This document shows positions 1 through 32,000 of a DNA stretch of 32,000 bases, piece by piece (position 1 is the first letter of the stretch; every line of letters starts with the position of its first letter). The stretch is from Nostoc punctiforme PCC 73102 (GTDB taxonomy: Bacteria; Cyanobacteriota; Cyanobacteriia; Cyanobacteriales; Nostocaceae). The notes under the pieces were generated by a model. It did not search any database and was not told where the DNA came from. It saw nothing but the letters and a program-made list of their open reading frames with translations. Location of the stretch: the NCBI RefSeq assembly GCF_000020025.1, contig NC_010628.1, forward strand, positions 7,770,001 to 7,802,000, written 5' to 3'. The translations under genes and the position numbers were made by a program.

Positions 1-1303
1 ATGCTAAACAAAAAGAATGGATTCGCGATGATAGTTTCAATCCCTAATAGGGATTTTGATGAATTGCAATTCTCTATCTACAAAATCAATAGCTCCAGTG
101 ACAAGTTTCAATCCCTAATAGGGATTTTGATGAATTGCAATTTTTGGGATGCTAAACAAAAAGAATGGATTCGCGATGATAGTTTCAATCCCTAATAGGG
201 ATTTTGATGAATTGCAATTCTCTATCTACAAAATCAATAGCTCCAGTGACAAGTTTCAATCCCTAATAGGGATTTTGATGAATTGCAATATGGGTAACTA
301 ATCATTCAAAAGCCTACCCACTCGTTTCAATCCCTAATAGGGATTTTGATGAATTGCAATTAGATGATACGGAATCACCAACCGATTGGCTTGAGTTTCA
401 ATCCCTAATAGGGATTTTGATGAATTGCAATGTTTGAGCGACTCCAAACTGATGTTCGGATGAAGTTTCAATCCCTAATAGGGATTTTGATGAATTGCAA
501 TGTGGCGAATTGGAGAGCGATCGCTGGGATTGCCGTTTCAATCCCTAATAGGGATTTTGATGAATTGCAATTGGCTTTTTCAATTGCAGAGGCAACATCT
601 TCTTCTGTTTCAATCCCTAATAGGGATTTTGATGAATTGCAATTTATATTTCGCTTCCTGCGCTTGCGGAAAGTGTCTGTGTTTCAATCCCTAATAGGGA
701 TTTTGATGAATTGCAATAGTTTTCTCTCTCGTCTTGAGCGCGATTCTAAGCGTTTCAATCCCTAATAGGGATTTTGATGAATTGCAATGAGGATAATGTT
801 TTCTAGTGCTGCCCTTCCCAATGTTTCAATCCCTAATAGGGATTTTGATGAATTGCAATTTTTTCAGGAAGGCGAACAGTCTTTACAGGAAGAGTTTCAA
901 TCCCTAATAGGGATTTTGATGAATTGCAATGTGATTTTTGCTATTGTTAGTGCATCTATTATTTTTGTTTCAATCCCTAATAGGGATTTTGATGAATTGC
1001 AATTTTACTTTTGACCCTCCCTCCTTCTGTCCAGCGAGTTTCAATCCCTAATAGGGATTTTGATGAATTGCAATACCGGTACTTTTTTGCGTTTCACTCC
1101 TGCGGTTTTGTTTCAATCCCTAATAGGGATTTTGATGAATTGCAATGTATGCCAAATTTCGGCAAGTTGCGCCGCGAAAGCACATGCGGTTTTGTTTCAA
1201 TCCCTAATAGGGATTTTGATGAATTGCAATATGGGATTAGCTATGGGGCAACTAGCCAAAGCGCTCGTTTCAATCCCTAATAGGGATTTTGATGAATTGC
1301 AAT
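1..1303 (-). CRISPR. CRISPR array with 18 identical 37-nt repeats (plus strand GTTTCAATCCCTAATAGGGATTTTGATGAATTGCAAT). It has 17 complete spacers and one spacer cut by the window edge, so the array continues upstream of position 1.
   Basis: Repeats start at 34, 105, 182, 253, 324, 395, 465, 535, 607, 681, 752, 823, 894, 967, 1038, 1110, 1194 and 1267, and all are identical. Spacers are 33-37 nt except one of 40 nt and one of 47 nt. The strand is inferred: the reverse complement ATTGCAATTCATCAAAATCCCTATTAGGGATTGAAAC has a hairpin (AATCCC/GGGATT) followed by ATTGAAAC. That is the usual Cas6-type 8-nt handle at the repeat 3' end. The array call is near certain; the orientation is about 0.7. Confidence 0.95.
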
Positions 1304-1700
1304 TGCAGGAGCCTGGAACCCAAGCTATATTTAGTTTTCAAGGTGCGGTTGCGCGGTTCAAGAGTAATCATAGCATTAGAGAATTTGTTTGGAAAGAGTG
1401 CCGAGACAGATTGAAAGCTGAAATCCATCTTTAGCAAACATTTCAGAGATTGCGCGGATGAAAATAGGGTGATTGGTGAGGTGAAATGCTTGCTGGTGTT
1501 GAGATAGAAGTACTTTTTGGGGACTGTGAAATTTGTACACCTACCCTTCCGCGCATTTTACATACAGGAATCTAACTAAAAGGTGACTCAGCAAAGAAGA
1601 AATAGCTTAAAACCCTATAATACTGTTCGCCGCAATTCTGGAAAAACCTTAGACACCTTATTCAACACATAATCACCATAAGTTCCGCGAAAATCATGAA
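1304..1700 (-). promoter_or_regulatory. Putative CRISPR leader, if the array is transcribed right to left
   Basis: This is a non-coding stretch of about 400 nt between the last repeat (ends 1303) and the next gene (stop codon at 1733). Its placement follows only from the inferred repeat orientation. No promoter was mapped. Confidence 0.35.
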
Positions 1701-1732
1701 TGTTAGCGTTATCCCAGCGATCGCCTATATTA

Positions 1733-2638
1733 TCATTCGCTACTATAATTATCTAATTCAATCGGCTTCACTTCTACATCGAAATTGGGATCGAAAAAGA
1801 AGGGGAATGAAAGGCGGTGATTTTGGGACTGGTTTTGTACGCGATGAGGTGTAGAACGATAGAAACCTCCCGTCATTTTGTCTAGCATATCGCCGATGTT
1901 ACAGACAAAGGAACCTGGAACAGGAGGCGCAGCAACCCAACCTGATTTGGATTTAACTTGTAATCCGCCTGAGTCGTCCTGTTTGAGAATAGTTAAAACC
2001 CCATAATCAGTATGTTCGCCAACACCCCATATCGGATTACCATCTGACGGTGATAAATTAGGAGGATAGTTAAAGATGCGAAACAACACTAGAGGATCTG
2101 AAGTATAACGATCAGCAAAGTAGGATTCTTCTAATCCCAAACTCATGGCTATACCAGTCATGAGAGTGTGTCCCAACTTTGTCATCGCCTCTATATATTC
2201 AAGTACTGTTTCGCCAAATTGGGGCATGTTGGCGGGGAAGAGGTTTGCACCATGCATAGGAGTACCAGCTTGCACTAGTGGGTGTTCGTCTGGGAGTTCA
2301 GTGCCAAAGTAAATACCTTCTTTCAAGTCAGGTTTACCGGATGTCAGTTCGCCACCAACGGGAAAATAACCTCGCCATGCAATACCTGCCAAAGCCATAC
2401 GAATTTTAAGTTTAGTTTCCAAATCCTGGGCGAAAAACTGGCGGCTGAGTTCTTCGAGCCTCTGCTGCAAATTTTCGTCTACACCATGTCCGATAATATA
2501 GAAAAATCCCGATTCTCGACACGCTTGCCGAATCTGAGATGCGGCGGAATAGAGATTTCCTTTTCCAGAAACTAAGGCGCTAATATCAATAATCGGGAGG
2601 GATGAAAACTCTTTCTCCACAACTTGCAAGTTTTTCAT
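1733..2638 (-). CDS. 2-oxoglutarate/Fe(II)-dependent oxygenase (isopenicillin N synthase-like family)
   Basis: A 301-aa ORF with the facial triad H-x-D...H (GEHTDYGVLTIL ... STPHRV) and the R-x-S motif (HRLSFPFF). Confidence 0.85.
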   Translation of the reverse strand: MKNLQVVEKEFSSLPIIDISALVSGKGNLYSAASQIRQACRESGFFYIIGHGVDENLQQRLEELSRQFFAQDLETKLKIRMALAGIAWRGYFPVGGELTSGKPDLKEGIYFGTELPDEHPLVQAGTPMHGANLFPANMPQFGETVLEYIEAMTKLGHTLMTGIAMSLGLEESYFADRYTSDPLVLFRIFNYPPNLSPSDGNPIWGVGEHTDYGVLTILKQDDSGGLQVKSKSGWVAAPPVPGSFVCNIGDMLDKMTGGFYRSTPHRVQNQSQNHRLSFPFFFDPNFDVEVKPIELDNYSSE

Positions 2639-2640
2639 GT

Positions 2641-3162
2641 TCAGCTTGGCAATATATATTCTTGGTTCCAGACTATTTGCCTATTCACATCAGTAATCTT
2701 CAACAGATTTAGTTTTTCCACCATACAACAATAATCTAAATCTAACTGTTGTGCTTCTTCTAAAGCCTGTAAGTATTGAACCCGATTTTTAGAAAATACT
2801 CCTAGCGTTAGATGTGGAACAAAGGCTGTATTCTCTCTGCAATATTCAGCTAATATACCCGTATATAAATCATTGTGTAATTTTATCGCATTTTCTTTTC
2901 CTTCTTGAACTGTAAGGAACAGATATTCATCCCATGATTTTTGAAATCCCTGTAGATGAATAGGAAAGATTTTCCATGCACTCAGGATATTTTTAATATG
3001 AATAGTAAGACGATCTTCGCCGATAAATCCGAGTAGGGGGAAGATTAGGGTGATATGCGGTTCAATTAAATAAAATTGCGGATCATATTTTTGCCTAATT
3101 TTATTAATTTGCTGTGTGTTGATATTTGGATAATATACGAGTGCATAAGGCATACTTATCAA
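2641..3162 (-). CDS. 2H phosphoesterase superfamily protein (LigT / 2'-5' RNA ligase-like)
   Basis: A 173-aa ORF with two H-x-T-x motifs (EPHITLIF and VPHLTLGV) at the spacing typical of the 2H fold. Its stop codon lies 2 nt upstream of the oxygenase start, so the two are probably an operon. Confidence 0.7.
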   Translation of the reverse strand: MISMPYALVYYPNINTQQINKIRQKYDPQFYLIEPHITLIFPLLGFIGEDRLTIHIKNILSAWKIFPIHLQGFQKSWDEYLFLTVQEGKENAIKLHNDLYTGILAEYCRENTAFVPHLTLGVFSKNRVQYLQALEEAQQLDLDYCCMVEKLNLLKITDVNRQIVWNQEYILPS

Positions 3163-3220
3163 TACTTTATAAATTTAGGATAGCTGGATTATTCAAGAAG
3201 ATTAATTGTGAGGCTAAAAA

Positions 3221-3805
3221 ATGGGTGCAGCAAAATTAACAGAAAGATTTGAAGCGGCGTTAGTCTATGCTAATCGTCTCCACGCTAACCAGACTCGTAA
3301 GGTTAGCGGTATTCCTTATATTTCCCATTTGTTGAATGTGACGGCGCTGGTATTGGAAATGGGTGGGAGTGAAGAGGAAGCGTAGGCGTAGCTCGCCGCA
3401 GGCATCGCAGCTTTATTACACGATAGTATAGAAGACCAAGGTGGTAAACCCATTCGTGAGGACATCCGCCAACGTTTCGGCGAAACAGTTGTGGCAATTA
3501 TCGATGGCTGTACAGAGTGGGATACACCACCGAAACCACCTTGGCAAGAGCGTAAGAATAGATACATAGAAAAGCTCCGTCACGCTTCGCCCTCAGTTCG
3601 GCGAGTTTCGCTGGCTGATAAACTACATAATGCTAGGTCTTTGCTGGCAGATTGGCGACAAACGGGAGATGTTATTTGGACTGAATTTAGCAGTGGTAAG
3701 GAAAAAACTTTGTGGTTTTACCAATTATTGGTGCAAGTATATCGGGAAACAGGTTCAGATGTGATGATAGAAGAGTTGGAACGAGTTATCAGCCAACTAT
3801 CGTGA
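3221..3805 (+). pseudogene. SpoT/Mesh1-like HD-domain (p)ppGpp hydrolase-type gene interrupted by two in-frame TAG codons
   Basis: Reading from the ATG at 3221 gives MGAAKLTERFEAALVYANRLHANQTRKVSGIPYISHLLNVTALVLEMGGSEEEA*A*LAAGIAALLHDSIEDQGG... This is in the same frame as the listed ORF 3491-3805. The stops are at 3383-3385 and 3389-3391, inside a 30-nt GC-rich element. Without roughly 21 nt of it, the expected ...EEAIAALLHD... HD motif is restored. Confidence 0.75.
3380..3409. repeat. Small dispersed repeat, copy A (GCGTAGGCGTAGCTCGCCGCAGGCATCGCA), inserted in the HD gene
   Basis: It matches copy B at 12625-12654 at 27 of 30 positions. It is GC-rich in an AT-rich genome. Confidence 0.8.
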
Positions 3806-3917
3806 AAAAGAACAGTGGTATAGTTTAATTACTTAAAAAACGCGGTATCTCTCTTATCTCATGTCCTAATACAGTTCAGTTAAGGCTAAAATTTTTTATC
3901 AAAATCCATGTTTTAAC

Positions 3918-3952
3918 GAACCGCAGAGGCGCAGAGCAAACAGAGAAAGGAG
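3918..3952 (+). repeat. Dispersed intergenic repeat (GAACCGCAGAGGCGCAGAGCAAACAGAGAAAGGAG)
   Basis: Its first 16 nt are identical to the reverse complement of 13987-14002. Similarity continues through the rest of the element. Confidence 0.7.
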
Positions 3953-4068
3953 AAAAAATATAACAAGCCACTGCATTAACAATGCAGGGTATTGTCAAAT
4001 GAAATTCGCTACGAATTAATGAAATACTTGACTAAGTAAAGCTTTAGGCAAAGTAAAAACTAATGGGA

Positions 4069-5559
4069 TTAAAATCGCTGACCTGTAGTAACTTCAAATC
4101 TAACTTCTCCTTGGTCGCTAATTCCTAAGTCGCCTCGAATTAGCCCAAAGGGTGAGTTCAAGCGCAATCCTAAGCCGTAACCAAAGCCACTTCCAGGTTT
4201 GTCTCGCAAGACTCCTGGTTCTCCTAACACGGTTTCGCTAGACCCGAAATCTGAGGCGAGGTCAGTAAAGACAACTCCACCTATTGACTGGAAAATTGGG
4301 AAACGATATTCCACAGAAGCTAAACCATAACTCCGACCACTGGCAACTTTACCATAACCGTAACCTCTGACAGAATCTATTCCACCAATATTAAAAGCAT
4401 CGGCTGGTGGAAAGTCTCCAATAGTTGTACCAATTTGTAAATTAATAGCCAACATTTCTGGATTGTTGGTTGGTCTACCATTACCTATCCAATTGACAGG
4501 GAAATACTGAATATAGTCTCCCCGTAAGCGGTTGCTGGAAATATTCCCCAGTCCAATGGGAATCGCTTGTTCTGTGCTGAAGGTGAGGATTGAGCCTTGA
4601 GTTGGATTGTCTCGGCGATCGCGTTGATCTCTAGATACGGCAAATGATACTGTAAATAAGTCATCAATTCCAGTACCACTCACAGATAGAGGACTCCCTA
4701 ATCTATCGACCTGGACAACGTTATATTCTCGATCGCGTAGGCTAATTCTGGTATAGTTGAGAGCCACAGATGTATCCCACTCATCAAAAGCTCGTAAAAG
4801 CGCCACAGAACCACCAAACCTTCCTTCTCGCACTTTGTCACCGTTAGCCAATCTGATATCTTCGTTGAAGGTTCCCGATGTATTTCGATTACGAAAACCT
4901 CTAATGCTATAGCCTAAGCGGTTTGGTTCTTCTGAACGATAACGACTAGTAAATTGACCATCAAATTGGACATCTTTAGTGCTGAACTGCAAAATTGTAT
5001 CTAATTTATCGTTCAGACCGCTAACATTTTCATCTTTATAACCCACCCGACCATATAGCCCAACGTCATCGTTATTACCGCCTCCTAAGATGAGAGAAGG
5101 GAAGCTACGCTCTTTGATTGCATAAATGAGATTAACACTGGAAGCATCTTCTTTAGGATAAACATTGACTTGATTAAATGACTCTAATCTCCTCAATCGT
5201 TGCAAGTCTGCTTGAAGTAAATCTTCACGGAATACTTGACCTGGTTTGAGTCTCAGCAAACCAATGATAAAATCTTTTTGAGTTCGCCCTTTGATTGGCA
5301 GACCTTTGTCATTAATAAAACGAATCTGGATATCTTTGACAATTTTTTGGGAAATTTCCAGCGTCTGGCTATCTCCTAAACTAACTCCAATATAATCACC
5401 ATATTTGGCATACTCTCCCTCTATATGGATCGTAGCTTCTGGTGTCACAATCCCACTAGCCCCATCTTGAGTAGATGGTTGCGAGTCTGCAAGGGCCTCT
5501 GGATTTTTACCACCCACTAACATTACTGCGATCGCAACTACAGTTATTTGAACTCGCAT
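4069..5559 (-). CDS. Omp85/BamA-TamA family outer-membrane beta-barrel protein with a POTRA domain
   Basis: A 496-aa ORF with an N-terminal signal-like segment (MRVQITVVAIAVMLVGG...ALA). It has a POTRA-like stretch (GRTQKDFIIGLLRLKPGQVFREDLLQADLQRL). The rest is Gly/aromatic-rich with alternating beta-strand character and ends in ...TTGQRF (C-terminal Phe). Confidence 0.7.
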   Translation of the reverse strand: MRVQITVVAIAVMLVGGKNPEALADSQPSTQDGASGIVTPEATIHIEGEYAKYGDYIGVSLGDSQTLEISQKIVKDIQIRFINDKGLPIKGRTQKDFIIGLLRLKPGQVFREDLLQADLQRLRRLESFNQVNVYPKEDASSVNLIYAIKERSFPSLILGGGNNDDVGLYGRVGYKDENVSGLNDKLDTILQFSTKDVQFDGQFTSRYRSEEPNRLGYSIRGFRNRNTSGTFNEDIRLANGDKVREGRFGGSVALLRAFDEWDTSVALNYTRISLRDREYNVVQVDRLGSPLSVSGTGIDDLFTVSFAVSRDQRDRRDNPTQGSILTFSTEQAIPIGLGNISSNRLRGDYIQYFPVNWIGNGRPTNNPEMLAINLQIGTTIGDFPPADAFNIGGIDSVRGYGYGKVASGRSYGLASVEYRFPIFQSIGGVVFTDLASDFGSSETVLGEPGVLRDKPGSGFGYGLGLRLNSPFGLIRGDLGISDQGEVRFEVTTGQRF

Positions 5560-5707
5560 ATTGAAAATCCGTTAGTGTTATTAAGTTTACAGCATAGAGC
5601 GGATCTCTTGTGCGTAAGTTCTATATTAACCTTGCTATTGAGTATCCCAAAATTTTGTTGCTTGTTTCCCCAGTACTCAGTATAAGTTGTCAGACTGTTT
5701 TCAAATT

Positions 5708-5752
5708 GCGATGACCTCCGGTCGGTCGGAGACCATCGCCTCCGGCGGGCGG
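5708..5752. repeat. GC-rich mini-element with an imperfect hairpin (GCGATGACCTCCGGTCGGTCGGAGACCATCGCCTCCGGCGGGCGG)
   Basis: It is intergenic. It shares the 13-mer CGCCTCCGGCGGG with the in-frame insert at 10194-10206. Confidence 0.45.
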
Positions 5753-6029
5753 TTACACCATCACCCAATGCCACAAGAGGGTACAGTCTGAATACGGTTC
5801 GGTTAAAGGAGAAAAGTTTTGAATACATCCTTTACCCCTTACCCCTTCCCCAGACCACAAGGAAAGTAAAAAATGCTTATCCAAACCGTATTGGCCACAG
5901 TCTGGGAAATAAAACCTCTTTCCGAAAACTATGGCGGAGAAATACTCAGGTTTTAAGCTCGTGTTTGGCTTTTTTGTAGATAATTAGAGTGGGTAATTAT
6001 ATGGTAAATCCACCTCAACATAAAAAGCC

Positions 6030-6497
6030 ATGAGACAAAAACCTAAACAACAAATGCGTATATGGGCGGTGTTGTGTCATTTCTCGGCTTTGTTGGGATG
6101 GATATTATTGTTTTTTTTAGTATTTATTGGCATTCCTTTATATTTACCTTTAAATCTTTTAGCTCCCCTGATCATTTGGCACTTTAAAAAATCACAATAT
6201 CCTTGGATTGATTTCCAAGGTAAAGAATCTTTAAATTTTCAATTTTCTTTAACATTATATACTTTGATTGTCATAGCAATATCTTTACTTTTTTTGTTAA
6301 CTAGCTTTGGTCTGGTGATGATTAATAATGGTTCGTCCAATGAAATAAAAAATATTTTAGACGGCTTGTTAATTGTACTGATGTCCTTAATTTTATTCAA
6401 ACTCATATTACAATCGTTTGTAGTGACTTTTGCATCTGTAAAAGCTTACAAGGGTGAGTATTATCGTTACCCTTTTACAATTAGAGTTTTGCGATAA
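6030..6497 (+). CDS. Small integral membrane protein, DUF4870-like
   Basis: A 155-aa ORF with several hydrophobic segments. The pattern WAVLCHFSALLGW...IIWHFKKSQYPWIDFQGKESLNFQFSLTLY resembles DUF4870 proteins. That recognition is from memory only. Confidence 0.55.
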   Translation: MRQKPKQQMRIWAVLCHFSALLGWILLFFLVFIGIPLYLPLNLLAPLIIWHFKKSQYPWIDFQGKESLNFQFSLTLYTLIVIAISLLFLLTSFGLVMINNGSSNEIKNILDGLLIVLMSLILFKLILQSFVVTFASVKAYKGEYYRYPFTIRVLR

Positions 6498-6551
6498 TTG
6501 TAAAATTTATTACAAACAATAAAAATCACATACAATATAGGGAAAAATTAT

Positions 6552-7649
6552 ATGATTGGAATTGCGATCGCAGGCACTGGATTTGGTCAAAAAGTCCACA
6601 TCCCTGGATTCCAAGCACATCCTCAAACTGAGGTAGTTGCTGTCTATCATCGAGATATAAATAAAGCCAAAGCCATAGCAGAATCCCATAATATTCCACA
6701 CGCCTCTGATTCTCTGGCTGATATTGTGGCGTTACCAGAAGTGCAAGCAGTCAGTATCTCTACGCCGCCATTTTTGCACTATGAAATGGCAAAAACTGTA
6801 CTACAAGCTGGGAAACATTTATTACTAGAAAAACCGACAACTTTAAATGCAGTCGAAGCTAAAGAACTTTATCAATTAGCGAAAGCAAAAGGTGTAATTG
6901 CGACTGTAGATTTTGAATTTCGTTTTGTACCAGCATGGCAGTTATTTGCTGAATTACTATCAGAAGATTATGTGGGTGAGTTGCGCCTAATCAAAATTGA
7001 TTGGTTAGGTTCTTCTCGTGCTGATATTTCACGCCCTTGGAATTGGTATTCTGACAAAGACAAAGGAGGTGGTGCATTAGGATCTTTAGGTTCCCACGCC
7101 TTCGATTACATTCACTGGTTATTCGGGCCAGTCCAGAGATTAAACGCCCATTTAAGTACTGCGATTCCTGCAAGAGTTGACCCTGTTAGTGGAGAATCTA
7201 AGCTAGTAAATACAGATGACAACTGTATATTAACCCTGGAATTAGCGAATGGTACACCTTGCCAACTCTCTATCAGCGCGGTTGTTCATGCAGCAAGAAC
7301 TCATTGGGTAGAAGTATATGGCGATCGCGGTACATTAATTGTAGGCAGTGAAAATCAAAAAGATTATATACACGGCTTTCGTGTTTGGGGTTCCCAGCCA
7401 GGTAAACCTCTAACGGAAATAGAAATACCAAATCGGTTAATTTTTCCCAAAAATTATGCTGATGGGCGGATTTCGGCATTTATCCGTGTAGTAGACCAAT
7501 GGGTGCAGGGAATTGAACGCAATCAGGAAATTACACCATCACTGCGGGAAGGAATTTATTCTCAGTTGTTGATGGATTTATCCCATGAATCTCATACAAA
7601 AGCAAGTTGGGTAGATGTACCTAGCTTGGAAAGATTTCTTAGCAACTAG
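6552..7649 (+). CDS. Gfo/Idh/MocA family NAD(P)-dependent oxidoreductase
   Basis: A 365-aa ORF with an N-terminal Rossmann motif (IGIAIAGTGFGQKVHIPGF) and an EKP motif (HLLLEKPTTL). Confidence 0.85.
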   Translation: MIGIAIAGTGFGQKVHIPGFQAHPQTEVVAVYHRDINKAKAIAESHNIPHASDSLADIVALPEVQAVSISTPPFLHYEMAKTVLQAGKHLLLEKPTTLNAVEAKELYQLAKAKGVIATVDFEFRFVPAWQLFAELLSEDYVGELRLIKIDWLGSSRADISRPWNWYSDKDKGGGALGSLGSHAFDYIHWLFGPVQRLNAHLSTAIPARVDPVSGESKLVNTDDNCILTLELANGTPCQLSISAVVHAARTHWVEVYGDRGTLIVGSENQKDYIHGFRVWGSQPGKPLTEIEIPNRLIFPKNYADGRISAFIRVVDQWVQGIERNQEITPSLREGIYSQLLMDLSHESHTKASWVDVPSLERFLSN

Positions 7650-7656
7650 AGAGAAA

Positions 7657-7902
7657 ATGAGCAAAACTCCCCGTATTCGTATCCCGCCGGAAGTCAAGAA
7701 ATATGTTTTTGAACGTGACAAATATCAATGCCAAAGCTGCGGTAAAACTACTACAGAAACTCACATCAGTATTGACCATATCATTCCCCTCGCCCGTGGT
7801 GGTCAAAACGATATCAGCAATTTACAAACTCTCTGCCTTACCTGCAATCAGCAGAAAACAGACAATATTGATCCCCGCTTCCGGCGATATTTTCAGCTTT
7901 AG
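7657..7902 (+). CDS. Stand-alone HNH endonuclease (81 aa)
   Basis: Motifs CQSCG...HISIDHIIPLARGGQNDISNLQTLCLTCNQQK. The ATG at 7657 was chosen because the listed ORF start at 7615 overlaps the upstream gene. Confidence 0.8.
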   Translation: MSKTPRIRIPPEVKKYVFERDKYQCQSCGKTTTETHISIDHIIPLARGGQNDISNLQTLCLTCNQQKTDNIDPRFRRYFQL

Positions 7903-7913
7903 GCTATAATCGT

Positions 7914-8183
7914 GTGGGCTATTCGCTTCTAATTTCTATGCCTCTAAATCACAATAGCAATTCCCGAAGATTCCCCAATATTAAAACTACAATTCTTTAC
8001 TTCTTCACCTTCATGACTGTTTTAGTAATAGCTTTTCCCTGGCTATATGAGGTTAAAACTAAAGCTGGGATCAACATATCACATAGCCGCCACGCAGGAA
8101 CCTTTTTTGAGAAACATACCTTCGGACTCTTCAGGTGTGAGTGGCTTTATCCCTACCATTGCGATCGCTCCCAGGCTAGGTAA
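7914..8183 (+). CDS. Hypothetical small protein with one hydrophobic segment
   Basis: An ORF only, with a GTG start and no recognisable motif. A palindromic terminator follows it. Confidence 0.3.
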   Translation: MGYSLLISMPLNHNSNSRRFPNIKTTILYFFTFMTVLVIAFPWLYEVKTKAGINISHSRHAGTFFEKHTFGLFRCEWLYPYHCDRSQAR

Positions 8184-8195
8184 AGGAAATTAAAA

Positions 8196-8223
8196 AGAGA
8201 AGGGGAAAATTTTCCCCTTCTCT
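8196..8223. terminator. Perfect 28-bp palindrome (AGAGAAGGGGAAAA/TTTTCCCCTTCTCT) between convergent genes
   Basis: The inverted repeat is exact. It lies between the ORF ending at 8183 and the GH57 stop at 8256, so it may act as a bidirectional terminator. Confidence 0.6.
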
Positions 8224-8255
8224 CTGTGTGAGATTTTTACCGTGCGTCCCTACAT

Positions 8256-10997
8256 TTATCCCAACTGATTGGAGATCGCACTAACATCAACGGCTAACTT
8301 CTTGCCCAACTTGAGCAACTGAAGACACTGATTATCTCCTTCATTTCCAAGGCTAGTAATACACACCGGCGCTATTTGACTGTGCAGACAACTAAAGTAT
8401 AGTTCCTGCGATCGCTGTAGGGAAATGTCAATATTTAGTTGATCCCCGACATCAATCAATCGCTCCAATAGTTGGATATCTGCATTAAAGCTACCATTGG
8501 CATCATGCAATAATTGCCAGAGCGATCGCGCAATTAACTGTTCTAACATCTGCTTACCGTCAGGAATATTCAGCCGACAACGCAGATGTTTTGCTTCAGT
8601 AGCGATCGCTTCCAATTCTAAGATGTGACTCCAACTCTTTTGGGAATCAGCGATATCTTGCTCAAGCGATCGCAATGTCATTAGACAGCGATGCCCTAAA
8701 GCAATATCTGCTGCCACCTGCAATTCTTGTGGTACTGCGATTTCATCTCGATGAAACGCCATCAGCACCCCATAATTATCACGGTAGGCTTGGGTATACA
8801 ACTGTCCTAAGCGTGTCAGTGTTTCCTGACTAAGCAGCCGCATAATCCGGTGGCGTTCTTCAGCAAATAGATTTTGTAAGCTGAAAGCTTCTTCGCCAAA
8901 TAGCTGTGTCATCGCCAAGATAGTATGAGCCGCACTAGCTTGTTTTAGTGCCCCAAACAGCTTTTCTTTTAATTGGCTGTAGTCACGCCGCCCGGTAAAT
9001 TGTTGAATGCAGCAGTGGAAATCCCAGCCTCCCAAATGCAGAACCGCAAATACCAAATGCTCACTTTCCCAAGTGATTTCTGATACCAGCTTTAAATTTC
9101 CTACAGCCAGAGTTAGCGATCCCATCCGTTGCAGTTGGTAATCTAGCTCATTGGCAGCATAGCAATAAACTTTTTTGTGGTAACGCTGAGATTGTTTGTC
9201 AGCAACATCTTTTCTAGGCAAAGAATTGTGCGTCTGTGCTGGTTTCTGATTGGTAAATAGGGAAGTAATGGCGTAATGGGATGCTACTTGCTTAAAGCCA
9301 AGCTGGGCAGTTAACACGAGTTGCCGATAAATTTCTGCACCGTGTTTGAATTCATCGACATTACTGGGGGCTAAACCAAGACGTTTGACAAAGCCTTTTT
9401 CTAACTGTACGCCAGCCACTTCCCCAGCCAATTCCAAAGCACGGGCGGCATAGCGCAGAATTTGCGTTCCCTCTGGACGGGAAATTTCTTCAAAAAACCA
9501 ACCGCAACTAGTGAACATCAATAAAGCGTGACGCTGCATTTCTAACAAGCGCAAAGCGTCTACTTGTTCGGCTGCGGTTAGTTTGTGGGTTTGATGACGG
9601 GCGAGGAAACGGTTGACATTGGTAGCAGAGCGATCGCGCATCACTTGGATATATTCATCTCGTGTTTGCCAAGGATCGCGAAATAACTGCCTACCATGTT
9701 CCTCATAAACCTCAGTTAGCTGATCCCGCAGCCAATTGAGGGCATCCCGCAAGGGACGACGCCATTTTTGATGCCAAACACCGCCTTCCCCACCGCAACC
9801 ACAGTCATCTTCCCATCTGCCGACACCGTGGGCGCAACTCCAGGCTGTGACTGACTTCAATTCCACTTCCCAACTGGGAGAATTTAAGCTCAGATAGTGG
9901 GCGAAGTTTGTCACCGTCCAACCCTGTTGAGGAAACTCTTTAGTAAAGGCGTAGGCTAAAGTTTTCTCTGTTCCCTTCTTGTGATGTCCGAAGGTTTCCC
10001 CATCTGTCGCCACCGAGATTAACTGTGCCAGACGATGATCCCCACGCACTGCCGAACCGATACGTCCGGCAAAGTGACTGGAATTATAAACGACATCACT
10101 AAAACCCATGTCCCGCGATATCGGGCCATCGTAGAAGAAGATATCAATGTAGGGTAATTCTTCTGTACTACTATCGTTGGGGCTAGTGGCGAGCGCCTCC
10201 GGCGGGGCGTAGCCCAACGCACTCAGAGGTGAAGATGAAGTGTCGAGTGTCGGCTTCAAATAACAACGATAAGGACGGGTGGAATCAATCTGACTACCAC
10301 CGACTTCGATCCATTCAGGATGAGGATGATCTGGAGTAGGGAGGGGGCGGCAACGCAGTGCTTGAGACGGTGCAAGAACAATGAAGCGAATACCTTCAGC
10401 AACAAGGGCTTCTAGGGTGGCGTAGTCTACAGCAGTTTCCGCTAGCCACATCCCTTCGGGATCGCGTCCAAAGCGGGAGCGGAAGTCTTCTTTACCCCAG
10501 CGAATTTGGGTATGTTTGTCGCGCTCGTTCGCCAGAGGCATGATGATGTGATTGTATACTTGCGCGATCGCATTGCCGTGACCATGCAAGCGTTGGCTAC
10601 TCTTAGCATCCGCCTCTAAAATCCGCTGATAAACTTCCACATCGTAGCGTTCTAGCCACGACATCAGCGTCGGCCCGATATTAAAACTAAAATACTCATA
10701 ATTATTGACGATCCCCACCACTTCACCTTGGTCATTTAAGACTCTGGCAAAGGCATTCGGGCGATAACATTCCCAATGAATCCGCTCATTCCAATCGTGG
10801 AAAGGTGCAGCGCTCGGTTGGCGTTCAATTGCGTCCAGATAAGGGTTTTCCCTTGGTGGCTGGTAAAAATGACCATGCACCGTCACATAAACACCATTAG
10901 CCTTTCTCAGGGGATCGGTTTCTTTGGTGTTATTGGGATCTGAATGTAATGTTAACGTTGAGCCAGAGCTAGCTGGCATTTCAGCAGCAGAAGTCAT
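8256..10997 (-). CDS. Glycoside hydrolase family 57 protein (long cyanobacterial form with a C-terminal extension)
   Basis: A 913-aa ORF. The N-terminal signature YVTVHGHFYQPPRENPY and the later ...ATDGETFGHH... are typical of GH57. Confidence 0.8.
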   Translation of the reverse strand: MTSAAEMPASSGSTLTLHSDPNNTKETDPLRKANGVYVTVHGHFYQPPRENPYLDAIERQPSAAPFHDWNERIHWECYRPNAFARVLNDQGEVVGIVNNYEYFSFNIGPTLMSWLERYDVEVYQRILEADAKSSQRLHGHGNAIAQVYNHIIMPLANERDKHTQIRWGKEDFRSRFGRDPEGMWLAETAVDYATLEALVAEGIRFIVLAPSQALRCRPLPTPDHPHPEWIEVGGSQIDSTRPYRCYLKPTLDTSSSPLSALGYAPPEALATSPNDSSTEELPYIDIFFYDGPISRDMGFSDVVYNSSHFAGRIGSAVRGDHRLAQLISVATDGETFGHHKKGTEKTLAYAFTKEFPQQGWTVTNFAHYLSLNSPSWEVELKSVTAWSCAHGVGRWEDDCGCGGEGGVWHQKWRRPLRDALNWLRDQLTEVYEEHGRQLFRDPWQTRDEYIQVMRDRSATNVNRFLARHQTHKLTAAEQVDALRLLEMQRHALLMFTSCGWFFEEISRPEGTQILRYAARALELAGEVAGVQLEKGFVKRLGLAPSNVDEFKHGAEIYRQLVLTAQLGFKQVASHYAITSLFTNQKPAQTHNSLPRKDVADKQSQRYHKKVYCYAANELDYQLQRMGSLTLAVGNLKLVSEITWESEHLVFAVLHLGGWDFHCCIQQFTGRRDYSQLKEKLFGALKQASAAHTILAMTQLFGEEAFSLQNLFAEERHRIMRLLSQETLTRLGQLYTQAYRDNYGVLMAFHRDEIAVPQELQVAADIALGHRCLMTLRSLEQDIADSQKSWSHILELEAIATEAKHLRCRLNIPDGKQMLEQLIARSLWQLLHDANGSFNADIQLLERLIDVGDQLNIDISLQRSQELYFSCLHSQIAPVCITSLGNEGDNQCLQLLKLGKKLAVDVSAISNQLG
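10186..10222. repeat. GC-rich mini-element lying in frame inside the GH57 coding sequence (encodes ...SALGYAPPEALAT...)
   Basis: The sequence GTGGCGAGCGCCTCCGGCGGGGCGTAGCCCAACGCAC is compositionally unlike its surroundings. It shares CGCCTCCGGCGGG with 5737-5749 and GGCGTAGCCC with the 12625 element. Confidence 0.5.
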
Positions 10998-11523
10998 GTA
11001 TATTTATCCAAAACAAAAAACTTGCAGTTGCACCGAAATCATTGTGCATAAACCTTTCTCCAATGGTTTTTACACAAAATCCGGTATAAACAACAACTAT
11101 GGAATCTAACCAAATTTTTGACAAATCTTTCTCATTGTAGTGGGAAATCTGCGTTATCGCACAGCCCTTTCCCTGAAGGCTCAAATATAATTAGCCATTG
11201 AACAAAAACTCAGTTAGGGGTTTCCTCGTTAGCAGCGCCAATTAAAATTTTAATTGTCTTTTAATATATTAAACCCCATTCTTGGTGTAATATTTTGGCT
11301 CAAATTCATACTTTTGCAACAAAAGATTACAAGAACTCCTTAAATCGCAATCTTATTTTACATACGCTGTAGTGAACTGAAAACAGTACAATTTCTGAAT
11401 TGGTCTACAGGTGGTTGAGAGTATCCTATGGGAGTGATGAGTGAAAGTAATTTTTAATTCAACACTCCAATTTAAAATTTAGGATTGCTCGCTGTGAATG
11501 ATACCCTCAACCCAAAAGAACAA

Positions 11524-12615
11524 ATGTCAACCAAAAACATTATTCTTTTCGTTTTATTACTGTTTATCCCAGTTTCCCTAGTAGCCCACTTTCTGGAGTG
11601 GGGAGAATTAATAGTTTTCATTACAGCTGGATTAGCAATTCTGCCCTTAGCAGCTTGGATGGGTACAGCCACAGAAGAAATTGCTGTGGTAGTTGGGCCA
11701 TCATTGGGGGGCTTGTTAAACGCCACCTTTGGCAATGCTACAGAACTAATCATCGCCCTAGTAGCGCTGAACGCTGGGTTAATAGATGTCGTCAAAGCCA
11801 GTATCACGGGATCGATTATCAGCAACTTACTACTGGTAATGGGTTTTTCCATGCTTTTGGGAGGACTCCGCTACAAAGAACAAACATTTCAGCCAATTGT
11901 GGCGCGGGTGAATGCTGCTTCAATGAATTTGGCAGTGATTGCCATTTTGATGCCAACAGCGATGAACTATACCTCTCAAGGAATTAACGAACAAACACTG
12001 CAAAATCTTTCTATTGCTGTTGCTGTAGTATTAATCCTGGTTTATGCTCTAACGCTGCTATTTTCAATGAAAACCCACTCCTATTTATATGACGTGGGTG
12101 TAGCGGAGATAGAAGAAGAGGAAGCCCCTCATGCTAAACCAAATATGATGTTGTGGGTTAGTGTGCTATTAGTATGTACTTTACTAGTGGCACTTGAGTC
12201 AGAAATGTTGGTCGATTCTCTGGAAGTGGCCACATCTCAGCTAGGTTTGACGGCGCTGTTTACAGGGGTGATATTGGTTCCCATCGTCGGTAACGCAGCT
12301 GAACACGCCACAGCAGTCACCGTGGCGATGAAAGATAAGATGGATCTTTCCCTTTCTGTAGCTGTGGGATCGAGTATGCAGATTGCTCTATTTGTCGCGC
12401 CCGTGTTGGTAATAGCAGGGCGGGTATTGGGCCAACCAATGGATTTGGATTTTAAACCTTTTGAATTAGTTGCTGTAGTTGTGTCAGTGTTGATTGCCAA
12501 CAGTATTAGTTCTGATGGGAAGTCCAATTGGCTCGAAGGCACTTTATTATTAGCTGCTTATACAGTATTAGGCTTTGCCTTCTACTTCCATCCAGTTATG
12601 GAAAGTATGGGATAG
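11524..12615 (+). CDS. cax: Ca2+/H+ antiporter (CaCA family, CAX/ChaA type)
   Basis: A polytopic membrane protein with the two alpha-repeat signatures GNATELIIAL and GNAAEHATAV and an acidic central loop (EIEEEEAPH). The ATG at 11524 is preferred over the upstream TTG at 11485. Confidence 0.85.
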   Translation: MSTKNIILFVLLLFIPVSLVAHFLEWGELIVFITAGLAILPLAAWMGTATEEIAVVVGPSLGGLLNATFGNATELIIALVALNAGLIDVVKASITGSIISNLLLVMGFSMLLGGLRYKEQTFQPIVARVNAASMNLAVIAILMPTAMNYTSQGINEQTLQNLSIAVAVVLILVYALTLLFSMKTHSYLYDVGVAEIEEEEAPHAKPNMMLWVSVLLVCTLLVALESEMLVDSLEVATSQLGLTALFTGVILVPIVGNAAEHATAVTVAMKDKMDLSLSVAVGSSMQIALFVAPVLVIAGRVLGQPMDLDFKPFELVAVVVSVLIANSISSDGKSNWLEGTLLLAAYTVLGFAFYFHPVMESMG

Positions 12616-12624
12616 TTTAGCAGT

Positions 12625-12654
12625 GCGTAGGCGTAGCCCGTCGTAGGCATCGCA
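12625..12654. repeat. Small dispersed repeat, copy B (GCGTAGGCGTAGCCCGTCGTAGGCATCGCA)
   Basis: It is intergenic, 10 nt after the antiporter stop codon. It matches copy A at 3380-3409 at 27 of 30 positions. Confidence 0.8.
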
Positions 12655-12795
12655 CTTGATGATTTTAGATTCTTTTGTTTCATCGTTCCTCCACCTGGTT
12701 TTCCCTCTTCTGCGTGGCACAAATCCAAAATCTGTTAATTACACTCTTTTGCCTGGGACAGGAGAAAATAAGAACATATAAGAGCGATCGCCTGT

Positions 12796-13932
12796 ATGAG
12801 CTACTGCCTTAATCCCCATTGTCCCAAGCCTGAAAATCCTAATGATGTCAAGTTTTGCCGGACTTGCGGTTCTAAGTTACTCCTTAAAGAACGTTACCGT
12901 GCTATCAAACCAATCGGACAAGGTGGTTTTGGCAGAACCTTCTTAGCTGTGGATGAAGATAAACCTTCAAAACCACGCTGTGTAATTAAGCAATTTTATC
13001 CCCAATCCCAAGGCACTAACACTCTTGCAAAAGCCATAGAGTTATTTAACCAAGAAGCGGTGCAGTTAGATGAATTGGGTAAACATCCCCAAATTCCCGA
13101 ACTCCTGGCATATTTTACCCAAGAAGACCGCCAGTATCTTGTACAAGAATTTATTGACGGGCACAACTTAGCCCAGGAATTGGCACATAGAGGTGCTTTC
13201 AATGAAACGCAAATCCGGCAACTATTAAATGATTTATTGTCAGTTTTACAATTTTGTCATGCTAGACACGTAATTCACCGTGATATTAAGCCAGAAAATA
13301 TTATTTTACGTAGCGGCGATCGCAAACTAGTATTAGTAGATTTTGGTGCAGCTAAATCTGCCATTGGCAACGCCTTAAATCAAACTGGTACTAGTATTGG
13401 TAGCCCAGAATATGTTGCCCCTGAGCAAATGAGAGGTAGAGCTGTTTTTGCCAGCGATATTTACAGCTTGGGTGCTACCTGTATTAATTTATTAACTCAG
13501 CGATCGCCCTTCGATTCATACGATATCAACAACGACACTTGGGTTTGGCAGCAATATTTGAAAACTCCCATTAGTAATCAGTTGAGTCGCATTCTCAACA
13601 AGATGCTAGAAAGCATTCCCGTTCGGCGTTATCAAACAGTAGATGAAGTTCTCAAAGACTTAAATCAACATTCGCAAGTAGCAGCCACGCCAGCGATAAA
13701 GCCAAAGCCTATCCCTCAATCACCACCCAATTCTCCACCCGCTTTTGTATCGCCATCTCCTAGTCAAATCGATCTAGAATTAGAGGAAATGAAAACTCAA
13801 TTTTTGGGTGGCAACAAACCTCAACCAAATAAAATACAACCACCAATTTCCACATCTCAGCCGACGAGTAAAAACGAAATAGATCAAGAATTAGAAGAAT
13901 TAAAAGCCAAATATCTTGGTAATAATCCTTAA
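12796..13932 (+). CDS. Ser/Thr protein kinase with an N-terminal Cys4 zinc ribbon and a Pro-rich C-terminal tail
   Basis: The zinc ribbon is CLNPHCP...CRTCG. Kinase motifs are GQGGFGRT, VIKQ, HRDIKPEN, DFG and SPEYVAPE. Confidence 0.9.
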   Translation: MSYCLNPHCPKPENPNDVKFCRTCGSKLLLKERYRAIKPIGQGGFGRTFLAVDEDKPSKPRCVIKQFYPQSQGTNTLAKAIELFNQEAVQLDELGKHPQIPELLAYFTQEDRQYLVQEFIDGHNLAQELAHRGAFNETQIRQLLNDLLSVLQFCHARHVIHRDIKPENIILRSGDRKLVLVDFGAAKSAIGNALNQTGTSIGSPEYVAPEQMRGRAVFASDIYSLGATCINLLTQRSPFDSYDINNDTWVWQQYLKTPISNQLSRILNKMLESIPVRRYQTVDEVLKDLNQHSQVAATPAIKPKPIPQSPPNSPPAFVSPSPSQIDLELEEMKTQFLGGNKPQPNKIQPPISTSQPTSKNEIDQELEELKAKYLGNNP

Positions 13933-13968
13933 AATCAATAAACAGTAGAGAATTGCTATTATCTTTAT

Positions 13969-14002
13969 CTCTTCCTCTGCGTTCTTTGCGCCTCTGCGGT
14001 TC
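13969..14002 (-). repeat. Second copy, in inverted orientation, of the GAACCGCAGAGGCGCA... dispersed repeat
   Basis: The reverse complement reads GAACCGCAGAGGCGCAAAGAACGCAGAGGAAGAG. Compare it with 3918-3952. Confidence 0.7.
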
Positions 14003-14004
14003 TA

Positions 14005-14036
14005 GAAAAAAAGTGGCTCTGAAACTCAGAGCCACT
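14005..14036 (-). terminator. Rho-independent terminator downstream of gnd
   Basis: An 11-bp perfect stem (AGTGGCTCTGA / TCAGAGCCACT) with a 3-nt loop. It is followed on the minus strand by a run of 7 T. Confidence 0.75.
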
Positions 14037-14099
14037 ACTAAATCTGTATTTTGAAACTGACTAACCTTTCACAATATTCTGATACAGATGTGCAAAAGC

Positions 14100-15530
14100 T
14101 TACTTACCAGCTTCAGCAATAGGTACCCATTCAGTATGGAAACTTCCGGGCTTATCAAGACGCAGGTAGGTATGTGCGCCAAAGTAGTCGCGTTGTGCTT
14201 GAGTTAGATTTTGAGGCAAGCGATCGCGGCGATAGCTGTCAAAATAATCCAAGGAGGCGCTAAATGCGGGTACTGGAATTCCAACTGTTGCAGCTGTCGC
14301 AATCACTTCCCGCCAAGCAGTTTGTCTGTCAAGAATTGTTTGCTTAAATTCGGGAGCTAACAGCAAGTTAGGCAAAGCTGGATTTTCGCTAAAAGCCTTC
14401 TTAATCTTATTCAAAAAGCGAGCGCGAATAATACAACCACCTTTCCAAATCCGCGCCATCTCGCCCAGATCCAAATTCCAGTTATATGTTTTTGAAGCTG
14501 TGGATAGCAACGCCATCCCTTGAGCATAAGAACAGATTTTTGAGCAATAGAGAGCATCACGTACTTTATTGATAAAGTCTTTAGTTTGCCCGTCATACTT
14601 GCCACTGGGGCCAGTGAGGACTTTAGATGCTGCAACCCGCTCATCTTTAATCGAAGATATAATCCGGGCATTAACTGCTGCTGTAATTGTAGGAATAGCA
14701 ACTCCCAATTCCAATGCAGTTTGTACAGTCCAGCGTCCAGTTCCCTTTTGACCTGCTGCATCAACAATCAAATCCACCAGGGGTTTATTTGTTTCTGGGT
14801 CAATATATGGGAAGATATTCTTCGTAATTTCAATCAAAAATGAATCGAGTTCATCGGTGGTATTCCATTCAGCAAACACATCATGTAGCTGACTGGGGTT
14901 TAATCCAGCGACATTTTTCAGCAAGTCGTAGGCTTCAGCAATTAGCTGCATATCGCCATACTCAATGCCGTTGTGTACCATTTTGACATAGTGGCCAGAA
15001 CCACCAGGGCCAATGTAGGTTACACAAGGGCCATCATCGACTTGGGCAGCAATTTTGTTGAAAATTGGTGATAGAAACTCGTAAGAGCTTGTTGTACCTC
15101 CAGGCATCAGAGATGGGCCATTCAGCGCCCCTTCTTCACCACCACTGACACCCATACCAAGATACCGAAGCCCAGCGGGTTCTAATTCCTGAGTGCGTCG
15201 TTCCGTATCTTCAAACCAAGAGTTGCCACCGTCGATAATGATATCGCCTTCCTCTAACAAGGGTTTGAGTTGAGCAATCACCGCATCCACTGGCTTACCA
15301 GCTTGCACCATTACTAGAATTTTGCGGGGACGTTCCAATAAGGCAACGAATTCTTCTAGAGTAAAGGCGGCTTTGACGTTCCGTCCTGTAGCACGCTGCG
15401 CCATAAACGCATCCGTTTTTTCTCGGGAGCGGTTGTAAACTGCAATTGGGAAGCCATTGCGCTCTACGTTTAGAGCGATGTTCTCACCCATAACGGCTAA
15501 TCCAATCACACCAAAGCTTTGTAGTGTCAT
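14100..15530 (-). CDS. gnd: 6-phosphogluconate dehydrogenase (decarboxylating)
   Basis: A 476-aa ORF with the N-terminal GVIGLAVMGENIALN dinucleotide fold. Family-typical sequence runs throughout (GHYVKMVHNGIEYGDMQLIAEAY, RDYFGAHTY). Confidence 0.95.
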   Translation of the reverse strand: MTLQSFGVIGLAVMGENIALNVERNGFPIAVYNRSREKTDAFMAQRATGRNVKAAFTLEEFVALLERPRKILVMVQAGKPVDAVIAQLKPLLEEGDIIIDGGNSWFEDTERRTQELEPAGLRYLGMGVSGGEEGALNGPSLMPGGTTSSYEFLSPIFNKIAAQVDDGPCVTYIGPGGSGHYVKMVHNGIEYGDMQLIAEAYDLLKNVAGLNPSQLHDVFAEWNTTDELDSFLIEITKNIFPYIDPETNKPLVDLIVDAAGQKGTGRWTVQTALELGVAIPTITAAVNARIISSIKDERVAASKVLTGPSGKYDGQTKDFINKVRDALYCSKICSYAQGMALLSTASKTYNWNLDLGEMARIWKGGCIIRARFLNKIKKAFSENPALPNLLLAPEFKQTILDRQTAWREVIATAATVGIPVPAFSASLDYFDSYRRDRLPQNLTQAQRDYFGAHTYLRLDKPGSFHTEWVPIAEAGK

Positions 15531-15747
15531 AAAAAATTTCTGGCTAACTCTCTTGCAGATCCTTTTACTTTAAGGGTAGTCCGATATTTTCCGTTCTCCC
15601 CTAAAGAAGACCTTAAGAGTTGAATAAAGGGCAAAAATCCACAACTAACACGGCTAATTAATTTTAAATTGTATCTAAATCAACAATTGACTGACAAAAT
15701 TTGCAAAATTGAAATAGTCAAAGGACGCAGTAAGGAGTAACCAAATA

Positions 15748-16485
15748 ATGCTGGCATTTGTCCTAGCTTTGGTGGTCGGTATTGGTAGTTTAGCCATTTA
15801 CATAGCAGCTTTCTTTTTTCCAGAAATCCACCGCAAGAATGACTTTATATGGAGTGGTGTAGGACTATTCTATGCTTTAGTCTTATGGGTGTTTGCACCA
15901 CGCATTACTGGAGGTTTGTTGCTGGGTCATGTGGCTAGTGTGGCTCTTTTGGTCTGGTTTGGCTGGCAAACTCTATCATTACGTCGCCAATTGACCCCCC
16001 AGGCACAACAAACCCAAGTACCCAGTGCTGAGACAGTAAAAACTGGCATTCAGGAACAAGTAAATAAGTTCTCCCTTCAGGAACGGCTGGGCCAGTTGCA
16101 AAAAACTCTTGTTAGCACCTTCAGTGGCGCGAAAGATAAAGTGCAACAGACTGTAAGTAAAAAGACACCCACAACTCCTAAACCAGAAGACATTACCTCT
16201 GTACTAGCAGAGAAACCTACTGTTGAGATTATCGACAAAACTACTGCTATACCAGAGAAACCAGCAGAGGAGACAGTTACTACTGACACCGAAGCCAAAG
16301 CCGAGAGTGTACCGGAAGCGATTCCACCACATCCCCCATCTCTTGAATTGGTGGAAGCAGCGCAACCAGATTTTGAAATTGAGGATAAGCAACCGATTCC
16401 TGTAGAACAAATTGCGCCGGATGCGGTACTGGCTCCCCCGGCGGAAGCACCACCTGAAGAAATACCCCCTAATCAAGGTAGTTGA
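15748..16485 (+). CDS. Ycf66-like membrane protein with a long Pro/Glu/Thr-rich C-terminal tail
   Basis: The N-terminal ~80 aa has two or three hydrophobic helices ending in ...WFGWQTLSLRR, which resembles the Ycf66 N-domain (recognised from memory). The remainder is low-complexity. Confidence 0.45.
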   Translation: MLAFVLALVVGIGSLAIYIAAFFFPEIHRKNDFIWSGVGLFYALVLWVFAPRITGGLLLGHVASVALLVWFGWQTLSLRRQLTPQAQQTQVPSAETVKTGIQEQVNKFSLQERLGQLQKTLVSTFSGAKDKVQQTVSKKTPTTPKPEDITSVLAEKPTVEIIDKTTAIPEKPAEETVTTDTEAKAESVPEAIPPHPPSLELVEAAQPDFEIEDKQPIPVEQIAPDAVLAPPAEAPPEEIPPNQGS

Positions 16486-16489
16486 ATGC

Positions 16490-16531
16490 AGTGAAACCCA
16501 ACGTTAACCTAATATAATGTTGGGTTTCACT
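16490..16531 (+). terminator. Stem-loop immediately after the Ycf66-like gene
   Basis: A 13-bp perfect stem (AGTGAAACCCAAC / GTTGGGTTTCACT) with a 16-nt loop. The U tract after it is weak. Confidence 0.5.
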
Positions 16532-16920
16532 ATTTCCATCAGCAAGTTCTGGGTTTACCTCAGTAAATGCGAATGTAACTTTATCAACCATGTGTTGCTG
16601 CTTTTTTTTCTGCTAATGCCTTCGCTAAAACAGCAGCAGCTTCAAAATAATTATATAAGCGAAGACTTTAATAAAAAATTTAGATAAGTTTTAGAGCATA
16701 GTTTGGGGAATGCTCGCGATCGCAGTACCATCAAAATATATAAAAGCATATAGAGATTGCAATATCAGAAAAAGCCTCGCCTTCTATGCTATGAGCGATC
16801 GCACCTTTGAAAGTACAATTAGGGCTATTTTGGGCTTTATCTAACAAGATTCCTAGCTTCTGCAAAGAAGCCAGGAATCTAAGCTTTTCAGAACGGAAGG
16901 CGATCGCACTACCATTAGAC

Positions 16921-16951
16921 GAAAAAACGTTAATTTATAGTCTATTAACGT
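16921..16951 (-). terminator. Rho-independent terminator downstream of the GHL10 gene
   Basis: An 8-bp stem (ACGTTAAT / ATTAACGT) followed on the minus strand by TTTTTT. It starts 18 nt after the stop codon. Confidence 0.6.
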
Positions 16952-16968
16952 AATCTTCAACAGAAAAG

Positions 16969-18165
16969 TTATTCAACTCTGGCGCGGAGTGCAGGAGATG
17001 GAAAGAGACTTCCAAATCCAACTTGTCGCTCATTTAAGGGTTCTAGAGAATCGTTCCAAAGACTTTCATAATAAAAGAAAGTTACGCCTAGACCGCGTTC
17101 TTGAGCAGCCCGCACTTGAGACTTAATTTGCTGCATAGGAACTGGATTATTTCGTAACCCCGTCATAATACCAATTCCAGTTGGAATTATTTTTTGGGCT
17201 TCTTGAATTTCTGAGCGAGAAATATTAGCCACAAAACTTTGCAGATTCGGACGATAAACTTGCACAATTAACTCGTCTACAATATTTTGCCGTATCCAAC
17301 TCAGCCAGTCTTGCAGGTGAAACTTGTAAGCAAAATCATAGTAATTAGGAGAAACAGAGAAAATCGCCTGGGGTTTTCTCTGCTTCACGGCTTGGTTAAG
17401 TTGTACCATGAACGCCGTAATTTTATCTGCCCGCCACTTTACCCATGCTGCATCTTGGGAATTTTTTGGGGGAGCATTTTTGGTTTCTTTGGTGTACAAA
17501 GCAACTGTATATTGGTCGTAGCCAAATTCTGCGGGCAAACTCATGTGATCGTCAAACTGAATACCATCAGCATCATATTGAGTGACAGTTTCCAGCACGA
17601 GGTTGGTGATGAACTGTTGTACTTGCGGAAGGAACGGATTCAGCCACATAACTTCACCAGCCGCACTGATAGAAGTTTGGCTACCATCCCGCTTTTGTGT
17701 GAACCAATCAGGATAATTCAGTGCTAGTTCTGACGTTGGGGGAGCCATGAAACCAAATTCAAACCAGGGAATCACTAGCAATCCTTTGCGATGGGCTTGG
17801 TTAATCAAGTCGGCAAGAATATCATGTCCATCTGAACCTTTGTAGATAAAAGGTTGGATACCTGCACGTTGTGCGATCGCACTGGGATACATCACATAAC
17901 CAGAATTCCACACCACAGGATAGATTGTGTTGAAGTTCAGCCGTCGTAATTGACTCACGGCATCTTGCACTTTATCCCGATTTTTGAGGGTGTCAAAATC
18001 ATTGGTGGTCATCCAAACCCCGCGAATTTCTTGACGGGGTAACTGTGCGATGGCAGGAGTAAAACTATCTACCAGTAATACCGTAATAAAGGATATTAAA
18101 ATGAGAATCGGAAAAAGATACTTAAGTAGTCGCCGCCAACTTTGAATAATAAAAAGTGATTTCAT
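16969..18165 (-). CDS. Glycoside hydrolase-like family 10 (GHL10/DUF187, YngK-like) protein with an N-terminal membrane anchor or signal
   Basis: The segment RGVWMTTNDFDTLKNRDKVQDAVSQLRRLNFNTIYPVVWNSGYVMYPS... is typical of this family. The start was chosen at the ATG at 18165 (MKSLFIIQ...). The ORF stays open upstream to 18393, so the start is uncertain. Confidence 0.7.
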   Translation of the reverse strand: MKSLFIIQSWRRLLKYLFPILILISFITVLLVDSFTPAIAQLPRQEIRGVWMTTNDFDTLKNRDKVQDAVSQLRRLNFNTIYPVVWNSGYVMYPSAIAQRAGIQPFIYKGSDGHDILADLINQAHRKGLLVIPWFEFGFMAPPTSELALNYPDWFTQKRDGSQTSISAAGEVMWLNPFLPQVQQFITNLVLETVTQYDADGIQFDDHMSLPAEFGYDQYTVALYTKETKNAPPKNSQDAAWVKWRADKITAFMVQLNQAVKQRKPQAIFSVSPNYYDFAYKFHLQDWLSWIRQNIVDELIVQVYRPNLQSFVANISRSEIQEAQKIIPTGIGIMTGLRNNPVPMQQIKSQVRAAQERGLGVTFFYYESLWNDSLEPLNERQVGFGSLFPSPALRARVE

Positions 18166-18689
18166 AAATTGGAATGATGCATTAGCTACCCACACACGCC
18201 ATTGCTCGCTTTTACGATTAAATCTACTAACCATTAGTCTACAAGTATTTATGCTTAGTACAGGGTTGATGAGTTGGTAGTTGTTCGTTCCCTGCTTATG
18301 GAACTTTTGCACCAGAAAAACTAAAGCAGACAATATTAAGATAGTTGACGCAGCTAGTAAGCATTTGTGCCCAATAGAGATTGAAATAGACAATAGGACA
18401 CTTGTACTGATCAGTTCAACTCTTCTATTTGGCTAGTTCTGGGCATCGCAAGCTCGCGGTTAGATGTTGTATTTGGTGCAGACTATCGTAGAGAAGTATT
18501 AGTTATATTCCATCTCCCTCCAAGACTTCCAAAAAATAAAATTACAAATATTGTATAGAAATGATAATAACTGATGTATGAACTTCCGCTAATAAGTTAA
18601 TGGAAATTTTGATAAATAGGAGTTAAGCTAACGACTCAAGTAAAAATACTTTAGGGAATTTAAACTACTAAATTTAATCTCAAATTTTA

Positions 18690-19685
18690 TTATTTATTTG
18701 AACTGAATTCTGAAATATAAGTTTTTTCTGTAACTCTTATAGAATGATTTAAATTATCTTTAATATATTCAAGGATACTTTGAGCAACATGCTCTGCAAG
18801 CTTAACTGGTACAGCATTCCCTATCATCTGCTCAAGGTCTGTTTTTGTCCCTTCAAAAATAAATGTTTCAGGAAAAGTCTGCAAATAGCTTCTTTCAATT
18901 GTAGTCAATGGGCGCAAATTTTCTGTAACGTTTACTGGATCTTTAGGGTGCTTTTTATAGGTTTTAGGAATAGGACGATTAACTCCTCTTACTGTTGGGC
19001 TAGGTTCATCAATACTAAAAATTCCTCTTCTTTGGTAACTTCTTGGATGTCTGTAGTAATATTGAATTTCTAATTTATTTCCCAGATAATCTCTAATGGT
19101 CATTGGCTTGTCTGCCAACCTTTTTTTCAGGTAAGGTTCCAGACCTTCGTCTTTTCCTTGTAACTCTCCAAAGCAAAAAAATCTTTTTCGCTTTTGAGGG
19201 ACACCGCACAAACTCGCATCCAAAATTATTTCACTTAAACCATATCCAGTATTTTTGAATATTTGTTTAACCTCTTTATATTTATTACTTTTACGAAATA
19301 AGTCTACGTTCTCTATCAAAAACCACTGAGGAAGAACACTTGTAACTATCTCGGAAAATACAATACTTAAATCTCCTCTTCCTAAATTTTCATCGCGTTT
19401 GCCTGCGCTAGAGAAGTCTTGGCACGGTGGTCCGCCAATAATAATTTCAGGACATATTTCTCTAAAAATTTGATAGTTTTTCCTTAAATTATTAAGATCA
19501 TAATCAAAAATTTCATGGCTAAAGTTTTTTTGATAAACATCTATAGCTGGTTTCCAATTATCAAATGCTGCTACAATATTAAAACCAGCATTTTGAAACC
19601 CTAAAGATAACCCTCCACAACCAGCGAAAAGGTCTACAACTCTAAGTGAAGAGTTTTTGGTATAATCTTTATATTTTTCTTTCAT
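18690..19685 (-). CDS. DNA (cytosine-5) methyltransferase
   Basis: All the diagnostic motifs are present: I DLFAGCGGLSLG, IV GGPPCQDFS, VI LIENV, VIII QKRKRFF, X GNAVPV. Confidence 0.95.
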   Translation of the reverse strand: MKEKYKDYTKNSSLRVVDLFAGCGGLSLGFQNAGFNIVAAFDNWKPAIDVYQKNFSHEIFDYDLNNLRKNYQIFREICPEIIIGGPPCQDFSSAGKRDENLGRGDLSIVFSEIVTSVLPQWFLIENVDLFRKSNKYKEVKQIFKNTGYGLSEIILDASLCGVPQKRKRFFCFGELQGKDEGLEPYLKKRLADKPMTIRDYLGNKLEIQYYYRHPRSYQRRGIFSIDEPSPTVRGVNRPIPKTYKKHPKDPVNVTENLRPLTTIERSYLQTFPETFIFEGTKTDLEQMIGNAVPVKLAEHVAQSILEYIKDNLNHSIRVTEKTYISEFSSNK

Positions 19686-19689
19686 ACAT

Positions 19690-20790
19690 TTATATGTTTT
19701 TTAATACTTCGTCAAATATCTCTGGATTACTTAAAATAATACCATCAAATCTTCTTTCAGGACTTAAGTAATTTTGTCCTCCACCTAAAATAATATTCCC
19801 AATCTCTTCTTTAGTAATTCTAGGTTTAATCAATTCATCACAAATCATATAAGGATGAGTATTTAATCCACTTGATGCAAAAGCTTTATCATTCTTAGTA
19901 TGATACGTCAATATGTCAATTATTGATGCGTATGGTATTTTACCATTTGTGGCAAATTCATATAACATTTTTGCCAGCCATATTACAGTTCGCGTATGAC
20001 GTTGAATACTTTCTGCCCCAATTAGTAATTTTTTTGTAACATCAAAAAATAACCTAGTAAAACCAAAATCACTCCAAATAAATATATCTAAACAATTTTG
20101 GTATAACTTTGATGTTTTACCAACAGTTTTCCATATTGGTTGCATTACTAATGGAGACTGCATTTCTATATGATCGTAAAGTAAATTATCTAGACTCTCT
20201 GTCAATCTTGAAATATAAGGAAGTATATTACTAATACTAATCCAATCAGTAATTTCACTACAAACAGGATCAAGATATTTAAGTATTTGTTCTCTAGAAT
20301 CTTTAAATTTGTCAGCAATACTTAATGCTAGATACACTATGGTATCTGGACGAGTAACAATTTCACAACCATATTTATGATCGGGTAGGCGACAAGTTGA
20401 ATTATCTGGTAATGCTGTTAATTTAATTTCTATGCTACGCAAGCAAATATCACCATTAGAAGTATTTAATGTAACTAAGTCTACTCGTGGTAATCTTCCT
20501 ATAACTAGTTTTCTATAAGGAAGATAATCGCTTTCAAATGCAAAAAATAAGTTAGGAGATAGTGGTGTAATACCAAAAATATCGGTTACACCAATTTTCC
20601 CATGTTTAATCTATAGGTTTTTATCAAGAGTTAAATAGACTAGTTGTAGGCCTTGACAGTGCATATAGCAAGCTAGTGAAGCAGGAAAAGAATTATTAAA
20701 TTGATTTTTCCCCCAACTATTAGCCTGAGAGAAATCTCTGTTAGATTTAGCTAATCCAAAAAGACCAGGTTGTACTGTATTTTGATTCAT
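19690..20790 (-). pseudogene. Type II restriction endonuclease-like gene (partner of the methyltransferase) interrupted by one in-frame TAG
   Basis: My own translation from the ATG at 20790 gives MNQNTVQPGLFGLAKSNRDFSQANSWGKNQFNNSFPASLACYMHCQGLQLVYLTLDKNL*IKHGKIGVTDIFGITPLSPNLFFAFESDYLPYRKLVIGRLPRVDLVTLNTSNGDICLRSIEIKL... The same frame continues into the listed ORF 19690-20442. The amber codon is the complement of 20611-20613. The gene ends 4 nt upstream of the methyltransferase start. The nuclease assignment rests on position only. Confidence 0.6.
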
Positions 20791-21020
20791 TAGTTTCTTT
20801 ATTGCATACTCATTTAAATAGCATCTTCCGCAATTAGTGATTTTGCCTTGACACTATCTATTATGGATATATTATGTGTATGTCATCAAAAATTATCATT
20901 TTAGTGTATATACTTAAAGCAATGTATTGAATAATGCTTTTAAAATTACTAACTTATTCAACACCCCAACTGTGTCACAATAGAGAACTGTAATAAGAAA
21001 AATATTGTTAAGGTAATTTA

Positions 21021-22145
21021 GTGAGTCCAACTGCTCAATCCACGGCAAGTGCGCGTCGCGTGGTATTTCCTTTTACGGCAATTGTGGGCCAGGAAGAAAT
21101 GAAACTGGCGCTCCTATTGAACGTGATTGACCCCAAGATTGGTGGTGTAATGATCATGGGCGATCGCGGTACCGGTAAATCCACAACTATCCGGGCGCTG
21201 GCGGATCTGCTGCCAGAAATTTCTGTGGTTGCCAATGACCCCTTCAGCAGCGATCCTAGCGACCCCGACTTGATGAGTGATGAAGTCCGCCAACTCTTAG
21301 AACAAGGGGCGGAAATTCCTGTAGCTCATAAAAAAGTCCAAATGGTAGACCTGCCGCTAGGAGCTACAGAAGACCGAGTTTGTGGCACAATCGACATTGA
21401 GAAAGCTTTATCTGAAGGTGTCAAAGCCTTTGAACCGGGACTGCTGGCAAAGGCTAACCGGGGCATTCTCTATGTAGATGAAGTCAACTTACTAGATGAC
21501 CACCTCGTAGACGTGCTACTAGATTCCGCTGCGAGTGGATGGAACACTGTAGAACGGGAAGGTATTTCTATCCGTCACCCAGCACGTTTTGTTCTTGTGG
21601 GTTCTGGAAACCCGGAAGAAGGCGAACTACGCCCGCAACTGCTCGATCGCTTTGGGATGCACGCAGAAATTCACACCGTAAAAGAACCAGCCTTGCGGGT
21701 GCAAATCGTGGAACAACGGGCGGATTTTGACCAAAATCCTCTAGTATTTCTCGAAAATTACAAACCCCAACAAGAGGCATTGCAAGAGCAAATTGTCAAT
21801 GCTCAACAGCTTTTGCCAGAAGTGAAGCTTGACTATGAACTGCGGGTAAAAATTTCTGAAGTCTGTTCTGAATTGGATGTAGATGGTTTGCGGGGTGACA
21901 TTGTTAGTAACCGGGCCGCGAAAGCCTTAACAGCTTATGAAGGACGCACTGAAGTTACAGTTGATGATATCTGCCGTGTGATTACCCTATGCTTGCGTCA
22001 CAGACTCCGGAAAGACCCCTTAGAATCGATTGATTCTGGCTACAAAGTCGCCAAAGTTTTTAGCCGCGTCTTTGGCGTAGAATTACCAGAAAGTGATACT
22101 GCACAAAAAAACGGCACAGGTCAAAAGTTAGGGGCTAGAAGTTAA
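21021..22145 (+). CDS. chlI: Magnesium chelatase ATPase subunit I
   Basis: A 374-aa ORF with a GTG start. It has [40 protein letters not shown] (Walker A) and [13 protein letters not shown] (Walker B). Confidence 0.95.
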
Positions 22146-22148
22146 AAA

Positions 22149-22176
22149 TTAGGAGTGAGGAGTTAGGAGTTAAAAG
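22149..22176. repeat. STRR-like heptamer array (TTAGGAG TGAGGAG TTAGGAG TTAAAAG)
   Basis: Four tandem heptamers start 4 nt after the chlI stop codon. Confidence 0.7.
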
Positions 22177-22266
22177 TTTTGAATGGAAAGCTGCTTCATT
22201 ACTAACAACTCTTAACTCAACACCGGCTAAAGTCCCCGCTACCGCTAACAATATTCAACACTGATT

Positions 22267-22566
22267 ATGAGATTTTGGTCTTTTTGGTTCAACAGCTTTG
22301 TTTTATCTAGCCAATACAACCCACCCAGGTTTGTAGAATTATTGATGCTTTTATTAGCGATCGCTATGCTGGCAATAGCTAGTGTTTTACCAGACAGACT
22401 ACCCTATTTAATCTTAGGCTTGAGCCTAGTAGTTGGGGCATCTATTTCTATTTTAGTGCGGGAAGCGATCGCGCCCTCACCCCAGGCGCGAATTACCCAA
22501 CTAACAGCATCGTTATTGCTGATCATCAGCCTCTATGGGTTTGCTGATTTAATGTACAGTATTTAA
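22267..22566 (+). CDS. Hypothetical small membrane protein (99 aa)
   Basis: An ORF with two or three hydrophobic segments and no recognised motif. Confidence 0.4.
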   Translation: MRFWSFWFNSFVLSSQYNPPRFVELLMLLLAIAMLAIASVLPDRLPYLILGLSLVVGASISILVREAIAPSPQARITQLTASLLLIISLYGFADLMYSI

Positions 22567-22601
22567 TGGGGAGTAGGGAATGGGGAATAGGGAATGGGGA
22601 A
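22567..22601. repeat. STRR-like heptamer array (TGGGGAG TAGGGAA TGGGGAA TAGGGAA TGGGGAA)
   Basis: Five tandem heptamers begin on the nucleotide after the stop codon at 22564-22566. The complement ATTCCCTAT recurs about 25 nt downstream. Confidence 0.7.
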
Positions 22602-22810
22602 GAAACTTAAATTAACAATTCCCTATGCCCAATCACCAATTCTGCATTTCTACCAATTCCATACACAACTCAATAGGATGATTGCTTAGTAAGCACTTCA
22701 GGTAGTTATTATCCTTTCGCTACTCAATTAAGTGTGCAACCTTTCATTTTTTAGCGATCGCCAACTGCGATCGCGCTACTCAGATGCTACTCATTCTGGC
22801 TAACAGACTA

Positions 22811-22850
<40 letters not shown>

Positions 22851-23033
22851 TTTTTAAGTATTTAATCAGGTATTTGGTGCAGACTCTTTTGCAAATACAG
22901 AACTGCCTTTAATCTCCAAACAAATGGAGAGCAATTGCACAAGGTTGTGAGTTCACATTCGCAACCCAAAATCTATAGATGAAATGTTTAAAGAAACGAT
23001 TTTAGAATCTATATATTTAGGCTTGGAAAAAAT

Positions 23034-23666
23034 CTAATAATTTTCAGCCCGAAAATCTTGAGTAATTAGGGCAGCATCATCTTTGAGATATCCTGCTGTC
23101 ACACAATCATCAATCAATTGCAGGACAAAGGGCCACAGTTCCGGCGCACCTGTTTCTACTGGCGCTACCCGTTTCATCACCTGATTGCGGCTAATGCCAT
23201 GAATACGCCAAGTCCCACCCTGAGTTTGCTGATTATGCAGCAAAGGCTGTATACGGTCTAAGGCTGCGGCAAATTTGGCGGTGGGTGTTTCTCCTGCTTC
23301 AAACTCATCCCAGAGTAAACGCAACTCGCTACCTTGATCTGCTGGCAAAAGTCCGAATAAACGCAATGCGGCTTGTGCTTCTCTTACTGCTTTGCTGTCG
23401 TTACCCTGCACATCGTAACAGAAGGTGTCACCTGCATCAATTTCTACCAAATCGTGGATTAGCAGCATTTTGATGGCATGGAATATATCAACACCCTCTG
23501 GGGCATAATCTACTAAGGCGATCGCCATTACAGCTAAATGCCAAGAGTGTTCTGCACTATTTTCTCGGCGTGACCCATCCATAAGTAGGGTTTGCCGCAT
23601 TATCTGCTTCAATCGATCAATTTCGATGATGAACTGAATTTGTTGAGTCAGCCGATTGATTTGCAC
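23034..23666 (-). CDS. HD-domain phosphohydrolase (YfbR-like 5'-nucleotidase type)
   Basis: A 210-aa ORF with a GTG start. Motifs are NSAEHSWHLAVMA and LLIHDLVEIDAGD. Confidence 0.75.
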   Translation of the reverse strand: MQINRLTQQIQFIIEIDRLKQIMRQTLLMDGSRRENSAEHSWHLAVMAIALVDYAPEGVDIFHAIKMLLIHDLVEIDAGDTFCYDVQGNDSKAVREAQAALRLFGLLPADQGSELRLLWDEFEAGETPTAKFAAALDRIQPLLHNQQTQGGTWRIHGISRNQVMKRVAPVETGAPELWPFVLQLIDDCVTAGYLKDDAALITQDFRAENY

Positions 23667-23972
23667 CTGAATTTCTGATTTTTGGATAAGTGTTGACTCA
23701 AGAAGCAGGGGGAAAGATATTTAAATTACCGTGTCTGACTGGGTTTCAGAGCAAGTAAATTTATTTATGCCCAAAAGTAAAAATATTTATTATGTCTACA
23801 GTACGCTGCGCGAACGAGATGTGTCACACAAGAAATAATACTTCCTTAGTTCAGAACAAATACATTTATGTATGGGGATTTCCCCCCTGCTCCCTGCCCC
23901 TTTTCCTCTTATTGATTGGATTTTCGATTTTTAACTCCGGCACATCTGCAAGACATTTTTTCTGTATTCCAA

Positions 23973-24045
23973 TTAAAAAGCGCTTGGGAGTGTTGCCGTG
24001 TTTCCACCCCAAACGCTTTTTATTTTTAACTTGCTCCTCACACAC
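23973..24045 (-). ncRNA. Putative ~73-nt sRNA, unit 1 (Yfr2-family-like)
   Basis: On the minus strand TGATATTAT (extended -10) sits at -15 to -7 relative to the first G of GUGUGUGAGGAGCAAGUUAA. A 14-bp hairpin follows, with loop GUGGAAACACGGCAACACU, then UUUUU. Confidence 0.55.
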
Positions 24046-24135
24046 GATTAAATAATATCATTGCTTTAATGAAAAGACGATTAAAGTGAGTGACACTTTT
24101 AAAAGTGTACCAACAATCCAATTTTTATATGCAAA

Positions 24136-24208
24136 TTAAAAAATGCCCGGGAGTGTTGCCGTGTTTCCACCCCAGGCATTTTTTATTCTTAACTTGCTCC
24201 TCACACAC
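24136..24208 (-). ncRNA. Putative ~73-nt sRNA, unit 2 (Yfr2-family-like)
   Basis: Same architecture as unit 1, with TGATATGTT as the -10. The stem sequence differs from units 1 and 3 by compensatory changes while the loop is identical. Confidence 0.55.
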
Positions 24209-24295
24209 AACTAAAACATATCACTACTTTTATCTAATGGCAAGTATATTGAGTGACATTTTCAAAACTGCACAAGCAATCCAATTTCTGACCAA

Positions 24296-24368
24296 TTAAA
24301 AAGCGCTTGGGAGTGTTGCCGTGTTTCCACCCCAAACGCTTTTTACTTTTAACTTGCTCCTCACACAC
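24296..24368 (-). ncRNA. Putative ~73-nt sRNA, unit 3 (Yfr2-family-like)
   Basis: Same architecture as unit 1, with TGATATCTT as the -10. The stem is identical to unit 1. Confidence 0.55.
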
Positions 24369-24450
24369 AAATATAAGATATCACGAATTCAATTATAAAG
24401 AAAGTATATAGTATGACACTTTCTCAACCGTACACCTGACAAGCAATAAT

Positions 24451-25995
24451 TTAGTGTAAAAAGTGACGTACACCAGTTAAAACCATCAGCAAACCCAGGT
24501 CGTTAGCAGCTTTGATTGAATCTTTATCGCGCAGGCTTCCCCCTGGTTGAACAATGGCTGTAATTCCTGCGGCTGCGGCTGTTCTCACGGAATCATCGAA
24601 GGGGAAGAATCCATCGCTGGCCAGTATTGCACCTTTGGCTTTTTCTCCAGCTTGTTCTAGAGCAATTTTAACTGATCCGACGCGGTTCATTTGACCAGCG
24701 CCTACTCCTAGTGTAGTGCGATCGCTTGTCACAACAATGGCATTCGATTTAACGTGTTTGCAAACTTTCCAAGCAAACAGCAATTCGGCTAATTCGCTGT
24801 CGGTGGGTTGACGTTCGGTGACTACTTGCCATTGACTAGTATCAGCAACAATGTCATCGGCGGTTTGGACAAGAAAACCACCTGCGATCGCTTTCACTGT
24901 ATCTTTAGGGCCACTGCTCAAATCAGCTAGAGTCAAAACCCGCACGTTAGATTTCTTAGCCAGGATTTCTTGAGCTTCGGCTTCACAACTTGGTGCAACC
25001 ACGCATTCTAAAAATGTTTTGGTTAACTCGCTAGCTGTAGCCGCATCAATCGGACGGTTGAGTGCGACAATTCCACCAAAGGCAGAAGTAGAGTCAGCGT
25101 TAAAAGCTTTTTTGTACGCTTCAGAAATACTGCTTCCCAGCGCCGTACCACAGGGGTTTGTATGTTTGATAATCGTTGCGGCTGGAGTATCAGTGAATTC
25201 AGCAATAATTCGGCGTGCAGCTTCTAAATCAACTAAATTATTGTAACTAAGTTCTTTACCTTGGAGTTTCGTCGCGGCTGCCCATCCCGTTGGAGTAGTA
25301 CCAGTTTGATACCAGGTGGCGGGTTGATGAGGGTTTTCGCCGTAACGCAGAGATTGTAATTGTGTACCGCTAAGGGTGTACTGCTGTGTATCTGCGAGAT
25401 AAGATGCGAACTGACAAGTCAGCGCTTGCGCTATCGCTTGATCGTAACTAGCAGTGTGCGAAAATCCTTTTAAGGCCGCCTTTTGCCGAAACTCTAGGGA
25501 TGCTACACCGTTATTTTGGCGCAATTCCTCCAAATACTCGTCATACTGTGCTGGGTCGCATAATACAGCCAGATGTGCAAAGTTTTTCGATGATGCCCTT
25601 AACATAGCTGGGCCACCGATATCAATTTGTTCAACAGCTTCTAATAATGTTACCCCTGGTTTAGCGATCGTTTCCTCAAAAGGATATAGATTCACCACCA
25701 CTAAATCAATCGGGCGAATTTGGTTATTTTCTAAATCTGTAATATCTTGGGGAACATCTCGCCGCGCCAAAATTCCGCCATGAATCCGGGGATGTAGGGT
25801 TTTGACTCGACCACCTAAAATTTCTGGTGAACCTGTGTAATCTGCAACTTTGGTGACAGGGAGTCCCGCATCTTTGAGTGCTTGGGCTGTTCCCCCACTG
25901 CTGATTAAATCAAAGTCAAATTCTTCAACCAAGCTACGGGCTAGGTCAATTATACCAGTTTTGTTAGATACACTCAGCAGGGCTAGACGCGCCAT
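24451..25995 (-). CDS. purH: Bifunctional AICAR transformylase / IMP cyclohydrolase
   Basis: The N-terminus MARLALLSVSNKTG... and the C-terminus ...LTGVRHFLH are typical of PurH. The ATG at 25995 is preferred. The ORF is open up to 26046. Confidence 0.95.
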   Translation of the reverse strand: MARLALLSVSNKTGIIDLARSLVEEFDFDLISSGGTAQALKDAGLPVTKVADYTGSPEILGGRVKTLHPRIHGGILARRDVPQDITDLENNQIRPIDLVVVNLYPFEETIAKPGVTLLEAVEQIDIGGPAMLRASSKNFAHLAVLCDPAQYDEYLEELRQNNGVASLEFRQKAALKGFSHTASYDQAIAQALTCQFASYLADTQQYTLSGTQLQSLRYGENPHQPATWYQTGTTPTGWAAATKLQGKELSYNNLVDLEAARRIIAEFTDTPAATIIKHTNPCGTALGSSISEAYKKAFNADSTSAFGGIVALNRPIDAATASELTKTFLECVVAPSCEAEAQEILAKKSNVRVLTLADLSSGPKDTVKAIAGGFLVQTADDIVADTSQWQVVTERQPTDSELAELLFAWKVCKHVKSNAIVVTSDRTTLGVGAGQMNRVGSVKIALEQAGEKAKGAILASDGFFPFDDSVRTAAAAGITAIVQPGGSLRDKDSIKAANDLGLLMVLTGVRHFLH

Positions 25996-26178
25996 TGATC
26001 GATTCCTTAAAAGTAGGCTAGAAGCGAAGGATCTCAAGTTTTGCATAAGCCTTGGTTCAGTTCAAGACCATTAGAAATAATGGCGTTAATAACTATCTGA
26101 CCATCACCTTTCTCAATTAAGACTGCTATAAGTGGCAGGTATTGTGCCAAGGCGACATCTATTCTTCGTCTTCTTCTT

Positions 26179-26238
26179 CCTCCATAATATCTAATTCACT
26201 TATGTAATCCTCCATAATATCTAATTCACTTAATGTAA
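26179..26238. repeat. 30-bp tandem duplication (CCTCCATAATATCTAATTCACTTA shared core)
   Basis: The cores lie at 26179-26202 and 26209-26232. The second copy contains the stop codon of the 273-aa ORF. Confidence 0.85.
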
Positions 26239-27047
26239 TTAATATACTCTTCATGATATTCTCGCTGCTCTAAAAGCTTGTCTACTCCATCAATATTAAT
26301 TTTCTTTAAAACCTCTCTTGCAACGTTCATAGCTTGTTTTTTCATTATAAGTTTATTTTTATTTGAGGAAAATTCTAATAATCCTTCTGCCACTAAAGCA
26401 TTAATTATATCAAAATCAAATCCATTCCAACAGTTAACACCAGTAAAATTTTCTTTAGACTTTTCACGATTATTGTTAAGGTACTCATTATGTTGATCTA
26501 CACTCGAAAGGTATATAATCATGAGATATAAAGGTTTAATGACTGCATAATGTTCTCGAAAAATTCTTAAGCTTTCTTGTTTTATTTCAAATTGATCTAC
26601 AAGATTACAAGCTTGACTATAAGCGTCTCCTTTAGTATTACAGAACGAAGTTTTTTCTTGTAAGTCTGGTTCTTTAGTACACTCTGCTATAAAACTTTTG
26701 CCAAAAATATCTGATTCGGTAAGTTCAAAAACAGTAATTTTCCAATCTTTTCTATTTTCACTGAGTACCTCTGTTTTATTTGCCAGCAATTTTTCATTTT
26801 TTGCTTGTTTTTTAGCTTTATTTTCTAACAGCACTTGTTCGCGTTCTGTTTGTTCTCTAGTCTGTTTGCTTTCATAAGCATCATCAGGAATATTTAGCTT
26901 TTTATTAACCTCGTCCCAGAATTGACTATCTTTTGCATAGATACCTTTTTTAGTCAAGCTATCAATAAATTCTTGACCACAGACTTTAAGAGCATTCTTT
27001 TTCAATGCTGGGAAGTTAGTAAATGCCTCAAAATTATTCTTATCCAT
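26226..27047 (-). CDS. Hypothetical protein, Lys/Glu/Asn-rich, encoded in very AT-rich DNA
   Basis: A 273-aa ORF with no catalytic motif that I recognise. The C-terminal segment WNGFDFDIINALVAEGLLEFSSNKNKLIMKKQAMNVAREVLKKI resembles a small helical domain I recall as DUF6429-like. That recollection is unverified. Confidence 0.5.
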   Translation of the reverse strand: MDKNNFEAFTNFPALKKNALKVCGQEFIDSLTKKGIYAKDSQFWDEVNKKLNIPDDAYESKQTREQTEREQVLLENKAKKQAKNEKLLANKTEVLSENRKDWKITVFELTESDIFGKSFIAECTKEPDLQEKTSFCNTKGDAYSQACNLVDQFEIKQESLRIFREHYAVIKPLYLMIIYLSSVDQHNEYLNNNREKSKENFTGVNCWNGFDFDIINALVAEGLLEFSSNKNKLIMKKQAMNVAREVLKKINIDGVDKLLEQREYHEEYINYIK

Positions 27048-27207
27048 TTTTGGTTTTTAGAAAAAATTAAAATTTACATTATTAGTTATATTTGTAAATT
27101 TATATTCATTAATATTCCCCTGTATCTTTTCAAAAGTACACATCATCATATAAATTATTTATGTAATAAATCTTAAAAAACTATTGTAAACGTAAAATAT
27201 ACCCATC

Positions 27208-27236
27208 TTGACAGATTAGACACATTTAAGATATTA
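27208..27236 (+). promoter_or_regulatory. Candidate sigma70-type promoter for the large operon (TTGACA - 17 nt - ATATTA)
   Basis: A consensus -35 at 27208-27213 and an A/T hexamer at 27231-27236. An AAGGA Shine-Dalgarno-like sequence sits at 27308-27312, upstream of the ATG at 27320. This is pattern evidence only, in AT-rich DNA. Confidence 0.3.
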
Positions 27237-27319
27237 AAAATATTGAGTCCATTTGCTGAGACTGTAAAGTTCAAGCAGATGAAGCAGTCGTAATACTGAA
27301 AATTACAAAGGAAATAATT

Positions 27320-30300
27320 ATGCCTTCACAAGGTACTGGCGCTAACGTTGACCCGCGATCGCTTAAGCCGTCTATTGACCTCGCTACAGTCATAGAGTTA
27401 CTTGCTCAAGCTATAGATCCTAGCAGTAATCAGGCAAATCATAACCAGCTAAATCCTAAAGGTATGCAGCTGTTTGAATTTGATGACAAGCAAAATAAAC
27501 GACTGAGAATAAGTACTTCAGCCGTTATGTATCGGCTATTTGCACAACCTAAATTTAAAGAAGCTTTTAACCCTGCTCCTGGCGGTGGGTTTATTCAAAA
27601 CTTATCGATGCCAGCAAAAGGTAATAAGTCGCGCGTTGGTGGTTGTTTGAGTGATGGTAATGCCACAAAGTTACCTGGTGCGGTAGATAGATTAATGGCT
27701 GCTATTGACCAAGCACTTAATATTGCTGTACCTTCCGAGAGCTTATTATCAACATTGCTGTTAGATAAAGCTGAACAGCAACTCAAACATCTTGCTAAAA
27801 AAGCAGGTACGACTTTCCAGAATATACCCAATACTGCCAATCTCGTACACCTAGCATTTCAAGCTGGAGATACAAAGGATAACAAGTCTGTGGCGACAGT
27901 TATTTCTGCACGCGAACGAGTTGAAAATACTGATTATTTTGAGCAAATGTGCAGTGCTGCCGCGCAATATTTGAAAGACGAACGTGACAACGATGAAGAT
28001 GATGTGGATTCATCGATCGCAACTTTGGAAGAGGAAAAAAATCGATATGATAGCCAAATACAGCGTTTTTTAAATTTCATAGACGACGAAGCATTATCAC
28101 GCGTCCGATTGACAATTAGCTTTCGGATTATGGAGGCGATCGCAGAAAATGCCCGCTCAAGTAATGACCCAGATTACCAACTTTTAGTAGAGTATGTCAA
28201 TCGAATACTCATTCTAGTTGAATCTGCTAAGGAAGAAGGCTATACGGTTGATTTAATGACTCATTTCGGTAGTGCAGCTGAGTTCGACTTGGCAGATGAA
28301 CTTAGCAAAGCGACCTTTTATTATTGTCTAGCTGTTTGGCCTGAGTGGAAAACTCAAATTTTCGAGCAAAAGACTAAAAATCAAGTAGAGCGTGAAGTAA
28401 GTTATCGTTTTCGAGTCAATGGGCAAAATCCAGAATTAGGCAAACCTGCTTTTGAAGTACGACTCGATCAAATTAGAGAATATTTACTGAGTAATGATGA
28501 ATCTTCCTTACAAAAACCTTGGGAAATTTGTCGTCGTTTAGCTCAACTGATCTTTTTGGCAGTAGTCGTTCCCAAAAACGACGAGGAACCGCTAACTAAA
28601 GAATCACTAACAGATATGGTGAATCAACTCCTAGCAAATTTTCAATCGCAGGGCATAGAAGCTATTCGCCAGACTTTAGACGAATTACAGGAACGCTCTG
28701 AGTCAATGAAATCAATCGCCAAGGCTCTAATGAAAGTACTGCGCGATAGGAGCCAAAAAGTCATATCTCAAGTTCACGATCGCTCCTCACAACAATTCAT
28801 CTGTGTAAAAAGCAGCATCATTAATTGGGATCGCCTAGAAGGGGCAACATTAGGTGTGAGAAAGTTGCTTGTAGAGCCACAAGAAAATACTAGCGAAAAG
28901 GTTGAATGGTTCAAACATATTGAAATTTGTGAGCAACCAGCAAAATCTCTATTTTCGGTTAAGGTTACTGCCGATCTGTCGGAATATGACTTAAAAACTA
29001 AAGATACACTTAGTCAATTACGGGCAAAGCGTATATTACCGCAGAAACTCCTCCAAGTTTGTTGGGTTCCTCGTTCTTGGCAGAAGGGAGAAGATCGTCA
29101 ATGGACTTATGAGCTATCTACAAATGCTTCTCAATTTGCTGGGTGGGCATTATCAGCCGCAATCATAGTTGAATACGATGTTGAAACTGTGAGGCGACGA
29201 GCGAATACAAGAGACTCTGAGGAAAATAAGCAGTATCATGCAGCCGCAGTCACCGCCTTTGCTGTGTTAGTTTACTGCTGTTTGTGGCGGATTATTAGAC
29301 GATTACAAAAATGCGAACAGGAAACATCGGTTGACTTTACAACCTTAATGCTACGACTGCAAGAAACAGGAAAACAACTAGATGATGATAAAGACAAGAG
29401 CGGTGATGCTTACGTTTACGCAGCCGCCCAAACTTTAGAAGCCATACTAGGTGAAGATACCCCGATCCGAATGCAGGGACTTATTTTAGATAATGTGGTG
29501 AAACAAACCAAAAAAAACCAAGATTTTATTAAATCTGGTACTTTTAAGGCGTTTTTAAGTGCGTTTCCACTTTGCATTAGTAGCCCAGATTCTCATTCAG
29601 CCCCCAAGATTGGTTTAATTTCCTACGCCAGCCGTCCCTGTAACGAGGGAAATTTTCCCAATGATAGTGAAAAGGCTTATCTTTTTCTCACTCAAAGTTA
29701 TATTGCTACAGCCGTTAGTGAACCGTTTATAGGTTATGAACTTAAAAGAGAGCGGATGCAGTCTGATGTGCTTGATTCTCCAGAACAGCTGAAAACGCAA
29801 CGCCTAGTTCAAGAAGAAATTCGTCACCTCAGAGCTAAAGAATGTCAGCACATTATTTTATTAGCTCATGCCTATGGCGATCGCCGCATTAATCGAGCCG
29901 CAGATAACAATTCTTCTTTAATACCTACAGAATTTTTAGAAGCAGTCTTTCAAACGTTTCCTGATATCAACATTTATCCAATGATGCGGGATGTATTTCC
30001 GGCTACACGCTTGCGCGAACGAGGTTACAGTGAAGCGGCATTTGAAATTTTGCAAGCTGGAGATCATTCAGATTTTCAGCGATCTGTTAGGGCAGATTAC
30101 TTTCGTGATTTAATTCCGGTTTATACTTTTGCCACACTTCATGCTATTCAAGCAGAAGAGCGCTTACAATCTGGTTTCTGCATTTATTTTTTAGTATCGG
30201 ATGGAAAAGTTAGCAATATTAACTGGACTGAACGCGCTCGTCAGCATTTGATTAATCCTGATTCAGACTCTCGTATTCATCCTTGCTTACTAGCTGTACT

Positions 30301-30505
30301 ACGGGGCTTGCATTTTATTGAAGCTGAACGAGGTGTGTACAAAAGTCAACTTAGCCCAGTACTAGATCCATTTAGTTGGATATCGCCTAATACAGTTGAG
30401 GAGGCTGGTGAAGTGAAAGTTCTCCACTCCCGCCGCAAAGGACAGGTATTACTTAATTATCGCGCTGTACTCACCTACGTTTCTCAAGTTCTGCACAGGA
30501 AGTAA
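27320..30505 (+). CDS. Large hypothetical protein (1061 aa) with no recognisable family
   Basis: A long uninterrupted ORF with host-like composition and an SD-like AAGGA upstream. I could find no Walker, nuclease, HD, methylase or helicase motifs by eye. There is one strongly hydrophobic helix (AAAVTAFAVLVYCCLWRII). Confidence 0.8.
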   Translation: MPSQGTGANVDPRSLKPSIDLATVIELLAQAIDPSSNQANHNQLNPKGMQLFEFDDKQNKRLRISTSAVMYRLFAQPKFKEAFNPAPGGGFIQNLSMPAKGNKSRVGGCLSDGNATKLPGAVDRLMAAIDQALNIAVPSESLLSTLLLDKAEQQLKHLAKKAGTTFQNIPNTANLVHLAFQAGDTKDNKSVATVISARERVENTDYFEQMCSAAAQYLKDERDNDEDDVDSSIATLEEEKNRYDSQIQRFLNFIDDEALSRVRLTISFRIMEAIAENARSSNDPDYQLLVEYVNRILILVESAKEEGYTVDLMTHFGSAAEFDLADELSKATFYYCLAVWPEWKTQIFEQKTKNQVEREVSYRFRVNGQNPELGKPAFEVRLDQIREYLLSNDESSLQKPWEICRRLAQLIFLAVVVPKNDEEPLTKESLTDMVNQLLANFQSQGIEAIRQTLDELQERSESMKSIAKALMKVLRDRSQKVISQVHDRSSQQFICVKSSIINWDRLEGATLGVRKLLVEPQENTSEKVEWFKHIEICEQPAKSLFSVKVTADLSEYDLKTKDTLSQLRAKRILPQKLLQVCWVPRSWQKGEDRQWTYELSTNASQFAGWALSAAIIVEYDVETVRRRANTRDSEENKQYHAAAVTAFAVLVYCCLWRIIRRLQKCEQETSVDFTTLMLRLQETGKQLDDDKDKSGDAYVYAAAQTLEAILGEDTPIRMQGLILDNVVKQTKKNQDFIKSGTFKAFLSAFPLCISSPDSHSAPKIGLISYASRPCNEGNFPNDSEKAYLFLTQSYIATAVSEPFIGYELKRERMQSDVLDSPEQLKTQRLVQEEIRHLRAKECQHIILLAHAYGDRRINRAADNNSSLIPTEFLEAVFQTFPDINIYPMMRDVFPATRLRERGYSEAAFEILQAGDHSDFQRSVRADYFRDLIPVYTFATLHAIQAEERLQSGFCIYFLVSDGKVSNINWTERARQHLINPDSDSRIHPCLLAVLRGLHFIEAERGVYKSQLSPVLDPFSWISPNTVEEAGEVKVLHSRRKGQVLLNYRAVLTYVSQVLHRK

Positions 30506-32000
30506 TGGAATCATCCTTTCTACAACAAGCCTCTATTTGGGGGCAGATATTTGAAATTGCTGTTAAACGCGGTGTTTTACAACAGTTGATTCACAGAAAC
30601 TTACTGTTGAACGATCATCCTGTTTTCCAGCTTTGGCAATCTCACAAAAATGCAGATGTCTCCCACCAACTGGTGAAAGCATTCAAAATAACAGATCCCA
30701 ATCACAAAGAATGGGTAGAAACAATGCTGCGTCATCTGCTGGTACTTGGCTATGGTTTAGGTTGGACAACAATGCGTGAATGTCTCCACCACAGTCAAAT
30801 TAAACAACCTAAACTAGAAGCAATTTGGTGTCCATTGACATTGCCAGGGCAGCAAATGCAACGAGATGAAGAAAAAGAAGAGACAGCAAAAGCATTTCAA
30901 GAAACTTTCAATATACCAGGGAAACCAGATGAGAACTTAGTCAACCGAGGACAACCAGCCAGAGCCGATTTTATTTTATGGCTGTCCAACGAATTTAGTT
31001 CCCACAGAAACACAGATAAAGATGAAGTAATACCCTCTAAAGACTTTAAAAATGTCTTCTCCCAGCCAAATGATCTAAAGCACAAAAAAATTGAGAATTT
31101 AATTCTCTGTTTGGAATTTTCGTATAACGCACCCATCAAATTTGCAGATTTTAAAAATGAAGCTCCTCACACAGAAGAAATAAGTCGTTATGCACGTTAC
31201 ATGGAATCACGGGGGGTCTTCTCTAGAGTTTGTGCAGAGGTTGAGGGTGAAGAATTTTCTCTCTCTAAAAGGCTGGAAAGTTTTCTGTCAGCATTTAGCG
31301 GTCAAGATAAACCATTATTCAAGCTCTGTCAGTCATCATCTTATACTGAGCGCCTGATTCATGTGTTACGCAAGTGTAAACGCTTAGAAGGAAGTTGTCA
31401 TGCTAGAGCGATCGCTGTCACATCCAATGGTATTGAAAGTCTTGCTGCTCAATTCTGGGGTGTGGAATCTGAACCAGATACTAGAGCCAAGTTAATGAAA
31501 TCTTTGGGGCAAGCATATTGCAAGGCTAAACATTCAGATGATGATGTGCCGCTCGATCTAGATGCAGAAATTCTTTTGGTGTTCAAGAAGCTCTTAGGAG
31601 GACTACCGTCTGCTTTTAAAGAACAAGCAAAGTCTCTAGCTGAAAAACCGCCTTTAGGTCAATACTCCCACTTTCTCTTTCATGAAAATGTGACGGACTT
31701 TTACAACCCAATGGGTGAAATTAGCAAGGATGAGGCGATCGCATCTATTGAAGACCACAACGCATTACATGAGTTTTTTGGTAGCGACCCAGTTACACAA
31801 ATTGCTAATTTTGTCAATCAAATCAATCCTAACAAGGAAACAATTCCTCTGCGACAAGTACACGAAGCAGCAGTTTTTGTCGGTCTGAGTGCTGCTCAAG
31901 TCGGTAAAATTAACGTCCTAGCTTTGGAAGGAAATCCGGGTATTGGTAAAACTACTGCTGTGATTAAATTTCTTAAACAGCAGTCTCAAGGCTTCTTATT
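30505..32000 (+). CDS. Large hypothetical P-loop NTPase, 5'-partial view (at least 498 aa, continues beyond the window)
   Basis: This ORF is absent from the supplied track because it has no stop in the window. I translated it from the ATG at 30505 (MESSFLQQASIWGQIFEIAVKRGV...) with no stop through 32000. Its ATG overlaps the upstream TAA (TAATG). A Walker A motif, LEGNPGIGKTTAV, is encoded at 31930-31956. Confidence 0.75.
   Translation, partial: MESSFLQQASIWGQIFEIAVKRGVLQQLIHRNLLLNDHPVFQLWQSHKNADVSHQLVKAFKITDPNHKEWVETMLRHLLVLGYGLGWTTMRECLHHSQIKQPKLEAIWCPLTLPGQQMQRDEEKEETAKAFQETFNIPGKPDENLVNRGQPARADFILWLSNEFSSHRNTDKDEVIPSKDFKNVFSQPNDLKHKKIENLILCLEFSYNAPIKFADFKNEAPHTEEISRYARYMESRGVFSRVCAEVEGEEFSLSKRLESFLSAFSGQDKPLFKLCQSSSYTERLIHVLRKCKRLEGSCHARAIAVTSNGIESLAAQFWGVESEPDTRAKLMKSLGQAYCKAKHSDDDVPLDLDAEILLVFKKLLGGLPSAFKEQAKSLAEKPPLGQYSHFLFHENVTDFYNPMGEISKDEAIASIEDHNALHEFFGSDPVTQIANFVNQINPNKETIPLRQVHEAAVFVGLSAAQVGKINVLALEGNPGIGKTTAVIKFLKQQSQGFL

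Follow-up and report, generated by a model that had tools for sequence, protein, structure and literature searches.

The segment directly downstream of purH in the window (by which we mean the whole 32,000-nt stretch of Nostoc punctiforme PCC 73102 DNA analysed here) very probably carries three tandem, independently promoted genes for small RNAs of the Yfr2 family, each about 70 nt long and lying on the purH strand, which would titrate the small RNA Yfr1; we put the probability of this reading at about 0.9. As the first-pass annotation of this DNA had noticed, the segment consists of three tandem units of about 160 bp read on the minus strand: Tandem Repeats Finder returned a single array (23969-24423, period 163, 2.8 copies, 77% matches), and each unit has its own match to the Rfam model Cyano-1. 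The same annotation had placed the array directly downstream of purH and on its strand, which agrees with the TIGR00355 match that identifies the gene (Table 1).

Table 1. Features of the Yfr2 array and its neighbourhood (window coordinates; promoter positions are relative to the predicted RNA 5' end)
Feature	Coordinates	Strand	Details
purH (AICAR formyltransferase/IMP cyclohydrolase)	24451-26046	minus	NCBIfam TIGR00355, 736.6 bits
Conserved upstream block, unit 3	24404..24432	minus	NtcA-box-like GTCATACTATATAC at -49 to -36
Extended -10, unit 3	24375..24383	minus	TGATATCTT; read from sequence
Yfr2 unit 3, nearest purH	24295..24368	minus	5' end 24368; hairpin 24298-24344; Cyano-1 58.4 bits; R1 107.5 bits; fold -25.5 kcal/mol, z -4.28
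Conserved upstream block, unit 2	24244..24272	minus	imperfect palindrome GTGCAGTTTTGAAAATGTCAC and NtcA-box-like GTCACTCAATATAC
Predicted promoter, unit 2	24215..24243	minus	promoter scan; -35 TTGCCA, 17-bp spacer, extended -10 TGATATGTT (24215-24223; hexamer TATGTT); 9/12 matches with TG
Yfr2 unit 2	24135..24208	minus	5' end 24208; hairpin 24138-24184; Cyano-1 54.1 bits; R1 107.1 bits; fold -25.8 kcal/mol, z -3.69
Conserved upstream block, unit 1	24081..24109	minus	perfect 16-bp palindrome ACACTTTTAAAAGTGT (24093-24108, centred about -55.5); degenerate NtcA-like box GTCACTCACTTTAA
Extended -10, unit 1	24052..24060	minus	TGATATTAT; read from sequence
Yfr2 unit 1, distal copy	23972..24045	minus	5' end 24045; hairpin 23975-24021; Cyano-1 57.1 bits; R1 107.9 bits; fold -25.5 kcal/mol, z -4.16

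When the whole window was scanned against Rfam, all three units matched Cyano-1 (RF01701), the Rfam name of the Yfr2 family (PMC8400943), over the full length of the model (positions 1-69 of 69, minus strand) and with scores above its gathering score of 41 bits. The scan of the window returned no families except Cyano-1 and CRISPR-DR5, and NsiR1 was without a match. The published hallmarks of Yfr2 are a conserved unpaired 5' end of 8-13 nt that contains GUGUGAGGA, and a conserved 12-nt loop (GGAAACA...) carried by a long helix with a bulge at position -4 from the loop (PMC2662882). Free 5' end, 12-nt loop and -4 bulge are all present in the folds of the window units, and GUGUGUGAGGAG is invariant in the three of them as well as in 52 aligned units. 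The Cyano-1 scores, obtained by a covariance-model search that the first-pass annotation had proposed, and the structural hallmarks together bear out its identification of a triplicated Yfr2-like locus.

Each unit is predicted to yield an RNA of about 71-74 nt, whose transcription could start at G1 or at G3 of GUGUGUGAGGAG. The layout is the same in each: a single-stranded GUGUGUGAGGAG at the 5' end is joined by an A-rich linker to a long terminator-like hairpin with the loop GAAACACGGCAA, which closes with a U-run at the end of the minus-strand RNA. The mean unpaired probability is 0.73 for nt 1-13 and 0.99 for the loop. On reading the sequence, we found the three hairpins at the coordinates first proposed for them, and the 19-nt stretch originally described as their loop (AGTGTTGCCGTGTTTCCAC on the plus strand) is indeed identical in all three units. 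This stretch is nevertheless longer than the true loop: the minimum-energy and centroid folds agree on a 12-nt loop, three closing pairs and then a bulged U, so that the 19 nt include three further pairs (GUG/CAC) and the bulged U and the true loop is the 12-nt GAAACACGGCAA.

For comparison, 80 cyanobacterial loci were gathered with purH as the anchor; the nearest are from Nostoc species (95% PurH amino-acid identity, 90-95% nucleotide identity), the best being Nostoc sp. NMS2 (L005). A covariance model built from 52 distinct units (R1) was searched against these loci and the window, where it found exactly three units. In the 52-unit alignment, 99.2% of the cells of the helix are paired and 7 of the 17 pairs are changed on both sides; none of 500 shuffles was as good, and slid controls reached 41-62% pairing. 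Stem bases covary around an invariant loop, and the 5' motif is invariant as well. Alignment of the three window units confirmed that the stem of unit 2 departs from those of units 1 and 3 in five pairs, three of them compensatory (G:C to A:U, C:G to U:A and U:A to C:G), the remaining two differences being one-sided and involving G.U. The stem variant of unit 2, AAUGCC/GGCAUU, is also found in L001, L003, L005 and L010, among others; its being common to several relatives indicates that the paralogues are older than these species.

The same alignment bears on the strand. Each window unit contains one pair that is G.U in the minus-strand RNA and C.A in the plus-strand RNA, which favours minus-strand transcription, as had been argued earlier. 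Over all aligned units, 65 cells are G.U on the purH strand, and pairing reaches 99.2% there versus 92.6% on the opposite strand. Similarly, the minus-strand folds (-25.5 to -25.8 kcal/mol, z -3.7 to -4.3) are more stable than the plus-strand ones (-19.5 to -20.2 kcal/mol), and the R1 score is about 107 bits on the minus strand versus 21-25 bits on the plus strand. Within what sequence by itself can show, the G.U bias and the R1 scores settle which strand is transcribed. A plus-strand RNA or plus-strand terminator was rejected on the grounds of its weaker folds, its low R1 scores and the 65 G.U cells, which become mismatches.

The units are not peculiar to the window. In the R1 search, 30 of the 80 loci had units directly downstream of purH and on the purH strand, and the comparison of copy number among relatives that had been suggested beforehand gave 1-4 copies per locus. 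The genera concerned are Nostoc, Anabaena, Aphanizomenon, Dolichospermum, Fischerella, Calothrix, Rivularia, Stigonema, Spirirestis, Mojavia, Iphinoe and Rhizonema, together with two metagenome genomes with Rivularia-like units. Four copies are found in Spirirestis (L014), three in many Nostoc and in Calothrix NIES-4105 (L022), two in others and one in Aphanizomenon and Dolichospermum (region 5600-6700, L001-L062); in L005 an insertion of about 260 bp splits units 1 and 2. R1 found no unit at the purH locus of Tolypothrix carrinoi (L019), Richelia sinica (L020) or a Chroococcidiopsis MAG (L026), nor in any Oscillatoriales, Leptolyngbya, Microcystis or other non-heterocystous locus among the 80. 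The Yfr2 family has been described as sitting at unconserved loci (PMC6778093; PMC2662882). A joint mention of Yfr2 and purH was not found in the searchable literature, in which the purH-Yfr2 linkage of these 30 Nostocales-type loci may be undescribed; it would be a small increment.

Each unit would be transcribed from a promoter of its own. In all three, as had been pointed out, an extended -10 (TGATATNNT) ends exactly 6 nt upstream of the first G of GTGTGTGAGGAG. When the 110 nt upstream of 64 units from the window and its relatives were aligned, TGnTAnnnT was present at -15 in 50 units and a TTGCC(A) -35 in many; in the window, units 1 and 3 have weak -35 regions. These promoters weigh against the view that the hairpins are mainly intrinsic terminators or 3'-UTR elements of purH and the small RNAs processing products of purH read-through. 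Several features do suit that view: the array lies on the purH strand, unit 3 begins just 82 nt past the purH stop codon, a U-run ends each hairpin, and no other terminator hairpin was seen by eye between purH and unit 3 (a terminator scan returned zero sites, which is uninformative for the 12-nt-loop hairpins of the Yfr2 units since the scan admits 3-8-nt loops only). Yet a single terminator would suffice, and there are three complete units; a terminator would also leave unexplained the invariant 5' motif and loop on a covarying stem, the TGnTAnnnT placed 6 nt upstream of that motif in 50 of 64 units, and the near-consensus -35/-10 of unit 2. Moreover, Synechocystis yfr2a, which like the window array follows a co-oriented gene, has a start of its own 93-94 nt past the trxA stop (PMC2662882), and PMC4734099 Table S3 lists a Yfr2 start site for Nostoc PCC 7120. 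We therefore consider the terminator view improbable as an account of the array. The terminator and sRNA roles are compatible for unit 3, and, no terminator having been seen between purH and unit 3, some Yfr2-containing RNA could come from purH read-through.

That the units are a non-functional repeat or mobile element (MITE-like or REP-like), or small-peptide genes, can be dismissed with still greater assurance: the tandem repetition and the minus-strand mechanical ORFs that begin at the GTG of units 1 and 3 (23866-24045 and 24234-24368; 59 and 44 aa) would suit it, but within the window the units occur at one locus only and in constant orientation, they keep a fixed position after purH in 30 loci of different genera, their stem changes are compensatory, they match a curated RNA family, Cyano-1, and the coding frame is broken in relatives by linker lengths (18, 19, 24 and 25 nt) that do not differ by multiples of three and by in-frame stops in several units, for which reason the coding reading was rejected.

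Upstream of the predicted promoters of the Yfr2 units, the 64-unit alignment reveals a conserved block at about -64 to -36, whose motif is confined, within the window, to this array. GT-N10-AC starts exactly at -49 in 31 of the 64 units, most often as GTCAC-N6-TAC; conserved flanks around an interior that varies from genus to genus, as seen here, are typical of protein-binding sites. The element reads GTC-N8-TAC (-49 to -36) in units 2 and 3, where it stands 23 nt ahead of the -10, and is degenerate in unit 1. In NtcA-activated promoters a GTA-N8-TAC box lies about 22 nt ahead of a TAN3T -10 box, and a good -35, as in unit 2, is unusual for them. The 23-nt spacing resembles that of NtcA-activated promoters, which would fit the nitrogen induction reported for Yfr2 (see below). 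An imperfect palindrome, CAsTT-N4-AAsTG, centred near -55, overlaps or adjoins the upstream side of GTC-N8-TAC, and its symmetry over all units is moderate (4.0 of 9 positions versus about 2.5 in the background). We hypothesize that the upstream block is a regulator site, possibly NtcA-like. By contrast, the CGRE1 site of PlmA (PMM1637) in yfr2 promoters, a 21-22-nt palindrome flanked by GTTG or GTTA and the inverted repeat that begins 55-57 nt upstream of the start site (PMC6191309), was rejected as a candidate: no GTTG...CAAC or GTTA...TAAC element was found in the unit promoters, which misfit the published description (the comparison being by description only). This motif is a feature of marine yfr2 promoters and is absent from the window units.

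The 5' end of the RNAs matches Yfr1. The ultraconserved undecamer of Yfr1 is 5'-ACUCCUCACAC-3' (PMC2190773), and GUGUGAGGAG, which the first-pass annotation had singled out as an anti-Yfr1 5' end, is the exact complement of 10 of its 11 nt; this 10-nt pairing of the Yfr2 5' end with the Yfr1 motif amounts to -17.9 kcal/mol. The window contains no Yfr1, and the partner used for cofolding was a Nostocales-type Yfr1 recovered from metagenomes (loci L081-L200); it scores 62 bits on the Rfam Yfr1 model and matches the PCC 7120 Yfr1 primers. In the cofold, nt 1-12 of Yfr2 and the single-stranded linker of Yfr1 form 12 bp, and zero hairpins are opened. The ddG is -20.0 kcal/mol, versus -10.4 +/- 2.5 for shuffled 5' ends, of which 1 in 200 gave a comparable value (-20.3).

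The GGAAACA of the Yfr2 loop is also complementary to Yfr1, namely to UGUUUCC in the 3' arm of the 5' hairpin of Nostocales Yfr1 (65 of 92 distinct Yfr1 sequences; an example bearing (U)GUUUCC is L118 932-996 (-)). A second Yfr1-Yfr2 contact through this loop was considered and rejected, since UGUUUCC is base-paired inside Yfr1 and is unused in the cofold.

The Yfr2-Yfr1 pairing to which the first-pass annotation had referred is borne out by published experiments in Prochlorococcus (PMC6778093) and Nostoc PCC 7120 (PMC6974561). In Prochlorococcus, Yfr1 and Yfr10 are recovered in a pull-down with Yfr2, which also stops Yfr1 from acting on its targets, and the binding shields Yfr2 from RNase E (PMC6778093). 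Yfr2 of Nostoc PCC 7120 is encoded by "four repeats"; it bound Yfr1 in a gel-shift assay and is up on nitrogen deprivation (PMC6974561); the model put forward for this strain is that Yfr2 traps Yfr1 and that the repression of cell-wall genes is thereby relieved (PMC6974561; repeated in PMC11797042). From orthology, we infer that the three RNAs of the window act like PCC 7120 Yfr2. By analogy with PCC 7120 and Prochlorococcus, the 5' end of Yfr2 would base-pair with the ACUCCUCACAC linker of the constitutive sRNA Yfr1, and Yfr2, once induced (for instance by nitrogen deprivation), would titrate Yfr1 off its mRNA targets, which in Nostoc are genes for the cell wall and outer membrane. The three copies would provide a higher dose and may permit copy-specific control.

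The closest known counterpart is indeed PCC 7120 Yfr2 (Brenes-Alvarez et al. 2020, PMC6974561), which shares with the window units the 5' motif GUGUGAGGAGCAAGUU, the loop GGAAACACGGCAACAC, the terminator stem, the multi-copy layout and the Yfr1 complementarity. The in-vitro-transcription primers used for it, GGGTGTGAGGAGCAAGTTGAAA and AAAAAGCATCTGGGAGTGTTGC (PMC6974561), fit the window units bar a few stem and linker bases, whereas the two sets differ in the number of repeats (four versus three in the window) and in the stems of their paralogues. Yfr2-5 of Prochlorococcus MED4 and Yfr2a-c of Synechocystis PCC 6803 share the single-stranded 5' motif, the 12-nt loop and the -4 bulge; pairing with Yfr1 that blocks its action is documented for them (PMC6778093), and the window units are likewise complementary to Yfr1. 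They differ in RNA length (65-95 nt) and in their linkers, and their copies are dispersed at unconserved loci, whereas those of the window are tandem and purH-linked across Nostocales-type genomes. NsiR1, in Nostocales, is reportedly encoded by tandem repeats, each with its own promoter and terminator, and the NsiR1 array lies upstream of hetF. The array of the window resembles the NsiR1 array of heterocystous cyanobacteria (Ionescu et al. 2010) in arrangement alone, both being direct-repeat sRNA genes, and differs from it in RNA family (the window is without an Rfam NsiR1 match), in the heterocyst-specific regulation of NsiR1 and in locus. The purH-linked locus thus fits Yfr2/Cyano-1 by every testable criterion, and it has an orthologue among the Nostoc sRNAs studied by experiment.

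A few other elements of the window were recorded. Just past the distal Yfr2 unit lies a C-rich stretch, GGGGATTTCCCCCCTGCTCCCTGCCCCTTTTCC (23870-23915), which may be a short dispersed Nostoc repeat; a similar C-rich segment is found between the Yfr2 units of L005 (upstream of position 6415). Two consecutive large plus-strand ORFs with a 4-nt overlap, 27320-30505 (1061 aa) and 30502-32000 (at least 499 aa, running off the window), gave no Pfam match. Inside the second, at 31162-31172 on the plus strand, lies GCTCCTCACAC, which is exactly complementary over 11 nt to the Yfr2 5' end GUGUGAGGAGC and includes 10 of the 11 nt of the Yfr1 motif. No Rfam match was obtained near 31162 even at E <= 1, and by our estimate roughly 0.02-0.06 such matches are expected by chance per window; judged from its sequence, the site could be a Yfr2 target or a chance match. 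At the other end, a CRISPR array of at least 20 repeats occupies positions 1-1303 and reaches the start of the window; its repeat, the 37-nt GTTTCAATCCCTAATAGGGATTTTGATGAATTGCAAT on the plus strand, recurs with a period of about 71 nt and scores 54.9 bits each time on Rfam CRISPR-DR5. The ORFs nearest to it encode a 2OG-Fe(II) oxygenase and a 2'-5' RNA ligase-like protein and are not cas genes.

The family and the mechanism being already known, the identification of the Yfr2 array is correct but ordinary: automated Rfam annotation would label the locus, which is a textbook case of Yfr2/Cyano-1 and has little weight as a discovery. Its useful but modest by-products are a clean comparative set of 52-64 units that displays covariation, and a purH-Yfr2 synteny in Nostocales-type genomes, among which copy number varies. 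One may speculate, though we think it unlikely to hold in full, that Yfr2 of heterocystous Nostocales is an old purH-linked array of 1-4 copies, in which copy number and copy-specific operators would set the threshold of a nitrogen-dependent titration of Yfr1; under the same tentative proposal, the conserved operator would be the NtcA-box-like GTC-N8-TAC that overlaps the imperfect palindrome near -55, and read-through from purH could link the array to purine/AICAR metabolism. The conserved promoter block could help in finding what regulates Yfr2 in heterocystous cyanobacteria.

Follow-up and report, generated by a model that had tools for sequence, protein, structure and literature searches.

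Argonaute-type proteins are encoded beside effectors in several described systems, two of which, DdmDE and ApsAB, clear plasmids by combining an inactive Argonaute-like protein with a helicase-nuclease (10.1101/2024.05.10.593530; PMC11096173). In DdmDE of Vibrio cholerae, which consists of the 'long-C' pAgo DdmE and the helicase-nuclease DdmD, the inactive Argonaute carries 5'-phosphorylated DNA guides and passes its target to the helicase (10.1101/2024.05.10.593530). ApsAB, from Escherichia coli ST38, has a MID-domain Y-K-Q-K pocket and demonstrated antiplasmid activity, with homologues reported in beta- and gammaproteobacteria and in cyanobacteria (PMC11096173). The pPIWI-RE/DinG/REase triad is a predicted parallel system (Burroughs, Iyer and Aravind 2013; PMC3702460). 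Argonautes also occur with co-encoded effectors among the long-B and short pAgos (BPAN, SPARTA/SPARSA/SPARDA) and in the cyanobacterial long-A pAgo with ACE1 (Cas4 family). Here we compare with these systems a pair of adjacent genes, A and B, from Nostoc punctiforme PCC 73102.

Results

The pair lies at the end of the window, the whole 32,000-nucleotide stretch analysed (NC_010628.1, positions 7,770,001 to 7,802,000), with the following features.

1-1146: CRISPR array, 26 kb from the pair
18690-20442: MTase and truncated HindVP-like REase
26226-27047, minus strand: DUF6429 gene, 273 aa, between purH and the pair
27208..27235, plus strand: promoter-like site TTGACA-16 nt-GATATT, 10 of 12 consensus positions
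27320..30505, plus strand: gene A, open reading frame with ATG start, 1061 aa
29327..29599, plus strand: MID-like region of A, approximate (aa ~670-760), from residue conservation and model placement
29600..30502, plus strand: PIWI (RNase H-like) region of A, approximate (aa ~760-1061), from model secondary structure and a 24-member alignment
30503..30507, plus strand: TAATG stop/start overlap of A and B (TAA 30503-30505, ATG 30505-30507)
30505..32000, plus strand: 5' part of gene B, aa 1-498 of 1318, frame open to the window end
30505..31899, plus strand: N-terminal domain of B (aa 1-~465), family-specific and strongly conserved
31930..31956, plus strand: helicase motif I (Walker A) of B, GNPGIGKTT, aa 476-484, from the reading frame and homologues
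beyond the window: motifs II (MVDELAGDG, aa 689-697), V (TSSGARGVS, aa 911-919) and VI (QLIYRGRG, aa 944-951) of B

A preliminary description of this DNA had read the two genes as co-translated partners overlapping as TAATG, and the overlap (junction ...AGG AAG TAATG GAA) and the 498 open codons from 30505 to the window end were both confirmed. Logan contigs of 100% identity extend B to its full 1318 aa, ~2.46 kb of the gene lying past the window edge, and it corresponds to the NCBI entry 'helicase-related protein [Nostoc punctiforme]'. The pair had also been placed right after purH, in a window holding a CRISPR array, a restriction-modification remnant and an HNH gene. The DUF6429 gene and a 272-nt AT-rich spacer separating it from A in fact intervene, and the array and the MTase/truncated REase are present, but the window ORFs scanned included no HNH gene. 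With the array 26 kb off and housekeeping genes making up most of the window besides the pair, the framing of this window as a defence island is weak. The promoter-like site, ~85 nt upstream of A within the spacer, is only suggestive, and such sites are not in excess in the region (5 versus 3.0 +/- 1.7 in shuffles).

Gene A was earlier said to encode a product with no recognisable motif, and at the sequence level this held: A had no family match in Pfam, NCBIfam, PADLOC or PDB sequences, the Pfam Piwi, PAZ and pPIWI_RE models matched 0 of 55 family members, and profile-profile comparisons, one against TtAgo and one against a six-pAgo profile, gave probabilities of ~0.1%. It did not hold for the fold. 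A template-free AlphaFold2 model (pLDDT 83.1, pTM 0.82), compared with the PDB by Foldseek, had only Argonaute/PIWI structures as its 35 best matches, with 29 matches at E<=1e-3; RsAgo was the best (E 1e-6), short pAgo structures of SPARTA were among the fold matches, and the MID-PIWI-only AfAgo aligned to A over nearly its full length (TM 0.44 on target). TM-scores normalised to the query were low (0.17-0.24), and NurA and EndoV were the next folds after the Argonautes. On this structural modelling, A is probably a highly divergent Argonaute-like protein with a MID-PIWI fold.

Residues R679, Y700, Q719-G720 and K738 (K/R) are invariant or near-invariant, even in relatives at 18-22% identity, and sit in the model in a Rossmann-like stretch directly before the RNase H-like strands. 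Their Y-x18-Q-x18-K spacing is similar to the Y-K-Q-K of Argonaute MID domains, which is only partly kept, as position 704 is an unconserved Gln rather than Lys; these residues would form a candidate 5'-end pocket. In the PIWI region, strands 1 ('IGLISYASRP') and 4 ('IILLAHAYG') contain no conserved D/E across 24 aligned divergent members, so the slicer aspartates appear to be absent and A is probably catalytically inactive as a slicer. A C-terminal motif, LRGxH(F/Y)xExE, is conserved, with H998 invariant.

Gene B encodes a large SF2 helicase of the DExH/Ski2/Lhr-like structural type, as judged from a full-length match to Helicase_C (27.1 bits; gathering cut-off 23.5) and from an AlphaFold2 model of aa 1-1200 (pLDDT 85.4), for which Foldseek gave 357 matches at E<=1e-3; the best 50 of these 357 were all SF2 helicases, and the fold resembles MLE/DHX9, Brr2, Lhr and MrfA. 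The Walker A motif noticed previously was verified as residues 476-484, within an LEGNPGIGKTT string invariant in 111 homologues, and its suggested assignment to an SF1/Upf1-like or STAND/NACHT-type P-loop is ruled out by the Helicase_C match and the SF2 fold.

The N-terminal domain of B has many conserved positions (E17, R22, D64, W108, D155, E204-x-S206, H222, E245, K269, K273 and Q276-xxx-Y280) and is modelled as helix-strand-strand-strand-helix, in which D155 opens a strand and E204 lies within the next. A D...E pattern here (RADFILWLS ... LILCLEFSYN) had been proposed as a degenerate restriction-endonuclease-like core. Its conservation is real, D155, E204 and S206 being invariant or near-invariant, but the nuclease reading was not confirmed: the canonical Lys of PD-(D/E)xK is Ser in B, PDDEXK/Cas4 Pfam models gave no match, and hhalign comparisons with RecB nuclease and YqaJ gave probabilities of ~0.1%. 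The domain may possibly be a nuclease-derived or a partner/DNA-binding module; no nuclease was demonstrated in either A or B by Pfam (PDDEXK/Cas4) or hhalign.

The two genes form a co-inherited, translationally coupled unit and co-occur well outside this strain: of 80 species-level genome loci, nearly every one has B following immediately after A in the same orientation. These loci represent at least five phyla or classes (cyanobacteria, Methylococcales, Chromatiales, Burkholderiales, Chloroflexota and an Acinetobacter plasmid that keeps the pair at 22% A identity). Both genes are intact at 59 of the 80 loci, and 39 of these 59 junctions overlap or leave a gap of at most 2 nt (1-nt overlap in 20, 4-nt overlap in 13, 2-nt gap in 6); because 1-nt or 4-nt overlaps recur in 33 of the 59 intact pairs elsewhere, the coupling is not due to chance. 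One Leptolyngbyaceae genome carries both genes intact but 330 kb apart, and no third gene was conserved beside the pair across the neighbourhoods surveyed.

Relatives are rare (156 among 185,579 species genomes), patchily distributed even inside Nostocales, and spread across phyla; several copies are disrupted or decayed, and phage and viral collections held no relatives. B is 43-45% identical between cyanobacteria and proteobacteria. Nostoc carries the pair at a single conserved chromosomal position close to purH (26 loci), which, together with the pair's host-like GC, fits long vertical residence. Breaks fall 64-75 nt upstream of A in many Logan assemblies, suggesting a variable junction at that point.

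Contexts elsewhere range from integrases and HTH genes (Massilia), through BREX, SbcCD, an AAA_13 ATPase, HEPN and prophage recombination genes (Methylomonas) and HipBA, Fic and DUF4011 on a plasmid, to Type I R-M, GajB-like and IetA-like neighbours, and many copies lie among housekeeping genes. These defence and mobile-island settings concern some of the copies, and the neighbour survey yielded no quantified enrichment in defence genes. Patchiness, cross-phylum spread, disrupted copies and island contexts make up a conflict-system signature.

Among described systems, DdmDE shares with the pair a two-gene layout, an Argonaute-type protein that is catalytically inactive (probably so in A) beside a large SF2 helicase as effector, and a patchy distribution with island settings. 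The gene order is opposite, however, the Argonaute-like gene standing first in A-B; DdmE has ~690 aa against the 1061 of A; and in DdmD the helicase is N-terminal (Walker A Lys55) and a PD-(D/E)xK nuclease C-terminal, whereas in B 470 aa of N-terminal domain precede the Walker A (Lys482) and no nuclease is recognisable. Neither DdmE nor DdmD structures appeared among the top 50 Foldseek matches of the A or B models, and PADLOC gave no match, in a release that may be without DdmDE models. On the tests made, the pair does not qualify as a DdmDE system.

ApsAB and ApsAB-like systems also join a BLAST-undetectable Argonaute-like protein to a helicase protein. They differ in having the helicase gene first, ApsB-like proteins of ~700-800 aa, and ApsA-like proteins in which Walker A (GTGSGKTH) lies at ~aa 45 and a PD-(D/E)xK at the C-terminus. 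Profiles of A and B scored negatively when compared with the first 400 aa of ApsA-like and ApsB-like proteins, and three genomes (Nostoc sp. LPT, L067; Nostoc sp. B(2019), L036; Lyngbya aestuarii, L053) hold both an ApsAB-like and an A-B pair, so the two are distinct systems and membership of ApsAB was rejected.

The pPIWI-RE triad resembles the pair in its very divergent ~1000-aa bacterial PIWI with an extra N-terminal region, co-operonic SF2 helicase and nuclease-fold function (putative in B), overlapping termini and patchy, HGT-type spread including cyanobacteria (PMC3702460). Assignment to it fails: DUF3893/RNaseH_pPIWI_RE, pPIWI_RE_X and MID_pPIWI_RE matched none of 55 family members; the order REase, DinG, PIWI is strictly conserved in the triad, whereas A-B has two genes with the PIWI-like one first; B lacks the Cys-rich Fe-S insert of DinG (no conserved Cys between motifs I and II); its fold matches helicases of the DExH/Ski2/Lhr type; and the pair is without a separate REase/Zn-ribbon gene. 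The Argonautes of the long-B, short and long-A pAgo systems are recognised by Pfam Piwi models, unlike A, and their effectors are NADases, nucleases and membrane proteins rather than a helicase like B.

Discussion

Since A folds like an Argonaute and B is an SF2 helicase, the pair probably represents a so far undescribed kin of the Argonaute-plus-helicase systems with which bacteria destroy plasmids and phages. We consider it reasonably probable that A and B are a self-contained two-gene module with a predicted defence function against invading DNA, such as plasmids and possibly phages, in which the inactive Argonaute-like protein would act as sensor and bring in the helicase as effector. Without slicer aspartates, A would act as a sensor or targeting subunit and not as a nuclease. 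By analogy with the guide and hand-over mechanism of DdmDE, A would probably be loaded with a short nucleic-acid guide, bind a target of presumptive type and, through a predicted contact, recruit or activate B on it; B would then serve as an ATP-driven effector that unwinds or strips DNA with a presumed polarity, and might cut it through a putative nuclease activity of its N-terminal domain or pass it to host nucleases.

The pair could instead be a genome-maintenance module, which we judge unlikely. The slot beside purH kept in 26 Nostoc loci, the host-equal GC, the strong conservation of B and the many purely housekeeping neighbourhoods, including that of the unlinked intact genes in Leptolyngbyaceae, would suit such a role, as would the greater ciprofloxacin sensitivity of a Pseudomonas stutzeri PIWI-RE knockout (PMC10991935) and the link drawn by Burroughs et al. 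between the pPIWI-RE triad and R-loops (PMC3702460). A core function, however, would be expected to occur more widely and stably than in 156 of 185,579 species genomes, patchily within Nostocales too, with cross-phylum transfer, plasmid carriage, integrase-flanked islands and frequent pseudogenised copies.

Less probable still is that A is a PIWI-shaped, RNase H-like scaffold that uses no guide and partners the helicase in regulation or in sensing DNA structure, in the manner of helicase systems that work without guides, for example the Hachiman type with its sensing of DNA ends or damage. The lack of a sequence-level link to any Argonaute family, the low query-normalised TM-scores, the partial Y-K-Q-K with its unconserved Gln704 and ~540 N-terminal residues without assignment all agree with this reading; against it, every one of the 35 top-ranked structures is an Argonaute, a MID-PIWI-only one aligned almost end-to-end among them, the most conserved residues superfamily-wide fall in the MID-like stretch, and the very divergent ApsB and DdmE still use a MID pocket and guides (PMC11096173; 10.1101/2024.05.10.593530). 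That the pair serves a mobile element's own transfer, replication or inter-element competition, and not the host, is very improbable: plasmid copies, integrase neighbours in some genomes and the assembly breaks upstream of A point that way, but the pair has no integrase, transposase, replication gene or terminal repeat as a constant companion, is absent from viral collections and is stable in one chromosomal slot across Nostoc.

The preliminary view that no named system matches this pair, which fits no PADLOC-DB 2.0.0 model, stands for membership but not for kind, given its likeness to DdmDE, ApsAB and the pPIWI-RE triad. The pair is undescribed in its membership, within an Argonaute-plus-helicase architecture that is already known.

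A coupled gene pair near purH

The gene pair under study, and the features between it and the nearest core gene, are as follows.

24451-26046, - strand: purH
26226-27047, - strand: gene for a DUF6429-domain protein, 273 aa, GC 0.32, between purH and gene A
27048-27319: AT-rich spacer of 272 nt directly before gene A
27320-30505, + strand: gene A, called as an ORF with an ATG start, 1061 aa
30505 to beyond the window end, + strand: gene B
31930-31956, + strand: Walker A of B (GNPGIGKTT, residues 476-484)

At the A/B junction (30498-30510, AGG AAG TAATG GAA), the last base of the A stop codon (TAA, 30503-30505) is also the first base of the B start codon (ATG, 30505-30507), and the B frame then stays open for 498 codons up to the window end, which confirms the coupled pair noted in the preliminary description. 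The exact A protein was recorded in 49 blocks of public assemblies, where the complete B (1318 aa) lies downstream of it; this full-length B is identical to the NCBI entry 'helicase-related protein [Nostoc punctiforme]'. The pair had been placed right after purH, which was mistaken, the DUF6429 gene and the 272-nt spacer intervening. The pair had also been argued to lie in a local defence island, an argument that is weak here, because its surroundings in the window are mostly housekeeping genes with a GC content equal to that of the host, and both of the following features are distant from it.

1-1146, running off the left window end: CRISPR array, 37-nt repeat GTTTCAATCCCTAATAGGGATTTTGATGAATTGCAAT, spacers of ~34-36 nt
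18690-20442, - strand: C-5 cytosine methyltransferase (331 aa) and HindVP-type restriction endonuclease (250 aa), GC 0.30-0.35

No cas genes lie beside the CRISPR array within the window. The HindVP-type endonuclease covers just profile positions 92-332 and is therefore N-terminally truncated, and this patch is probably a decaying restriction-modification system with an orphaned methylase.

Several small features mark the flanks of the pair. A tandem repeat at 23969-24423 (163-nt unit, 2.8 copies, 77% match) lies between an HD_3 gene and purH, and a 30-nt repeat in two copies (26178-26239) lies just downstream of the DUF6429 gene. This gene, in which the DUF6429 domain is C-terminal, was found at 11 Nostoc loci only, with 12 others carrying a different, 193-aa + strand gene in that place, so that the purH-to-A interval is a small variable spot. 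Many independent assemblies with identical A (among them the Logan contigs L001, L002 and L006-L008) break 64-75 nt upstream of the A start, suggesting strain-level heterogeneity or a repeat at the junction. Two of these contigs (L002:7610-13160 and L001:7621-13260) have identical A and B but differ beyond the 74-aa - strand ORF that follows B. In one of them come genes for a response regulator, GST, inositol phosphatase and ApbA; in the other come - strand genes for a DEAD/Helicase_C/Cas3-like_C protein, a split DEAD fragment and an ATPase with a BrxC_BrxD domain, so that some strains may have a second defence locus right beside the pair.

Gene A has a predicted Argonaute fold and appears to lack conserved slicer acids

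Gene A was without any match in Pfam, NCBIfam and PADLOC scans, and PDB sequences yielded nothing at E<=10, whether searched with the single protein or with a 109-sequence profile. Pfam scans of 46 + 9 members of the A family found no recurrent domain and no Piwi/PAZ/ArgoMid-type match, and the most divergent full-length relatives were likewise without a Pfam domain. A word-index homology search with A returned 141 clusters, all labelled 'hypothetical' except for two 'CHAT domain' labels; a third word-index search, with the A profile, added no further relatives, and an exhaustive profile search of 1.84 billion representatives recovered 337. Two candidate identities were rejected along the way: a CHAT protease (PF12770, the NCBI/UniRef name of two homologues), for which there was no match in 46 members at E<=0.1, and a His/Cys site (H844, H850, C954), which is unconserved in divergent members.

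Structure prediction placed the family. For a template-free AlphaFold2 model of A built from the 109-sequence alignment (mean pLDDT 83.1, pTM 0.82), the best 35 Foldseek matches in the PDB were all Argonaute/PIWI proteins (best E 1e-6, to RsAgo; 29 matches at E<=1e-3), including SIWI, Hili, MIWI, hAGO1-3, Asgard Ago, the SPARTA short pAgos and AfAgo, the last of which, a MID-PIWI-only protein of ~400 aa, aligned over ~470 columns with a TM score of 0.44 on the target. After the Argonautes came NurA and endonuclease V, members of the same RNase H-like clade as PIWI. At fold level, the model thus combines the Rossmann-like MID and the RNase H-like PIWI of Argonaute/PIWI proteins and, from the Foldseek matches, we assign the last ~500 residues of A to a predicted MID-PIWI module. 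Profile-profile comparison is blind to this link (hhalign probability 0.13% for A profiles against TtAgo, and 0.11% against a profile of six pAgos built from plasmid records), so the Argonaute assignment of A rests on predicted structure, and this invisibility accounts for the family having been unannotated until now.

Few A residues survive in an alignment that includes relatives at 18-22% identity.

N367-G368: kept in the divergent alignment
R679 (near-invariant), Y700, Q719-G720 and K/R738: kept in the divergent alignment
R772-P773: kept in the divergent alignment
LRGxH(F/Y)xExE: C-terminal motif, with H998 invariant and E1001 and E1003 conserved

In the model, the stretch with R679, Y700, Q719-G720 and K738 is a strand-helix-strand-helix unit directly before the three long strands of the RNase H-like core. 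The Y...Q...K spacing is Argonaute-like, position 704 being a variable Gln, and these residues form a candidate MID 5'-end pocket that resembles the Argonaute Y-K-Q-K (Y/R-K-Q-K). In slicer Argonautes, the PIWI domain carries a DEDX tetrad, with the first two Asp at strands 1 and 4. When the slicer-site positions of A were placed by secondary-structure and alignment register at the ends of strands 1 ('IGLISYASRP') and 4 ('IILLAHAYG'), neither strand held a conserved D or E among 24 divergent members. Because no conserved acidic residue occurs where the first two catalytic aspartates are expected, A resembles, as judged from its sequence, the inactive Argonautes of sensor type, among which are DdmE, ApsB, the long-B and the short pAgos.

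Gene B is an SF2 helicase with a family-specific N-terminal domain

Full-length B matches Helicase_C (aa 845-936, 27.1 bits, E 5e-6, gathering cut-off 23.5), the only match in Pfam, NCBIfam and PADLOC scans of its window part and its full length. Four helicase motifs are invariant across 111 homologues.

Motif I: LEGNPGIGKTT (K482)
Motif II: MVDELAGDG (DExx, D691)
Motif V: TSSGARGVS
Motif VI: QLIYRGRG

An AlphaFold2 model of B residues 1-1200 (pLDDT 85.4, pTM 0.82) gave 357 Foldseek matches at E<=1e-3, the best 50 of which are all SF2 helicases, with MLE/DHX9, MrfA (a DUF1998 helicase), Brr2, Lhr and HrpA as top folds. Given the Helicase_C match, the invariant motifs and the fold matches, B is an SF2 helicase of DExH/Ski2/Lhr-like build and neither SF1/Upf1 nor STAND, which overturns the initial reading of its P-loop as one of STAND/NACHT or SF1/Upf1 type. 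STAND-type Pfam matches in the B family are weak and involve the P-loop region alone (AAA_16 at 9e-5 in one member, below the gathering cut-off; nSTAND3 and NACHT at E 0.04-0.18). A DinG/XPD-type helicase was also rejected: the 111 sequences have no conserved Cys between motif I and motif II, and the best 50 of the 357 fold matches include neither XPD nor DinG.

The ~470 residues before the Walker A form a very well conserved domain confined to the B family, for which a profile search of PDB sequences found nothing meaningful. Two motifs picked out there by eye as a possible degenerate nuclease core are real, in that D155 is near-invariant at the start of a predicted strand ('PARADFLLWLS') and E204 (invariant) and S206 (near-invariant) lie in the next strand ('LCLEFSYN'); H222, E245, K269, K273 and a QxxxY (Q276-Y280) are conserved downstream, and all of these residues are kept in a copy on an Acinetobacter plasmid. 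The helix-strand-strand-strand-helix order and the QxxxY recall RecB/Cas4-type PD-(D/E)xK nucleases, and D155 and E204 are conserved at the strand positions expected of such a core, but the canonical Lys position is Ser206, none of 26 B members matched PDDEXK/Cas4 Pfam models, and when the profile of this domain was compared by hhalign with the nuclease domain of E. coli RecB and with a YqaJ protein, the probability was at noise level, ~0.1%. We therefore treat nuclease activity of this domain as a hypothesis whose chances are roughly even.

The pair forms a self-contained unit with a patchy distribution

To assess how the two genes are distributed, the B alignment was scanned against one genome per species (185,579 species), giving 156 relatives, and 80 loci were examined for A and B by profile searches on their ORFs. 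In almost all of the 80, the two genes share a strand and A immediately precedes B. Both genes are intact at 59 of the 80 loci, with a 1-nt overlap in 20, a 4-nt overlap in 13 and a 2-nt gap in 6 of these intact pairs. One gene is split or truncated at 15 loci, about six of them cut by contig ends; true disruptions, insertions or a deletion that fuses A to B occur at L010, L028, L029, L036, L041, L042, L049, L067 and L077. The remaining six loci have no detectable A: two lie at contig starts, three are degenerate B remnants and one has an unlinked A. At L049 (9155-13249), positions 555-833 of the A profile and 195-1286 of the B profile fall within one 1365-aa ORF, probably a decayed copy in which an internal deletion fused A and B. 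The unlinked case (L076 and L093, on the Leptolyngbyaceae MAG contig DAIDHW010000001.1) is the sole genome seen with intact A and B unlinked, with A at ~110-129 kb and B at ~440-463 kb, 330 kb apart, each among housekeeping genes and the A stop overlapping a cation-efflux gene.

Hosts span many cyanobacterial orders, Methylococcales, Chromatium, Burkholderiales (Massilia, Rubrivivax, Methylibium and Malikia), Propionivibrio and a Chloroflexota MAG, and tblastn with A added four plasmid records (Cupriavidus, two Acinetobacter and Acetobacter). On the plasmid of Acinetobacter sp. PK01, a 1198-aa A-like gene (22% identity) is followed after 5 nt by a B-like gene of 1328 aa, whose product and the B profile align over their full lengths (E 1e-242). 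No third gene or recurrent neighbour is conserved with A-B across the 80 loci. Within Nostoc, purH precedes B by ~6 kb at 26 loci, which also share three genes on the downstream side, placing the pair in one chromosomal slot, with small genes between purH and A that differ among loci; outside Nostoc, the neighbourhoods are unrelated to one another. A survey of 137 flanking genes at 36 loci found housekeeping genes (glyS, rmlD, a mur ligase and glycosyltransferases) mixed with defence or mobile genes (Type I R-M, HEPN, ResIII, GajB-like and IetA-like proteins, and DUF4143/AAA_14). For example, the pair lies near two integrases and HTH regulators in Massilia timonae and near HipBA, Fic and a DUF4011 protein on the Acinetobacter plasmid. 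In Methylomonas sp. MS20, one flank of the pair has HEPN and RecT/YqaJ/SSB genes, and the opposite flank has genes for SbcCD, an AAA_13 ATPase, BrxL and PglZ. Together, this distribution is that of a self-contained cassette that spreads horizontally and often decays, and it suggests a conflict system. Of the original interpretation, the unit and the conflict module are both plausible; the protein identities have been revised, and the window itself adds little to the argument.

Relation to known Argonaute-helicase systems

PADLOC-DB 2.0.0 HMMs, in a release that may not include DdmDE models, gave zero matches at E<=1, both for A and for B, the latter scanned as its window part and at full length. 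The inactive pAgo of DdmDE uses 5'-P DNA guides and places DdmD, a helicase-nuclease, on the non-target strand (10.1101/2024.05.10.593530). There, ddmD lies upstream of ddmE, whereas the Argonaute-like gene comes first in the A-B pair, and DdmD has an N-terminal SF2 helicase and a C-terminal PD-(D/E)xK domain (10.1101/2024.05.10.593530), whereas in B the ~470-aa domain precedes the Walker A and no (D/E)xK motif is recognisable at the C-terminus. ApsAB, in which an Argonaute-like protein with an essential MID Lys is paired with a helicase-nuclease (PMC11096173), also has the helicase gene first; for four proteins from the PMC11096173 supplement, two of them ApsA-like and two ApsB-like, hmmsearch of the N-terminal 400 aa with the A and B profiles gave negative bit scores, and an ApsAB-like pair and the A-B pair are both found in Nostoc sp. 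LPT, Nostoc sp. B(2019) and Lyngbya aestuarii BL J. The predicted pPIWI-RE triad has the strict order REase(ZnR), DinG-type helicase, pPIWI-RE, in contrast to two genes with the PIWI-like one first, and its helicase, a member of the DinG/XPD clade, has a Cys-rich Fe-S insert following strand 2, which B lacks; no A member scanned matched the DUF3893/RNaseH_pPIWI_RE, X or MID_pPIWI_RE Pfam models at E<=0.1-1. By analogy, the pair may work like DdmDE, ApsAB and the predicted pPIWI-RE/DinG/REase triad, yet it falls outside each of them by the membership features examined. A full-text literature search of incomplete coverage found no description of the A-B family.

Two further neighbourhoods were met among classical pAgos: on a Halobaculum plasmid (L099:545-5498), the gene for a large 'PD-(D/E)XK nuclease family protein' comes directly after a haloarchaeal Piwi-domain gene (Ago-nuclease), and on the Hydrogenophilus plasmid pTH1 (L096), a Piwi gene lies near a UvrD-helicase gene (Ago-helicase).

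A proposed mechanism and its implications

The best-supported model has three steps and follows the experimentally characterised DdmDE and ApsAB precedents. A would serve as an inactive Argonaute-like sensor, with a short guide probably held in the MID-like pocket and complementary nucleic acid recognised; A would then contact B, recruiting or activating it; and B would translocate and unwind with ATP, and may cut by means of the domain at its N-terminus or leave the target open to host nucleases. The identity of the target, the polarity of translocation and a defence phenotype are parts of this model that we infer. A role of the pair in genome maintenance would fit its fixed position in Nostoc, its housekeeping neighbours, and ideas on PIWI-RE that involve ciprofloxacin and R-loops (PMC10991935, PMC3702460); beside a distribution that suggests a conflict cassette, this role seems unlikely. 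A role for A as a guide-independent scaffold appears more doubtful still. That the pair serves a mobile element is very improbable, relatives being absent from phage genomes and IMG/VR viral contigs.

Returning to the sensor-helicase model, we tentatively raise a broader possibility: that the family is a separate deep Argonaute branch beside the classical pAgos, DdmE/long-C, ApsB and pPIWI-RE, whose obligate partner would be a Ski2/Lhr-like translocase with a new N-terminal domain, not a helicase-nuclease, and which would act by guide-directed, ATP-driven unwinding or stripping of foreign or aberrant nucleic acids, or by cutting with a new Lys-less nuclease chemistry. This reading is testable in Nostoc punctiforme itself, which is genetically tractable.

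An Argonaute-type sensor with a helicase effector, as in DdmDE and ApsAB, is a recently recognised route of plasmid elimination in bacteria, and plasmid elimination by such systems has a bearing on genetic tractability and on how antibiotic resistance spreads. The pair would add a further Argonaute-helicase lineage, with a helicase of different architecture. That A is invisible to Pfam, NCBIfam, PADLOC-DB 2.0.0 and profile-profile runs, and is paired with a different helicase, suggests that sequence censuses understate both the size of the Argonaute superfamily and its range of effectors. If guide-programmable, the pair would be a new DNA-targeting scaffold. Finally, it is present in Nostoc punctiforme, in many bloom-forming and symbiotic cyanobacteria and in methanotrophs, and may contribute to plasmid-transfer barriers in these organisms.
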